From the sequence record NC_071015.1: a DNA stretch of 64,000 nucleotides; one strand, written 5' to 3'. Positions 1 through 64,000 of the stretch are shown one piece after another (position 1 is the first letter of the stretch; every line of letters begins with the position of its first letter). The notes under the pieces were generated by a model. That model was not told where the DNA came from, searched no databases, and saw only the letters and a list, made by a program, of their open reading frames with translations. The position numbers were made by a program, and so were the translations under genes.

Positions 1-157
1 AAACGAAATCGTTGAGTAATCCCTCTGTGCCTGAAACCCGTGCCAGTTTAATCTGGAACTGAGAATCAAGCTCAGGGTTACCCCACATGTTTCGTACGGC
101 ATAATCGACTAAAGGGTTCCTGTCTTGGGTGTAATCAAGTTGATACGCGGTTGACAT
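1..157 (-). CDS. Partial phiKZ-like virion structural protein (N-terminus only, runs off window)
   Basis: Not in ORF track. ATG at 157 opens MSTAYQLDYTQDRNPLVDYAVRNMWGNPELDSQFQIKLARVSG..., open to base 1. Its position divergent from the sheath matches the structural/terminase operon of phiKZ-like phages. Confidence 0.6.
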   Translation of the reverse strand, partial: MSTAYQLDYTQDRNPLVDYAVRNMWGNPELDSQFQIKLARVSGTEGLLNDFV

Positions 158-180
158 TTATATACCCCAAGAAAAAGGAA

Positions 181-1056
181 TCAACGACCGTTGAGGTAGA
201 ACTCAACTGTCTTAATGAACTGGGTAACGTTCGTGTCGTTCTTCACGTTCAGCTCTTCGCCCACTCGAGTATTCTGGTAGATCTTCTGAGTAGCCGCACT
301 GAAACAGATCGCTGTAAACAGCGTCGGTAACTCAATGGCCGCACCCATCATCATTTTGAAACCAGAGGTGGAGAAGAAAATAGAAGAACCCGCCGCAACC
401 AATCCGCCCAGATCCAGACGTGATAATGCAAAAAGAGTTGGGTCTGCTTTGATCGCAGCCAACAGATCTTCCAACGTACCGAGATAGCCCAGATCATTAA
501 TAACATCATTAACCTGAGTTTGCGGAATACGCAGTGCACGAGAAATGGCGTTTTGAGCGATGAACGTATAGTCTACATCCGGGCTTTCAGTCAGGCAAAC
601 ATAGTAGTGTGCCAGGATGATGCGCAGACGTAACCGTTGTACCAGATCCAATGTTACCGCCCCACCTAACGCTGAACCCAGAGCATTTGCGAATGCTTTG
701 ATAGTGTAAGGACGAACGGTTTTAATTAGCGTCAAGTTATTCTTCTGCAAATCCTGTTGAAGGGTCGCAGCGAGTAACATTAAGTTGTATTCCGGAACGT
801 TGATATTGCGGCCATCTTTATTAAAGTAGGTGCGCTGATCGAAGATCGTAACCGGTTCACGTTTGTAGTTGGTAAGGGAGATGGGGAAGATAAAAGGAGG
901 GAGTCCGAAATCGCTTTTACGGTCAACAGCGTAAATACCACGATTGTCGATCAACTCTAAACGGTCAGTGCTCTGGAGCAGTTTGATCGTCTCTTTAATC
1001 TTATCCTTAATCTGGAATCTACTACCGACAGTAGTATTATAACCATTTAGAATCAT
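181..1056 (-). CDS. Putative virion structural protein (gene divergent from tail sheath)
   Basis: 291-aa ORF; synteny with phiKZ-like sheath locus; no catalytic motif seen. Confidence 0.55.
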   Translation of the reverse strand: MILNGYNTTVGSRFQIKDKIKETIKLLQSTDRLELIDNRGIYAVDRKSDFGLPPFIFPISLTNYKREPVTIFDQRTYFNKDGRNINVPEYNLMLLAATLQQDLQKNNLTLIKTVRPYTIKAFANALGSALGGAVTLDLVQRLRLRIILAHYYVCLTESPDVDYTFIAQNAISRALRIPQTQVNDVINDLGYLGTLEDLLAAIKADPTLFALSRLDLGGLVAAGSSIFFSTSGFKMMMGAAIELPTLFTAICFSAATQKIYQNTRVGEELNVKNDTNVTQFIKTVEFYLNGR

Positions 1057-1163
1057 AACTCTAGTCCTGAAATAATGTTATGCGTGTTAACGTTAACTAT
1101 CATGCCCGAAATTTGGGTCATACGATTGATTTTTTTGATCAAAAAAATTAATGAGGTTTTACT
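1057..1163. promoter_or_regulatory. Divergent late-promoter region with two palindromes
   Basis: GTTATG at 1077-1082 (+) and TATG at 1119-1122 (-); TATG is the phiKZ late promoter core. Palindromes GTTAACGTTAAC (1086-1097) and ATTTTTTTGATCAAAAAAAT (1129-1148); SD GAGG before 1164. Confidence 0.45.
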
Positions 1164-3368
1164 ATGGATACTTTTAGCAAAGTGATCCCAGGTAAAGTTG
1201 TTAATAATGGTATTGTTAGTCGGGAGACTTTCCCTAACGCAACGCCGGTTATTTCTTCACCTGCTCACTTTCCAGACTTCGCGGCGGTGACCCCTAAAGG
1301 GGAAACAAAGCGCGCGACGGTATCGGTAGCCACCTTCAACGAAAAGTTTGGTGACACTACTGATCCGTACGGTCTTTATTACAACCCGGTGACTTACGCC
1401 ATTCAACAGTTAGGTGCGGCAGGACAAGCTTCTTTTAGCTTCAAACGTCTGACCAATAACACTGTGCGTGCGCGCGTCATCAAAGGCGTTGGTATTTTTG
1501 CTGGTTCCGTTCCGAATTACGATCGTGCGACTAATGGCGATTATAAATACGATGCAGCGGGTAATCCGGTAGTCAGTAAAGATGCCCCGACGGTTGAAGG
1601 TCTTTGGGTCTGCCCAGGCGTTCTGCAATCCAGCGGTGACATCGGTTCTGCAAAGAGCTTTGAAATCACTGCGGATGCATCCGTTCCTGGAATCCCGGCT
1701 GGTACTACCGGTACGTTCTATCCGCTGGCTGAACTGATCTCTGGTATCGGCGATGCATACAACACCAGCTACGCAGCGATCGGCCATCAGAGCCTGACCG
1801 ACTGGAACGAGCTGGCGCGTTTCGTGACCACCAATGGCGCGTTCCCGTTTGTTCTGAACATCGGTACGCTGCTCGACTCTGGTCTGCGTTCTCCGGCAAG
1901 CACCGTCACCGGTACCCCGGATACTACCTTCACGATGTTCGACGTGGTGACCAGCGACAATGTTCGCTATAACCTGAAAGCAGCCGTGGACGCCTATACA
2001 GGCAACAACGTCAACCGTCCGGTTCAGACTAACGATGCGCCGTTCTCTGAAACTTACGTTTACACTAACTATGTAAATGAAGTGGCGAAAGCGCTGTTCG
2101 AAGCAGAATACGTCAACGGTGCCGGTACCGCTCCGACTGTCCAGTCTAAGCGTCTGCCGAAATACGCGATCATGAACATGTGGGATCTGGTTGACCATAA
2201 CGGCCTGCCGTACCAGAATGTCGTGTTCGGCGGTAACCTGATGGTTTCCGGTGGCTCCAACGTGGTTACTGGTACTCGTATCAGTCTGAACCATTACCTG
2301 CAGGCTAACGGCGGGATCAACCCGTACGCTGATGCAGATGGCAATTTCCCGGCTGCTCCGTCTACCTGGGTTCCGGCCAACGATGGTACCTGGATTACTG
2401 ACACCAGCGATCCGGATGCAATCCTCTCTCACAAACAGTGCTGGGAAATGAACCAGATGCTCATTGAAGCCTGGCTCACTGAATACCAGAATTCACTGGA
2501 TGTGAAAGATGTGATCCGTAACCGTACTTCCTTTATGTGGGACGTTGGTTACAATCAGAAAATCAAGAACCTGATGATTCAGATGCTGTCCAAGCGTAAA
2601 GACATCATCGTGGTTCCGTGTGCCTCTGAGTATCTGCGTAAGAAATCTCAGGATGAACTCTATTCCACAGCGACCATGCTGAATACCCGCATGACGATGA
2701 TTCCGGAATCTGAGATCTATCAGTCACGCGCCTGTCGTGGGTCCATCAACCTGTGGGACGCTCGTTATATCGATGAGCCAACCTGGGGTCGCTTCTCACT
2801 GAACATCGAAAACATGTACGCCTTTGCTATTGCAGGCGGCGGTTCCGATGGTCGTATGTATGCGGCGAACATGCCTGATCACGAAGGTAACCGTATTCTG
2901 CGTATCGCTCATGATCCGTTCATTGAGTTCGAAGCAGATGACCCGGCAGCCAACAACCTGATCAACGGCTGCATTACTGTTACTCCGATCACGGAATCTC
3001 AGTTCTGCCGTCCGGCACTGCCAACTGTTTATGACAACATCAACAGTGTGCTGAAAGATCTGACCAACGTGTGGAAATGCGTCTGCGTTGAGAAGATTCT
3101 TCAAGATCAGTGGATCCGTGTTTCCGGCGATACCCAACTCGGTGCGTCCGGTTACCTGTCTGAAGTTAAAGACGGTGCTGAAGCCCGTATTCGCGATCTC
3201 TTCGGTTCTGTTATCTCCAGCTGGGAAGTTGTGACCTCCTTCAAAGAGGATTCTCCGACCTCCAAGTCTGTTATGTACGCGGTTACTCGCCTGTGGTTGG
3301 GTAAAGGCGTTTACATGATGGATTCCGTGCTGGAAGCGTATAACGAAGATAGCCTCGCAGCAGCATAA
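1164..3368 (+). CDS. Contractile tail sheath protein (phiKZ gp29-like)
   Basis: 734 aa; N-terminal VVNNGIVSRE...PAHFP, C-terminal WDVGY...LSKRKDI and final-strand VLEAY pattern of phiKZ-type sheaths; strong codon bias; followed by tube-sized gene. Confidence 0.85.
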   Translation: MDTFSKVIPGKVVNNGIVSRETFPNATPVISSPAHFPDFAAVTPKGETKRATVSVATFNEKFGDTTDPYGLYYNPVTYAIQQLGAAGQASFSFKRLTNNTVRARVIKGVGIFAGSVPNYDRATNGDYKYDAAGNPVVSKDAPTVEGLWVCPGVLQSSGDIGSAKSFEITADASVPGIPAGTTGTFYPLAELISGIGDAYNTSYAAIGHQSLTDWNELARFVTTNGAFPFVLNIGTLLDSGLRSPASTVTGTPDTTFTMFDVVTSDNVRYNLKAAVDAYTGNNVNRPVQTNDAPFSETYVYTNYVNEVAKALFEAEYVNGAGTAPTVQSKRLPKYAIMNMWDLVDHNGLPYQNVVFGGNLMVSGGSNVVTGTRISLNHYLQANGGINPYADADGNFPAAPSTWVPANDGTWITDTSDPDAILSHKQCWEMNQMLIEAWLTEYQNSLDVKDVIRNRTSFMWDVGYNQKIKNLMIQMLSKRKDIIVVPCASEYLRKKSQDELYSTATMLNTRMTMIPESEIYQSRACRGSINLWDARYIDEPTWGRFSLNIENMYAFAIAGGGSDGRMYAANMPDHEGNRILRIAHDPFIEFEADDPAANNLINGCITVTPITESQFCRPALPTVYDNINSVLKDLTNVWKCVCVEKILQDQWIRVSGDTQLGASGYLSEVKDGAEARIRDLFGSVISSWEVVTSFKEDSPTSKSVMYAVTRLWLGKGVYMMDSVLEAYNEDSLAAA

Positions 3369-3385
3369 TAAGGGAAGCGTAAAAA

Positions 3386-4288
3386 ATGAGTACTAATTAT
3401 CCGCATCGTGATAATTTGACGCTGATGCCCGGTAACTCCGATTTCAAACGTGCCTTTGATATTGGCAATACGCCAGTGGTCAATGCGGCGAGCGGTGGTG
3501 AGTACGGGTTCGCCCCGAATAACTTCCGCTACGTTCAGGAGCAACCGTACGTCTCCCAGCGTCCTTACTGTGTCAACCTGTCTACACCAGCGGCCTTCTC
3601 TGCACTGCCGGGCGGTAAAGATCTCCACGGTCTGCTTCGTGCATACATGGAAACTCGTAGCCGTAACTGGTCAGGTCTGACGTCACGTACGTCCGTGGAT
3701 TACCACGACATCACCTGGGCGGGCGGTTCTACCCTGAGCTTCCCGGTTGGTTCTTCTCGTCAGTATGGTGCGATCAGCCACATGGCTCTGGATCCGGAAG
3801 GTGAGTCCTTCTCCAAACTGTTCGATACCTGGATCAACTACCTGTTGAACGACCCGGTTATCCGTCATCCGAAAATCATCACCCTGAACTACGGCGGTGA
3901 TCTGCTTCTGGATGAGATCTCCATGAGTTCCGTGTACTTCGAACCGACCCGTAACTGGAAAGACGTTCGCCACGCATTCATCGTGCTTGCACAGATGCCG
4001 AAAGAAGGTCCGAACTATGAGTTTGGCTTCGACGTGGATAACGCTTCTGGTCAGGTACGTGAGATCAGTACTGAATTCACCGGTCTGATCGAGTTCGACA
4101 CCATGGCGGCTAAAGAGATTGCCCGCGCTGTTATGCAGCGTATGCCTCTTTACAACCCAGCGGGTCGTGCTGCACCGGCAGGCTTCAAACAGCCGACGGC
4201 TACCCTCCAGGGTATCCAGAACAACGGTCTGGTTGACCTCATGAACAAAGATGCGCGTCAGATCTCTAACGCCAACTTCATGGGTTAA
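3386..4288 (+). CDS. Tail tube / major virion structural protein (phiKZ gp30-like)
   Basis: 300 aa directly after sheath; GGEYGFAPN, QPYVSQ, YFEPT, EISTEFTG segments; strong codon bias. Confidence 0.75.
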   Translation: MSTNYPHRDNLTLMPGNSDFKRAFDIGNTPVVNAASGGEYGFAPNNFRYVQEQPYVSQRPYCVNLSTPAAFSALPGGKDLHGLLRAYMETRSRNWSGLTSRTSVDYHDITWAGGSTLSFPVGSSRQYGAISHMALDPEGESFSKLFDTWINYLLNDPVIRHPKIITLNYGGDLLLDEISMSSVYFEPTRNWKDVRHAFIVLAQMPKEGPNYEFGFDVDNASGQVREISTEFTGLIEFDTMAAKEIARAVMQRMPLYNPAGRAAPAGFKQPTATLQGIQNNGLVDLMNKDARQISNANFMG

Positions 4289-4314
4289 CAAAAAAAAAAT
4301 AAACAGCAATGTTT

Positions 4315-4344
4315 CTCCTACTCTCCCGTTTGGGAGAGTAGGAG
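4315..4344. terminator. Bidirectional hairpin terminator at convergent junction
   Basis: CTCCTACTCTCCC-GTTT-GGGAGAGTAGGAG, 13-bp stem; A-tract at 4290-4303; GTTTTGTTTG follows. Confidence 0.8.
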
Positions 4345-4354
4345 TTTTGTTTGC

Positions 4355-4765
4355 TTATTGATTACGGATAAAACTTACCAACTTCAGTTGAATCTCAGAA
4401 AGCTTCTTCGAACTTTCGGGGTCATATTGAATTAACCAGATGGGTTCCTTCCTATTTGTGAAGTCAAAAAGGAATCGTGCCAGGTACGTCGTTTTAGAGC
4501 GACTGATAAAATGTTCCGCCTGTGCAACAGAAGCACGTCCGTGTCCCGACGGCAGAGTGATAAATTCAAATGTACCGTCTCGCTTATACGACGGCAATCT
4601 CACGTTAGGATCAGCGACAACATAAATGGTTCGATCCCGGTACGTGATGGTGAACGTATCCCCCGCTTGCTTGCACTTTACGCTGGGTTTTGCACTGCCA
4701 TCTAAATGCATCCCCACCCACGCAATAAACAGGAACATTCCAATGGCAAAAAGCACATTAATCAA
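4355..4765 (-). CDS. Hypothetical membrane-anchored protein
   Basis: 136 aa; N-terminal hydrophobic helix; ATGA overlap with upstream gene. Confidence 0.6.
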   Translation of the reverse strand: MINVLFAIGMFLFIAWVGMHLDGSAKPSVKCKQAGDTFTITYRDRTIYVVADPNVRLPSYKRDGTFEFITLPSGHGRASVAQAEHFISRSKTTYLARFLFDFTNRKEPIWLIQYDPESSKKLSEIQLKLVSFIRNQ

Positions 4766-5217
4766 TTCCTTAAAGCCTTCAATAATAGATGACGTTTAAA
4801 CTCACGATATTCAAAGAGATCACGTTTGGTAAAATGCAGACTCTTAAGCTTAGACTCTTCGTAAACACCGTTGATCAGTGCCTCGAATTTGTCATGTGTT
4901 AAATCAACTTGTTTAATGTACTTGATGAACTCACGGTAACGATAATTCATCGGAAGTTGAATCTGCATCTTCCGTTCACCTTGCACTTCATGCACAGGTG
5001 AGGTGATGTTCTCATTATAAAAGATATCCAGTATCCAGATCTTTCCTTCTTCATCTAATAATGAAACGTGTATTGCGTTCTTTAAAAGATGATGCCAGGT
5101 TAAACGTTGAGTACTGGCAGGCTGGTCTCTAACTAACCAGAGACCGAGCAGCACCATAACAATACCGATGAGAATAGTGGAACCACCCAACACAATCAAA
5201 TTAGTCGGGATCGACAC
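4762..5217 (-). CDS. Hypothetical membrane-anchored protein
   Basis: 151 aa; N-terminal TM (LIVLGGSTILIGIVMVLLGLWLV). Confidence 0.6.
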   Translation of the reverse strand: MSIPTNLIVLGGSTILIGIVMVLLGLWLVRDQPASTQRLTWHHLLKNAIHVSLLDEEGKIWILDIFYNENITSPVHEVQGERKMQIQLPMNYRYREFIKYIKQVDLTHDKFEALINGVYEESKLKSLHFTKRDLFEYREFKRHLLLKALRN

Positions 5218-5923
5218 TCCGTCCTCCTAACAGTTCGTACGTTAACTTGATGACTCCCAGAGTGTATTCTTCATCGTATAACTTCTTAGAAAAATCATCC
5301 CACTCTCGCTGGAACATTTCCATACCGACGTCAGGATAACTTTTCCAGTGATATCCCTCCACACCAAACTTCTCTAACAGATGTTTGTAAACGTCCTCAA
5401 TAAGCTGGTCACCAGGCAGGTTATTCTTTAGCCTGAATTGAATAGCTCGTTTGATGTACAGATCCAGATCGGGAGCCCCGCTGTCAGCCACGCTCACAAT
5501 AGAACTAACCAAACTACTGGGTTTATGTTTATTAGAACTGCGATGTTCCAAAACCGCAGTGGCGATAGTGATCATTTCTTCATCGTCAAACTCACCTGGC
5601 CAGTAACGGTCAATGAGCTCATACGTGAGTCCATATCCTATCAAATGATGATGCTTTCTTTCAAACTTGCATCCGATATCGTGCAGTAAACATCCCAAAT
5701 AGACCAAAAGGGTGGTGCGTTCATCCAACCCTATTTCTTCGCAGATGCGTTTGCCCAACCGACAAACGTCCATCACGTGCCCTAAATTATGGGCGGGGTC
5801 ATTGAGGGATATTGAATAGACACAATAGCGAAGCAATTCTTTTTGAACCCGATAATTGAACAGTTTTGCCCAATCAGCGTCTTGCTGTACTTTTGCTTCA
5901 TCTAAGGTCACTACGTTATCCAT
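5201..5923 (-). CDS. HD-domain metal-dependent phosphohydrolase
   Basis: H...HD...D motif: AHNLGH, LLHDIG, LEHR, VADSG. Confidence 0.8.
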   Translation of the reverse strand: MDNVVTLDEAKVQQDADWAKLFNYRVQKELLRYCVYSISLNDPAHNLGHVMDVCRLGKRICEEIGLDERTTLLVYLGCLLHDIGCKFERKHHHLIGYGLTYELIDRYWPGEFDDEEMITIATAVLEHRSSNKHKPSSLVSSIVSVADSGAPDLDLYIKRAIQFRLKNNLPGDQLIEDVYKHLLEKFGVEGYHWKSYPDVGMEMFQREWDDFSKKLYDEEYTLGVIKLTYELLGGRSVDPD

Positions 5924-6020
5924 TTAATCTTCCTTCAAAGCCTATATGTTAATCATCATCAAAATAATGTTTGTTTATTTAATTTTTCACTTCTCAAAAA
6001 AAAGAAAAGAAGATGAAGGG

Positions 6021-6046
6021 GGTTAGGGAACCGAAGCTCCCTAACC
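6021..6046 (-). terminator. Hairpin terminator
   Basis: GGTTAGGGA...TCCCTAACC; U-rich tract follows on minus strand (5997-6010). Confidence 0.65.
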
Positions 6047-6054
6047 TTATCACA

Positions 6055-6768
6055 TTATAGTGAACTCTTTGCAGCGGCTTTGCGAATATCGTCAATAGAG
6101 GTGTATACTATTTCCGGCGATTCGTCAGGTTGCAACGGAGACTTTAAGCAAACATCCAGATTAACCCGCTGCAGTTGTTCGGCTAACGGCCCGACCGGGA
6201 GTAAGTAACTCCAGACTTCGCCTTCGTAATATCCGTCTGCCCCTTGACGATCTAACACGATAGCAACTGTGGAGTTCGGATCCAGTTTGGTGATCTTCAA
6301 TAACCCTTCAGCAATATTGGTGTCGCCGTTAGATGTGGAGAAGACTGGACTGGTGTCATCGGCTTCACGAATCTGAGTTATCCCGTTCGGGTAGTTCATG
6401 ATGGAGACTTCTGTTGCGTCTCTTGGTGCCTGACCGTTTACGGTTAAACTGTGAGAGATTCCCCAGGCTCCCATGCGACTGTCACAAATGAGAGAAATGA
6501 TCATCGGGTTGGTTTTATCCGGGACAACCAAATTTACCCCAGCAGTGGTGGGACTCATTTTAATACCCTGCACCATAACCTTTGAAGCCACCTTTCCTTC
6601 ATGTATCACTTTCCCGTACATCTGTTCCATCTGGGCTGGGTCGTTAAAGGCTTTACGCACTTCACTGTTATTGGAAACATCGCGATTCGGATTTCTTACT
6701 TCATCTTTCTCGCAACCTACCAGCATAAACCCAAGTACCATAACAACAATGAGATACATCTTTTTCAT
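6055..6768 (-). CDS. Putative lipoprotein (exported paralog 1)
   Basis: MKK + hydrophobic core + lipobox LVG-C; LICD motif and distal Cys. Confidence 0.7.
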   Translation of the reverse strand: MKKMYLIVVMVLGFMLVGCEKDEVRNPNRDVSNNSEVRKAFNDPAQMEQMYGKVIHEGKVASKVMVQGIKMSPTTAGVNLVVPDKTNPMIISLICDSRMGAWGISHSLTVNGQAPRDATEVSIMNYPNGITQIREADDTSPVFSTSNGDTNIAEGLLKITKLDPNSTVAIVLDRQGADGYYEGEVWSYLLPVGPLAEQLQRVNLDVCLKSPLQPDESPEIVYTSIDDIRKAAAKSSL

Positions 6769-6783
6769 GATAATGTCCTTTAA

Positions 6784-6809
6784 CTGCTACTGGGATTAGC
6801 CAGTAGCAG
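6784..6809 (-). terminator. Intergenic hairpin
   Basis: CTGCTACTGG-6nt-CCAGTAGCAG, 10-bp stem; no strong U-tract. Confidence 0.45.
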
Positions 6810-6814
6810 AATGG

Positions 6815-7444
6815 TTAGATTTGATCGGTGAGATTTTTCAGGGGATAAACGGTGGTAAACCCACCGTCGATATTACAACCTTCTGAGCCAGCGATGTTAT
6901 CCACAGCTTGGAGGATTTGCTTGGCTAAATAAGAAGGGACTAACATGGAACTGGCCACCGGAATTTCTTTCCCGTCTTTGACTGTGTAAAACTCAAATGA
7001 CAGAAACCCTTTGCCGTCCAGAATTTGCATGGCTTGCAATTTATCACGCAGGTTATCATTCATGTTCCCGCCATCAAAGATGGTCCCGTCACCACCTGCA
7101 TGATAACCATCTTCACCGTTACCGTAAACGGCAATGCGAAACTGAGTCGCACCTTTCGCTTTGCCACCCAGTACGTCATTCATGTAATAGAAAACATTCA
7201 ACGATTGGGTAGTGGAATCACACTGCAGCAGTACCCGTTCATGGGTATTGGTTTTGCTGTTCAGCATGTTCACAGTGATGTCAGTAATCCCGTTCATTAC
7301 TTTATCGGCTTGAACGCCAGCATGATCGGCACGAGGAGCTTGCATTGTGGTTGTTGCCTCAGCTTTGTTGGTGAACTGTAAAATGACAACAATGACGATT
7401 GTCACCAGTGCCGCATAAAGAAAATTAATCGGTTTCATATCCAT
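6815..7444 (-). CDS. Exported protein (paralog 2)
   Basis: Signal peptide ending AEA; LQCD motif and distal Cys. Confidence 0.65.
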   Translation of the reverse strand: MDMKPINFLYAALVTIVIVVILQFTNKAEATTTMQAPRADHAGVQADKVMNGITDITVNMLNSKTNTHERVLLQCDSTTQSLNVFYYMNDVLGGKAKGATQFRIAVYGNGEDGYHAGGDGTIFDGGNMNDNLRDKLQAMQILDGKGFLSFEFYTVKDGKEIPVASSMLVPSYLAKQILQAVDNIAGSEGCNIDGGFTTVYPLKNLTDQI

Positions 7445-7531
7445 TACCTGTAGTTAAAAGCGCCCTGCAAACCCAAAAGGCCGCAAGGCTTAAAATCAAT
7501 TTGATTATATTGCTCTATATTTTATTTGAAC

Positions 7532-8080
7532 TTAAAATATAGCTTTGTCTGCACTGGGGGAAATTGGGCAGTTTGCATCCAGTGCTTTCAGATACGGCTT
7601 CCACCCATCACCAGCCAAAAAGACTTCATCGCCTTCTTGAATGATTTTCGGTCCTGCCGGATCTTGGGTCGTTACTGCGTGATCCCACATTGCTTTACTG
7701 CCTAACGGGAAGCGAGCGATCGTAAACGCTTTGTCGGAATTAAGCACCACATAGTAGACTTCACTTTGCGGTGTCATTCCAGCTCCTACATAAAAGATCC
7801 CTTCCTGATTAGGTTTGGTAAGTTCCGTGGCCCCGAACTTGCGAAACAAATAGAAGTCATAATCGTTACCGCCGAAGCGATAGTTCACTTTCAAATGCTT
7901 CGTTGCCACGTCACACGTCAATGTCAGCTGGCCGCCCTTCTCGCCCTGATTGGTCATACCGGTGATTTTACCTTTGTTATCCACCACCGGCGTCCAACCG
8001 TACTCTTTATCCGGCGCACCATAAGCAATACTGCTAAAGCCTATAAGAAACAGCGCAACTGCAATAACGATCTTTTTCAT
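7532..8080 (-). CDS. Exported protein (paralog 3)
   Basis: Start moved to MKKIVIAVALF (8080); signal peptide ending AYG; LTCD motif and distal Cys. Confidence 0.65.
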   Translation of the reverse strand: MKKIVIAVALFLIGFSSIAYGAPDKEYGWTPVVDNKGKITGMTNQGEKGGQLTLTCDVATKHLKVNYRFGGNDYDFYLFRKFGATELTKPNQEGIFYVGAGMTPQSEVYYVVLNSDKAFTIARFPLGSKAMWDHAVTTQDPAGPKIIQEGDEVFLAGDGWKPYLKALDANCPISPSADKAIF

Positions 8081-8156
8081 TGAGAAATACCCTTTAATAA
8101 AATTGAATGAGTTATACACATGGATAATATCAAACTGATTTCTCATCGAGATGAGA

Positions 8157-8759
8157 TTACAATCTGCCTTTATATTTCTCCAGTGTCGATTCGGCGTCGG
8201 TTATTGCCGTGGTGATAAATTTTGTCAGTTTGGTGAGAACCTCAATAAAGTTCTTTTCCTTATGCTCATAAAGTCTTGCTTTCTCTGCACAGGAGGCAAT
8301 ATCAAAGAAGAAATCATGAGTAGTGGAAGTACCAACCGCTACCATCGACGTATAGACCGCTGAAGGACCCGTAGAGCTGTTTAAGAACTCTTTGAGTACG
8401 AATGTCTTACCAGCTCCGTAATGCTGCTTATAATCGCTTAGAAAGCGATTAATGAGATCCCTCATTACGCCCAGTTTTCTAACGTAGTCCTTCAAAGCAT
8501 CGTTACCACCAATATTATCGTTGGCATGAAGCTTGATAATTTCTGATCCAATAGAAAATACAAGTTCAAATGTCGGATGGATAAACTCAACCGGTGTGTA
8601 ATCTTTGCTCCAGGTTCTTTCGTTAACTGGGATGTTTTCTGATTCAGGATTTAATTCCCATCGCGTCGAGTTACTGAGTTCATGACGGAAAGAAATTGTG
8701 TTTAATTTAGGCGACCGCTGTAACCAGTCTCGTTTATAAGAGCGTTTTAACCAAGCCAT
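8157..8759 (-). CDS. Hypothetical protein, paralog of 9644..10276 (family A)
   Basis: FVLKEFLN / FDIASC match LVVREFLN / FEVSSC. Confidence 0.65.
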   Translation of the reverse strand: MAWLKRSYKRDWLQRSPKLNTISFRHELSNSTRWELNPESENIPVNERTWSKDYTPVEFIHPTFELVFSIGSEIIKLHANDNIGGNDALKDYVRKLGVMRDLINRFLSDYKQHYGAGKTFVLKEFLNSSTGPSAVYTSMVAVGTSTTHDFFFDIASCAEKARLYEHKEKNFIEVLTKLTKFITTAITDAESTLEKYKGRL

Positions 8760-8761
8760 TT

Positions 8762-9217
8762 TTAATCATCCCATCCCTCACCTTCGAGTCGCTTTTTGCT
8801 TTCCTCATAGATCTCGTGTCGGGACGGCACACGAGGTTCCTTGGGAAATGTCGTTCGGGTGGTATATCCACGGTCACCAATTTTAACGGTGGCTTTGTAA
8901 TGGACCACTTTTTCTTCCGCAGGGCAATTCACCCATTCATTAAAAAGCTCCCAGTCTTTCTCATAAATGTTGACGCAGTGTCCGTCGTTGGATCGAAGAC
9001 TGATATGACCACGAGTAATGTGAGTCGGATCGACCTTGAGAATCCGGTAACTACTTTTAGATACCTGCAACTTTAACAACCGGCGTCCCAGTTTAACAAA
9101 CTCTTCGTCCATAGCTTCGAGAATAACGCTCTCTTCCCGCTTGCTGTTATGGGCCTGACAAATTCGTCTGCGAAGATGGTTCCAGGTTTCTTTTAAAATG
9201 TCTTCTTTGTTACTCAT
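8762..9217 (-). CDS. Hypothetical protein, paralog of 9217..9657 (family B)
   Basis: Start MSNKED overlaps upstream stop (ATGA); SKREESVILEAMDEEFVKL motif. Confidence 0.6.
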   Translation of the reverse strand: MSNKEDILKETWNHLRRRICQAHNSKREESVILEAMDEEFVKLGRRLLKLQVSKSSYRILKVDPTHITRGHISLRSNDGHCVNIYEKDWELFNEWVNCPAEEKVVHYKATVKIGDRGYTTRTTFPKEPRVPSRHEIYEESKKRLEGEGWDD

Positions 9218-9657
9218 CACCACCACCTTGTATAGAAGTTATTGTCCTCGCACTCTTCCAAAGTCTTGGGACGGGCAACTTTCCATTTTGTCGCCCAGAT
9301 AAAGAACTTCGACCAGTTCTCGTCATTAATCTCGATTTTAAAATCGTTACGGGCGATAACAACAGTCATCGCAGCATAACGGGCAATGTCAACCTGACGA
9401 AGGCCAAATTGCATGGGAATTTTATCTTCAATGTCAGTATGGGTTATATTGAAATAACGATAAGGGCGATACAGCTCACCCGGAGCAGTGATTCGAACAG
9501 GACCCAGCGTGTAACTCTTATTAATGGTATTGGCCAGTCGCACCATTTCTTTATCAATGTCTTTAAAGATCGCTTCTGCGCTTCGTTTAGATTTGATTGA
9601 CATCATGGTCAGTACACGAAAGCGAGCAAACTGTTTGTAAATATCAATGTCCGTCAT
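9217..9657 (-). CDS. Hypothetical protein (family B)
   Basis: SKRSAEAIFKDIDKEMVRL and IEINDENWSKF match neighbour. Confidence 0.6.
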   Translation of the reverse strand: MTDIDIYKQFARFRVLTMMSIKSKRSAEAIFKDIDKEMVRLANTINKSYTLGPVRITAPGELYRPYRYFNITHTDIEDKIPMQFGLRQVDIARYAAMTVVIARNDFKIEINDENWSKFFIWATKWKVARPKTLEECEDNNFYTRWW

Positions 9658-10276
9658 CTTTGTTCTCCAGACTCACCTGATCGATTTTCTTTTTGATGAT
9701 CGCAAGATCTTCTTGAATATCATAGATAAATCCCATCAGGTTTCGTAAATAGATTTTCATGTCTTTTGGATTGCATCCGTATCGATATTTCTTGTAGCAA
9801 CTCGATACTTCAAAGATGCAGTAATTAGATTTCATCCCGCCATCAACATGAATGAAAAGTGTTGCCCCAAAGCCGTCGTTTACATCAGCGTCGTTAAGAA
9901 ACTCTCGAACCACAAGTGGACCTTCGCCAGATTCTAAATGGTTATAGGCTTCTTCCGCCATTTCACCGACTAACTTCACTTTATTATGATAGGCGTCAAA
10001 TGACTTTTTGATGCTGTCGGTGTTATTATGGATATCGACTCGGGACCCGAGCCAATAGAAACACAAAAGCAAACTGAGCATGTACCGGCCATTTCGTTTC
10101 CATTTCTTGGTCTCTGGATTGTACTCTTGTGTTTCAGTAAAAGTGTGTGAGAAGATAAACCCTTTGGGATCAACAACCGAACCAAACAGTTTTCTTTTAT
10201 GCTTCACATGTTCGTTGGGATTCTTTTCCATATTTCTTTTATCACTCTTTAAGTCTTTCCGGTTATCGGTGATCAT
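9644..10276 (-). CDS. Hypothetical protein (family A)
   Basis: 210 aa; see paralog 8157..8759. Confidence 0.6.
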   Translation of the reverse strand: MITDNRKDLKSDKRNMEKNPNEHVKHKRKLFGSVVDPKGFIFSHTFTETQEYNPETKKWKRNGRYMLSLLLCFYWLGSRVDIHNNTDSIKKSFDAYHNKVKLVGEMAEEAYNHLESGEGPLVVREFLNDADVNDGFGATLFIHVDGGMKSNYCIFEVSSCYKKYRYGCNPKDMKIYLRNLMGFIYDIQEDLAIIKKKIDQVSLENKDDGH

Positions 10277-10369
10277 GATAGTTTTAGTGCTGTTCCGTAG
10301 TTCATAACGATCACCAAAAAGAAAGGGAAAGAAAACCTCCTCTGGACAATGCCAGAGGAGGAGCCGACA

Positions 10370-10828
10370 TTAGTCGAAGAGTTTCTTCGCGCGAGCGATG
10401 TTGGTTTCGCGGTAATCAGAATACCAGGCAACCATTTCTTCGGAATGCGGGTGATCGATGAAAGTCTGCGTACCACCAAAGATGGTATCTTCCCCAACCA
10501 CTTCGCGCAGGCGCGCATCGGAATTGAACGTCAGACCGCTAAACAGTTCCAGGCGACCGTCCCAGGCTTCCTGTTTGGTTTCACCGAACTGGTCGTGGGC
10601 GATTTCAGTGGTGGCTGCTTCAACCGCCAGACCCAGGCCGTTAATGCGATCCACTGCATAGTCCAGCACGTCGACGTCGTTTTTGAATTCGTAGTCTTTC
10701 TTTTCAGTGAAAGAGGACGGAATCTTGAACCCGATGTGGTGGGTGTCGGGATGAACTTCTGCGTTCTTCACCAGATCTTTGATTTCCGCTTCTACGACTT
10801 TACCAAAACCTTTATTTACTTTAGCCAT
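10370..10828 (-). CDS. Hypothetical protein, probably abundant
   Basis: 152 aa; strong codon bias; TATATATT element at about 10863-10870 upstream. Confidence 0.65.
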   Translation of the reverse strand: MAKVNKGFGKVVEAEIKDLVKNAEVHPDTHHIGFKIPSSFTEKKDYEFKNDVDVLDYAVDRINGLGLAVEAATTEIAHDQFGETKQEAWDGRLELFSGLTFNSDARLREVVGEDTIFGGTQTFIDHPHSEEMVAWYSDYRETNIARAKKLFD

Positions 10829-10883
10829 TACTTAAACCTTATTTAGAAATGTTTGACTTACAAATATATAGTTAGTGCAGTTT

Positions 10884-11336
10884 TTAACGAAGTGAATCGT
10901 AGGGGACTACAGTACCCGCTTTGTTTGTTCCGCGCGCTTTCATCACCATGAAGCAGTGAGAAAGTGCCAGCAATACAACGTGATAATTGAAGAGACGATC
11001 CCCATCAATTTCACCGGAATGCATGCTGACTTTGATCTTTCCATCGTACCGAGCATGAATCACTTCATTCAGAATGTGAGCATGTTGCTCAGCCACAGGG
11101 GTGTCTGTGATGGCGTGATCGACGACGACCCAAACTTCAGGCGGTTCGCCTTCCAGCACTTCAGCCAATGTGACAGCCGGGTAGGTAGGAATTTCACCGG
11201 TTCCGGTACGGCCGTTAAGATGCAATTTGATCTGCAACAGTACCGACTGATTATTCGACTTGCTCGCCCAGTTGCGCACGCGGTAAATTTCATGCAGTGT
11301 CATACCGCCGTAATCGACGCTTGATTCTTCCGACAC
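10884..11336 (-). CDS. Hypothetical protein
   Basis: 150 aa; SD AGGAG; candidate promoter upstream. Confidence 0.6.
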   Translation of the reverse strand: MSEESSVDYGGMTLHEIYRVRNWASKSNNQSVLLQIKLHLNGRTGTGEIPTYPAVTLAEVLEGEPPEVWVVVDHAITDTPVAEQHAHILNEVIHARYDGKIKVSMHSGEIDGDRLFNYHVVLLALSHCFMVMKARGTNKAGTVVPYDSLR

Positions 11337-11398
11337 AATAGACTCCTATTAATAAGAAGAACAGGAAGTACGTTGTCGTCTTCCCAGCATTTCTGCTT

Positions 11399-11422
11399 CA
11401 CGTTAATAATATATACCTGAAG
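11399..11422 (-). promoter_or_regulatory. Candidate early (vRNAP) promoter
   Basis: Minus strand CTTCAGG-TA-TATATTATTAACGTG; shares TTCAGG-N2-TATATTA with 58191 and a 14-nt core with 15557. Confidence 0.55.
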
Positions 11423-11433
11423 ATATATAGCGG

Positions 11434-11685
11434 CTACTTTTTGAATTTGGGATCGATCAGTTCAGGGAAACATCCGAGTAGTGCCGGAGGACTATAGACG
11501 GAATCTGTCTTCATGAACTGGCAACCTGTTTTTAAATCGGTGATGATGTAATCAACAGGAGCACTGGTTGTGGGTTGATACACTAATCGATCTTTTTCAA
11601 AAGGACCGGCTTCTTTTGGATTGATCGCTTGCTGGGCATGAGTAACCCCAGACAGTAACAACAACCCTAAAACAATCTTTCTCAT
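11434..11685 (-). CDS. Small exported protein
   Basis: 83 aa; signal peptide ending THA; two Cys (TGCQF, LGCF). Confidence 0.6.
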   Translation of the reverse strand: MRKIVLGLLLLSGVTHAQQAINPKEAGPFEKDRLVYQPTTSAPVDYIITDLKTGCQFMKTDSVYSPPALLGCFPELIDPKFKK

Positions 11686-11695
11686 CTCTTTTACC

Positions 11696-12148
11696 TTAAA
11701 TTGTGAAGCGAGCCGATACCGGAAAGAGTCGACCGCGTAGCAACACGACCTCTTTGTCCTCTGTAATGACCAGAGTCATTCTAGAGAGAAAAAGATCCTG
11801 GCGTAAAATATTATCCGGCCCGTAGGGAATTTGGATATCGCTTCTTAAAAGTTTATGACCGTTAACGGGCTGACGGATTGCGATACCGTGTTTGATGATC
11901 GCATCAGGAACATTAGCTTTGATTACCGCTTCGACATCCGGCTCGCTTTCCCGATCCTCGTTCATGTGTAATATGACGTACAAGCCCTTACCCATAATTT
12001 TAACGGCATCGGCGAGCGGTAGTTTATTCCCATCCCCAAATCTTTTTATCAGGTCACCGATCTCACTGACCATTTTATCCGTTATTTCTTGTTCCGACGG
12101 AGTCAGTCCACTGATAGGGTATTGTACTTCAGTTGCTTTAGACATCAT
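11696..12148 (-). CDS. Hypothetical protein
   Basis: 150-aa ORF in operon; SD GAGG. Confidence 0.55.
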   Translation of the reverse strand: MMSKATEVQYPISGLTPSEQEITDKMVSEIGDLIKRFGDGNKLPLADAVKIMGKGLYVILHMNEDRESEPDVEAVIKANVPDAIIKHGIAIRQPVNGHKLLRSDIQIPYGPDNILRQDLFLSRMTLVITEDKEVVLLRGRLFPVSARFTI

Positions 12149-12154
12149 TTTACC

Positions 12155-12982
12155 TCAGTTTAAAAGTAACCAGCCGCTAGGGTCTTTAGGTAATTCGCCG
12201 TTTTCCAGTTCAAGATGAACATCAATCCGATCACCACGAATGGCCAGAACGTAATCAGATTGGCTGGAAAATAGATTTACATGATCACTGCCGGTTTCCC
12301 ATCCCTTCCAGTCGTCTTCAAAGTAATGGGTTTGAATAGCAGTCCGCGGTTTAGCAGTCAGTAACTTTCCGATGATTTCCGTTACTTTCTTAACGTTGGT
12401 GCCTTTGTCATTGGGCATGAAATAACATATCTTGATTTCAGGCTCCGAGTTACGGATCAGATCGCTGATCATGTACATATCTTCCGTAGGAAGAAGTACA
12501 TCCAGATCGTCATCACGCAGCGCTTCCAGATTTTCTTTATCTAAAGCCTGAGTATAGAACCGAGGACCTTGGGGAACAAACGCCGCCTTATAGACATAAA
12601 GGTTGGAGCCTTTGTCAATAAAGAGCCCTACCTCTGCCAAAGAAAGTTGTTCTTTGGTGATGACCGAATCTTCAGCCAATGTAACTTCACCATTATCGGG
12701 ATCCATAGAGCCATGGACAACGGTGACCTTGGCATTAGGAAGCAATACCGAGACGTTGTTAACAATGCGGTCTACTTTTGCATTATTATCTTCATCGCCA
12801 ATAACTTCATTGTAAAGAGAAAGAATAAAAATCTCATCCGGATTGAGAATTCGCAACAGCAGTTCGATGGGATATTGCTTATCACCATATGACTTATAAT
12901 CTCTGAAGAAGTAAGCAACCTTCCTGCGATCCACTTTACTTTCTTTCTTCACCACACCTGAAACAATACTTGCTAATGACAT
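12155..12982 (-). CDS. Hypothetical protein (alpha/beta, possibly two domains)
   Basis: 275-aa ORF; SD GAGG. Confidence 0.55.
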   Translation of the reverse strand: MSLASIVSGVVKKESKVDRRKVAYFFRDYKSYGDKQYPIELLLRILNPDEIFILSLYNEVIGDEDNNAKVDRIVNNVSVLLPNAKVTVVHGSMDPDNGEVTLAEDSVITKEQLSLAEVGLFIDKGSNLYVYKAAFVPQGPRFYTQALDKENLEALRDDDLDVLLPTEDMYMISDLIRNSEPEIKICYFMPNDKGTNVKKVTEIIGKLLTAKPRTAIQTHYFEDDWKGWETGSDHVNLFSSQSDYVLAIRGDRIDVHLELENGELPKDPSGWLLLN

Positions 12983-12997
12983 AATGACCTCTGATAA

Positions 12998-13414
12998 TTA
13001 ACCTGGCTGCCAAACAAAATCTGGTTCTTCAGGTAAGATGGTATAAGGTGGGACTGAGACACCACCCGCGGAATTAACGTTCACGATTTCAATCGACCAA
13101 TCTAATCGCATTATGAGTGCAAGATCGGCGGTTTGAATTTTCTTCCCATCAACTTTGGTATCGTGAAACGCATAAGGAGGGCTGACTTTATCCTGACCTT
13201 CAGGAATGGGGCGACGATAAACCAGGTAAGTATCAAATTCCAGTTCATTGGGATCAAAAGACGCTGACTCAATACGCCCCAGTACTTTGTCAAGTTTGTC
13301 CACATTAAGCATGTTTTTCAAGGAATCATCAAAAGTATGACCCGGTTCAACTTCCAGCATGACGCAAACAGTTTTCGGACTGAGGTCCTCTAACAATTTT
13401 TCAAGAGTCAACAT
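12998..13414 (-). CDS. Hypothetical protein
   Basis: 138 aa; SD GGAGG. Confidence 0.6.
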   Translation of the reverse strand: MLTLEKLLEDLSPKTVCVMLEVEPGHTFDDSLKNMLNVDKLDKVLGRIESASFDPNELEFDTYLVYRRPIPEGQDKVSPPYAFHDTKVDGKKIQTADLALIMRLDWSIEIVNVNSAGGVSVPPYTILPEEPDFVWQPG

Positions 13415-13431
13415 AACAACCTCCGCATAAC

Positions 13432-13459
13432 AGGAGCTACAGGTTTCCCCATAGCTCCT
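13432..13459 (-). terminator. GNRA-loop hairpin terminator
   Basis: Minus-strand AGGAGCUAUGGG-GAAA-CCUGUAGCUCCU (two G-U pairs), followed by GUUAUG. Confidence 0.7.
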
Positions 13460-13467
13460 TAGTTAAG

Positions 13468-13641
13468 TTATCTAGATAAATATGTTTTAACGTCTTCAGC
13501 AGTTACATTATCAAGCCCTTTTTGAAAAGCAAGCTCAACAACCAAAGAACGTTTTATTTTCATCTGTGTTTCCGTTACCAGTCTTACCAGTAACGCGTCA
13601 ATTTTTTCATCGACGTTTCTTGACACATGAATCGTTGGTAT
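13468..13641 (-). CDS. Unannotated small ribbon-helix-helix-like DNA-binding protein (AUA start or amber read-through)
   Basis: (M)PTIHVSRNVDEKIDALLVRLVTETQMKIKRSLVVELAFQKGLDNVTAEDVKTYLSR*; AGGA 7 nt before ATA; in frame with upstream TAG. Confidence 0.55.
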   Translation of the reverse strand: MPTIHVSRNVDEKIDALLVRLVTETQMKIKRSLVVELAFQKGLDNVTAEDVKTYLSR

Positions 13642-13650
13642 TTTTAGATC

Positions 13651-14475
13651 CTACAAAAATACTTTCTTAACATCATTAAGATACGTTAAGAACTTTTTGC
13701 CGCTTTCTTCACCAAAGAAGATAAACGCGCGCTGGGCATACATAAGACGATCGGTAGAAATGCCGACCGCATACCGCCCATCAGGAAGACAGAACCTGAA
13801 TAGACGGACGTTAATGTCGCGAAGTTCAGGAACGGTCAACTTGTATTCCATAGCACCGTTCGTTGTCGCCTTGATCCCTTTAATGAGATCGTAGATAAAG
13901 GCCGTCCCTTCAAACTCCAGCTGGAACATTTCAAACGCATCGACAAACTCTACTTTATGAGGAAGTTCGGGGCGCTTCTTAAACTCCCACCAAGCAAATT
14001 TATCCTGATCCCCAAAATAGTCTTTACCGACTACAGACGTAAAGACTCCACCGTGGTCCGTGATAACGGTCTCCATTTGGTTTTTATAATTTCCCCAATA
14101 GAAACAGTTAAATGCACTCAGTAAGGCAACGAACGCCTCTAAGCCTTGAATAGACACTTTTCCAAATTGGCAGTTATTGGTGGAGACACTGACCTGATGA
14201 CGATGATAGTCTTTGCCGTTAAAATGCACCGGCTCTCGACCAAAGCTGAATTTGTCTTTAGGTGTACTTTTAACTTTACTCATTAACGAGACAATATCAT
14301 ATACTTCGTCTCTGTTAAATGACGGGCTTGTCCACCTGCCGGATGTCAGACGACAATGATCTTTAAAAATCTCTAAATGGGTGATGCGACCTGGATCAAC
14401 GTGCATTACCGCTAACGGTTTTGGCGGAATGTAGTTAAATTTATTATACGGGGCAACAGGTGTTGATTCTTTCAT
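13651..14475 (-). CDS. Hypothetical protein with repeated beta-rich + helix units
   Basis: Start moved to MKEST (SD GAGGAG); ends in TAG. Confidence 0.6.
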   Translation of the reverse strand: MKESTPVAPYNKFNYIPPKPLAVMHVDPGRITHLEIFKDHCRLTSGRWTSPSFNRDEVYDIVSLMSKVKSTPKDKFSFGREPVHFNGKDYHRHQVSVSTNNCQFGKVSIQGLEAFVALLSAFNCFYWGNYKNQMETVITDHGGVFTSVVGKDYFGDQDKFAWWEFKKRPELPHKVEFVDAFEMFQLEFEGTAFIYDLIKGIKATTNGAMEYKLTVPELRDINVRLFRFCLPDGRYAVGISTDRLMYAQRAFIFFGEESGKKFLTYLNDVKKVFL

Positions 14476-14551
14476 GATAAGCTCCTCGCTTATGTTGGTT
14501 GATGACATTTGTCAAAGGCTCCTCAGTCCTCCTGAGGTCACCCTGTATTAC

Positions 14552-15487
14552 TTACCGATCTTGCAGGAAATATTTTACGCCACCAATAAAGGTACGCAGA
14601 TGGTCAAAGTTGGTTTGATCCACCATGAACATCACCTTGTTATTAGTCGGTGCCATATCGGTATTAATGGTCAGCCATATTTTCCCGAAGGACTGCATGG
14701 TACTAATATAGGTGTTGTATTTCTTTAAAATAGGATGCTTGGTAAAAAGTAAATGAAGATGATCTTTATCGAGATTATCCTCAAGCTTTTCCAAACTTGC
14801 ATGAAGCGTTTCAATGAACTCTAACCAGGTCATGCCAGAGATGTGGTTAGACGCCCAGAAGAGTTCAGTACGACCATATCGCAGCGTAAGCTTCCCACTG
14901 TCCCCGTTTTGCACATAACGTAAGAACGACATGGGAACGTCATGACGATGATCACCGTGATGGGTTACCAAGAACATGGTCTGTTCCCGTTTCCCATTCG
15001 TATAGACTTCAGTGGTGTGGAATGGACAATCGGTTCCCTTCGGATTGGTTTCTCGGAAGTTCACCAACGACCCAATCAGATTGGTATAGAAGCTGTTAAC
15101 TTCGTCATGTGGAATGTTGTATCGCTCACCGTTGTCCAGGAACCACATCTGACGACAGTTAAAACGAATCCGCCCAATACTGGTGGTTACGGTGTAATCT
15201 TTTTCCGGGAACATCTTTATCCCGCTCAACAGGTGATTCAGTTCCGTGATCATCTTGCCCGCATCGGTAAAATTGAAGAACGCCGAGCGTTTGTTTTTGT
15301 TGTAGTTGAACTGCGCCAGCGGGGTGTTCAACTTAGCGGTGCTGGATCTCACGGTAGGGTGGTAATGAATCAGGAAGATCGGGTTGGTGGTATTCAGTAC
15401 TCGCGTAATACGTTTGGCACTACGATGGTAGCTTTCAAGCGTGTCACCATCAAACGAATTCAGATTGACTGCGGTAGCGATAGACAT
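14552..15487 (-). CDS. Hypothetical protein, possible distant paralog of 13651..14475
   Basis: Start moved to MSIAT (SD AAGGAG); C-termini align (GKIWLTINTD...VKYFLQD vs GRYAVGISTD...VKKVFL*D). Confidence 0.6.
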   Translation of the reverse strand: MSIATAVNLNSFDGDTLESYHRSAKRITRVLNTTNPIFLIHYHPTVRSSTAKLNTPLAQFNYNKNKRSAFFNFTDAGKMITELNHLLSGIKMFPEKDYTVTTSIGRIRFNCRQMWFLDNGERYNIPHDEVNSFYTNLIGSLVNFRETNPKGTDCPFHTTEVYTNGKREQTMFLVTHHGDHRHDVPMSFLRYVQNGDSGKLTLRYGRTELFWASNHISGMTWLEFIETLHASLEKLEDNLDKDHLHLLFTKHPILKKYNTYISTMQSFGKIWLTINTDMAPTNNKVMFMVDQTNFDHLRTFIGGVKYFLQDR

Positions 15488-15546
15488 ATTGAACTCCTTG
15501 TCGTTCAATAAAGAAAACGTTAACTTTGTTGTTAGTTAATTAATGT

Positions 15547-15579
15547 CTGAGATAGACACGTTAATAATATCTATCTCAG
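15547..15579 (-). promoter_or_regulatory. Candidate early promoter bracketed by 10-bp inverted repeat
   Basis: CTGAGATAGA-cacgttaataata-TCTATCTCAG; loop carries the ATATTATTAACGTG core shared with 11399. Confidence 0.6.
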
Positions 15580-15584
15580 TTTAG

Positions 15585-16157
15585 TTAGAAGGGTAATTCT
15601 GTTTCCATAGCAAACTGCATGAGTCTTTCTACGTCTACCTCTACTCCCTCATACGGTGCAGTAACAGCCCTGTGGAGTAAACAGGCACCAAAGAAATGTT
15701 CGGTAACGTTAAGTCGATCAATCGCCATCTGCGACAATTTGATCACCCCAATGACTTTAATGATCCCGACTTCATTAATCTCCAGCCGATAAGACAAAAG
15801 AGTGCCAGCAGACCAAGCTGGATCAATAACCAGTCCCGCAATCAACTCGTCAATAGTTTTAACTTCTTTCGTTCTTTCTCTTATACGGGAATACTCGACT
15901 TCGCCAATCGAAGTACCTACAAACCGATCCATCATCGGTCTGAGTTTTTCTTTGGTGATTAAAAAGGTTCGGTTGCCTACAGGAGAGTATTTGTTAAAGA
16001 ACGTCAAAATGCATTCAATCGTTCCATCTTCTTTAATGTCGTCTTTAGAAATAAGACGGCCTTTTTCAACGGATGCAGGTTGTACACCCACATCTTTAAA
16101 TTCCTTTACTCGCAGATCAATTGTGTCCTGATATTGCTTAGCGTCAAACGTTTCCAT
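15585..16157 (-). CDS. Degenerate prohead-protease paralog (catalytic residues lost)
   Basis: GEVEYS vs MEVEHP; IDPAWSAGTLLSYRL vs YDDTNICGLISEIKF; FGAC vs VSIR. Confidence 0.45.
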   Translation of the reverse strand: METFDAKQYQDTIDLRVKEFKDVGVQPASVEKGRLISKDDIKEDGTIECILTFFNKYSPVGNRTFLITKEKLRPMMDRFVGTSIGEVEYSRIRERTKEVKTIDELIAGLVIDPAWSAGTLLSYRLEINEVGIIKVIGVIKLSQMAIDRLNVTEHFFGACLLHRAVTAPYEGVEVDVERLMQFAMETELPF

Positions 16158-16166
16158 TTTGTTTCC

Positions 16167-16580
16167 TTAAATAATAAATTGTTTCCACCAGTGATCTTCT
16201 TCAGTACTGGCCGAAAGAGTATACTCGCCGTCAAAGTTAACCAGACGGGTTGTGATCTCGACTTCTTCTTCCATGGCGTACTTCACCAGAAACTCCGGTT
16301 GAATCAACATGGTAATGGAGCCGTTCAGCATAACGGAACCATTCAGGTTTCCACCCCCTACTGGCTCATAAGAACAAGTAAAGCAATTGATTATCCCCAA
16401 TCGACGATTAACATCTGAGGCAATATAGAACGCAGATCCCATCATGGATTTGGTTAATGACCGCACCATGTTGTAAAACACGTCTGATTCAGCTACCACA
16501 TTAGCAACCAGCAAACGCACGACAGGATCTTTCTCACCTTCAGTATAAAGACGCGCTGAAACCTCAGAAACTGTGTTCAT
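16167..16580 (-). CDS. Hypothetical protein (possibly a second, more degenerate protease-fold paralog)
   Basis: Start moved to MNTV (SD AAGGA); LGIINCFTCSYE and EITTR loosely parallel CGLISEIKFRFE and VSIR. Confidence 0.4.
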   Translation of the reverse strand: MNTVSEVSARLYTEGEKDPVVRLLVANVVAESDVFYNMVRSLTKSMMGSAFYIASDVNRRLGIINCFTCSYEPVGGGNLNGSVMLNGSITMLIQPEFLVKYAMEEEVEITTRLVNFDGEYTLSASTEEDHWWKQFII

Positions 16581-16604
16581 AATTTTCCTTATAAACAAAC
16601 ATAG

Positions 16605-16632
16605 AGTTAAGGAGGGATATCCCTCCTTAACT
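16605..16632 (-). terminator. Hairpin terminator
   Basis: AGTTAAGGAGGG-ATAT-CCCTCCTTAACT, 12-bp stem; followed by CTATGTTTGTTT on minus strand. Confidence 0.75.
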
Positions 16633-16640
16633 ACTACGAA

Positions 16641-17246
16641 TTAATACGGATGATAACCATGCTCAGAATCGAGCAGAAACGCCGTCAGCGCCATTTCAAC
16701 CTGTTCCAGGGTGATTGTCTGTTCTTCGGTCGTCGGCTCGCCCAGATCGATGTCATAGGTCTTTTTGACGTACTCACGCAGATCAGCTGCCTTGGAACTC
16801 AGAGCGAACTTCAGGATGTCTTGAGAAAGACCAAACAGGTTGACCAGCATCAGTTCGAACAGATGCTCGTGGTCGGTGATTTTCTGGCCGGAGATGTTCA
16901 GGATAATAGCATCTTGACGCCAGGTACGTGTGGTGACGTCTTGCTGCGCCAGCGGAACCAGATCCAGACCGATGATGCTGTTCAGGTATCGGATCAGTTT
17001 GACTGCGTACAGGTTGACCAGTTGGTATTTGACTTTGGTACCCATCTGTTCAACGATCGGGCACTGTTTGTCAGTGGTATAAAGAGACAGCCACACTTCG
17101 TTCATTTCTTTTAGTGTGTTACGAAGCGTAACGCCTTGAAGAGCCAGCTCGCGCACCTGCGTGGCAATACGCAGTGTAGACAGAGAAGGAAGTTTAACGG
17201 TGGTGGATTCCCAGTTAGCCGGAACGGCCAGAGTTTGTTCGGACAT
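16641..17246 (-). CDS. Hypothetical conserved protein next to prohead protease
   Basis: Start moved to MSEQT (SD AAAGGA); strong codon bias. Confidence 0.6.
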   Translation of the reverse strand: MSEQTLAVPANWESTTVKLPSLSTLRIATQVRELALQGVTLRNTLKEMNEVWLSLYTTDKQCPIVEQMGTKVKYQLVNLYAVKLIRYLNSIIGLDLVPLAQQDVTTRTWRQDAIILNISGQKITDHEHLFELMLVNLFGLSQDILKFALSSKAADLREYVKKTYDIDLGEPTTEEQTITLEQVEMALTAFLLDSEHGYHPY

Positions 17247-17340
17247 GTGCTTCTTTCCTTTCAACGAATAAGTGTGTAAATACACGACTCTAAAGAATAG
17301 TAATGGGTTAACGTAGAATAGAAATGAACATAAAAAATAA

Positions 17341-17364
17341 GTGAAGACCCCGAAGGATCCTCAC
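17341..17364 (-). terminator. Hairpin terminator after prohead protease
   Basis: GTGAAGACCC-CGAA-GGATCCTCAC imperfect stem; TTATTTTTT follows on minus strand. Confidence 0.6.
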
Positions 17365-17372
17365 TTACATTT

Positions 17373-18224
17373 TTAGAAGATATCCGTAAAGCTTTTACCT
17401 ACAACAGCAGTGTCGCCAGTACGGTAGTTGGTTTTGATGACATTCAGCATGTCACGGAAGTGATCTAACGCTTCCATCCCACCTACGTGTGCCAATGCTT
17501 CCTGGTTGTCAGTTGCGGTATGCAGCGCTTCATCCAGACGTTCAATGACTTCCGATACGCTAAACTTCTGCATGTTGTCATTCAAACCGAAGCTGTCAAG
17601 GAAGCTCTCACACCCAGCCGTCATGTGTTTATTGGCATGGATCATCCCAGGTTCAGAAACCCAGTCATACCCTGTCCAGTATTCCACATTCTTCTGCGTG
17701 TCACCTGGCTTAAACGGAGAGATCTGAGTACGAATCGAAACCGCAGTATTATGACGCGGGTTCATCAACGACTCTTTAAACTCTCCGCCACGTGGACCAA
17801 ACGGTTCACAGCAGATATAGTTCCAGATCGGCGCGCGCATGTTGCGTGGATCTTCAAAGCGGAATTTGATTTCGCTAATCAGTCCACAGATGTTGGTATC
17901 GTCATAAGAGCGCAGCCGGTTAATCCACTGAAGGACATCCGTCATAGGACGCTGGTATTTGATTCCGTTCTCAACAACATAGAAGACAGGCTGGGGATGT
18001 TCAACTTCCATTTTACAAAAGCCCATCTTCACTCGACGTTGTAAATCAGAGTTAGCCTCGAGTTGTGCCAGCACATAGTCGTTGGCAGGATAAACGATCC
18101 CTGCATGGTTAGGAATGTTGAACCCACCCGCGTTCAGCTCATACACGCCGTCAGCATTGGGCTTCAGAATCCCTTTCTTCCCGCTGTTGGCGAGAATGAT
18201 GTTACCTAAACTAATCTCAGACAT
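17373..18224 (-). CDS. Prohead (head maturation) protease, phiKZ gp175-like
   Basis: Catalytic His in MEVEHP, Ser in AVSIR, Asp in GYDWVSEPG; start MSEIS with SD GGAGG (track start 18236 also possible). Confidence 0.85.
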   Translation of the reverse strand: MSEISLGNIILANSGKKGILKPNADGVYELNAGGFNIPNHAGIVYPANDYVLAQLEANSDLQRRVKMGFCKMEVEHPQPVFYVVENGIKYQRPMTDVLQWINRLRSYDDTNICGLISEIKFRFEDPRNMRAPIWNYICCEPFGPRGGEFKESLMNPRHNTAVSIRTQISPFKPGDTQKNVEYWTGYDWVSEPGMIHANKHMTAGCESFLDSFGLNDNMQKFSVSEVIERLDEALHTATDNQEALAHVGGMEALDHFRDMLNVIKTNYRTGDTAVVGKSFTDIF

Positions 18225-18963
18225 TATTGTCTCCACCTGAGGACGGGAGCCCTCGGAATACTTCTTCCAGGCTGGTGACCTTAGTATCCGGATTAAGAAT
18301 ACCCGAAACGATGTTGTCAGACATGTAACCCGAAGCCAGACGGCTAAAGGTGGAGTTCAACAACTGCCCTGGGTTGTTAATACCGATGATACGAGGTTTT
18401 ACGTTGGGGTCTTTGAGTGATGGAGAGTAACGGAACGGAATATCCAAATTAATCGGATCCCGACAAACCAGCGAGTAAAATACCCGGATAGCTTGGTTAC
18501 AAGTCCCCATCGCCTTACCAGTATAAAACTTCGCTTCATCATAGACGCTCAACAGGTCTTCTTCATTGAAGTACCATGGGATACGCGCATACTTGGTGAA
18601 CTCAAGGTAATAGTAGTAGCCGATGTTGGCGTCCATAGGAACGGTCAACGCTTCGATTACCACATCCCCGGGTTCAAAATCCAACATGAAGTAACGGTCA
18701 TTGTTGATCGTCTCTTCATAGATATCCCCTGGCTTCAATGTGACCTTTGTCATTCCCCCAAAGAACGCATAGCTGTCACCGACGATCACGCCCAACATTA
18801 ATATCGAGTGAACGGTATCGCCGATCTCAGCCAAGTTACTTTGTTCAAAACGCTTTGGAAGACAAACAGTGAGCTTCTTTAATGCAACGACGCTTTTATC
18901 TGGCATGAAGGACAGGGCGGACAGAATCCGCCCCGTATCTTTCTTCAGCTTTTCAATATCCAT
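18217..18963 (-). CDS. phiKZ gp176-like virion protein (candidate small vRNAP-associated subunit)
   Basis: 248 aa immediately before protease; FSRLASGY...GILN C-terminus; call is by remembered synteny. Confidence 0.5.
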   Translation of the reverse strand: MDIEKLKKDTGRILSALSFMPDKSVVALKKLTVCLPKRFEQSNLAEIGDTVHSILMLGVIVGDSYAFFGGMTKVTLKPGDIYEETINNDRYFMLDFEPGDVVIEALTVPMDANIGYYYYLEFTKYARIPWYFNEEDLLSVYDEAKFYTGKAMGTCNQAIRVFYSLVCRDPINLDIPFRYSPSLKDPNVKPRIIGINNPGQLLNSTFSRLASGYMSDNIVSGILNPDTKVTSLEEVFRGLPSSGGDNNV

Positions 18964-20495
18964 TAGGCATTAAACAGTCGTTTGATAATGACTTTATCGA
19001 TGGAATGAGAAAGTGCTTTACGCTGTTGTTCGACGCTCCCGACCGGGTTGTTCGCATTCAGGGTCAGAATCTCTTCAGCGATTGGGCAGTCAAACACATC
19101 GGCCAGTTTTGCCGCCAGGTAGGTGTTCATCAGGGAGTTGTCCCCACGAAGCACAGAGTCCAGCAGCGGGATGTTGTTGAAGAACAGACCAATGTCAATG
19201 TGATTAGCAAGACGCGCTTGAACACGTTGGTTCGGTGCTACGTCGTCATTCATCGCATCAATCAGCGGCTTATACTCTTCTTTGGCGTACAGACCTTCCA
19301 GAACCTGCATGAACACCTTACGTGCCACGTTGTTCTTGTTGGTCAGGATTGCTTGCGTAACATCGTTACGGTATTCAACCCAAGCCTGTTTAACCACATC
19401 GCGGTCAGTGATGATATCTTTCACATTGTAACCACGGTGTTTGGCGTACAGGAACCCAATCACGTATTCGGTCAGTGACAGTTCATCAGCTTGTGCAAAC
19501 ATCTCCAGCACAGCGGTGTTGTACCCGATGGTCAGACTGCCTGACAGGTATTTGATCCCGTTCAGACCAGACCCATCACTGAAGCCGTTACCCTGGGTAT
19601 CGTATTTCACCGCCTGGTCCAAAATGATGATACCGGCTGCTGCACGCGATTCCCACAGTGCACGGAAACGTGCCAGAAGAGAAGAGAGCAGATCACGGGT
19701 CATGCGCAGTGATGCACGGTACTCTTCCAGAGACACATCAGTAACGCCCGGGAGTGGATCGTCCATTGCCACCAATTTGTTCAGAAGCAGACTGGCGATA
19801 ACCAGTGTACGGAAGGATTCAAAACGGAAGTTCCCACCGTGGTTAATCAGTGCCACGCCTTCTTTTACACAATCAGGGCTGAAGATCGTCCACCAGTTCT
19901 TTTCGATGAACAGGGCGTTGTACACGTTCTCTACTTCGGCTGGGCTGCTGAAGAAAGTGCGCAGGGTATCAACTTCTACTGCGATCAGTTCTACCAGCTC
20001 AGTGGCGCTCAGGCGCGGATACGAACCTTGAAGCAGATTACTCAGACGAACTGAGTCAACCCCGTTAAACGTTGCCGGTACTTCTTTCGGGTAGTACGGC
20101 GAGTTCAGGAACGCCGGCTCGATGTTCATCATGTTGATCTGGAGTTGATCAAAGATGGTGTCGGTAGCGTTAGACGAACTCAGCTGACCTTTCAGTTTTT
20201 CCTGGGTATCGGCAAGGATCGGCTTGATCGTTTTGCTGATGGTATACAATGCAGAACGGATACGGTCAGCCACAATGGTGGAGGCCATGTCCAGCACTTC
20301 GGTGTGATCCGGAACCAGCGCAGTGTAATCCGGCAGCTCGGTCGCAATGTTCTCTTCCGTAAAGCTGACGATATTGGCAGTGGTCTCGTTCAGACCCTTA
20401 ATAATGTCCCCGGCTTTCTCGTGAAGGTTCAGGTCCTTTTCCGTGGCAAGCATGGCAATGGGGGTTGCCATCAAAATGGTTGATTGCTTAATCAT
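18963..20495 (-). CDS. Putative virion head protein (phiKZ gp177-like by synteny)
   Basis: 510 aa; TAATG coupling at both ends; strong codon bias. Confidence 0.55.
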   Translation of the reverse strand: MIKQSTILMATPIAMLATEKDLNLHEKAGDIIKGLNETTANIVSFTEENIATELPDYTALVPDHTEVLDMASTIVADRIRSALYTISKTIKPILADTQEKLKGQLSSSNATDTIFDQLQINMMNIEPAFLNSPYYPKEVPATFNGVDSVRLSNLLQGSYPRLSATELVELIAVEVDTLRTFFSSPAEVENVYNALFIEKNWWTIFSPDCVKEGVALINHGGNFRFESFRTLVIASLLLNKLVAMDDPLPGVTDVSLEEYRASLRMTRDLLSSLLARFRALWESRAAAGIIILDQAVKYDTQGNGFSDGSGLNGIKYLSGSLTIGYNTAVLEMFAQADELSLTEYVIGFLYAKHRGYNVKDIITDRDVVKQAWVEYRNDVTQAILTNKNNVARKVFMQVLEGLYAKEEYKPLIDAMNDDVAPNQRVQARLANHIDIGLFFNNIPLLDSVLRGDNSLMNTYLAAKLADVFDCPIAEEILTLNANNPVGSVEQQRKALSHSIDKVIIKRLFNA

Positions 20496-20662
20496 TATTT
20501 ATCATCTCCCAGGATGGCTTCTTTGATCGCACGGGAGGTGACTTCGTTTTGAACGTCAGCTTCTAACGGAGCTTGAAATTCGTACCCCACCTTTTCTTTT
20601 ACTGCACTCACAAACTCAAACACGTTTGCGACTGTAGTAATGTTGTCTGTTAATTTAGACAT
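20495..20662 (-). CDS. Unannotated 55-aa protein
   Basis: MSKLTDNITTVANVFEFVSAVKEKVGYEFQAPLEADVQNEVTSRAIKEAILGDDK*; SD AAGGA; stop overlaps next ATG (TAATG); fills the only gap in the operon. Confidence 0.7.
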   Translation of the reverse strand: MSKLTDNITTVANVFEFVSAVKEKVGYEFQAPLEADVQNEVTSRAIKEAILGDDK

Positions 20663-20674
20663 GAATAACTTTCC

Positions 20675-21541
20675 TTATGGCTTAGCAATACGGTTTTTCG
20701 GATCTAAACCATCCCAGTAGAACTGGTTGATTGCGCTGGCAATATCACCAATGGTGTAATAGCCTTTATTATCCGCGTCAAAACCTTTGTTCTGAGAATA
20801 GAGGAGAGAACCGCTACGCGCTACAACTTCATCTGGGCTCTTCCCGACATGCGCCGGATAGAAGATAGAAAGATAATAATCTTCCAGATGTTTACACTTC
20901 TTGATGTAGCTGTACTTTTCAAAATATTTGAACACGTAGTCCAGCTGGTCAACAAATGACATTGCTGCCAGTGCGTCCGCTGTGGTACCCAGATCAGGTG
21001 CTGTGGATTTCGGCATGAATTGAATCAGACCAACTGCACCGCTTTTCGGGTTACGAATATCCGGACGGAAGGTACGACCTGTTTCCAACGCATTGCAGGA
21101 AAGGATATAAGAAACGTGGTCTAATGGTTTACCCCATTTCTGCATCCAGGTTTCATATTTGCGTATTCCCGCAGCCGGGACGTTCGGGTGCCCAGACCAC
21201 GCATACCACAGTTCCGGGAGGCCTTTCGCGACACGGTAGTGATGGACAAGTAATTCCATCCCGCCAGAAGTGCCACTCCCCCACTTACCATCAATAGTGC
21301 GGGTATAAAGACCAACAGCAGCCAGGCCAGTTTGAAGAAGGTTGAACACTTGGCTTGCATCGTAGCTCCCTTGATAGAGAGGCGTGGAGAAGTTGGGTTG
21401 ATACGATTGAAGAAGGATTACAAATGCGTCGCGGCAGGTTTTCCCAAAGAGGCCGTCAATACGGCCTCCATAGAGTCCAACTTCCCGCAACAATGATTGT
21501 ACCGTTTTAATCGCGAATACATCAGTGTTGGAGTTTGCCAT
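20675..21541 (-). CDS. Modular endolysin: two peptidoglycan-binding repeats + SLT/lysozyme-like catalytic domain
   Basis: GLYGGRIDGLFG and GLYTRTIDGKWG repeats; catalytic ALETG and GAVGLIQFMP motifs. Confidence 0.8.
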   Translation of the reverse strand: MANSNTDVFAIKTVQSLLREVGLYGGRIDGLFGKTCRDAFVILLQSYQPNFSTPLYQGSYDASQVFNLLQTGLAAVGLYTRTIDGKWGSGTSGGMELLVHHYRVAKGLPELWYAWSGHPNVPAAGIRKYETWMQKWGKPLDHVSYILSCNALETGRTFRPDIRNPKSGAVGLIQFMPKSTAPDLGTTADALAAMSFVDQLDYVFKYFEKYSYIKKCKHLEDYYLSIFYPAHVGKSPDEVVARSGSLLYSQNKGFDADNKGYYTIGDIASAINQFYWDGLDPKNRIAKP

Positions 21542-24500
21542 CAGTATTTACCGTAAGTAGAAATCAGTCGTTGTGTGTAGACATTGTTAACTTCGTTGGC
21601 GACAAGTTTATCACGTAAGCTCAGAACCATTCGGTTCAACAGAGACTTCAATGAGAAGGTGATGTCAACAGGTCGTCCATCAACGGTATAGATAGGGTGT
21701 TCGTAAATGAACCCGACAGTGCCTTTCATCTGGTTACCGACTACAAATTTATCCGCAGTGGTAGTTTTGATTTTGTTGTCAATATAAATATGGACAACGG
21801 CAGTGCCCGGATACAGTTTGCTTTTCCCGACTGAGGTGTTACCCCCTACGTCACCGGTAGAAGCGGCCAGGTACTTATACTTCGCACTCTTGGCTCGAAT
21901 CCCATCATACTTCTTAATGAACGTACGCAGTGATTCATCCCAGTCTTCGATGTCGCCATTGTACTCGACTTCGATTTTGGTGATGACTCCACTTTGTTTT
22001 GCTTTCACCTGTTTGATACCAATACGATCTAACCCAGTGAACTTATCCGCGTCTTCATACTCAAAGACCGCAGAAACCGGGTTTTGTATGTCACATAGGA
22101 TCTGGTCGTACTCAACCGTGTCACCCACTTTGACATGCATTTTGACCGATTGCTCTTTCTCTGCCTTAAATGTAGTCGGCTTAAGGAATGGAGAGGTCGA
22201 GGCTTCAGCAAACCCTTTAACAATGCCAATGGAGTCTTCAAAGGTAAACTGATCTTCGATGAGGGCAATACGAGCCATCCCTCCAGACATCCACACAACA
22301 CGGGTTGGGTCAACAATATCTCGTGAGAAGAACATGCTATCCCACGCCAACACTTCCCCCGCTTTAAATTCATACCCTACCGCCCGATCGGTAATTTTCA
22401 AGTGCTTGTGATATTCACCGGCACCTTTCCCGATCTCATACCCTAATGGGAACTTATCTGTCGTTCCATCTTCGTACTCTACCGTCATTCCGTAATCCGT
22501 GACTTCGGTTACTTTACCCGCCTTCTTCGTGACAGAGGAATAAAGCTCAGAGGTACGGTACGCCAGCACGGAGTCATACGACGTACGCAGTGGGTTTACC
22601 ACGTAGTTGTCTGCTGCCATTACCTGGCTTTGCTGCACACCGGAGAAGAGCGTACGTTTGGTATCGTCTTTGGTGGTTCCGTACAGAAGGTTCATGACCA
22701 CAGAGCCACGTCCTGCTGGGGTTGTCTTCATCGAGGTATCGACATTACCATAAAGGTCAGTAATTTTAGCATCAGAGGTGAGATACCCAATGAAGCCTAC
22801 TTTACCGGAGTCTTTACCCGCTTCTGACACGATCCCCTCGTAGTTAGGTAACTGTCCACGAGTACGACGCACCATTGCCCGATCGGAACGACCCAGGGTT
22901 CCGCCGAAGGTGTATTCCTCTTGAGACTTGACTTGGTGAACCGGGTTCACTTCCTCAGTAGCCTGGCAGGAGGAGTCAGTAATAATGTTCATCATTACTG
23001 CTTCAGGGTTAAGGTCGAATGTTTTCTTGCCGTTATTCGGCTTGTTACGGTACTGACGGGTAGCTTTCACCAATTCACGGTAAACGTGACCAGCGAAACG
23101 CTCATACCCCACAAAACGCTGTTCAGTGATTTCGATCTCGTGTTTGGACTCGTTATTAAGCAGTAACTTCACCGCCTCAATAATCAACTTGTCCATAAAG
23201 GTTGGGTACTTGTATTTCTCCAACAGGCGTTTGGTAATCGGGTCGATGAACATGTCATAGATCATGGCCATCTCTTTGAAGTGCGTCGGTTTCACGCGAG
23301 CATCTCCCACCAAACCAAACCACACATTCGGATCATCCAAATGCGAACGCGAGAAGTTACCCAGATTCGGTAACTTACGTAATCCCGAAAGAATCAAAGT
23401 GGCGAGTTCGTCACGGCGGTTAAAGACCAGACGTTCATCAGCAAAGACCACCATGTACTCATCAGCATTTAACTGCGCGCGTTGATCCGGGTCTAAAGTG
23501 CGGTATTCGACTTTCAGCATCTTCATCAGTTTGCTGAACCCAATCCAATACGACAGTACAACCACCACCGGGAAACGATACCCGTTGATATTGACCGTGG
23601 CCGTTGGAATAGGAGCCTTACCCACATTCAAACCTAAGATCTCTTCGATGTATCCACGTTCCTCACCGTCCACTGTCACAAGGCCAGTTGAATCGATCAG
23701 GATAGGTGCATCGCCCTCAAAGCCTAACACCCAGCTACTCTCGTTACAGAGCTTCGCCAGCTCACGTTGCTTGGCTTTGTCTTCAAACGCTTCAATCATT
23801 CCCACCGTGTCAAAGTTAAAGTGATAATCCGGCGTATCGATAGATTTAAAACGACCGGCCAGGATGCTGTAATAATAGCACACTTTGTCTTTTGGTGGTT
23901 TGAATCCACCCAGACTGACTTTGACAGACTTATCGTTGTACGAACGTTCAATGATCGATGCTTTTAACCAACGACCGTAATCGTCGACTTTCATCGTTGA
24001 ACGTTCCACCATCACTTTCTTATCATAATACGAAGTGAGGGCAACTTTGGTCGGTGTGATCTTACGGATCGGTAATTCCATACGCATCAGCTGAGCATAT
24101 GACTTCACCCCGTTGATGGTAAAGGTACCGTCCGGCTCCACTTTTGGAATACGCATACGACGCGTAGACTGTGACCCTTTAATGGGCTGGAAGCGCATGG
24201 TATAAACATCGTACTTGGAATCCGCTGTTACGATCGTTTCACGGTCCATGCCCGTTAAGGCAATCTTTCCGTTCTGAGCATGAAGAACCATCTCCATGAT
24301 GTTACGATCCAGCATTCCAGAGGTGATGTATTCACGACGCAGTTCTTCTGTGGAAGAATGCAGGGCGGATTTATCCCGTACCACCAAACTGTCCGGAGAG
24401 AGAGTTTCACGCTTGAGCTGCATGTCTTGCGGTTTAATGTCCGCAATCTCTTCCAGAGACCGCCCACCGATTTCAATGTTCTTATAGGACATTGCTGCAT

Positions 24501-25926
24501 CCACAAAGAACTCCATTTCCCGGCTGGTTAGCTGACCCGTTTTACTGAGTTCTTCTAACTCGCGTTCAATAGCGGTCGTCGGGGTGTATTTGGCTGCCGG
24601 TGCAGACAGGGTTGCCGTTTCAACGTTTACTCGTTCAAAGACTTCGTCATCGATGTCCTTGCCCCATTCGCTTTGATCGGCCTCATAGTTATCCTCAGTA
24701 TCTGCTCCGTCTGTAATGACGACAGGTGCTTGAGGATCAGCCGTTTCTCCCTGATTTCCGACGGTGTCATCCGATACAGGATCGCTTCTCTTAGGGCGGG
24801 TGTAAAGGTCAGCCAGAGAATCAGACACACTATCAGCACCCACAGGGGGATCTTCGACAGGAATTTCGATTGTCGACGTTTCATTTCGAGAGGTACCTTT
24901 TCGAGATCCTTTCTCTTCATCGTCGCTGTTATTTTCTTCTGGCTCATCTTCTTCAAAGTGCTCTATAGCTTCAGAAACGGGGGAGACCAGATTTATCAAA
25001 TTAAGATAGAACCGTTTAAAGTAGTTAATCTTAATTGTACTTGGTTGGGTGTCCTGCGGTTTGTCAGAATACGCAATCAGGTTAATGATGTTCTGGAGAT
25101 TGACAATCCAGCACTTCCCGTTGTAGGTGAAGATGATCTCCAACTGCCGACGAGCTTCTTCATTTAACTTGTTGAATAGACTGTACTTAACGTTATCGAA
25201 CCCCATCAGGATTCCAAAGAGGTCAAGCAACCAGTAAGATTGTTCAGCCTGGAACGGAGACAGTGTCATACGGTCGTACTTCACAATCTCCCCGTCTTCA
25301 TTAAAGAACTTCTTGTAGCGTTCAAACATCAGCTGCAGGTTCTTATATGACGGGAATGTCCGCGGAAGAGGAATCTCGATAAATTGGTGTTTATTAAATT
25401 TGCTGAACTCGTTAACCGACGTCAACAGAGTGTGCAGCGTGTTGTATTTAATTTGGAACGGGGTAAAGATCGTTCTGCGTTTATAGACAATCGGTAATTG
25501 CCCGATCGCCAAGTTGTTTACCAGCAGTTCTTGTTCTTTACCGATTACAGACGTAAAGTTACGGGTGCGGTGATAAAGGAAGTGAGATCCTTCATAACCT
25601 TTGATCGCCGAGCTGAGTTGCATGTTAACCATGCGCGTCGAACCGAGCACCACGTCATAGTTCACGTTGAAAAACATATTGATGCGTTTGTCAAAGTTAC
25701 TGATGAACGGTGCTACGTTACTGGGACCGATTTCACCCGGGTACTGTTGTTGATAGTGAATGAGGGAGTTGCGTGGCAGCATGATATCCCCGATCGCAGT
25801 GTATCGGGGAGAGATCACATCGTTAATCTTTTCACGGGTGCCGTACAGCTTAACAAACATGCTGTACATTAACGCCTCATTCCCCATAACTTCAGCAAAT
25901 ACGTTATAGGGGATGTCGTTGTGCAT
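21541..25926 (-). CDS. Virion RNA polymerase beta subunit, N-terminal/major part (phiKZ gp178-like)
   Basis: 1461 aa; beta-like segments (FTINGVK, YEGIVSEAGKDSGKVG, SGVQQSQ, FEDSI, DKFVVGNQMKG). Confidence 0.85.
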   Translation of the reverse strand: MHNDIPYNVFAEVMGNEALMYSMFVKLYGTREKINDVISPRYTAIGDIMLPRNSLIHYQQQYPGEIGPSNVAPFISNFDKRINMFFNVNYDVVLGSTRMVNMQLSSAIKGYEGSHFLYHRTRNFTSVIGKEQELLVNNLAIGQLPIVYKRRTIFTPFQIKYNTLHTLLTSVNEFSKFNKHQFIEIPLPRTFPSYKNLQLMFERYKKFFNEDGEIVKYDRMTLSPFQAEQSYWLLDLFGILMGFDNVKYSLFNKLNEEARRQLEIIFTYNGKCWIVNLQNIINLIAYSDKPQDTQPSTIKINYFKRFYLNLINLVSPVSEAIEHFEEDEPEENNSDDEEKGSRKGTSRNETSTIEIPVEDPPVGADSVSDSLADLYTRPKRSDPVSDDTVGNQGETADPQAPVVITDGADTEDNYEADQSEWGKDIDDEVFERVNVETATLSAPAAKYTPTTAIERELEELSKTGQLTSREMEFFVDAAMSYKNIEIGGRSLEEIADIKPQDMQLKRETLSPDSLVVRDKSALHSSTEELRREYITSGMLDRNIMEMVLHAQNGKIALTGMDRETIVTADSKYDVYTMRFQPIKGSQSTRRMRIPKVEPDGTFTINGVKSYAQLMRMELPIRKITPTKVALTSYYDKKVMVERSTMKVDDYGRWLKASIIERSYNDKSVKVSLGGFKPPKDKVCYYYSILAGRFKSIDTPDYHFNFDTVGMIEAFEDKAKQRELAKLCNESSWVLGFEGDAPILIDSTGLVTVDGEERGYIEEILGLNVGKAPIPTATVNINGYRFPVVVVLSYWIGFSKLMKMLKVEYRTLDPDQRAQLNADEYMVVFADERLVFNRRDELATLILSGLRKLPNLGNFSRSHLDDPNVWFGLVGDARVKPTHFKEMAMIYDMFIDPITKRLLEKYKYPTFMDKLIIEAVKLLLNNESKHEIEITEQRFVGYERFAGHVYRELVKATRQYRNKPNNGKKTFDLNPEAVMMNIITDSSCQATEEVNPVHQVKSQEEYTFGGTLGRSDRAMVRRTRGQLPNYEGIVSEAGKDSGKVGFIGYLTSDAKITDLYGNVDTSMKTTPAGRGSVVMNLLYGTTKDDTKRTLFSGVQQSQVMAADNYVVNPLRTSYDSVLAYRTSELYSSVTKKAGKVTEVTDYGMTVEYEDGTTDKFPLGYEIGKGAGEYHKHLKITDRAVGYEFKAGEVLAWDSMFFSRDIVDPTRVVWMSGGMARIALIEDQFTFEDSIGIVKGFAEASTSPFLKPTTFKAEKEQSVKMHVKVGDTVEYDQILCDIQNPVSAVFEYEDADKFTGLDRIGIKQVKAKQSGVITKIEVEYNGDIEDWDESLRTFIKKYDGIRAKSAKYKYLAASTGDVGGNTSVGKSKLYPGTAVVHIYIDNKIKTTTADKFVVGNQMKGTVGFIYEHPIYTVDGRPVDITFSLKSLLNRMVLSLRDKLVANEVNNVYTQRLISTYGKY

Positions 25927-27545
25927 TACGATAATCCATTAGTCAATGAGCGCAAAAGGAATTCATGAGGTTCTTGTACCGGGTCATAAAGGAAATCCCC
26001 GGATCCCGAGATGTAGAATTCACGTTTACCAAACAACTCTTCGATTTCTCGAATGGAGTCTTCTGCCATGATGGAGTTTGCGGATAACGCATCGCCATCG
26101 AAGTCACCCCCGGCTAACCCTAAGCGGATGTTCGCAATGGACATGCCGTCAAAGTAGCTTGGGTTTTTGGTGTAGGCTGGGAAGAAGTTGTATTTGGTAA
26201 TCGCGGTCTGCCCATCAATATCCAGTAAGGTACGTTCCCCGGATGTTGAATTGGTAGGCATGACAAAAACACGGCTCGGGTAGATAGACCCTATCCCAGT
26301 AATTGGGTATCGAGTAACCTGCAACATTTTCTTTTCAATGGCAGGTACACACTGCATATAGAAGAACTGAGTGTACGTTACCGGTCGCACCAGTTTCCGA
26401 TCCATGCCTTCTGGCAGGTCATCGATGTCGTGCAACAGCATCACGTTCTTGCCGTCGTCGTACACCAAACCTAAGTAGTGTCCCGCCACCCGAATGTCGC
26501 GGTTACGTAAGTTAGGACTGCCGTATCCGTTGAACAAGGAAGTCAAACCGTCACTGGAGGTGAACTTATCCACTACCGTGGAATCCACTTCCACATACGT
26601 ACTGTTCAGCGTTTTAGGGTCGACCAGTCGGGCCATGCCCATGCCGGAGGTAAACACCTCACTCAGGAAGCCGTTTGCTAGCTCATGAATGGCCACCAGG
26701 TTAAAGCCGAGCAGTGCCTGGTACAAACCAATGATGGTGGAGTTCGGATCCCCAGTAACGTTAGCGTCCGCATTTTCAACCGACACTTTACGAGATGTAA
26801 TAACGTTACGAGTTGCTCCAAAAATTGCACGACGTGACATGCGACGTTGCATGAACCCACGTTTACCTTCCTGCATTTTAAAGAGGAAGTCAGCAATGTT
26901 ATTAAAACTCTCCTGCAATCCCCAGCGGATGTTATCGTAAACCGGGTCGGTAAGATCGATGTTGCGTACGTTCAGTGATTTGCTGCGGAAGATCAGTTTC
27001 CGGTACAGGTCATTGATTTCATTTTCAGTGACCACCCCGTTCATCATTTCAATGTCACGGATACCGGCAGGGATAACTAGCACCTTGCTGGACAGAGCTT
27101 GTTCCCGGAATAACTCAACCAGGTCGATCTTCTGTTTACGTTTGAACGATTCGTTTTGTTTGGGATCGAGTTCATGGAAATGAGACATAAAGAAGGCAAA
27201 GCCCGTGTCTCCTTCCAGCATGTTGGATTTTATGAAATCCTTCTCAGATTCGTCCCATGTGGCGTATGCTTTACCCTTGATAATTTCGCCGTACAATCCT
27301 TTCAACTGGATCAGTGCTTTGAAATAGGTCGGGTTAAAGATGGGAAGAGTAACATCAATGTATGATTCGGTTTTATCACGTTCGTCGGTACCAACACGTC
27401 CGAAGATAGCCGTTGAATATAAGCCGTCATCATTAAGGTTACTCGTTTGCCCCTCAAATGCGTCAGCCACTGTGACTGGCTTCATGAGAGGCCAAGGTAC
27501 TTTGTTGGGATTCAACAAAGTAAAGTTAGTAGGTTTTCTGCTCAT
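25926..27545 (-). CDS. Virion RNA polymerase beta' catalytic part (phiKZ gp180-like)
   Basis: GGDFDGD catalytic motif; DGLYSTAIFG, VLVIPAGIRD, QVTRYP. Confidence 0.9.
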   Translation of the reverse strand: MSRKPTNFTLLNPNKVPWPLMKPVTVADAFEGQTSNLNDDGLYSTAIFGRVGTDERDKTESYIDVTLPIFNPTYFKALIQLKGLYGEIIKGKAYATWDESEKDFIKSNMLEGDTGFAFFMSHFHELDPKQNESFKRKQKIDLVELFREQALSSKVLVIPAGIRDIEMMNGVVTENEINDLYRKLIFRSKSLNVRNIDLTDPVYDNIRWGLQESFNNIADFLFKMQEGKRGFMQRRMSRRAIFGATRNVITSRKVSVENADANVTGDPNSTIIGLYQALLGFNLVAIHELANGFLSEVFTSGMGMARLVDPKTLNSTYVEVDSTVVDKFTSSDGLTSLFNGYGSPNLRNRDIRVAGHYLGLVYDDGKNVMLLHDIDDLPEGMDRKLVRPVTYTQFFYMQCVPAIEKKMLQVTRYPITGIGSIYPSRVFVMPTNSTSGERTLLDIDGQTAITKYNFFPAYTKNPSYFDGMSIANIRLGLAGGDFDGDALSANSIMAEDSIREIEELFGKREFYISGSGDFLYDPVQEPHEFLLRSLTNGLS

Positions 27546-27575
27546 TTCTGAGTTATCCTAAAACGAGGGTAAAAT

Positions 27576-30500
27576 ATGGCTAGCGACGATTACGAAATCA
27601 ATTGGGATGATGATCCCTTTGGTGGAGATATCGATTTTGACATGGATTTCAACATGGATCCGTTCGCTGGTAAAGGGTTCTTCCGTTCAGTTGCCACCGG
27701 GTTCTTATCCGGCTTGGTGGACGAATCGGTCGGTACAAATGAAGCACGTTTCAGAACGCTGCGCACTGTGTTACCGGACTCCTTTAGCAACGCCCTTGAC
27801 AGAGTAAGCTTCGTTAAAGATCGTATCGATGAACTCGCTCAAGAGTTCAAAGAAGAAAACGCTCAGTCCGCCAAATCCTTACAAAACATTGCTTCCCACC
27901 TCAATCAGAGAATGGCTGGCAAACTCCCAGGTTTTGTACAGAACGGATTGAATAATTTCAGCGAAAAAGACTTCTCGTCCTGGGAACGACTGGATCCTCA
28001 AAATCCAAATTTCAACAACCGCATGGAAAGTACGAGTGAAGGAGATGTCGATCAAGCTATCGATCTCGCCAGCAACACTCAAGCTGGAATGTTCAATTCA
28101 CTCGGTGAATCCCTGAACAACATGACGGTTGCGGCCACTTCTGCTATTCAATCAGCCATCGGTTCCGGAAACCGTCAGCTGGTAAATATAGAAGGGACCA
28201 TGCGTGACATGCTCGATTACCACCGTAACTTCGAGGCACGCATCCACACTGCTCAACTCAGTCTCGCTGCCCGCAGCTACGTTCAAGACGCCAAGTTCTA
28301 TAAGTTTATGGAAGCAGGCGTTCACGCTGAAGTCACCGAGCTGAAAAAGATTGCGAAGTTTGCCTCGCAAAGTGATTACGAAAAAACCAGCACGTACACG
28401 GCATCAAAAGCGTATGTGCGTAACAAACTGTTCAGTACAGTCGGTAAACGTCTGGGTGGTCTTACCGGCCTGCTTAAAGATCGTTTTGGTAAAGACAGTC
28501 GCAGTGAGGCGTATTCTGTTTTTGGCAGTTTGATTAACAACGTGTCAGACGGCATTGACATGGCGGGCGATACTGGAATGTCCCGTGGCATGCTGGGTGA
28601 CATTCTGGGTAAAATGGTTGCGGGTGTGGCGATTGAACAATTGCCAGTGTTCTTTACCCGTGGTCCAGGTAAACGTGCCATCGATAAGATGACCAAGCTT
28701 TACCCTGAACAAGCCGCCTATATAAAAGGTCAAGTTGAGAAACTGACTGAAATGGGCCACGTGGCATCGTACGTTTCTACCTCAGGTGTGGGATTGTTAA
28801 ACCATGCTGCGGAAAACTACCAAGCCATGGACGAGATGAAGTTTGTTGACTACGAAGATTATGTCGACAGTCTTGAACCTGGTGAGAAACCCCTTCCTAA
28901 AGCGATGTGGTCCCTGTTAAACACAGGCAGCAACAAAATGAAGGAGTCCATTAACAAGTTGATGTCAGACGCCACGAAAGCGCGCGGAACTCAATACGTT
29001 CTGCAACGCCGTAACGTGAAAGATCTGAATCAGCCTGGTATATGGAAAGAGATGAACAACATCACGCTGAATGAAGTTCTTCCGGGACTGATTTCAAAGA
29101 CCAACCAGATTCTGGAGCAATTTAGAACAGGTCGTGATGATGTTGAAGCAGTCAGCTATAACTACATGCGCGGGCAGTTCCAAACTGACACCCAGAAACG
29201 TATTTCAGTGCAAGCTGACTTGATGCCACACGGTGAGTTCCAACGTTACGCACAAGCTTCTCTTAACTTGGTTGACGGACTGGACCCGGATAAGCTGCTT
29301 TCTCCGGCTGCCCGTAAAGCGTTCGCTCAGATCATCGCCAAAGATATCGATGCGGAGATGGGCTTTAACCCATACTTCTATTTGGGTGAGATCAAAGGGG
29401 TTTCTCCTGAACAGCAAAAAGAAATCCATGCTGTTCTGATGCGCCATTTCGGAATTACCACCGAAGATGTACAGACCTATAACCAGTCAGACAGTTTCCA
29501 GCGTTTAAAACAGATGTCGAACATGCCGACCTCTGAGGGACGTGAACGTTTAAATGCGACCTCTGCTTCAGCAGCCAACATTAAACAGAACTTCCCGAAC
29601 GTAGCTGAACGCATCGACCTGTTACGCTCTACCGGTAATGAACAGTTGTTGCGTGACCTCGGTGTGATTTACACGGAGAACGGAATTGACAAGATCAACA
29701 TGCAAGCGTTCCATGATCGTATTGGGATGTACATGGATGATCCGAACAACCCGTTACTGCGTGGCGTGGCTCCTGGAACAGACACCAAAATCCCAACGGT
29801 AGCGAACCCGTTCAACCCAGTGGGAAGTGCAGGTCCAACCGCTAACCCGTATGAAGGATTGACAAGCGTCCTCGGTAAGTTGAACGACCAGCTGTCTAAT
29901 CTGAAACTCCCAGAGCCAGTGAAAGCCGACTCAGCCTCTCCGCTGGTCAACTTTGATGCGGCAACGGGTGAGTTGACGGATATAAAGGAAAGCAACCGCG
30001 GGATTCTGGATAAGATCACCAACCTTGACAGTTTGATGAAGTCAATGGTGGATTTGGCTAACAGTGGAAAACTGATCACCGGTAAAGCTGATACCACGTC
30101 TGACGAGAAAGCCGAGGAACGAACCAAGAAATCATTGCTGCAGCGTTTCAGAGGGATTCTGCCTACCAACATGATGGACCGGGGGATGAAGTTCATCCTC
30201 AGCCGTAACCCGATGGTACTGGGTGGCATGCTCGGCATGGTGGGCTCGCAATTCTTTCAGAATCCATTAGCTTCAGTTGCAGTTGCCGGTGGGGGACTGC
30301 TATTAGGAGCGGCGATAAGCCACTATAAAAGTCGCAACGGTGGAACTGCATCAGAAGGCGCTGAACCGTCTGATGATGAAGACATTCTGGATGAGACCGG
30401 TGAACCGATCCTGAAAGCTGCAAAGCTTAAAGCCGGTGAGTATTTCGATGCGGCAACCAAACAGGTCATTAAAACCTGGAACGATATCCGTGGTCCCATT

Positions 30501-33500
30501 TGGGATGCGGTCAGTAAAACGGTAATCGGTGCCCGTGATTTAGCAGGCAAGATCTTTGGAGCCGACGGTCGCGCTGTGGTGCTCCGTGGTCTTCGTCATG
30601 TTCGTGATGCAGCTGTAGGGGCATACAACTTGCTGGATCCCGTTAACCGCATTAAGTCGGTTATCAACTCAGGGCGTGAAATGGTTTACCAGCAGGACGT
30701 CTATGTCAAATCTGACATGAAGAACCCTGTGCTTCGTGCCGGTAAATTCAAAGCGAGTGAATACTTCGTTCGTGATGAATCTGGCAATTTCAAACCGATC
30801 TCTGGATGGAATGAAATCAATGGTCCAGTCTTTGATAATGAAGGCAACCAGCTGGTTAGTGAAGAAGAATACCAGGAAGGACTGGTCACTTCTTCAGGTG
30901 TGGTTGTACGTAACCTGGGCAACGGTATTAGTAATGTGGTTGGCGGAGCAGCGGGGATGGCTCGAGCCGGATTGGATAAGCTCCTGGGACGCTTTGGGTA
31001 CAATTCTGCCGGAAATAAAGCGGGCGCTGACACTACTACTTCAACGGTAACCGGTTCCAGTAACACTGGGGTTGAACGCCGTCTGGATAAAATCTATCGC
31101 TTGTTGGCGCAGCACTTTGACCTTCCTATGGAGAACGATCCTGAAACCGGTGAACTCAACGGTAAGTCGGGTGGTGGCAGTACTGGTGGTGCGAGCTCAG
31201 GTGGATTCCGTCTTAACTCTTTGGCTTGGAAGAAACGCAAGACTGAAGAAGAAGAGAAGCACAAAGTAAATGAAGCGATCATCAAGATTGCCAAAAATAC
31301 GGAAGGCTTAGGGGAAGAGGGTGAGGGAGAAGAGAAGCAAGGGATCTTCGCTAAACTCAAAGGCTTCCTCGGTGGCATTGCTACCTTCGGGATGAACCTG
31401 ATTAAAAACCCAATCGGAACCATCGGTAACCTGATCTTCGGTAGCCTGGTGAATTCTGCAGGGCGTCTGGCCAAGATCGGTGAGTTCTTGTTCTCTGGTG
31501 TCATGGGTGCGGCTTCGCCTATCTATAAACTGATGAAGTGGGGCTTTACCAAATTGGCCATGGCCTTTGCCGGTAAGAAAGCAATTGGTAGCCTGACGGA
31601 AGATGCCGACCTGGATGTTGAGCAGCACGGTCAGTCCGGTAAAAAGAACAAGAAGAAAAAAGGGAAGAAAGGTAATAAAGGAAACAGACCACCACGTCGT
31701 CCTAAGGGACCAAAAGGTGGCCGCGGTCTGTGGGGGACGGTGATGGCGACAGGCATGGCATACGCCGGCTCTGAAGCGTTAAACGCCCTTGATGACGATC
31801 CTGATGCGTACACGAACGGAACTGAGGATTTATCCGCAGGAGAACGTGATCCTGCCACAGGACGTTATAAGACCTGGACGGACAGTGCAGTTGAAGCTGC
31901 GACCAGTTGGCTTCCGCAAGGGATGTTGGCTGACAGTCTGGTGAAAGGCGCGTTGGGGGAAGACACGTATCAGAAGCTTGATAACTACGGGTTGTTCTGG
32001 TCGTCTGACGGCAAGTTCTTTATTAGCCGTGGTGAGCGTGACGGTCATGAAGACAAGTTGAACGGTATTGTCAGTGCGGATGGGGGATACGGTACGGTTA
32101 AATCTAATACCAAGATCACCCAACAAAAACGTATTCGCTTTGCGATGTACGGCATTAAAGATATCGAAACCAACTTGGGTCGTCGGGTCATGGCACTGGA
32201 AAATGCCCTTTATCCGTATGTGGTCATCCGTAACAATCGCGCTTCCTTGAAACCTGACGCGCCGATCGATTCCATCATCGACACCTTTGCGAACAGTGGG
32301 GTGAGTAAGTGGAACGATAAGAGTGCAATTGCCACTTGGTTCTTGGCGCGTTTCAAACCGGTCTTCATGGTTTATAATGCTGCTGTCTCAGTAGCACGTA
32401 TGGGGGACATTGTTGAGTTTGATAATGCCAAGTCATATGACGTGGTCCAGATTGTTGAACGTGTTCAGCAAACCCTGGCTAACTTGAACCCGTATCCTTT
32501 CACCATCGATACCCGTATTGATGATAAAGAAGGGACCATGAGTGCTGAGCAAACACGCGATGTGGTCAGCAAGATGTTGGAAGAGTTACGAAAAGAACTT
32601 CCAGCTCCGCCAGCAGTGAACGAGAAGATCGCTACTACTGCTGAAAACCTGGCTAACACCAAAGCAGGATTACCGGGGCAGTCTACTACCACACCAACCG
32701 CAGAAATGACAGCACAGGACAAGTTGGGTGCCGCAGCGGCACGTGCGTCCTCTGAAGCAGCAGAACGGGCCTTTACTCAGCCTGCTGATGTACAGTCTAT
32801 TGACATCAGTGACATGATGCCAGGTGCCAACAAAGAGATGGATGCCTTTACTATGGTCCGTCTGGCAGTCTATGGTAACATCGATAACATGCCATGGCGT
32901 GTTGAAGCGGTTCTCCGTTTAGAACGTTACCTGGAAAACTTCATTATGGTAGTGGGTGACGATGCTCGCTTTACCGGTAAATCCAACCAGGTCTTGGAAC
33001 TCTTCAAGGCTAGCTTCCGTATCAACAGCGATATTGCAGCGAACAACTGGATGATCTGGTTCCGGGACCGTTTCTTACCGACCATGATGACCTATGTTAA
33101 AGAAGTCTATAAACTGCGTGGGATGAACCCGTCACGGGGATGGAAACAACTGACTGCAACTAACCGTGCAGTGATTGCCCGTGCACTGACCGCTCAGATT
33201 GTTTCAACTGCCGATGAACAAAAACCGGTATGGGAAATTGAAGCGTCTCCGTTCCCGGGATCCAAATCCGGTGTGTGGCCTGATCGTGCGAACAAGTACC
33301 TTCAGATCTTGGATGCGAAAGCCCAAGAAGCACGCTTGAAAGATCCAGAGATGGAAGACGAGAAAAGTAAAGCGACCACCAAAGAACCTCTGCAGCGCGC
33401 CCAGTCCAGTGACATGCAACAGCGTACACAGGACATCATGAACTCTGTATTCAAAACAGGGGCAACCGGCAGCAGCGGGCAACCTGGGTTCAACCCAGGC

Positions 33501-34844
33501 TCATCTGGAGCAGGCGGATACTATCCAAACGCTACCATGAGCGCACCAGGCGGTGGGGCAGGTTCAGCAGGTGCCTTTATGGGCAAAGCTGACGCTAACT
33601 TTAACCCTGAATTCATCAAGCAAGCCGGTGAAGATAAGGGCATCAAGATGTCGCTGGAACAAGGTGAGAAGCTCATGCTCAACCATCTTGTTAAAGCAGG
33701 TTTCCGTGACAACAAAACCTTGGCACTTGCCTTGGCGATGGCACGTAAGGAAACCGGGGATTATCGGAACACGGTGGAGAATACCAACTGGTCCGCCCCG
33801 ACCTTGATGAAATACTTCAAAAACATCCCTGATGCCGCTACAGCACAGAAAGTCGCTGCCATGTCGCCGGCTGAACGTGCGATGTGGGTTTACGGTCGTC
33901 AACCAAAAGCCAAAGATCTGGGTAACCAGAAACCGGAAGACGGTTGGTTGTATCGTGGACGTGGACTGTTCCAATTAACGGGTCGGTCTAACTACGAGGC
34001 ATTTAAGAAAGCCACAGGTATTGATGTAGTAGCAAATCCTCGGCTGGTGTCTGAAGATCCTAACGTCATGGCTGAATCTGCCGTGTGGTATCTGAAGAAC
34101 AACAAAGCGATGCAGTCGATTGCTCAGACCGGGGACTTTGACACAGCTGTGCGCGGGATCAACGGCGGTAATGCGGTTCCTGCAACGGATGAACGTCGTT
34201 CGTTCTACAACGACTACCTCAACCGTCTGCGCAGTGGCGATCTGAACTTGCCAGGTACAGGCGATGATGCCAGCACCGAAAGCAATGACGCAGCGACAAT
34301 GCAAGCCCCGACGCAAGCCCAGGTTCCTGAAGCAGCGGATAAAAACGTTCCTCAGGACAAAGTGGTCAAACCGGAAGATGCACCTGTCAGCGCTAAACCG
34401 ACTACCGCAACCAGTGCTCAAGAGCTTATCCGTCAAGCCAACGCTAGCAGTCAGCCATCTAATGTAGGAACTACAAATACATCAGCGGCCACGAATGCTT
34501 CTCCGTTGTCCTCACCGGTGGCACCTGAGTCAAGTGCAGCGACTAGTGCAGGGCCAGCAAATGCGTCTGCTCCAAGTTCGACGATCACCAATACCCCAAC
34601 CGTGGCAAGTTCTGCACCTGTTGCTCAAGAGCCTGTCTCTCCACCGCCTCCTAAACAGAGTAATAAGAGAGAAGCTCCGCCAGCACCACTGCCTTCACCG
34701 ACAGTGAATCTCCCAGATCAATTGAGTGTTCAAGACCAGGTCATTGCCGAACTGATGAAGTCCAGCAACAGCACCTTGTTAGAGATCCTCAAGACACTGA
34801 AGAACGGGCAGAAGAAAACCGGCGCAGGGATTGTGGATTTGTAG
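27576..34844 (+). CDS. Tape-measure / tail-associated peptidoglycan hydrolase (phiKZ gp181-like) with C-terminal GH19 domain
   Basis: 2422 aa, helical; central hydrophobic segments; GH19 motifs KETG, YRGRGLFQLTGRSNY, AVWY, INGG at about 33670-34230; divergent from vRNAP genes. Confidence 0.85.
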   Translation: MASDDYEINWDDDPFGGDIDFDMDFNMDPFAGKGFFRSVATGFLSGLVDESVGTNEARFRTLRTVLPDSFSNALDRVSFVKDRIDELAQEFKEENAQSAKSLQNIASHLNQRMAGKLPGFVQNGLNNFSEKDFSSWERLDPQNPNFNNRMESTSEGDVDQAIDLASNTQAGMFNSLGESLNNMTVAATSAIQSAIGSGNRQLVNIEGTMRDMLDYHRNFEARIHTAQLSLAARSYVQDAKFYKFMEAGVHAEVTELKKIAKFASQSDYEKTSTYTASKAYVRNKLFSTVGKRLGGLTGLLKDRFGKDSRSEAYSVFGSLINNVSDGIDMAGDTGMSRGMLGDILGKMVAGVAIEQLPVFFTRGPGKRAIDKMTKLYPEQAAYIKGQVEKLTEMGHVASYVSTSGVGLLNHAAENYQAMDEMKFVDYEDYVDSLEPGEKPLPKAMWSLLNTGSNKMKESINKLMSDATKARGTQYVLQRRNVKDLNQPGIWKEMNNITLNEVLPGLISKTNQILEQFRTGRDDVEAVSYNYMRGQFQTDTQKRISVQADLMPHGEFQRYAQASLNLVDGLDPDKLLSPAARKAFAQIIAKDIDAEMGFNPYFYLGEIKGVSPEQQKEIHAVLMRHFGITTEDVQTYNQSDSFQRLKQMSNMPTSEGRERLNATSASAANIKQNFPNVAERIDLLRSTGNEQLLRDLGVIYTENGIDKINMQAFHDRIGMYMDDPNNPLLRGVAPGTDTKIPTVANPFNPVGSAGPTANPYEGLTSVLGKLNDQLSNLKLPEPVKADSASPLVNFDAATGELTDIKESNRGILDKITNLDSLMKSMVDLANSGKLITGKADTTSDEKAEERTKKSLLQRFRGILPTNMMDRGMKFILSRNPMVLGGMLGMVGSQFFQNPLASVAVAGGGLLLGAAISHYKSRNGGTASEGAEPSDDEDILDETGEPILKAAKLKAGEYFDAATKQVIKTWNDIRGPIWDAVSKTVIGARDLAGKIFGADGRAVVLRGLRHVRDAAVGAYNLLDPVNRIKSVINSGREMVYQQDVYVKSDMKNPVLRAGKFKASEYFVRDESGNFKPISGWNEINGPVFDNEGNQLVSEEEYQEGLVTSSGVVVRNLGNGISNVVGGAAGMARAGLDKLLGRFGYNSAGNKAGADTTTSTVTGSSNTGVERRLDKIYRLLAQHFDLPMENDPETGELNGKSGGGSTGGASSGGFRLNSLAWKKRKTEEEEKHKVNEAIIKIAKNTEGLGEEGEGEEKQGIFAKLKGFLGGIATFGMNLIKNPIGTIGNLIFGSLVNSAGRLAKIGEFLFSGVMGAASPIYKLMKWGFTKLAMAFAGKKAIGSLTEDADLDVEQHGQSGKKNKKKKGKKGNKGNRPPRRPKGPKGGRGLWGTVMATGMAYAGSEALNALDDDPDAYTNGTEDLSAGERDPATGRYKTWTDSAVEAATSWLPQGMLADSLVKGALGEDTYQKLDNYGLFWSSDGKFFISRGERDGHEDKLNGIVSADGGYGTVKSNTKITQQKRIRFAMYGIKDIETNLGRRVMALENALYPYVVIRNNRASLKPDAPIDSIIDTFANSGVSKWNDKSAIATWFLARFKPVFMVYNAAVSVARMGDIVEFDNAKSYDVVQIVERVQQTLANLNPYPFTIDTRIDDKEGTMSAEQTRDVVSKMLEELRKELPAPPAVNEKIATTAENLANTKAGLPGQSTTTPTAEMTAQDKLGAAAARASSEAAERAFTQPADVQSIDISDMMPGANKEMDAFTMVRLAVYGNIDNMPWRVEAVLRLERYLENFIMVVGDDARFTGKSNQVLELFKASFRINSDIAANNWMIWFRDRFLPTMMTYVKEVYKLRGMNPSRGWKQLTATNRAVIARALTAQIVSTADEQKPVWEIEASPFPGSKSGVWPDRANKYLQILDAKAQEARLKDPEMEDEKSKATTKEPLQRAQSSDMQQRTQDIMNSVFKTGATGSSGQPGFNPGSSGAGGYYPNATMSAPGGGAGSAGAFMGKADANFNPEFIKQAGEDKGIKMSLEQGEKLMLNHLVKAGFRDNKTLALALAMARKETGDYRNTVENTNWSAPTLMKYFKNIPDAATAQKVAAMSPAERAMWVYGRQPKAKDLGNQKPEDGWLYRGRGLFQLTGRSNYEAFKKATGIDVVANPRLVSEDPNVMAESAVWYLKNNKAMQSIAQTGDFDTAVRGINGGNAVPATDERRSFYNDYLNRLRSGDLNLPGTGDDASTESNDAATMQAPTQAQVPEAADKNVPQDKVVKPEDAPVSAKPTTATSAQELIRQANASSQPSNVGTTNTSAATNASPLSSPVAPESSAATSAGPANASAPSSTITNTPTVASSAPVAQEPVSPPPPKQSNKREAPPAPLPSPTVNLPDQLSVQDQVIAELMKSSNSTLLEILKTLKNGQKKTGAGIVDL

Positions 34845-34860
34845 TTCGAATGAATTAATG

Positions 34861-34885
34861 GGTGGGCTTCGGCCCACCTTCTTTT
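34861..34885 (+). terminator. Intrinsic terminator (UUCG loop)
   Basis: GGTGGGC-TTCG-GCCCACC followed by TTCTTTT. Confidence 0.8.
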
Positions 34886-34896
34886 AGAGGTCCTTT

Positions 34897-37098
34897 ATGA
34901 GTGTTAGCATTAACTATAAGGATAAGAATATTGTCTCTCGTTCATTTCGATTAATGAGTGACGGTATTAAAGATCCCGAAAAAGTATTGATTCGTTCCGA
35001 CTACGACCTGTACACCAGTTTCTTCTCTACCGCAATGGGTGATAACAGGTTTGTGAATCCACTTCCAGGGTTCAGTCGGAATACGGATCCTTACCCTAAA
35101 CCCATCATGGAAAACAACCTGGGTAATCAGGGGCGCTATTATAAACGTATTCACAATGATAATGCCTTGTCGGTCACATTGACTGCTGGCGTTCCCGAGT
35201 TTACCGGGATGATCACCTTCATTCTGAATATGTTCGATTACTCGGCATCGGTAATGGCCAACAAAGGTCGTGCGCCATCATGGGCATACTACATTGGTCA
35301 GGCCGCGGGTGCGATTGCATTCTGGCCCGCCCAGATCATCGCCACATCGTTTAACTTCTTTGAGTTCTTAACGAACACACCGAAGAACAAATGGTATTAT
35401 GCTAAACCTACCATGGGTCAGTATTTCACTGCAGCTCAAGGTATCTTTAACGACTTGATGGTATCAGCCGGTTATGCATTAACGGTATTGCCGAATGACC
35501 GTCAAGAGCAAGGTAACAGCAAAGCCGGTGATCGTGACTTTGCCGCCGGTGGACAGAAAGGGTATTTGAAAGACAGTACAATTGCAAAGAACAACGCCTC
35601 GTATTTGCACAGTCTGTTCCCGGATGCCATTAATAAAGATGGTACGATTGACATCTTAAAAATCTCGACCCGTGGGGTTCGTAAATTCCGTTACTTCATG
35701 AAGAAGGTTAAAGATCTTGATGACACGTTCGGAATCAATACGGTCGCCCAAAAAGATAAAGCCATTGAGGGTATCCTTGATAGCTTAATTAAAGACAGCG
35801 GTTTCGTGAATGCGAACAGTGGGTATACAGAAGGTATCTCAACGCAAGACTACCTGATGGAAGAGCTGAAAACTGTTGGTGCGTCCCGTGGACTGGATGA
35901 GATCTCCTATCCTGAAATCTCGTCAGCTTACACCAGCAAAGATGCTGGGGTTAACATCAAGCCTGAATCGGAAGCGATGGCGGCATCGGGTGGCAGCTCC
36001 ATTGCTGATTTGCAAGGTAAGCTCTCCCAATATAACACCGAAAGTTTTGGTGTGAATAACGGAGCCTCGGGCGGTCCCGCAGCACAGACCCCTCCTGATC
36101 TTAACGGAACCGTCCCTAACAGCATGGGTAGTCCCAACGACGTCTCTGAGAGTTCGTGGTTTGGACAAATCGGACAACTTCTGATGGACGGCTTTTACGG
36201 CGGTCTCGATGGAGTGACATTCCGTACAGAAGGTTCAGGCTCGGTCTCAGACTCCTTCGGTAACTCGACTACCCAGTCAGCGATTGCTTCTACGTTCAAC
36301 AGTACCGTACAAGCTGTGCAAGACTTCAAGTTTAACTTGTCAGGGGGTCAAACCGGGATTGGGATTGTCGATGAGTTTGTTAACACCATTAAGGACTCGG
36401 TAGCGGGGTTAGCCGCAGGGTCGGTAATTGGTAACGTTCCGTTGGCATTGCTGGGGAACTCCAAAGTGGATATCCCGGAACACTGGGAAGATTCCAGTAC
36501 CAACTTGCACAGTGAAAGCTTTAGCTTCTACTTTGCCGCCCCGTATGCTCATCCGTATTCCATTGCGACAAATATCTTTTTACCGTTAGCACTACTGATG
36601 CCATTTGTGGTACCGTTCTCCACAGGTGGTTCAACGTACACCGCTCCGTTCTTGGTGAAGTGTTTCAGTCGCGGTAAATCGATCATCCGTACCGGTATTG
36701 TGCAAAACGCTTCCTTTGAATTTGGGTCTGGACCATTAGGCTGGACAACAGACATGAAACCACTGAACCTGCGCGTGAACTTAACCATCGCAGATTTGGA
36801 TAAAGTTATGTCAGTTCCTATCAGCCGTGTGACCAACCCACTGGATCTGTTAAACATTGCCAAACAGTCCTCGCGTTATTTAGGGGACATCGGGAAATAT
36901 AACGACTGGGTAAACCGTGTAACAGGTACGGACTATCTGGACACTGTGTTGCGCTATAACGACTTAAACCGTCGTATGACGCGCTTTACTACGGATGTTG
37001 AGAACATGTTCAAACCGGCCACTATCGCAGGCGTAGTTAACGACTCCATCGTCGGTGACGTTGCACGTATCTTTACTGGTCGCCCATTGAACCGATAA
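34897..37098 (+). CDS. Virion (tail/baseplate) structural protein, phiKZ gp182-like
   Basis: 733 aa directly after tape measure; NPLPGFSRNTDP, GVPEFTG. Confidence 0.65.
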   Translation: MSVSINYKDKNIVSRSFRLMSDGIKDPEKVLIRSDYDLYTSFFSTAMGDNRFVNPLPGFSRNTDPYPKPIMENNLGNQGRYYKRIHNDNALSVTLTAGVPEFTGMITFILNMFDYSASVMANKGRAPSWAYYIGQAAGAIAFWPAQIIATSFNFFEFLTNTPKNKWYYAKPTMGQYFTAAQGIFNDLMVSAGYALTVLPNDRQEQGNSKAGDRDFAAGGQKGYLKDSTIAKNNASYLHSLFPDAINKDGTIDILKISTRGVRKFRYFMKKVKDLDDTFGINTVAQKDKAIEGILDSLIKDSGFVNANSGYTEGISTQDYLMEELKTVGASRGLDEISYPEISSAYTSKDAGVNIKPESEAMAASGGSSIADLQGKLSQYNTESFGVNNGASGGPAAQTPPDLNGTVPNSMGSPNDVSESSWFGQIGQLLMDGFYGGLDGVTFRTEGSGSVSDSFGNSTTQSAIASTFNSTVQAVQDFKFNLSGGQTGIGIVDEFVNTIKDSVAGLAAGSVIGNVPLALLGNSKVDIPEHWEDSSTNLHSESFSFYFAAPYAHPYSIATNIFLPLALLMPFVVPFSTGGSTYTAPFLVKCFSRGKSIIRTGIVQNASFEFGSGPLGWTTDMKPLNLRVNLTIADLDKVMSVPISRVTNPLDLLNIAKQSSRYLGDIGKYNDWVNRVTGTDYLDTVLRYNDLNRRMTRFTTDVENMFKPATIAGVVNDSIVGDVARIFTGRPLNR

Positions 37099-37116
37099 AA
37101 AAAAAGAAAGCATAGT

Positions 37117-37144
37117 CCTCTACTCCCCAATCGGGGAGTAGAGG
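37117..37144. terminator. Bidirectional hairpin terminator
   Basis: CCTCTACTCCCC-AATC-GGGGAGTAGAGG; A-tract upstream, GGTTATGTTT downstream. Confidence 0.8.
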
Positions 37145-37150
37145 TTATGT

Positions 37151-38281
37151 TTATGTATCGAGGGTCACTGCACTTGGGAAATCTTGTTTGAACACTTCCA
37201 ACGCAGATTGTTCTGCCAGCATTCCAGAACCACAAATCAACGGACCCAGCTCATCCACATCCACCAATAAGATCTTGGCACTTTCAGAGATGTTGCTCAC
37301 CAGTCCCAGGTTAGTGGCCAGACCGAATTGCGTCGGGTATGTGTACCACCTGCTTCCACCAACTGCTGAAAAGACATTCAGCATCTTGGTGGTCAACTCA
37401 GGGTACTGACTTGGATCTACATCCCGGTTGAAGGTAAAGTTGGACAGCATGGATTCGATCAGTTTCGGGTATTTGGCAGCAACTTTGTTTGCCCCTTCTT
37501 TCTGAATGATTCCCATGATGGTGTTCATGGATTCCAGATCGCCCCGTGCAATGGCCAGATCAATTCCGTTAATTAATGCATCGTGGTAATCGGATTGGAA
37601 GACGTACATATCCCCGAAGCGATCATACCCTTGCCACAATCCAGTTTTGATAGACTGGTTCAGCATCTCATTCAGAATGGCATTCATGCCCGCCACGTTG
37701 ACAATGGAACCAAACCCATCCGGATCATCTTTACCGATGAAGTTAATCAGCTCGTTACCTAACTGAAACTTCCAGTCATCGGCAGTATGGATTTTAATGC
37801 CCTTACCTGACGTGTCCACCATGAACAATCCATCAGCCAACCCAAAGGTCATGTTGTTCAGTTCTTTAATGAACCCATCACCGATCTGTTGTTTCAGGTC
37901 GTTCATCGAGTTAATGTTAAAGCCTAACCCTTTGCTTCCCAAACGCAGTAGCTGATCGGTATCCACTTTGAACCCGTCTTCGTACTTAATCAGACTCCCA
38001 ATGTCAGCTATGTTAAACATCCCGCCAGTTAAGTTCTTTAACGTGTTGTTGATTCCGTCAATCGCTTCTGACTTCCAGGCACTTAAGTTTTGCGTTAGAA
38101 CGGTTTGGGCTTCCCCAATCGTCGCAATCCCCGCTTGCACTGACGAGGTAACCGATTTTAACGGATTGACCAACTGCTTGGTTAAACCGGAAACCGTGCT
38201 TCCCATGTTCTGGCTAGCTTTCTGCAAGGTGTTGTTTAAATTCACCCCGTCAAAGATGCTAGTATTTTGAAGTAGTGTCAT
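37151..38281 (-). CDS. Putative virion structural protein
   Basis: 376 aa; convergent with tail genes; no catalytic motif. Confidence 0.5.
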   Translation of the reverse strand: MTLLQNTSIFDGVNLNNTLQKASQNMGSTVSGLTKQLVNPLKSVTSSVQAGIATIGEAQTVLTQNLSAWKSEAIDGINNTLKNLTGGMFNIADIGSLIKYEDGFKVDTDQLLRLGSKGLGFNINSMNDLKQQIGDGFIKELNNMTFGLADGLFMVDTSGKGIKIHTADDWKFQLGNELINFIGKDDPDGFGSIVNVAGMNAILNEMLNQSIKTGLWQGYDRFGDMYVFQSDYHDALINGIDLAIARGDLESMNTIMGIIQKEGANKVAAKYPKLIESMLSNFTFNRDVDPSQYPELTTKMLNVFSAVGGSRWYTYPTQFGLATNLGLVSNISESAKILLVDVDELGPLICGSGMLAEQSALEVFKQDFPSAVTLDT

Positions 38282-38313
38282 AAAAAGATCCCAAAAAAAA
38301 ATAAACGTAGGAG

Positions 38314-38339
38314 GTTACTCTACCCGAAGGTAGAGTAAC
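38314..38339 (-). terminator. Hairpin terminator
   Basis: GTTACTCTACC-CGAA-GGTAGAGTAAC; displaced U-tract on minus strand. Confidence 0.7.
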
Positions 38340-38348
38340 ACGTCCGTT

Positions 38349-38759
38349 TTAATCCTCTTCAGTCTTACGAGAGGGTTTGCGTAAGATAGTTTTCTCAAAG
38401 ACGGTGTGTGTAACACCAGATTCTGTTTTGACCGCGATGGTTAAATCGGTCTCACTGATCTTCAGTATCTTTAACCCCATGAGAAACTTGTTGTAACTTA
38501 AGGTTCGTGAACAAAATAACGTATTTTGGATATTACCCAGATCAGTAGAACGGGCACGCTTAACTTCGGCGGCCGGAGCAGAGTCATCGGGGTGTATCCA
38601 ACGCAGGTAATCATCAAGATAAGTTTTCCACGTCGCTTGATTGATGCCAAGCTCCTCAATTATCTTTCTGAATAGTCGACTGGTTGTGTCAGTCAACTGT
38701 TCATAAGGAACAAAGTTCTTGTTCTTTATGACCGGTCGGGCCTTTTTGTTCTCATTCAT
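38349..38759 (-). CDS. Hypothetical basic protein
   Basis: 136 aa; helical N-terminal half, basic tail. Confidence 0.55.
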   Translation of the reverse strand: MNENKKARPVIKNKNFVPYEQLTDTTSRLFRKIIEELGINQATWKTYLDDYLRWIHPDDSAPAAEVKRARSTDLGNIQNTLFCSRTLSYNKFLMGLKILKISETDLTIAVKTESGVTHTVFEKTILRKPSRKTEED

Positions 38760-39306
38760 ATTGCGTCTCTATGTAGAATGAAATTATACTAACCAAATCT
38801 TCCAAGAGATATCTATATAATAGAGAATCATAAATCTCCAAATTGATGAGTCCAGTAATTGCATCATCAATCATCTCCTGTTGCCTAAAGTCGGGCTCTT
38901 GAATCAACCAGACTTGCAGCTGAAGATACGGCTTCAGTATTGAAATGAGCTCAAGCACGGACTGCTCATTAGAATACCAATCAGAAAAGTAACCCGTTTG
39001 TCTCGCAGTAGACAGTAGCGGACTACGTTCCAGTTCTGACTTCTTTAGTAACCCCTTTTCTAACAGCTTCACAGCACTCATAGACGACTTTGTATAAGTG
39101 GTGATCTCATTTATCGTCCCTTTGACGATATCGTCTGAGAACGCGATTAGGGAGCTATTTACGATATTGTGGAGGCTGGTGATGTATTTGTCATTAAAAA
39201 ATCCGCCAGCAAAATCATTTCTGATCTCAACAAGTTCCTTTTTAATTTTTGCAACTCGACGTTTGCGAAAGAATGGAATCTTGTTTAATAATTTTTCTAA
39301 GAACAT
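38752..39306 (-). CDS. Hypothetical protein
   Basis: Start moved to MFLEKLLNK (the track's extension overlaps the divergent gene). Confidence 0.55.
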   Translation of the reverse strand: MFLEKLLNKIPFFRKRRVAKIKKELVEIRNDFAGGFFNDKYITSLHNIVNSSLIAFSDDIVKGTINEITTYTKSSMSAVKLLEKGLLKKSELERSPLLSTARQTGYFSDWYSNEQSVLELISILKPYLQLQVWLIQEPDFRQQEMIDDAITGLINLEIYDSLLYRYLLEDLVSIISFYIETQYE

Positions 39307-39417
39307 GACAACCCCGAGTTTAGTAACGAATATTATTAAAATAGATTTCCACGGTATCTGCTTTGATAATATTTGTCTAAAATATAATGGTTGGTTTAAA
39401 AATAATTGGAGCAAGCC

Positions 39418-40017
39418 ATGTACGATGATGACAATATGGACGGTCAGGCTCCGGGCCCAATCGACGACCGTCTGCAGAAAGAAAAAGATAAAGATGCCCT
39501 GATCGCTCAAATCCAGGCCGTGTTAGACGGCGGTCATTCCGTAGAGAATGAGAACAGCTTGATTGGCTTGATGCAATCGCAACGTCGTCTGCTGTTGGAC
39601 ATTGCCACGCAAACCTTTATCAACAAACCCAACAACCCTAAGCTGCTGGATTCCATCAATACGATTCTGGCACAGATGGAAAAGACGGTACGCGATAACC
39701 GTAAAGAGCGCTTGAAAGACAGAGAATTGGAAGACAACAAAGCGAACTTCTCTACCTTTGTTAACGCCTTAAATGAGATCTCTGCTGGTCGCATTAAAAT
39801 GCCTGACTACGGTGACATGGCGATCATTCTTGATCCCCTGGCTCCAGTGGTTGACCTCTCTGACGATCCCGATAGCGAGATCCGAGAAGAAGAGTATGTG
39901 CAGGGTCGACAGATTCTGGACAGCAATCAAATCAAAGAGTCTTTTGAGATTGATGAAGAAACGCCAGTCAAATTGGCTGATGAAGATTCGGAAGACGAGT
40001 TCGATCCTGACATGTAA
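39418..40017 (+). CDS. Hypothetical acidic coiled-coil protein
   Basis: Start MYDDD with SD GGAG; helical core, acidic tail. Confidence 0.6.
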   Translation: MYDDDNMDGQAPGPIDDRLQKEKDKDALIAQIQAVLDGGHSVENENSLIGLMQSQRRLLLDIATQTFINKPNNPKLLDSINTILAQMEKTVRDNRKERLKDRELEDNKANFSTFVNALNEISAGRIKMPDYGDMAIILDPLAPVVDLSDDPDSEIREEEYVQGRQILDSNQIKESFEIDEETPVKLADEDSEDEFDPDM

Positions 40018-40032
40018 AGCAAAACGGTTAAA

Positions 40033-40066
40033 CATCTCCAGAGAGCCATTGGCTCTCTGGAGGATG
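40033..40066. terminator. Hairpin at convergent junction
   Basis: TCCAGAGAGCC-ATT-GGCTCTCTGGA, 11-bp stem plus extension. Confidence 0.65.
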
Positions 40067-40070
40067 ACCC

Positions 40071-40808
40071 TTATTCTACATAATCGAATATGGTTTTCGG
40101 ATATGGTACCCAGGTTATTTTACCACCTTGAGTCACGTTCAATTTTCCAATTAAATTGATCAGCTCTTCGCTTTTCATTTCAGGAGGAAGTTCTTCTTCA
40201 CTCTTTGCCAGCACATCCGGAACAATGAACCGTGTGTTCGTTTGCTGCGATGTGACGTAGTTATCCCAATAGGTCTTATAGTCCGGAGAGTTTAAGAACC
40301 CATACAGGAACACATAGTGGTATGAGTGAAGGACCGCTGGAAGAATTTCTTCATGCGGGATTGATACAAAAGATAGAGAGATGTTAAATGGAACCGCACC
40401 CCGAATGACTGAGTTTAATTCCTGTAACATATCATCAGAGAGCTCGTAAGGAAATAAATTGACCGTCAAACTGAACGTGCCAGCCGAGATCATCTGTCCT
40501 ACCCCGAACTCAATCTCTCGTGCAATGCTAAAGAGATTTTTAATCAACTTGCTTGGACGAATGAAGACCTGAGTATCGTCTTCAAAGTCAGCAATGGACC
40601 GCTTAGCAAACCGTGTCCGATAAGCGGCATGGGTGACACCCAGCTCAGGCTGATTAAAGAAATCAAAGCGGCGACGTTTATAGACTTCCGCAAAATTTCG
40701 ATCCCAGTCAAACTTGGTGTTCCCACTTTCCAGTGCAACCTTGGTGATGATACCACGACGAGCGTCAAACAAAGAGTCCATGTCAGTAAAACACATGATA
40801 CTGTTCAT
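40071..40808 (-). CDS. HAD-like (DxD) protein, function uncertain
   Basis: N-terminal CFTDMDSLFD resembles HAD motif I; other motifs not confidently placed. Confidence 0.4.
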   Translation of the reverse strand: MNSIMCFTDMDSLFDARRGIITKVALESGNTKFDWDRNFAEVYKRRRFDFFNQPELGVTHAAYRTRFAKRSIADFEDDTQVFIRPSKLIKNLFSIAREIEFGVGQMISAGTFSLTVNLFPYELSDDMLQELNSVIRGAVPFNISLSFVSIPHEEILPAVLHSYHYVFLYGFLNSPDYKTYWDNYVTSQQTNTRFIVPDVLAKSEEELPPEMKSEELINLIGKLNVTQGGKITWVPYPKTIFDYVE

Positions 40809-41266
40809 TTACGAGTTCTCCGTATCGCGTTCTCCTCTGCGATAAGTTGCTTCTTCTGTTCCACTGCCAACGAGATCTGATCACGATGAACAGAGAAGAA
40901 CAAAAGCAACTGCTCAGCCGGGGACAAGTCATTAAAACTAAAGTCCACTGCCGAGCCAAAGATCGGATCCTTAACAACATCGTTAAAGGAATCTCCGAAC
41001 TCTTTCAATGCAGGCTTGGTGTAAGGTTGAGCAAATGCACGTACAAACATGGTAACGAAATAGTTGTACATGTTCTTCTCATTACCCAGAGATTTGTGGA
41101 ACTCATTTAAAGCAGTCTTAAATGAGACCAAGGGTGATAAGAAGATGTGGTCATTGGACTTCTCCCAGAAATTGGAGCTGTCTCTATTGACCACACATTC
41201 GTTATACAACTCCGATGCATAGAACGCTATCAGTGCATGGAGCGGATGGATTTTTGACTCTTCCAT
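40805..41266 (-). CDS. Hypothetical protein
   Basis: 153 aa; coupled to both neighbours. Confidence 0.55.
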   Translation of the reverse strand: MEESKIHPLHALIAFYASELYNECVVNRDSSNFWEKSNDHIFLSPLVSFKTALNEFHKSLGNEKNMYNYFVTMFVRAFAQPYTKPALKEFGDSFNDVVKDPIFGSAVDFSFNDLSPAEQLLLFFSVHRDQISLAVEQKKQLIAEENAIRRTRK

Positions 41267-41943
41267 TAATCACGGTCCGCCAGGTTATTATCCAGATGCT
41301 GACCCCGCAGTAAGAAATGCGCCGTCTGTAACGACTTCACACCCGTACCCCGTTGTAGTGCAGACTCGGTAGTTGCACGACCAGACGTCAGGATGTCATT
41401 CTTATACGCACGGTAAGCACCGGCGTCACCACCACGCACATCAGCCAGCTCTTTAGCGAGAGTAGGAAGGCCCAATGAAAGCAGAACCTGAATCTCTGGG
41501 TTAGAGATCCCCCCTGCACGAGAATCACCCGTAGGTTGTCCTGTGAGGTCTTCTACTTCATGGTCATGCTTGGATGCCCCAAACTTCTTCGCTTGTAACT
41601 GACGCTGTTTACGCACCTCAGCAATCCCGACCAATGCGGTTTCTGGAGTGGTATGTTCTAACCCTGTATCAGGGTCGGTGATGACAAGCTGTTGCTCCAG
41701 AGGGATGTCAAACTCTGCTGCCACTTTAACCATGTGATCATAGTTGATCGTTTCAGCCATGTCAAAGTTGTCAACAAACATCGGGATAAACCCGCTGTCA
41801 CAAACTCCGTTCCAGAACGCTTTGAATTGGTCGTCACTAAGACGACCAAACAGTTCGGTATAGAGTTTGTGGTTCCCTCCACCCTTGGTAAACTTCTTCG
41901 CTAAAAGAAGTACACCGTTTTCAATTTCCTTACGATTTTTCAT
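41266..41943 (-). CDS. Virion RNA polymerase beta subunit C-terminal piece (phiKZ gp149-like)
   Basis: DLTGQPTGDSRAGGISNPEIQVLLSLG...ELADVRGGD parallels RpoB [29 protein letters not shown]...EMLTVKSDD. Confidence 0.85.
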   Translation of the reverse strand: MKNRKEIENGVLLLAKKFTKGGGNHKLYTELFGRLSDDQFKAFWNGVCDSGFIPMFVDNFDMAETINYDHMVKVAAEFDIPLEQQLVITDPDTGLEHTTPETALVGIAEVRKQRQLQAKKFGASKHDHEVEDLTGQPTGDSRAGGISNPEIQVLLSLGLPTLAKELADVRGGDAGAYRAYKNDILTSGRATTESALQRGTGVKSLQTAHFLLRGQHLDNNLADRD

Positions 41944-42331
41944 TACTCAAAGTCCCGTAACCATAAATGGTAAAGGTCTTCGAGAGTTCACCTGCACAAT
42001 TACCTAAAGCAGAAACGTACGGATCGTTCTCGAAGTTGGCGATAACCACCATTTCGTCGAATTGGTTCAAATGATCATCGAGACTCTTAATGAACGCCGT
42101 TTTGTTTCGATCGTCTACGTCGATCAGACTGTCGAACGGAATACCATACCGACCACTGACAGAAATGATGCGCAGATTGCTTTCACCGGCACGTTTGGTC
42201 AAGAAGCCATTGAGCTTCGCAACGTACGCGTCTTTATCGATTACTGTGTGCAGGAAATCCGGTTCGCAAATTACCAGAACCGAATAATCATAACTAAAAT
42301 CACTCATCTTCTTTCTTATCCTTTTAGCCAA
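41930..42331 (-). CDS. Hypothetical protein
   Basis: 133-aa ORF between uvsX and vRNAP piece. Confidence 0.55.
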   Translation of the reverse strand: MAKRIRKKMSDFSYDYSVLVICEPDFLHTVIDKDAYVAKLNGFLTKRAGESNLRIISVSGRYGIPFDSLIDVDDRNKTAFIKSLDDHLNQFDEMVVIANFENDPYVSALGNCAGELSKTFTIYGYGTLSNEKS

Positions 42332-43785
42332 TAAGGCTTCTTACCATTTACAACAATTTCCATGAGTTCATAAACGGTCAAAGTGTGTTTTTTGATAAAT
42401 TCCGGATTATCATGCCAGAAGTAAACTGTGTTCTCCAGGATGTCGTCCCAATCGAGACCCTGGGCCTTGCCTTTCTCATACAGCTCAGCAGGTGTGAGTT
42501 TCCACTCTGCCGGGAAGTTTTCCCAGAACGTTTGTTCATACCAGAGCTGCCAACAAATTTCAATAGCACGTTGAAGTTTCGGATTAGCTTCCGGACCTTC
42601 AATCATGTCACGTACGGTGGGGCGAGTAATGGATACATCGGGGAGTAATGCACAGGCATGGCGAACGGCCGAACCGGTTAAACCAAAATATGCATTGTCT
42701 TTGAGCATGTCATACATAGACAAGTTCTCAAGGATCCCCTCTGACTGACCCGCCACAAACGCAATATCACCGCCAGATGAACCAGACTTGTTACGGAATA
42801 CCGTAGTAAAGTATTGGACGAGTTCTGGGTTAGATTTCGCATTAGAAGAGATTGTGGACTCTTTGCCGCGAGGATAAGTGACAGAATGGTCAGACTGTTT
42901 CAGTACCTGACCTTTAATAATTTCAATGCCGATATGAGGCAATTTCAGCATGGCTTTTGGTGCGGCCAGCTTTTTGTTGTGACGCAGGAAGGTAGAATCT
43001 TTCTCTTTTGGCTTACCGTCCATGTTAATGACGTCAGCGGACTGAGCGATCCAATAAGAACGTAACCCAACGCGTGGACCCAGGATACAGGTGTCTGTCA
43101 TCAAAATACGACGCAGGTTACCGATCTCCATGTCACGGGTACGTTTCTTACCGCCTTCATCCATTTCCCCTTCTTCGAACTGTTTGAACATCAGGTTGTC
43201 AAACATGACTTCGGAGATAGAATCGCATACAAAGAGAATCGGATGCATTACCTGAATATATTTCTTAGACTTCTCAGACCAGAACGGTGTATCCAGGAAC
43301 AGTTGCTTGTACGCTTCCTGCTCGGCTTTGTCTTTAGATTCAGCCAGGGCATTGATGGTTTTGTAGATCTCAATAACTTTGTTATGGAGTTCAGTCCCGT
43401 CGATTCCAGCCGAGTTCGGCATGTAGTGGAAGCGCACATCTTCAATGTATTCAGCGAAGTAACCAGGAATGCCGTACAAACGGTCCACAGCTTCGGCCAG
43501 ACGTGAGATGTCGAGCGTTGATTCAGTGTCTCCGTACAGGATCACCGAGTTTTGGAAACGGAACAAAAGAGAAGCAACATCAGCAACTGTGCGACCCGTC
43601 TTTTGGGTGTTGTTGCCGCCAGCCAGGGCATTGATCGGCATCAGACCACCGTTCTGATACCAAACCCCATTTTTCCCTTTAATCATGTTAGTTGTCAACA
43701 TGTCAAAAATAGGAGAAACGTTTAGCCCTATTTGTAAGTTACTTTCTGCACCGTAGTCCTTTAAAAAATTCAAAGCGCTAAGCAT
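42316..43785 (-). CDS. uvsX: UvsX/RecA-like recombinase (phiKZ gp152-like)
   Basis: Start moved to MLSALNF; Walker A-like GGNNTQKT, YGDTE, Walker B FVCDS; 489 aa. Confidence 0.75.
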   Translation of the reverse strand: MLSALNFLKDYGAESNLQIGLNVSPIFDMLTTNMIKGKNGVWYQNGGLMPINALAGGNNTQKTGRTVADVASLLFRFQNSVILYGDTESTLDISRLAEAVDRLYGIPGYFAEYIEDVRFHYMPNSAGIDGTELHNKVIEIYKTINALAESKDKAEQEAYKQLFLDTPFWSEKSKKYIQVMHPILFVCDSISEVMFDNLMFKQFEEGEMDEGGKKRTRDMEIGNLRRILMTDTCILGPRVGLRSYWIAQSADVINMDGKPKEKDSTFLRHNKKLAAPKAMLKLPHIGIEIIKGQVLKQSDHSVTYPRGKESTISSNAKSNPELVQYFTTVFRNKSGSSGGDIAFVAGQSEGILENLSMYDMLKDNAYFGLTGSAVRHACALLPDVSITRPTVRDMIEGPEANPKLQRAIEICWQLWYEQTFWENFPAEWKLTPAELYEKGKAQGLDWDDILENTVYFWHDNPEFIKKHTLTVYELMEIVVNGKKPYWLKG

Positions 43786-43852
43786 TCGTACACCCTTTGT
43801 GTTAAATGTTATGAAACGTTTCGTGTTACACACTAATGGAGATTTCCATAGC

Positions 43853-44635
43853 ATGTCTACTTCAAATATTAACCACGACACTGTCGATGGGCAAGAAGCC
43901 CTGACTGTCGGGGAAAAGTTTATGTCCTTCTTTAAAGAGCTTAGTGTTGGCATTGATGCCTTTAATGCTAAGAACTTTAACAAGTCCATTCATAAAGTTG
44001 AGGGAATCCAAATCTGGAAAAATCTCAGCGACAAGAATGTTTACTTCTCTGTCTCTACCAAACATATCCCCGTCCCAGTATTCTTTAACTCGGACAAGAT
44101 TTCGTTTAAAGAGTACGTAGAATTCGTGCTGAAAGCCGTACCGATTCTGAAGCTGGTCGATACCCAAGCGGATATCGTTTACCGTGGTATTAAAACTGTT
44201 GCTGCAACAGGTAAAGTACCGTTCTCGTTGGGTAATGTCGATAACACCATTAAGATCAACGAGACACGCGCTCAGTTCACTAATGTGTTCGAAGACACCC
44301 GTACCTATACCCGAGCGGTAAACCAGGTTTATAAGAACTTTGGTGAAGCCTACGAGCTGATGCAGAATTTCAACACTATCGTGGGTTCTCTGCAATCCCG
44401 CGACGTAGAATTGGTTTCTAAGCGTGTTGATCAGGTTGTCAACATCGTGAAGATCCTGAAAGCCAAAACAGAAGCCAACGAAATTGGCCTGGCTGAAAAA
44501 GAAACCCGTTTACTGAACGACACCATTTCTAACTTGGTGGATAACGTTACCTTTGCAGGTAAGATGATTAACCAGCTTAGTGAAATGACTCGCGTCCTGC
44601 AACTGCAAACTGACGAAGCCAGAAAACTGCAATAA
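43853..44635 (+). CDS. Putative virion (head) protein
   Basis: Start moved to MSTSN; GTTATG at 43808; early DGQE possible maturation site; strong codon bias. Confidence 0.55.
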   Translation: MSTSNINHDTVDGQEALTVGEKFMSFFKELSVGIDAFNAKNFNKSIHKVEGIQIWKNLSDKNVYFSVSTKHIPVPVFFNSDKISFKEYVEFVLKAVPILKLVDTQADIVYRGIKTVAATGKVPFSLGNVDNTIKINETRAQFTNVFEDTRTYTRAVNQVYKNFGEAYELMQNFNTIVGSLQSRDVELVSKRVDQVVNIVKILKAKTEANEIGLAEKETRLLNDTISNLVDNVTFAGKMINQLSEMTRVLQLQTDEARKLQ

Positions 44636-44645
44636 AATGCATACT

Positions 44646-44675
44646 AACCTTACTGGGCCGAAACCCAGTAAGGTT
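44646..44675. terminator. Bidirectional hairpin terminator
   Basis: AACCTTACTGGG-CCGAAA-CCCAGTAAGGTT followed by ATGTTTG. Confidence 0.8.
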
Positions 44676-44682
44676 ATGTTTG

Positions 44683-45834
44683 TTATGCGCGGAAAATGTG
44701 CGGTGAGTCAATCAGACCCAGACGGGTTGCAAACACACGCTCAAAGCCCTGACTGTAATCGTTGAGGATTTGATCGGTGTAACCTTGCAACGCTGCGGTC
44801 ACGACTTTATTATCGTCATTACGGCCGAAGATTGCAAAGGTGTCAATGTCGATAGAATAAAGGTCTACGCCCTCTTCTTTCGGAATGCCTTCCAACAGTT
44901 TGAACAGCTTGTCGGTTTCTGCATCCAGTACTTCGAAACACGCTTTGTTGTTCGGAGTTTCTGGTGCATCAGAACGCCAATTGTCTTTACCACCGAAAGT
45001 GATGTAGTTAACGTTTTGATCCAGGAATGCTTTCACCAGTGTCAGGTTAACCGCCAGTTCGGTGTAGCGAAGCAGTTCCGGTGCTGAATTGATCTTTTTG
45101 TTAGCAAACAGTGCCGTAACCAAACTGTTGATGTGATCCAGACGTGACTGAACTTTCTCAGCGACTTCTTTCAGATACACTTGAGCATCTGCTTCGGTAA
45201 CTGGAGTACGTTCAATGACGCGTCCGTTGTTTTCGCTGGAAACCGGCGGAACTTTGTCAAAGCACAGTTCTACTTTGAAGTTGCGACCCATTTCGGTGTT
45301 GAAGGTGATAATACCATCGAAGTCTTTCACTACTTCGGTGTCAAGCGCTACCTTCTCCATACCGGAGTTGATGATCTGTGCAATCTCGCGAATGGTGATG
45401 CTGCTCGCTTTTACCAGGCCTTCCAGACGACGATCCACAGCGATGTAGTCTTCACCTACCAGAGACCAGAATGCGCTCTCTTTGTAGTACGGGTCTTCTG
45501 GATCCTGCGGGAAGGAAATAGACGTAACGCTCGGCTGCAACCACAGCTTGCCGGAGGTGTTCATCATCTCTTCAACTTGTCGCAACGCCATGTGACCGTT
45601 TTCACCATTAACACCCTGATCCAGCATCAGCCAGAACGTTGGCAGGAAATCAGTTTTTACCAGATAGTTCCAGTTCTCGCCCAGCGATACTTTGTAACGA
45701 TCTCGCCATTCCTGCTCTTCGATTTTGAAGCTCCCCGGATTGATCACCGGTTGGTGCAGAAATTGGGAGAACATATACAGATTAAAATGGTTCTCGCTCT
45801 GGAAATCGATTTCGTGTAATTGTTGTTCTTTCAT
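44683..45834 (-). CDS. Hypothetical protein, probably highly expressed
   Basis: 383 aa; strong codon bias. Confidence 0.6.
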   Translation of the reverse strand: MKEQQLHEIDFQSENHFNLYMFSQFLHQPVINPGSFKIEEQEWRDRYKVSLGENWNYLVKTDFLPTFWLMLDQGVNGENGHMALRQVEEMMNTSGKLWLQPSVTSISFPQDPEDPYYKESAFWSLVGEDYIAVDRRLEGLVKASSITIREIAQIINSGMEKVALDTEVVKDFDGIITFNTEMGRNFKVELCFDKVPPVSSENNGRVIERTPVTEADAQVYLKEVAEKVQSRLDHINSLVTALFANKKINSAPELLRYTELAVNLTLVKAFLDQNVNYITFGGKDNWRSDAPETPNNKACFEVLDAETDKLFKLLEGIPKEEGVDLYSIDIDTFAIFGRNDDNKVVTAALQGYTDQILNDYSQGFERVFATRLGLIDSPHIFRA

Positions 45835-45836
45835 TC

Positions 45837-45848
45837 AATAGGCCTATT
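45837..45848. promoter_or_regulatory. Palindrome providing AGG on both strands between head-to-head start codons
   Basis: AATAGGCCTATT inside a 17-bp gap between ATGs at 45834 (-) and 45852 (+). Confidence 0.5.
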
Positions 45849-45851
45849 AAA

Positions 45852-47966
45852 ATGATGGACTTTTTTAACTTTTCACCAAGTGTTGAAAAGGTCGGTTCTT
45901 ACTATGTTGTCAGCGGTATAAATTTAAACGCATTTGAAATTGATCTGCGCACCAACTTTGGGACGTCAGTCATCTTTAACCGGATGATTGTAAAGATAAA
46001 TTCCAGAAAGTTTAAAATACACCAGTTCTTCATGGTTGAACTCGCATGGATCCTTGACCACTTCACCACCAACAAAAATAAACGACAAGTGGATCGTTAT
46101 CGTGTTGGGATGTACAAGTATAAAGGCCTCTACGACGAGATCAAATCAAAGACATGGATTGAATCTACTTTCAATACGTACGCTCCTTATAATGTCGATA
46201 AGGCATTGAAAGACTTTGTCTACAGTCCTTATCCAGATCAGCGTCAATTCCTGGATGACTATGCCCGTATTAAATTCGGTTACCAACTGAGAGGATGTCT
46301 GCTAGACGCAGAGCCTGGGTCGGGTAAGACCTTCACCAGTCTCGTCTGGTCTGCAATGATCTCTCCCTATAAGACGCTGATTGTAGTACCAAAACACTTG
46401 GTCAACAAACCGTGGGTCAATGAAATGACCAACAACTATTTCAAGAAAGCCCCTAAGATCTGGACCTCTCTTGATAACACCAATCCACTTGACCATATGG
46501 ATTGTCAGTACTTCATTATCTATAAAGAGAATCTGCGTCGGGGTGAATACGACAAACTGATCAGTGCCATGAGTAAGAATGGGAAAGAGCCAATCAAAGT
46601 TATCGTGGATGAATCCCATAACTATAATGAGCATAAGTCCCAACAGACTCAAGGGTTGATCGAACTGTGTACTAACTCGTTTGTTTCTGACGTTCTGTTT
46701 ATGTCAGGGACCCCGATCAAAGCACAAGGTCGTGAAACGTTTGCACTCTTTACGATCATTGATAAGTTCTTTGATAAGTTTGTTCAGGATGACTTCCTGA
46801 AAATGTACGGACGTGATAACGCCTTCTTGAACGAAATGTTGGCTCACCGTTTGGGACGTATTAAATACACCATCACGAAAATTGAAGGAATGGACAAACC
46901 ACCAGAACCGATCCTGGTTCCGATCTCCTTCCCTGGGGCTGAACGGTATACCCTGTCCTCTATTCGTGCGGAGATGATGAACTTCATCACCGAACGCGTG
47001 GCGTATTACAATAAAGTGTTGCCGGACTACGTTCGTGACTGGAATGTGTTCGTTAATCATTATCGCACTTGGATTAAAGGCGACCAGTTAGAAGAGATGG
47101 AGTTGAACCAGTATGTGGAAACGGTTAACTATTTCCGCAAGCACGGGTACAATAACTTCACCGATGCTGACAAATCCAAATTCTGCCACAAGGTAGAAGC
47201 CAAGATCGAAAACGAATTACGCGGTGATGATCTGAAGTATTTCCGTAACATCAAATCAGCCGTGAAATATGTTGGGCTGAAGATTCGCGGTGAGGCATTA
47301 GGGCGAGTGTTGTCAAAAGCCCGTATGGAAGCGGTACGTGATATTATTCGACATGCCGATCTCCCCAGTCGTATTAATGCGGTTCAGAAGAAGACCGTGA
47401 TTTATACGTCATATATCGAGGTAATTCGTGAACTCATGAATTACTTTGAAGAAGTGGGGGTGAACTCAGCGTATGTGCACGGTGAGAACAGCAGCGAGAT
47501 TGATAAAATTGTCAATCAGTTTGCAGTGGATAAGAATCTTAATCCGCTCATCACCACGTACAATACCTTACGCGAAGGTTATCCATTGGTCATGGCCAAC
47601 CAGCTCATTCTGATGAATGCACCGTTCCGCTCTTATGAACTGAAACAAACCATTGCCCGTATTTACCGTAAAGGGCAAGACGCGGAATGTTTCGTTTATA
47701 TGATCGATCTGGATACGGGTGCTGAAGAGAACATCACTTCTCGCTCCATTGATATCATGGAATGGAGTAAAGAGCAGGTAGACGTTCTTTTGGGCGGTGG
47801 ACGTTTACCGGTAGAAGTGTCGGGGAATACTCTTGCCGTCAAAGGAGCTTTTGACATGACTGCATTAAAAGGATTCGAGTCATACGACAATGAGTTCTTG
47901 GATGTGCATCAGCATTTCGCCCACCAGGTGTCGTTTAAGAAATTGACGGCCAACGATTTATTTTAA
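45852..47966 (+). CDS. SNF2/DEXH-family helicase
   Basis: Walker A DAEPGSGKT, DESH, motif III SGTP, motif VI QTIARIYRKGQ. Confidence 0.85.
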   Translation: MMDFFNFSPSVEKVGSYYVVSGINLNAFEIDLRTNFGTSVIFNRMIVKINSRKFKIHQFFMVELAWILDHFTTNKNKRQVDRYRVGMYKYKGLYDEIKSKTWIESTFNTYAPYNVDKALKDFVYSPYPDQRQFLDDYARIKFGYQLRGCLLDAEPGSGKTFTSLVWSAMISPYKTLIVVPKHLVNKPWVNEMTNNYFKKAPKIWTSLDNTNPLDHMDCQYFIIYKENLRRGEYDKLISAMSKNGKEPIKVIVDESHNYNEHKSQQTQGLIELCTNSFVSDVLFMSGTPIKAQGRETFALFTIIDKFFDKFVQDDFLKMYGRDNAFLNEMLAHRLGRIKYTITKIEGMDKPPEPILVPISFPGAERYTLSSIRAEMMNFITERVAYYNKVLPDYVRDWNVFVNHYRTWIKGDQLEEMELNQYVETVNYFRKHGYNNFTDADKSKFCHKVEAKIENELRGDDLKYFRNIKSAVKYVGLKIRGEALGRVLSKARMEAVRDIIRHADLPSRINAVQKKTVIYTSYIEVIRELMNYFEEVGVNSAYVHGENSSEIDKIVNQFAVDKNLNPLITTYNTLREGYPLVMANQLILMNAPFRSYELKQTIARIYRKGQDAECFVYMIDLDTGAEENITSRSIDIMEWSKEQVDVLLGGGRLPVEVSGNTLAVKGAFDMTALKGFESYDNEFLDVHQHFAHQVSFKKLTANDLF

Positions 47967-48016
47967 TCTTACTTCCGCTCTATAAAGGCGGAATTACTTT
48001 CTTTAAAGGTATAACA

Positions 48017-49054
48017 ATGGAACAGAGTTTTGCACAATTAGCGGGTTGTGAACATGAAGTAGAAATGCTCACTGGGTTTGATGAATTGGCGGAATGCGTT
48101 GAGAACGGACTCGAACTGACACCAAGCGCGAAATACACCGACAGTGTTCTGAAACTGCACGCTGCAGATGAAGGTATGAGCGTGGCGGGGCAAGAAGGCT
48201 TCCTGGATTCAATTAAGCGCGGTGCTATCAAAGTTTATGAATGGATTAAGGCTTTGATCAAAGCTATTAAAGAGTGGCTCTTTGGTCCTAAAAAGAAAGA
48301 ATATGACGAAGCTAAGAAAGTCATTGAGAAGGATGGTGATCTGGTAGAAGAGGTCAGAAAACTGGGCGGTAAAGGTATTGATGGAGTTATTCATCAAGAC
48401 AAGGTTAAGCTTCTCACTAAACAACTTCCATCCGACGTTAAAGTAGGGATAGATACCGCTATTAAAGAAGAAGCCAGAAACCCAACCTTTTTAGAAACAT
48501 TGAAAAATGTGCGCAGCGATTTAGTAGATCAGCTGACTACTATTTCTCTACGTCAGCTCGACATGATTGGAAACGCAATCACTGAAATCAAACGCCTTGA
48601 TCCCAATGGTGAGTCTCTGAAGAAACTTGAGATCTCTCCTATTTATCGTTCAGCAGATGAGTTACAAGAAAGCATCGATAAAGTACGCACGATCATGGGT
48701 CGGGTAAAGGATGATGGACTTCCTAAGATGATTAAAGAAATCATCGTGATCACGGATAACGTATACATATCCATGATTGAAGGAACATCCGCGCTCAGTA
48801 AACTGAATGAACGAGCCAAAGGTAACGAAGCCGAAGAGCGTGGTTTATCTCGGACAGCCACCGTGCTTAATCACGTGGGAACCATTTCCAACGCACTACG
48901 TAACCTGGTCATCACAATTGACTCTCAGCTTGAGAAAGCCATTTCTGTAGCTAAGAATGATCTTGTTAAGAACGCGATGCGTAATGCCAAAGAAGAAAGT
49001 TGGGCTGCCAGTGTTGACTACATTAATATCATGAACGGCGCTTTAAACCGTTAA
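48017..49054 (+). CDS. phiKZ-type internal head protein paralog
   Basis: AGQE-GFLDSIKRGAIKVYEWIKALIKAIKEWLFG propeptide/helix motif. Confidence 0.65.
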   Translation: MEQSFAQLAGCEHEVEMLTGFDELAECVENGLELTPSAKYTDSVLKLHAADEGMSVAGQEGFLDSIKRGAIKVYEWIKALIKAIKEWLFGPKKKEYDEAKKVIEKDGDLVEEVRKLGGKGIDGVIHQDKVKLLTKQLPSDVKVGIDTAIKEEARNPTFLETLKNVRSDLVDQLTTISLRQLDMIGNAITEIKRLDPNGESLKKLEISPIYRSADELQESIDKVRTIMGRVKDDGLPKMIKEIIVITDNVYISMIEGTSALSKLNERAKGNEAEERGLSRTATVLNHVGTISNALRNLVITIDSQLEKAISVAKNDLVKNAMRNAKEESWAASVDYINIMNGALNR

Positions 49055-49065
49055 CGGATATTTAT

Positions 49066-49095
49066 AACCTACTACTCCCACGGGAGTAGTAGGTT
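49066..49095. terminator. Bidirectional hairpin terminator
   Basis: AACCTACTACTCC-CACG-GGAGTAGTAGGTT followed by AGTTTG. Confidence 0.8.
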
Positions 49096-49102
49096 AGTTT
49101 GC

Positions 49103-50209
49103 TTATTTCATGTGTTTGCGAACTTCGTTCAGAATTTCGCGATGTGCTTTGTTAGTCAGCTGGTTCAGATTTTTAACGATAGTGATATCTGCTTCAATAA
49201 AAATCTTATCGTAATTGGTGCTGATATCCACCAAACTTTTCTGGATGCTCGCTAAGAACTTAAGATCTTTACCATGAGCAGAATCGTCGCTGTTTTTGTA
49301 TTTCTCATTCAGCTTGTTCAGAGTGTCTGCCACATCCAATGATTGTTTCTTCGCCGCACCGCGTGCCTGATTAATAGATTGGAGAGTGACACCCAACTTT
49401 TCGACTTTAAGTTGCCTTAAAGATTTTTCCAGCGCTTGCGAGCCGCTCAATTCTTTTTCAAAATTAACAAAGCCGAATTCAGATCCAATTTTACTTGGCC
49501 GTAACCTCATTAAACGGTCTAGCGCTTCATACTCTTCGCTATTATTATGCAGGTAATGGAAAGCAATATCGCAAACGTCATCGTTAATCTTGTCAACGTT
49601 TACTTTTACAGCTTCTAAGAATTCAGCCGTAGCCGCTTTCTTTTTAGCCTCTTCTTCCAGCCGTTTTTTCTCTTCAGCTTTTGTGCTTTCTTCAAGTTCT
49701 CTGATAAACGCTTTGGCAGTGTCTTCAAAGGTGATCTGATGGACGTTAGCTTCATCGTTCTTTTGCACAACGATTTCTTGCGTTAGCTTAGGAACTTCTT
49801 TAACCAGTTTAGCAGGTTGTGCGATGTTGTCCGTGATCTCTTTAACCACCAATCTTGGCTCAAGCTTTTTGGCAAGCTCGATTGCATCACTTGCAGCAGC
49901 GTCAGCACCTTTAGACGGTTTCCCAGTAAAGAAGTTTTTAATGGAGATGATCAGGGCTTTAATCCATTCATAGATTTTGTTACCCGCAGCTTTAATGTGA
50001 TCCAAGAAACTTTCCTGGCCCGCATAACTGCCCAGATCAATGTTGTAAAGATTCATGACACCATTAGTGTACGCACCTTCTTCATTAATCCAGTATTTAT
50101 CCCCACCCGCTTCTCTCAGGTTTTCCATTCCTGCCAGAATGTTTAACACGTGATTTACTTCACCACGTAACGCTTCAAATCCCTCTACTTCAAAATTAAC
50201 ACGTTCCAT
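49103..50209 (-). CDS. phiKZ-type internal head protein paralog
   Basis: Start moved to MERVNF; AGQE-SFLDHIKAAGNKIYEWIKALIISIKNFFTG. Confidence 0.65.
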   Translation of the reverse strand: MERVNFEVEGFEALRGEVNHVLNILAGMENLREAGGDKYWINEEGAYTNGVMNLYNIDLGSYAGQESFLDHIKAAGNKIYEWIKALIISIKNFFTGKPSKGADAAASDAIELAKKLEPRLVVKEITDNIAQPAKLVKEVPKLTQEIVVQKNDEANVHQITFEDTAKAFIRELEESTKAEEKKRLEEEAKKKAATAEFLEAVKVNVDKINDDVCDIAFHYLHNNSEEYEALDRLMRLRPSKIGSEFGFVNFEKELSGSQALEKSLRQLKVEKLGVTLQSINQARGAAKKQSLDVADTLNKLNEKYKNSDDSAHGKDLKFLASIQKSLVDISTNYDKIFIEADITIVKNLNQLTNKAHREILNEVRKHMK

Positions 50210-50283
50210 TTCACACCCCAAAGATAAACAAATATCATGACAAATGATACCGTGCCATCTCTGGCACGATACCAATTTGTTTA

Positions 50284-51705
50284 TTATTTACCCAACTCTT
50301 TCAAGTTGTAAACGCGCAGATTAGCAATGCTGTTGGAATGTATGTAGTCAAAGTCAGGAGTGCTGACAATGGTACAATAACTCACACCGGCTTCGTCATT
50401 AAAGTCCAAAGCCAAATACACTTTAATGTCTTCAACCTTTGACGTAATCAAGCTGTTCAATGCATTACGTTCTGGTGTGTCGTATTTGATTGCCAGGTTA
50501 ATGGTAACCGGTTTAACACAACCAGGAGCGTTAATGGTGATTGGAACCTTTAACGTGTTGTTGGTGAAGTCCGGATGGATTTTCCACTTACCCTTCGGAT
50601 CTTTCACAAAGAACGTGTCAGTGATATCCACAAACTTATTCTTCTGGTACTCGCCATTTGCATCGCGTTTACGGAAGAAGGTGTAGATAAGGTTCAGCTT
50701 GTGATGGAAGTCCCGGATGCGATAACTTAATCCCGGCGGATCAATATACTCGACCAGCACGGCATCCTCGGTGTTTCCCACTGTCATCGGGGCAATCAAC
50801 TCTTTCTTTCCAAAGGTTCCCGGAATCGTATCAATGATTCGAGCAATCTCTTTGGATTTGATAAAGTTAAGGTTACCCGCACTCATGATGTTGTATGGAT
50901 TGGCTTTGTTCTTTTGACAGAACGTGAACAGCTTATCCAGTACCAGAATCGGCTCTTTGGTGTAGAGAGCTGAATAGTAAACATCAGGAGTTGCTTTACC
51001 GTAATAGTTTTTATCCGGGTCAACGCGCCCGAACGTATACTTACGATAACCCAGTTCATCAACATCGAAGAAGTCTGACGTATCTCCGGTATTGAAGTAC
51101 CATCGTGTCGCACTCACTAACTTATTGAACTCAATCTCTGGATCTTTATAAGCTTTCAGATCCAGCTTGTCCAACACTACAATAGGTGAAGCCGGGAGCT
51201 CACACAACGCCGTGGCAATTTCCAGTTGTTTGTGTGCAACCTTTGGACCTTCTCCGCCCTTGGCATAATACTCGATATCAAGAACGATATCTTTTTTATG
51301 TGTTTCATAAAGAGCGTTGATACGGCCAAAAAGTTCTGCATTAAAGCTCTCTGGAGCGCGGCCAGCCGAGAGCATTTTGTGCCCTTTGGTACTGTTCGTA
51401 ATTACCAGAAGCTTATCGCCGTCCTTCTTAGTCTTGAGCCATTCAGTAATGATTAGCTCCAGATGAAGAAGAAATGCCTCGGTTTCATTCGCCTGATTTA
51501 AAACGCGCCCATTATAAATATCGACTTGATCCACTGCGATACTTTGATAGTTCCCGTTCACGAAATATCCGTAAACGGATGGCGCATCCTTCTTCAGCAT
51601 GCGTTTACTCTCATTGGCAGGATCGTAAGAATATCCATGTCCTCCGGATAGTCCGACATTCTTGTCTTTGAGAAATGAACTTACGATGTAATAGACGATG
51701 TTCAT
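50284..51705 (-). CDS. RNase H-like protein (phiKZ gp155-like) with degenerate active site
   Basis: GGHGYSY, ANETEAF, LLVITNS, GGEGPKVAH follow the RNase HI layout; long C-terminal domain with WYFNT and YYGK. Confidence 0.6.
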   Translation of the reverse strand: MNIVYYIVSSFLKDKNVGLSGGHGYSYDPANESKRMLKKDAPSVYGYFVNGNYQSIAVDQVDIYNGRVLNQANETEAFLLHLELIITEWLKTKKDGDKLLVITNSTKGHKMLSAGRAPESFNAELFGRINALYETHKKDIVLDIEYYAKGGEGPKVAHKQLEIATALCELPASPIVVLDKLDLKAYKDPEIEFNKLVSATRWYFNTGDTSDFFDVDELGYRKYTFGRVDPDKNYYGKATPDVYYSALYTKEPILVLDKLFTFCQKNKANPYNIMSAGNLNFIKSKEIARIIDTIPGTFGKKELIAPMTVGNTEDAVLVEYIDPPGLSYRIRDFHHKLNLIYTFFRKRDANGEYQKNKFVDITDTFFVKDPKGKWKIHPDFTNNTLKVPITINAPGCVKPVTINLAIKYDTPERNALNSLITSKVEDIKVYLALDFNDEAGVSYCTIVSTPDFDYIHSNSIANLRVYNLKELGK

Positions 51706-51762
51706 TATTATTTATACCTGACGTTTTGTTATTTAACAACTAATGGACGTCCTTGTCTTATT

Positions 51763-52182
51763 TTATTTCTTCTTGTTGCTCATCAGTTCAAGCTGAAGTT
51801 TGAGCCGTCTGTTTTCCTGCTCTACTTCATCCTTGCTTTTGAGGATAACGAGAATGTCGGCACGCATATCTTTGTTCTCATTAGAGAGTCGCATGATAGT
51901 CGTGTACTGTTCGCCGTTAATGCGAAACAGTTGGTTCATATTCTCTTGCTGTGTTCCCATGAAGGTATCGATCTTTTCAACAGACTTTTCCAGATCGGCC
52001 ATGTACCAGCCGGTTACTAAATATTTGGAGGTCATCGTTGCTGCTAAGATCATCGCCATCAGGCTAAACAATAAAGTTTTCCTGAGCAGGTGCTCAATTC
52101 TTTCTTCATTGGTGTCGCCTTTGGATACGCGGATCAGGTAACTAATTAGCCTGTTTGTTAGTTCCCTAAGAAAAATATTCAT
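51763..52182 (-). CDS. Bitopic membrane protein with C-terminal coiled coil
   Basis: One TM (TLLFSLMAMILAATM) then heptads ending EQENRRLKLQLE. Confidence 0.55.
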   Translation of the reverse strand: MNIFLRELTNRLISYLIRVSKGDTNEERIEHLLRKTLLFSLMAMILAATMTSKYLVTGWYMADLEKSVEKIDTFMGTQQENMNQLFRINGEQYTTIMRLSNENKDMRADILVILKSKDEVEQENRRLKLQLELMSNKKK

Positions 52183-52236
52183 TGCTGTGTACCACCGCTA
52201 TAAGTTATGATTTATAATAGCTAAAAGGTTTCAAAT

Positions 52237-53565
52237 ATGTCAACAAACTTATATAGTTGCTTTGGCGTTTTTCATGATCTTATTATCAATGGTTCAACTT
52301 CTGCAATTGGCGAGCTGACCAATAATACGATTACGTATGCTAAAGAACCCGATCTCTATTTTGGAGATGGTAAGTGTGACTTATGGTCTTTCCGTGGTGT
52401 ATCTCAAACATCAAAATACGAGAAGATCCCTCAAACTCACGCTACCCCTGTTCTTGCCATGTTAAGTTGGTTGTACACTCAGGCTGTACAAAATAAAACA
52501 ACCAACTCGTCACAATCCTGTCTGCAGCTGCTGAAAGCAAGTTACACAACCGGATGGACCTGGAAGGACGTTAGCACCATGGTAACCAATAACAGTATCT
52601 GGTTACCGTCTAGCATTAATTTCACTTATACCGCCAGTGGTGTAACACACGAATTCAAGATCTGGTTTGCTAACGAGTATTTTGAAGTAGAATTCCCGTA
52701 TCGCGAAATTTATGTCATCCACCCAATTCCAATTGATGACATTGATTTCTTGGCGGAGAATAACTTTAAACAGGTTAAAGCGCGCTTGCAATCAGAGACT
52801 ACTGCAATGATCGAAGCACGCGTTAAGAAACTGTTGGGAGACAAATATCCCCCATATAGTGCACGCGAAATCTTTACGTTCGATGTGTACGATCGTATCA
52901 ACGTCGGTAACTTTAATCCGGCCGATTGGACGGTTATTTATTATGGTAACCCGAACGATGCAGAAGAAGAGACTTACGAAGCAATTAAAGCCTGCATCCT
53001 GAGTCACTCCGATCACACCGAAGACGAGTGGGCTGACATCATCCCCGATCTGTTTAACCCGCTAGAGTTTTCTTGCGTTCCTTATTGGAATGAAATCGGT
53101 ATTGAGAACGAAAGTGTTACCGGTTCTACGTACAGTCCGATCTTCACATATAAAGGTGGAGATACACTGCCGAAGACATACGGGCTGCTTTGGGAAGGTG
53201 ACGACGTCATAAAATCACTGCAAATCGTTCCGGACCTCTACAAGTCAATTAAACTGGGCTTTGTGGGGAAACCGAAAAATCACAATAACCGGATCCATAT
53301 CACGGATATCTTCCCGGATTACCAGTTGATTCCTGCTGCCGATTCTCAGGCAGGGATGATGTCTAAACTGACCAGTGAGTTCATTAAAGACATCGAAGGG
53401 ATGATTGCTGCTGGGGAAACGGTAACACCAGACGGGATGCCACCGAAAGGCATTCAACGTGTGATCAAAAACGGTAAACTTTATATTACGCGCCGTACAG
53501 CGAAAGTGAAGATTACCATGATCTCTCGTTACCAGTTCGTCAAAGATGGAGTCATTGTTGAATGA
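52237..53565 (+). CDS. Putative virion structural protein
   Basis: 442 aa; GTTATG at 52204; FKIWFANEYF and PDLF segments. Confidence 0.6.
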   Translation: MSTNLYSCFGVFHDLIINGSTSAIGELTNNTITYAKEPDLYFGDGKCDLWSFRGVSQTSKYEKIPQTHATPVLAMLSWLYTQAVQNKTTNSSQSCLQLLKASYTTGWTWKDVSTMVTNNSIWLPSSINFTYTASGVTHEFKIWFANEYFEVEFPYREIYVIHPIPIDDIDFLAENNFKQVKARLQSETTAMIEARVKKLLGDKYPPYSAREIFTFDVYDRINVGNFNPADWTVIYYGNPNDAEEETYEAIKACILSHSDHTEDEWADIIPDLFNPLEFSCVPYWNEIGIENESVTGSTYSPIFTYKGGDTLPKTYGLLWEGDDVIKSLQIVPDLYKSIKLGFVGKPKNHNNRIHITDIFPDYQLIPAADSQAGMMSKLTSEFIKDIEGMIAAGETVTPDGMPPKGIQRVIKNGKLYITRRTAKVKITMISRYQFVKDGVIVE

Positions 53566-54191
53566 GTGAAAACATCATCCCAGCAGTATGGGCAGCGGGG
53601 AAGTTTGAAGCAGAAGCGCCGTTTAACCAGATTGTAAAGGCTGATGCGTATTACACTGTTGAGGCGGTACGTACCGTCAGTGAGATGTTGGCACTGAAGG
53701 TTGACTTGTATAAGTTGGTATTTCAACCGGCTGGGGTAGCACAAGAGAATTATCAGGATTTGCTTGATAATGCCAAATCGTTAAATGCAGTGGTCATTAC
53801 TTTAACCAGTAAAAATGCTGCGCCGGTTTATGTGTTGTCCAATTACCTTAAATCGTTTCCATTAGTCGATGGGGTAATTTACGAACGAGTTTGTATCATT
53901 GCCGATTTGGGTGCTTGCCCCCCTACGCTGAAAGACCGTATTAACTCGGCGACCGATCACTTCAAGAATTACCTTAAAGATTCTGTTGGGATTGCCAATG
54001 CCCGTGTTACTATCGGTACCGTTCCACAACGTGCTTACGTTTCTAAAGAACAAGCACAGATCTGGGAAAACAGCCGACAGCTTGCCATTACGTCTGAACC
54101 ATCAGATTTACTCAATCTGGAAACAGCTAACAAAACGATCATTGCTCAACGAGCATATATCACCCAGCTAGAAAATCAGCTAAAAAAATAA
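53562..54191 (+). CDS. Putative virion structural protein
   Basis: 209 aa; ATGA coupling; C-terminal coiled coil. Confidence 0.55.
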   Translation: MSENIIPAVWAAGKFEAEAPFNQIVKADAYYTVEAVRTVSEMLALKVDLYKLVFQPAGVAQENYQDLLDNAKSLNAVVITLTSKNAAPVYVLSNYLKSFPLVDGVIYERVCIIADLGACPPTLKDRINSATDHFKNYLKDSVGIANARVTIGTVPQRAYVSKEQAQIWENSRQLAITSEPSDLLNLETANKTIIAQRAYITQLENQLKK

Positions 54192-54203
54192 ATAAGTCAT
54201 ACT

Positions 54204-54232
54204 CCTCTACTCTCCCGATGGGAGAGTAGAGG
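54204..54232. terminator. Bidirectional hairpin terminator
   Basis: CCTCTACTCTCCC-GAT-GGGAGAGTAGAGG; A-tract upstream, TTATGTTTG downstream. Confidence 0.8.
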
Positions 54233-54241
54233 TTATGTTTG

Positions 54242-54883
54242 TTAATGCAATTTTGGCGAGACCATCGCAAGCGTAATTTGTTCTAACACAAGGTTAGACT
54301 TTACCTTTATCCGGTCTTTATACAAATCCCAGCTTCCCAGTTCGTTGGTTTGAATGAGGTAGTTATTGCACAGGGTGTAAATTTCTCCCATTGCAAAACT
54401 GATTCGATCCAACACTTTAAGGATAGCACGGCGGGCTTTACTTCCTTTTGATAACAAGAAGGTAAAGTGACGTGCCATGATCCCTTTCTTAAGGTGGGCC
54501 AGGAAATGGTCAAAATGACTTTCATTAGGATCTTCAATGCTCAGTTCTTTCCACTGGATGTGGAGCGTGAAGCAATTCTTGCGAAACTGATCAGGTGACC
54601 AATACTCAAGATATACCCCACGGTTATCGGCAAACATAAAGATTACCGATGATTTAACAATAGAAACACACAACTTCTTTAATCCCTGGGGGTCGATACA
54701 TAATGTCCCTGGAATCTTTGTTTCGATTAACGCAACGTCCATTGCATTAGCTGACTCAGTGGAATTGAAGAGACTATAAAAGCCATCTACATTCACGTCC
54801 AATTTTCTAACGTTGTTTGTTAGAACTAGAGAGGGAGCTTCATGTACTTCCCGCCCTATTAACGTACCGACATAATCGTACAT
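54242..54883 (-). CDS. Hypothetical protein
   Basis: 213 aa; SD AAGGA. Confidence 0.55.
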   Translation of the reverse strand: MYDYVGTLIGREVHEAPSLVLTNNVRKLDVNVDGFYSLFNSTESANAMDVALIETKIPGTLCIDPQGLKKLCVSIVKSSVIFMFADNRGVYLEYWSPDQFRKNCFTLHIQWKELSIEDPNESHFDHFLAHLKKGIMARHFTFLLSKGSKARRAILKVLDRISFAMGEIYTLCNNYLIQTNELGSWDLYKDRIKVKSNLVLEQITLAMVSPKLH

Positions 54884-54897
54884 TACCCTGTTCCTTA

Positions 54898-55695
54898 TTA
54901 AAAGAGATTACGACGAGCTTTTGGTCCAGCATAAGGACTGTTTTGTCTTTTACTCGCAGCACGAATGGTAGCTAACCGATTATGGATTTGTTCAGGAGAT
55001 TGAGATCCGAACAAAACGTCAATCGGGGCTTTAGAGGGTTCTTCTTTAGAGACTACCGCAACCTTCTCTTTCTTTTTCTTAGCACGAACACTGGCTTCTT
55101 CTTTTGCAGTGTGGCGTGCAATATGATCAAGTTGTTGCTTGCGGACCACTTCGTCGTAAACGATGGCATTGAGTTGGAAGTTAAACACAATGACTTCATC
55201 CGCGGTACGATCCAGATTAAAGTGCATCGAGAGATTACCATACTTGGTTCCCAACGCCGCTTCCATGAGATCATGTTCATTGAAGTAGTTTCGATCATTG
55301 GCAGGAATGTCGGCGTAGTAATCGTTCTTGATCAACCGGATACGTTCAAGATCAATAAGGTCTGTGATGTCGGCAGTTTTGTTAAAACTCGATTCACGGT
55401 TCTTACGATGACCTTCCGGATAGAACCCGCTAACGTACAGAAGGATAGGAGCACTGTCCAGGAACTTAGACTCCCCATTCCAACCACGTCCTACCCGCCA
55501 ACTGGTGGCGATACGGAATTGAAAGAACTCTTTAGGATCGTACTCGTAATCCTTTCCATCGGTCATGGCGATGAAGAGATTAGTTTTGTAACGGTTCAGA
55601 ACCTGGTTCAGTTCGTAGACATACTGAATCGGATCTTCAAATTTTTTGCAGTCGCCCAGAGATATTTTTAAGGCGGAGATGATTTGGTTAATCAT
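54898..55695 (-). CDS. Hypothetical protein
   Basis: Start moved to MINQII (TAATG overlap); basic tail. Confidence 0.55.
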   Translation of the reverse strand: MINQIISALKISLGDCKKFEDPIQYVYELNQVLNRYKTNLFIAMTDGKDYEYDPKEFFQFRIATSWRVGRGWNGESKFLDSAPILLYVSGFYPEGHRKNRESSFNKTADITDLIDLERIRLIKNDYYADIPANDRNYFNEHDLMEAALGTKYGNLSMHFNLDRTADEVIVFNFQLNAIVYDEVVRKQQLDHIARHTAKEEASVRAKKKKEKVAVVSKEEPSKAPIDVLFGSQSPEQIHNRLATIRAASKRQNSPYAGPKARRNLF

Positions 55696-56198
55696 TATAA
55701 ACAATCCTTGATTGCACGAGAAAAAGATGCATAACCCAAACGGGTTGCGCAATTACCATTTGGTCTAAATACTGACAGCAGGTTGTTGTAAAGATGGAAA
55801 TTTAAATTACCTTTCTCTCGCTCAATCACCCCCTGAACAATAGTAGGAAGATGAGAACGGATGATGGTAATCGCAATGTTCCTGTCACGGTTCGCCAAAC
55901 GGTTGTTATCAAACGACAACAGTTTAGCAAAGATCAGCTGAACGACTTCCCAAATAGAAATGTTAGCTGGGATATCATGGAATTTCATTACCCGTGGTTT
56001 TTGACGACCGCCTTGCTTGAAGATCACCAACTGCACGTGAGTTTGGGAACCTTCTCGGACTACATACACTCCTTCTTCTAAAGGGATAACAGTATATGAA
56101 CCTTCTTCGCCCTCAATGAGAGCACAGTCCCACGGTTCACAAACACCGGCTTCATTAGCATCGACAATATTGCCGTTACGAAAAAGAAAGACGCTCAT
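55695..56198 (-). CDS. Hypothetical protein
   Basis: 167 aa; ATGA overlap. Confidence 0.55.
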   Translation of the reverse strand: MSVFLFRNGNIVDANEAGVCEPWDCALIEGEEGSYTVIPLEEGVYVVREGSQTHVQLVIFKQGGRQKPRVMKFHDIPANISIWEVVQLIFAKLLSFDNNRLANRDRNIAITIIRSHLPTIVQGVIEREKGNLNFHLYNNLLSVFRPNGNCATRLGYASFSRAIKDCL

Positions 56199-56701
56199 AC
56201 GCTCACCACCAGAGTCACTTGACGGATGTTGCCTTTGCTTACCTGCGGAGTGATCGCAAACGTGGCAAAGACTTTGCGGTTTTCCAGCTCAGTTTTGATT
56301 ACGTGTTTGATCTTCTCAATAATGTCCGCATCGGTTAACGGTTCGGCGTCTTCGAACATCAATGTCATGTCAGTATAGGAAATGGCTTCTTGAACTGCTT
56401 CGAAGATTACTTCGTTTAACGGAGCGAAATTATAGTTCTTCCCTTCTTCGAGAACTGTCACCACATTGTTCACTGGGACAGGACGATCATCCACTTTCTT
56501 GTTGATCTTTAAATCCACTTGCCCGGCAACGCTAAATGCCTGTTCGTGGTTTCCTACCACTAACGTGTGAGTCAGGTATACCGTAATTGCGTGGTTTTTA
56601 TCCACGGTCTTTTCCCACTCAGCCTTATGATCTTGTAAAGCCTGAGGAAGTTTGCGGGTATAACCAACATGGCTATTTGTCTCTAGCAGTAACTTGAACA
56701 T
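56195..56701 (-). CDS. Hypothetical protein
   Basis: Start moved to MFKLL (SD AAGGAG). Confidence 0.55.
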   Translation of the reverse strand: MFKLLLETNSHVGYTRKLPQALQDHKAEWEKTVDKNHAITVYLTHTLVVGNHEQAFSVAGQVDLKINKKVDDRPVPVNNVVTVLEEGKNYNFAPLNEVIFEAVQEAISYTDMTLMFEDAEPLTDADIIEKIKHVIKTELENRKVFATFAITPQVSKGNIRQVTLVVSV

Positions 56702-56770
56702 TTGTCTCTCCTTGATGAATAAATAAAGTGTGTACAAAGTAATTATGTCAGCCTAAAAAAATATACAAAT

Positions 56771-56800
56771 ATCTAAGGCAGGGTCTCCCCCACCTTAGAT
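56771..56800 (-). terminator. Hairpin terminator
   Basis: ATCTAAGG...CCTTAGAT; displaced U-tract at 56755-56761 on minus strand. Confidence 0.55.
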
Positions 56801-56808
56801 AAATGAAA

Positions 56809-57585
56809 TTATTTCTTCTTAGAAGTTTGAGTAGTCACTTTTACCGGAGCTTCCGGCGCAGTGTTCTCTTCGGTCACTTCTTCTTCAGGCTTCTGTGCAG
56901 TCAGTGCACCGGTAGAGTCGTAGCTGGAAGCAACTTTCGGAGAAGCGGTGTTCTCGTATGGCTGATCGTTTACTACGTTCTCACCCGCTTCAGCGCGAGC
57001 ACGGATCTGTTCCAGCGGGCTGTCGGTTTTCGCGATCTGCTGACGTTGGATGTAAGACAGCAGAATACGACCAGCAACAACAGAGTGATCGATGTCAACG
57101 TGCCCATCCGCTTTCAGCTCTTCGTTGCGGGCGTCATACACGGTGGTTTTGAACGCATCAACCGGAATTTCAAAACCGGTGAGTTTCAGTGCTTCAAAGA
57201 TATTGGAATCTTTTTCAACAACCAGGTGGATGTTGTCGCTACCTTCAACGAAGTACACACCAGCTACACTGATCAGATCCAGAGAAGACTTCTGTGCCAT
57301 CCCCTGAATTACCGCAGCAGTCAGGGCTTTGATGGTGCCGGTGTTGTAAGTCAGCTTGGTGATCTGGAAGCCGCGAGATTTGCAGGTCATGGTGGTTTGC
57401 CATTTACCGCCAGTCAACGCAGAGTTAAACGGTTTGGTAAAGGTAACTTCCGATTCGGAAAGACCTTTGTAATACTTTTCTTGTTTGGCGATCAGTTCGG
57501 CATCACCGCTCGCATACGCAGCCTGAAGTTTAGACTTTGCTACCAGGTCTACCAGGTATTGCATAATGGTTGGAGTTTTGGTCAT
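56809..57585 (-). CDS. Hypothetical protein, probably highly expressed
   Basis: Start MTKTP (57600 also possible); extreme codon bias; A/E/T/P-rich tail. Confidence 0.6.
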   Translation of the reverse strand: MTKTPTIMQYLVDLVAKSKLQAAYASGDAELIAKQEKYYKGLSESEVTFTKPFNSALTGGKWQTTMTCKSRGFQITKLTYNTGTIKALTAAVIQGMAQKSSLDLISVAGVYFVEGSDNIHLVVEKDSNIFEALKLTGFEIPVDAFKTTVYDARNEELKADGHVDIDHSVVAGRILLSYIQRQQIAKTDSPLEQIRARAEAGENVVNDQPYENTASPKVASSYDSTGALTAQKPEEEVTEENTAPEAPVKVTTQTSKKK

Positions 57586-57613
57586 TTTATATTCCATCAA
57601 ATAACAAATGAAT

Positions 57614-57654
57614 GGTTCTCTTACTCAGTAAGAGTAACCCGAAGTACCTTCATA
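57614..57654 (-). promoter_or_regulatory. TATG element followed by 5'-UTR stem-loop
   Basis: Minus strand CCTATG (57651-57656), then GGTT-A-CTCTTAC-TGA-GTAAGAG-AACC. Confidence 0.35.
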
Positions 57655-57687
57655 GGATAAAACAAAAAAAATAAACAAAATAATAAC

Positions 57688-57707
57688 GGCTACCCCGAAG
57701 GGCAGCC
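57688..57707 (-). terminator. Hairpin terminator
   Basis: GGCTACCC-CGAA-GGGCAGCC; long U-rich tract on minus strand. Confidence 0.7.
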
Positions 57708-57713
57708 ATTATG

Positions 57714-58136
57714 TTATTCGCCGCTGGACAGGTTACCAGGGAAGTAGTCAGCAACGATACGACCTGCGGTCATACCGACGAAGGCAGTCAGCGCACCGTT
57801 ACATGCGGCCAGGCCAGTTGTCTGTGGGGCAATGTCCAGAACCTTATGGGTTACCATAAGAGTACCGGTACAAGCGATAGCGGCTGCTGTTGCAGAAGCT
57901 ACAGAGCCGGTCGGAGATGCAACTTCCAGACCTACTGCAATGCTTGCGCCGATCAGACCGCCGATCAGGTTTTTGTTATCCTGATGCCACACACCGGTTT
58001 TCTCACGTTTCAGAGCGCTCATGATGACGTCGTTCAGAATTGTGTCTGCACCTGATTCAACCGCTGCTTCGAATACTGCTTTCTTAACGTCTTCTGAAGT
58101 TGGCGCTTTGTTCATTTCGTTGTTTACGTTTTCCAT
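57714..58136 (-). CDS. Putative membrane protein (Gly/Ala-rich helices)
   Basis: 140 aa; LIGGLIGASIAVG and AFVGMTAG segments; SD AGAGGA. Confidence 0.6.
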   Translation of the reverse strand: MENVNNEMNKAPTSEDVKKAVFEAAVESGADTILNDVIMSALKREKTGVWHQDNKNLIGGLIGASIAVGLEVASPTGSVASATAAAIACTGTLMVTHKVLDIAPQTTGLAACNGALTAFVGMTAGRIVADYFPGNLSSGE

Positions 58137-58190
58137 ATTTATATCCTCTAAAGTGAAATTAAGTTTAAACTGTTTAGGTTTATCACTTTA

Positions 58191-58208
58191 GTAATATAGG
58201 CCTGAAAA
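58191..58208 (-). promoter_or_regulatory. Candidate early (vRNAP) promoter
   Basis: TTTTCAGG-CC-TATATTAC contains the phiKZ early-promoter hexamer TATTAC. Confidence 0.65.
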
Positions 58209-58218
58209 CTTTTTCAAC

Positions 58219-58803
58219 TTAAAAGCGACTGGTTTTACCCAGCATGAAATGATTACGACACACCGACACATAGGTGTCGTTACCGCCTACCTGAACCTGA
58301 TTCCCTTCGCGGACTACATATCCATCATCATCAACTCGGAGAACCATCGTGGCTGCACAACCGCACCAACAGATCGTTTTGAGTTGAATGAGTTTATTAG
58401 CAAGCTCGAATAACGCTGCAGATCCTGGGAACAGTTTCCCTTGGAAGTCAGTGCGTAATCCGTAAGCGATAACGGGGATTTCCAAATAGTCCACCACCAT
58501 GGCTAATTGTTTCACCTGTTCTGCCGTCATGAATTGAGCTTCGTCAATAAAGACCGCGCTCGGCTTAACAGGGTCACGATGTTTAACCACGTAAGTGTAC
58601 AGGTCTTCACCCGGGCCAAAAGTGACACACTCAACTTCACTGCCTGTTCTGGAACGAATAACAGATCTGCCTTCTCGAGTATCAATTGCAGGCTTAAGAA
58701 CAAGGGTTCGCATCCCACGCTCTTTATAGTTATAATTGGACTGGATTAGTGCAGCAGATTTACCTGCATTCATGGTACTGTAATAGAAGTGCAAAGATGC
58801 CAT
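58219..58803 (-). CDS. tdk: Thymidine kinase
   Basis: YYSTMNAGKS Walker A, FIDEAQF, YGLRTDFQG, Zn motifs CWCG and YVSVCR. Confidence 0.95.
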   Translation of the reverse strand: MASLHFYYSTMNAGKSAALIQSNYNYKERGMRTLVLKPAIDTREGRSVIRSRTGSEVECVTFGPGEDLYTYVVKHRDPVKPSAVFIDEAQFMTAEQVKQLAMVVDYLEIPVIAYGLRTDFQGKLFPGSAALFELANKLIQLKTICWCGCAATMVLRVDDDGYVVREGNQVQVGGNDTYVSVCRNHFMLGKTSRF

Positions 58804-58818
58804 ACGGTCCTCAACGAG

Positions 58819-59094
58819 TTAAGAGACTAGATTCCAGATGTACTGTCCTGGAACACCAATCAAAATAAGCACATGGATAAAAGGTCTATCAAAAAGATCC
58901 TTCTTGATTTCAAAAATTATTTCACCGGTCCTGGCAACGATAAGACCCATGCTAAAGTATGCGAATATGTAATACCCCTGAGCGAGAGCAAAACTCAGTA
59001 CACCGATCATAAAGATTGTCGCAAGTAAGTTATCACAACCGAAAAACTTCTTACGGCCTTCACCTTTCGCTGCTGCCAACCTTTTAATGATCAT
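58819..59094 (-). CDS. Small membrane protein
   Basis: 91 aa; 2-3 hydrophobic segments. Confidence 0.5.
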   Translation of the reverse strand: MIIKRLAAAKGEGRKKFFGCDNLLATIFMIGVLSFALAQGYYIFAYFSMGLIVARTGEIIFEIKKDLFDRPFIHVLILIGVPGQYIWNLVS

Positions 59095-59108
59095 GATCGA
59101 CTCCTATG

Positions 59109-59375
59109 TCAACCGGAGGTCCCACCCTCCACTGTACTATCAGCTGCATACTGTTCCTCGATTTGTAAACAAAAGTTTTCAACAACATCACAATCGAGAT
59201 CAGGGCTGACCTCCCTTGCATGATACGTTATCAGATTCCCTTCTACCCTATATAAATGAAGGAGTTGACCTTCATGGAAGCACACGTACAGAATCTGGGA
59301 TAATCTTACCATTATCCGAAACAGATCACCGTTCAAGTGCCTCTCTAGCTTTTGTTTAATCGATGAGAGTGTCAT
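59109..59375 (-). CDS. Hypothetical protein
   Basis: 88-aa ORF. Confidence 0.45.
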   Translation of the reverse strand: MTLSSIKQKLERHLNGDLFRIMVRLSQILYVCFHEGQLLHLYRVEGNLITYHAREVSPDLDCDVVENFCLQIEEQYAADSTVEGGTSG

Positions 59376-59401
59376 AACGAAAAAAATATAATTGAGGATA
59401 C

Positions 59402-59429
59402 CTGAGCTAGGGAGTTACCCCTAGCTCAG
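59402..59429 (-). terminator. Hairpin terminator after chaperonin
   Basis: CTGAGCTAGGG...CCCTAGCTCAG, 11-bp stem; displaced U-tract. Confidence 0.7.
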
Positions 59430-59435
59430 TATCAG

Positions 59436-60998
59436 TTAACTGTAACTCTGATTAGAACGACCCATTACGTTATTAATCTTACTTAGGGTTTTGGCTGTTT
59501 GCCATCCCCCACGCAGCGCAATCATTGTCGCTGCAGCATTATCAAAAACAGTGGTCGGTTTCTCAGAGATTTCACCAGTGACCAAATCGACATATTTGCC
59601 GTAATCACTATCGCCCGGACGGATGCCCGTTAAATGTTCATACTGCAGACGTAACAATTCGATCAGCTGTTGACGTAACTTTTCAAGCTCCTCATCAGAT
59701 TGTGCCGGTTGTTCTGCCAGGTGGTCAGCCGCCTTCATATAACCGTAACCGATACCCGGAATCACGCCATATTGCAGGCCTGTCTTCGCCGCTTTCATTA
59801 CGTCTTCGTAACGGTAATAGCGTTCGTTCATGTCAGAGGTGGTAACACCCGTTACACGAATGATAACGTTATTGGCACGCAGACGAGAAAGACGACGGAA
59901 GAGTTCACGTCCCACCACTTGCTGACGTTCCACAATGCTCATTGCATCATAACGTGCATCCAACCCTTCCAGGATCTTATCGGCAGCTTCTGCCACGATA
60001 GAATCTTCTTTACTGATTGCGATGCCGTTAACACGCAGTGTAACCATGGACTTCAGCTGAATCAGATCCGGAGCTTGTGATTGACGAATGTCAAAGACAG
60101 TACGACCACCCAAGATGTTAGCCAGATCGTTGAAGATGTTGGTACCCAGCGATCCGCCCGCCTGAAGTTTATACGGCAGGAAGGCGACCCGATTAACGTT
60201 ATGGTTATACTGACCCAGTACGTTGATGGCGTTCTGCTCAAAGTTACGAGCAATGATCACAACCAGCTTATCCGGATACGAATTCGCCATCATCGACAGA
60301 GTTTCATCATCGATAGTGGCAATGTTGGCATCGATTAACAGGAAGACTGCATTTGCCGGGGTGCAACCCAGACCACGGTTGTTGGATGGCACAAACGCAT
60401 CTGCACCGAATTGACCTTCAAAGAAGATGTCTTTGGTCAAGACCACTTCGTCTTCTTTCAGTGCCGGAACACGTTGAAGAATGACGTTCGGATTCTGGTA
60501 ATCACGATAGATGCTCAGAATCTGATTGACGATCTCTTCTTCATAGTTCGAAGAGGTCATCAGCATACGACGAAACTCTTCTGACTTAATGTCACCGGGA
60601 ATGATCAGGGATCCCAGATAGTCAATCACTTCATTGATCTGTTCATCCAGGAAACGGATTTCTTTAAAGCCCGCTTTATCCTTGAAGGCATTAAAGAGTT
60701 GGAACATTTGGAAGATGGTAGTGGTTGTTCCATCACCCACTTCTACGTCAGTTTTGATGGCCGGCTCGGTAATGATCCTTGCGATCATGTTACGGCGGGC
60801 TTCGTTGAAGTCCAACGCCTTTGCAACTGACACGCCGTCTTTGGTTACCTTCGGACGGTTGTTTTCGTTGATGCATGCATAACGGCCATTAGGACCCATG
60901 GTTGAGCACACCGACTCGAATGCATTGAGTGCCACTTCTTCAACGATCGCACGTGTATCTTCAGCATTGGTGAAAGTGGTTTCAGTTAAAACGGACAT
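59436..60998 (-). CDS. groEL: Phage GroEL-like chaperonin
   Basis: STMGPNGR, VTKDGVSVAK, VGDGTTT, RYEDVMKAAK (D398 equivalent), VIPGIG; no GGM tail. Confidence 0.9.
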   Translation of the reverse strand: MSVLTETTFTNAEDTRAIVEEVALNAFESVCSTMGPNGRYACINENNRPKVTKDGVSVAKALDFNEARRNMIARIITEPAIKTDVEVGDGTTTTIFQMFQLFNAFKDKAGFKEIRFLDEQINEVIDYLGSLIIPGDIKSEEFRRMLMTSSNYEEEIVNQILSIYRDYQNPNVILQRVPALKEDEVVLTKDIFFEGQFGADAFVPSNNRGLGCTPANAVFLLIDANIATIDDETLSMMANSYPDKLVVIIARNFEQNAINVLGQYNHNVNRVAFLPYKLQAGGSLGTNIFNDLANILGGRTVFDIRQSQAPDLIQLKSMVTLRVNGIAISKEDSIVAEAADKILEGLDARYDAMSIVERQQVVGRELFRRLSRLRANNVIIRVTGVTTSDMNERYYRYEDVMKAAKTGLQYGVIPGIGYGYMKAADHLAEQPAQSDEELEKLRQQLIELLRLQYEHLTGIRPGDSDYGKYVDLVTGEISEKPTTVFDNAAATMIALRGGWQTAKTLSKINNVMGRSNQSYS

Positions 60999-61033
60999 CT
61001 TCTATTCCTTATTTAAAACATCTAAGTGGGTTA

Positions 61034-61342
61034 TCAATTACTGATCTTTTCCATTCGGTCAGTAAAATCTTCTTTACTGCGATGGAAGAGTTGTTTGGAG
61101 TCAACGTCCATGTAAACATAACGTGGATAATGGCTCATGCCCCAAACCGCAATATCCTTTTCATACACCAGTTCATCGGTAGACAGTTGATAAACTTTTA
61201 TCGACTCCATTTTGGAGAGTCCGGCACCAATGGTATTGCCAAGACGGCGGGCATTGAGCGGGATCATATCTACCGGTTTAGCGACACCTAACAGTTCGTA
61301 AGTGCCACCTTTACCAATGCAAGTATAACGTTCTTGGGACAT
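61034..61342 (-). CDS. DUF1653-like small beta-barrel protein
   Basis: RYTCIGKGGTYELLGVA...YVY...LFHRSKEDF. Confidence 0.55.
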   Translation of the reverse strand: MSQERYTCIGKGGTYELLGVAKPVDMIPLNARRLGNTIGAGLSKMESIKVYQLSTDELVYEKDIAVWGMSHYPRYVYMDVDSKQLFHRSKEDFTDRMEKISN

Positions 61343-61357
61343 GAGAATTACCTCGTG

Positions 61358-62089
61358 TTAAGCGACGATTTCCAGGACCGGGGGTTCACCACCCACAACC
61401 GGAAGAGTGGCAAGATCGCCGCGTCGGTGAATGGTAACGTCGATAACTTTATTACCGTCGCGTGTTTTAATGAGGAAACGACCATCACGATAGTCTTCCA
61501 GGATCAGCCCATCGACCATGCCATTTGTTCCGATGTTTAAACAATCGAACCCGTACATGATGTTGTCGTAGCTGTAGTACTTTTTGAACTCTTTCTTGCT
61601 CAGACCGATTTTCTGACGTGCGACGTCGACAAATTTCTCCTGCATTACTTCCACGTAACTTCTCTGGTTTTCTACCTCTTCCTGAGACATCCCGCTGATG
61701 CGGATCATCCCATAATGGTAAGTAAACACCGAGTGGGGATACGCCAGCCGGATAAAATCAGATTGGTGTGGGAACAGCGCAGAGGTAGACGCGTTATACA
61801 GTTCAGAAATGATCGTCACCGGCACATCCAGTGCGTTCAGGCGATCAACCAGCTGCATGGCAAGTCCTGGAGTACCACCGTCACTGGTAAGATAGAAAAG
61901 GATAGGGACCTTTTTAATGCGGGTCAACATGTTAAAGATCGGAGTGATCTCTTTCATGTTGAAATCGCCCCGGAAGATAATCTCTTCATATTCAGGACGA
62001 GCCGGAGGAGTGACTACCGTAGCTTCTTGAGTTACGGCCGGGGAGGTGTCTTCTGCATCGGGTAAACTTGCTGCTACTGCTTCAGTCAT
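61358..62089 (-). CDS. clpP: ClpP-like serine protease
   Basis: Start moved to MTEAV (SD GGAG); LFYLTSDGG, catalytic Ser in NAST, His in FTYH, Asp in YDNIM; GMVD. Confidence 0.75.
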   Translation of the reverse strand: MTEAVAASLPDAEDTSPAVTQEATVVTPPARPEYEEIIFRGDFNMKEITPIFNMLTRIKKVPILFYLTSDGGTPGLAMQLVDRLNALDVPVTIISELYNASTSALFPHQSDFIRLAYPHSVFTYHYGMIRISGMSQEEVENQRSYVEVMQEKFVDVARQKIGLSKKEFKKYYSYDNIMYGFDCLNIGTNGMVDGLILEDYRDGRFLIKTRDGNKVIDVTIHRRGDLATLPVVGGEPPVLEIVA

Positions 62090-62127
62090 TATTATCTCCA
62101 GGTTAAAAATGTCACTGTTCATACATA

Positions 62128-62138
62128 GTAATAATATC
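62128..62138 (-). promoter_or_regulatory. Candidate early promoter for clpP-groEL operon
   Basis: Minus strand GATATTATTAC contains TATTAC. Confidence 0.55.
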
Positions 62139-62168
62139 GGTCCATAAAAAAATAATGATACAAAAACA

Positions 62169-62195
62169 GAGAGTGAGGGGAATCCCCTCACTCTC
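62169..62195 (-). terminator. Hairpin terminator
   Basis: GAGAGTGAGGGG-AAT-CCCCTCACTCTC, 12-bp stem. Confidence 0.75.
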
Positions 62196-62196
62196 A

Positions 62197-62448
62197 TTAT
62201 CTTTTAATTTCACGATAGAGGGCAACCACAATAAACGCTATCAACCAGAACGGCCAGAGCAGATGTACCGTTACCCGTTTAATCCAGTCCCCGTTCATAG
62301 ACCAGTGAATGTGTTCTTTTAACATATCACCGATGAACAAATAAACACTGGCAAAGAACAAGTACGGTGAAATATGCCAAAGCCAAACGCTCGCACCGAC
62401 AAGCATGATAATAATGATCATCTTTAAGATACTGAATGAATGGGTCAT
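62197..62448 (-). CDS. Small membrane protein
   Basis: 83 aa; hydrophobic; LLWPFW motif. Confidence 0.55.
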   Translation of the reverse strand: MTHSFSILKMIIIIMLVGASVWLWHISPYLFFASVYLFIGDMLKEHIHWSMNGDWIKRVTVHLLWPFWLIAFIVVALYREIKR

Positions 62449-62461
62449 ACAAACTCCTTAT

Positions 62462-62489
62462 AGAGGAGAAGGTATTACCCCTCTCCTCT
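62462..62489 (-). terminator. Intergenic hairpin
   Basis: AGAGGAGAAGG...CCCCTCTCCTCT. Confidence 0.5.
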
Positions 62490-62496
62490 CAGTCAG

Positions 62497-62781
62497 TTAT
62501 TTACGTTTTCTGAAAGTACGCTTCGAAGGTTTAGACACAGTAACGACTTTCTTCGTCACCGGTTCTTTTGGAAGGGTTGCTAAAAGACGTGCAATATCTT
62601 CCGGGATCAAACGATTAGTACCCGTTGCGATAAAACGCTGACCTAACCGTAATCCGTCAGAAGGAACTTCAAGCACCACCTTACTTCCGCAGAGGGACGC
62701 TTTACCGTGCCCCATTTTGGTAATAAAGAAACGCTCATCCTTCTTTATGTTGGTAATATGTTCAGCCGGGATCAGGAACAT
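62497..62781 (-). CDS. Hypothetical basic protein
   Basis: 94 aa; TAATG overlap with DHFR; K/R-rich tail. Confidence 0.55.
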   Translation of the reverse strand: MFLIPAEHITNIKKDERFFITKMGHGKASLCGSKVVLEVPSDGLRLGQRFIATGTNRLIPEDIARLLATLPKEPVTKKVVTVSKPSKRTFRKRK

Positions 62782-63500
62782 TATTTATCTTCCTTTAACG
62801 AGCGAACTGTTTCAGCAACCCAACCCACTGCCGGCTTGTGTCCATGACTGATCTGAATGAATTCAGAGTCAGGCAGTTTGGCAGCCTCTTCAGTACCGTC
62901 CCAAATCTCAAATTTAGGCTGAAGGCAGCTCAGGGCATCACGGTAAACCAGATCCCATTTATCCAGGTTGAGATGAACGAAAGCATCCGCCTCAAACTCA
63001 CCTTTAAAGGTGGTGAGATAAATGCGTGATGTACGCGGCATCATGGATTCATACATCTTCGCCCCACCGATAACCATCACTTCCCCGCCACGATGGTGGT
63101 GACCTATTGTGGTTTCAAGATACTTAATCGCATCTTCCAGCCCGGTAGTTACCGTACCGTGAATCGGTTCGCGTTGCCCTTTCTCGGTTTTATAGTAACT
63201 GTCAGCCCATTTCGCAAAGTCATCTTGGACTTCTTTATGATGTTCCTTCGTCACGATGACGTTATACCGACCCGGAAGCGGCTTACGCCCGATACTCACC
63301 CAGGTATTGTAGCCCATGATAATAATCTTGCCTTTGGTCTTTTCACGAAACCATTGCATATCAGATTTATTATCCACCCCTACCTCTTTCCAAGGCAAGC
63401 TGTTGCGCAGTCCCATACCGCCGCGATCATCTACTGCCATGATCATGGAGTAAGACAGCGGAGAAACGAAACTATGAATCTTAGTAAAGAAATTGTTCAT
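62781..63500 (-). CDS. folA: Dihydrofolate reductase
   Basis: AVDDRGGMGLRNSLPW, DMQWFREKT, IMGYNTW, KPLPGRYNVIVT, VIGGAKMY. Confidence 0.95.
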   Translation of the reverse strand: MNNFFTKIHSFVSPLSYSMIMAVDDRGGMGLRNSLPWKEVGVDNKSDMQWFREKTKGKIIIMGYNTWVSIGRKPLPGRYNVIVTKEHHKEVQDDFAKWADSYYKTEKGQREPIHGTVTTGLEDAIKYLETTIGHHHRGGEVMVIGGAKMYESMMPRTSRIYLTTFKGEFEADAFVHLNLDKWDLVYRDALSCLQPKFEIWDGTEEAAKLPDSEFIQISHGHKPAVGWVAETVRSLKEDK

Positions 63501-63512
63501 GATGGTTCCTTC

Positions 63513-63998
63513 TTAAATGGATTTGGCCATGTACATCATGGTAGACTCATAGCCAAGTTCTTTGTAAAACTCTACTGCCGGAATGTTATTCGGGAGAACA
63601 GCAAAGTACGTTGATTTACAGCCTAACCCTTTGGCGACCTTCTCGACCTTAGCCATGAGAAGAGTGCCGTAACCTTTGTGGCGATACGTTTCGGCGATGT
63701 TAACAAATCCAAGCACACCAATCCGCACATTACCAATAACCATAGCCCGCAAAATTGTTGTCCCAATCAAATCTCCGTTCTCAATGTCAGTTGCGAGAAT
63801 CAAAATAGAATCACCTTGAATATAATCAGTTAATTTTTCAAGGGGTTTTTGTGATGAGTTTTTGTCGAACTCAAATTGTTTTAAAGACTGTTCGTATGCA
63901 ATCAGCCCTTCAAATTCGGCAAGTACTTTTAGCGCAAGTGGATCAGGGATATTTTTTAATTCGGCGCGCTTATAAATGGTGTACTCTGGAATTCCACC
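63513..63998 (-). CDS. GNAT-family acetyltransferase (5' end beyond window)
   Basis: Motif A YRHKGYGTLL; NIPAVEFYKELGY. The frame stays open upstream of the track's TTG to the window edge (GGIPEYTIYKRAELKNIPD...). Confidence 0.8.
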   Translation of the reverse strand, partial: GGIPEYTIYKRAELKNIPDPLALKVLAEFEGLIAYEQSLKQFEFDKNSSQKPLEKLTDYIQGDSILILATDIENGDLIGTTILRAMVIGNVRIGVLGFVNIAETYRHKGYGTLLMAKVEKVAKGLGCKSTYFAVLPNNIPAVEFYKELGYESTMMYMAKSI

Positions 63999-64000
63999 TT

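Follow-up and report, generated by a model that had tools for sequence, protein, structure and literature searches.

The 64,000 nucleotides analysed here (sequence record NC_071015.1; hereafter the window) come from the genome of Kosakonia phage Kc263: positions 13300-14600 of the window match positions 199300-200600 of MZ348422.1 with 100% identity, and window coordinates are converted to those of MZ348422.1 by adding 186000. Kc263 is a 253,740-bp myovirus placed in Branisovskavirus, which has no other member. In GenBank, the interval 13415..13650 is empty and is flanked by hypothetical genes of 274 and 138 aa, all on the minus strand. Numerous products in the Kc263 record carry names that are hard to credit in a phage and look like over-interpreted weak matches (e.g. 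photosystem II protein J, nuclear pore glycoprotein, apolipoprotein A-I and neurotoxin BmK X); the annotation of MZ348422.1 should not be relied on. Nothing from Rfam was found within 12000-16000, and scans for sigma-70 promoters and terminators returned background level only.

The 274-aa gene (QYN80099.1; 13651..14475, minus strand) ends in ...KKVFL followed by a TAG at 13651..13653. Behind this TAG, 60 further codons of the same frame contain no stop (DLKIPTIHVS...YLSR) until a TAA at 13470..13468 of the minus strand. This open frame contains a small conserved gene at 13468..13641 (minus strand; 57 codons plus TAA), which is unannotated in GenBank and whose predicted product is MPTIHVSRNVDEK...YLSR. 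The first codon of the gene is ATA (13639..13641), located 9 nt past the upstream stop, and an SD-like AGGA (13649..13652) that overlaps the TAG lies 7 nt before it. The first ATG of the frame does not come before codon 30. An in-frame GTG at 13624..13626 is a possible fallback start, with no GGAG, AGGA or GAGG in the 18 nt preceding it. On the same strand, the 311-aa gene (14552..15487) ends in ...KYFLQDR. The TAG, the open frame, the GTG, the spacing of AGGA and ATA, and the FLQD of one gene end against the FL*D of the other had all been described in an earlier reading of these letters made without database searches (the sequence-only reading), and each was confirmed by script.

A 12-bp hairpin is located at 13432..13459 (minus strand), after the stop of the small gene and before the ribosome-binding site of the next gene. 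The 76-nt stretch containing it was predicted to fold at -25.2 kcal/mol (z = -3.7), and none of 200 shuffles folded as well. There is no U-run behind this strong hairpin, which may serve in processing or stabilisation rather than as an intrinsic terminator. A 9-bp A/U stem enclosing the SD and the start codon was also considered and rejected, as it was no better than shuffled sequence (z = -0.6).

The 60-aa translation of the open frame matched phrog_5219, an uncharacterised PHROGs v4 profile of 63 positions, with an E of 1.7e-7, residues 5-58 aligning to positions 3-56. From two large protein searches and a profile search came 20 homologous clusters (P0001-P0022) of 56-82 aa, within a length class of 56-85 aa for the homologs, which aligned over the full length with a best E of 1e-27. 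Among Kc263, L006 (~96% DNA identity to Kc263) and L005 (~76-83%), dN/dS was 0.094, 0.105 and 0.062. Because of the phrog_5219 match, the 20 homologous clusters and the low dN/dS (0.06-0.10), we regard this frame as far beyond chance and, on these comparative grounds, as a real conserved gene missing from the annotation; the sequence-only reading was right to claim a hidden gene here. All homologs start with MP[TV]xH, in which M1, P2 and H5 are invariant, and the invariant residues of phrog_5219 and the clusters are M1, P2, H5, L21, A38, G42 and T47. The N-terminus that had been proposed, MPTIHVS..., matches that of every homolog. A 64-aa 'TetR family' ORF of Kc263 showed no paralogy with the small gene.

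Members of the phrog_5219 family and of P0001-P0022 start with ATG, and the Kc263 copy alone starts with ATA. The start was read in 19 relative loci, and in every one of them ATG stands exactly where Kc263 has ATA, preceded by AGG, GGGG or AAGGA at a spacing similar to that in Kc263. One of them, L004, an 877-bp metagenome contig (ENA ERZ761619), matches Kc263 at 876 of 877 positions; the sole mismatch is the third base of the start codon, ATG versus ATA; the k-mer coverage of L004 is only ~1.3x, and its ATG agrees with the other relatives. Further contigs of the ERZ761619 phage were sought for its background divergence from Kc263, and none were found. In L006 and L007 (~96% identity), the junction between the two genes is identical to that of Kc263 and the start is ATG.

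Because all relative loci read carry ATG, including the nearly identical L004, ATG is shown by this comparison to be ancestral and ATA to be derived and unique to the Kc263 record. A single G-to-A change on the coding strand at window position 13639 (record position 199639; T on the plus strand, A on the minus strand) would have turned ATG into ATA. Either the sequenced stock had mutated very recently, or the consensus is wrong at this base. This is the pair of explanations to which the sequence-only reading had itself pointed in the event that a tblastn-type check returned ATG in all relatives. The Kc263 genome is a de novo Illumina assembly with Sanger sequencing at ambiguous positions only (PMC8402661). 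The small gene was passed over by gene callers because its start codon became ATA.

Another copy with an altered N-terminal part was seen at L034:440-620 (ENA ERZ17989550), in which a run of A7 instead of A6 after codon 12 shifts the frame. The gene caller had restarted at an out-of-frame ATG, which gave the 48-aa P0005. Either this is a second allele with N-terminal damage, or the assembly is in error at low coverage.

Some product could still be made from the Kc263 allele. Ribosomes ending at the TAG or binding the AGGA could start at AUA with initiator tRNA, which would yield the same normal protein in roughly 1-3% of the amount made from AUG. In E. coli reporters, the AUA start gave about 1-2% of the AUG output (0.02-3% across constructs; bioRxiv 10.1101/063800). 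The Kc263 allele would at best be a strong hypomorph, if it is not an artefact of the record, and is probably weakly expressed. The rest of the small gene is intact apart from the start codon, and a copy without further damage is also compatible with an AUA start that is tolerated or functional.

The sequence-only reading went further and suggested that AUA initiation serves to keep a regulator scarce. On this view ATA would be a selected feature limiting a potent regulator to very few copies, as the AUU start does for infC. The AGGA at 7 nt and the upstream stop 9 nt away make coupling possible, the ORF is otherwise intact, and low-level AUA initiation does occur in E. coli. A selected regulatory start, however, should have been kept by the closest relatives if by no others, and ATA was found in 0 of the 19 relative loci read, including L004, L006 and L007. 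Of the features of programmed non-AUG initiation, the SD at working distance (AGGA, 7-nt spacer) is present, and conservation of the codon in orthologs is absent. The suggestion did not hold up against the relatives, and we consider programmed initiation at AUA quite improbable.

We consider it even harder to believe that translation begins at the GTG at 13626, although this is the first canonical start codon of the frame. The resulting 52-aa product would have a truncated N-terminus lacking M1, P2, T3 and H5, at which conservation within the family is highest; no SD precedes this codon, and no homolog starts at its position. The earlier objection that this GTG lacks an SD and would delete the DNA-reading strand was borne out in so far as what would be lost is the conserved MPTxH N-terminus.

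The other proposal of the sequence-only reading was amber read-through, in which some ribosomes read the TAG as sense and fuse a 60-residue domain to the 274-aa protein. The frames of the 274-aa and small genes are indeed continuous, TAG ends fewer long ORFs of the Kc263 genome than either of the other stop codons (11 of 213), and the small gene is in frame with its upstream gene in several relatives too. But the 274-aa gene is conserved in Pseudomonas phage OBP (OBP_288) and Erwinia phage AH04 (gp62) and nowhere carries a C-terminal extension: its orthologs in L005, AH04 and OBP end within 2 residues of the Kc263 stop with no small gene behind them, and L006 shares this position of the C-terminus. 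The TAG is the true stop of the gene. In L005 and L034 the small gene lies directly behind the ortholog of the 311-aa gene, and in relatives further away its upstream neighbour is an unrelated gene or a tRNA-like 3' end. Of the 11 junction types, 5 have the small gene in frame with the gene before it (binomial p = 0.29), and in L012 two in-frame TAA codons are present.

The properties of the domain itself also speak against a fusion. Its N-terminal Met-Pro is invariant, every occurrence returned by a search unrestricted in length was a free-standing small protein, and on plasmids (see below) it is N-terminal, never C-terminal. Furthermore, ARAGORN found only tRNA-Asn(gtt) and tRNA-Ser(gct) in the whole genome, and no suppressor tRNA. 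What is conserved at the junction, as the alignments indicate, is a stop between the two ORFs. The stop is shifted between homologous junctions, TTG-TAG-GAT-CTA-AAA-ATG in the Kc263/L006 form (written here with ATG) versus TTG-CAG-GGG-TTA-TAA-ATG in the L005/L034 form. Because the upstream neighbours differ, a stop always intervenes, the 274-aa orthologs have no extension and there is no suppressor tRNA, amber read-through is left with next to no probability and we treat it as excluded. By the same comparisons, the small gene is shown to be an independent cistron with its own SD. We consider it very probable that this is a real, free-standing gene of the phrog_5219 family, a cistron separate from the 274-aa gene, whose ATG was damaged to ATA by one base change.

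The 311-aa gene had been called a paralog of the 274-aa gene. The last ~15 codons of the two genes are visibly alike at the DNA level (minus strand; 13654-13700 and 14552-14600), although no significant similarity was found between the whole proteins (BLASTP E 4.4; hhalign probability 0.5%), for which paralogy is not demonstrable. The resemblance of FLQD and FL*D exists because the junctions, that is, the gene ends, are homologous at the DNA level. Depending on the phage, the small gene follows the shared ~15-codon end of either the 274-aa or the 311-aa gene. It was probably moved between the two sites by recombination, as the arrangement of the shared ends suggests.

Other changes of gene order were observed in the same stretch. 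In L006 (6158-7272), a 1.1-kb insertion carrying a 337-aa gene with no Pfam match sits precisely at the small gene's 3' end (window 13474-13485), and in L005 the small gene is at a different site than in Kc263. The stretch is a hotspot of gene-order change. At L017:1673-1732, from a soil metagenome, the small gene starts a few bases past an apparent tRNA 3' end (GGTTCAAATCC...CCA). Before the 274-aa gene, a conserved intergenic block at 14476-14545 (minus strand) contains the hairpin CCTCAG-GAGGA-CTGAGG, followed by CCTTTGACAA... and then by GCGAGGAGCTTATC-ATGAAAGA. The part of the block with the ribosome-binding site and the start is conserved out to AH04 and OBP, whose annotators took an upstream ATG, giving an 'ISEELIMKE' N-terminal extension.

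Relatives of Kc263 among the jumbo phages carry the phrog_5219 family: its members lie on contigs of 178-271 kb and on fragments beside a phiKZ-type prohead protease (Peptidase_S80). Among GenBank phages only Kc263 has a member, and none was found in 185,579 species genomes. Two distant members, L012:2620-2922 and L021:1368-2048, are near Pfam matches of Tad2-like and Acb2/Tad1-hairpin type, which are anti-defence families. Because of these anti-defence-type genes nearby, the family gene was assigned to accessory regions of the L012 and L021 phages.

The domain also forms the N-terminus of hypothetical proteins of ~203-205 aa on 14 enterobacterial plasmids (Pantoea, Klebsiella, Raoultella and Kosakonia). 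Examples are L032:4001-4618 (NZ_CP143523.1) and L033:4001-4609 (NZ_CP054998.1), which start with MPTKHID. The plasmid proteins WP_137231155.1 and WP_044265848.1 show 41% identity over 56 residues and share with the phage family the MPTxH start, V34, A38 and G42; they carry a C-terminal extension of ~150 aa, whereas the phage domain stands alone. The plasmid gene is followed by an overlapping gene for 270-293 aa, with weak SLATT and DUF6232 hints only, and the pair adjoins PIN-domain, AAA-ATPase or TrlF genes. From this organization, the pair looks like a two-gene module.

We modelled the small protein with AlphaFold2. With an alignment of 21 sequences, the monomer had a pLDDT of 83.8, with helices at 8-25, 31-41 and 48-56 and an extended stretch at residues 1-7 (pLDDT 63); a single-sequence model, in which helices A and B were merged, was superseded by this one. 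We infer a 57-aa protein composed of an invariant extended N-terminal tail (MPTxH) and three predicted helices. The shape is compatible with a ribbon-helix-helix (RHH) fold and equally with a three-helix bundle plus tail. An RHH strand would form only in a dimer.

Searches for known folds gave little. In the Pfam search the Kc263 peptide had no match, and RHH_1 was matched by 1 of 10 family members at E 0.12, no better than several HTH families. The hhalign probability against P22 Arc and Mnt was 0.2%, which is background, and sequence and profile searches of the PDB and NCBIfam were empty or at noise level. Foldseek gave two PDB matches with E > 7, neither of them RHH, and nothing with E < 4 in BFVD; it has little power on helical models of 57 residues.

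Several other candidates were rejected. PADLOC returned nothing beyond a partial match to the candidate family C3a223 (E 7e-4 over 26 residues). Matches to cholera-toxin A2/CtxA (PDB 1xtc_C, E 1.3; phrog_1862, E 0.14) were chance matches of one amphipathic helix. A38-x3-G42 with V46-T47 resembles the turn of an HTH, but the would-be recognition helix is acidic (AEDV), single members matched GntR, AsnC and HTH_6 at E 0.009-0.03, none significant, and hhalign against P22 Cro gave a probability of 0.2%. L018 proved to be a TetR protein that matches only in its helix 1-2 turn. A tautomerase-like fold with a catalytic N-terminal proline was rejected as well: the conserved hydrophobic residues 34, 37, 38 and 41 are helically spaced, and AlphaFold has a helix at 31-41. 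A small DNA-binding or partner-binding regulator is most likely, and an RHH fold with an RHH-type dimer is a real possibility that we nevertheless lean away from. It is safest to describe the protein as a small regulator or adaptor for which a free N-terminus is important.

A more far-reaching reading can be drawn from these data, in which the Kc263 allele is a natural hypomorph that, through coupling to the upstream stop, still yields the normal protein from AUA, and the family is a new regulatory domain that depends on its Met-Pro-Thr-x-His N-terminus and is common to jumbo phages of the nucleus-forming type and to two-gene plasmid modules among defence-like genes. We regard this combination as unlikely. 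Overall, the locus represents an ordinary annotation gap and an ordinary start-codon lesion, not a special translation trick. Absence of ATG behind an in-frame stop appears exotic in one genome and becomes ordinary once relatives are consulted. The result is mainly one of annotation: Kc263 has one conserved gene beyond its record, with a lesion in the start codon, of which users of Kc263 as the type of Branisovskavirus should know. The family, with an invariant N-terminus in both jumbo phages and plasmids, could merit a structural or DNA-binding test.

Among known systems, Kc263 itself resembles the jumbo phages of the phiKZ/OBP type, which likewise have split RNA polymerase beta/beta' genes and tubulin; both are annotated in the Kc263 record. 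As for the start codon, regulatory non-AUG starts are conserved among orthologs, for example that of infC. In this respect the Kc263 gene differs from infC-type starts, as its ATA is confined to one record. It is similar to the AUU of E. coli infC and to the AUA, AUC, AUU and CUG starts of Hecht et al. in having a near-cognate codon behind a normal SD.

As for the protein, it is as small as RHH repressors (P22 Arc, Mnt, CopG and MetJ) are, and it has in common with them an N-terminal segment in which polar and hydrophobic residues alternate (T-I-H-V-S), followed by two amphipathic helices, and basic and Ser/Thr residues (K-R-S/T) ahead of helix 2. Unlike in these repressors, the loop between the helices has 5 residues instead of a tight G-x turn, a third helix is added, and the K-R-S/T motif is lost in the plasmid homologs.
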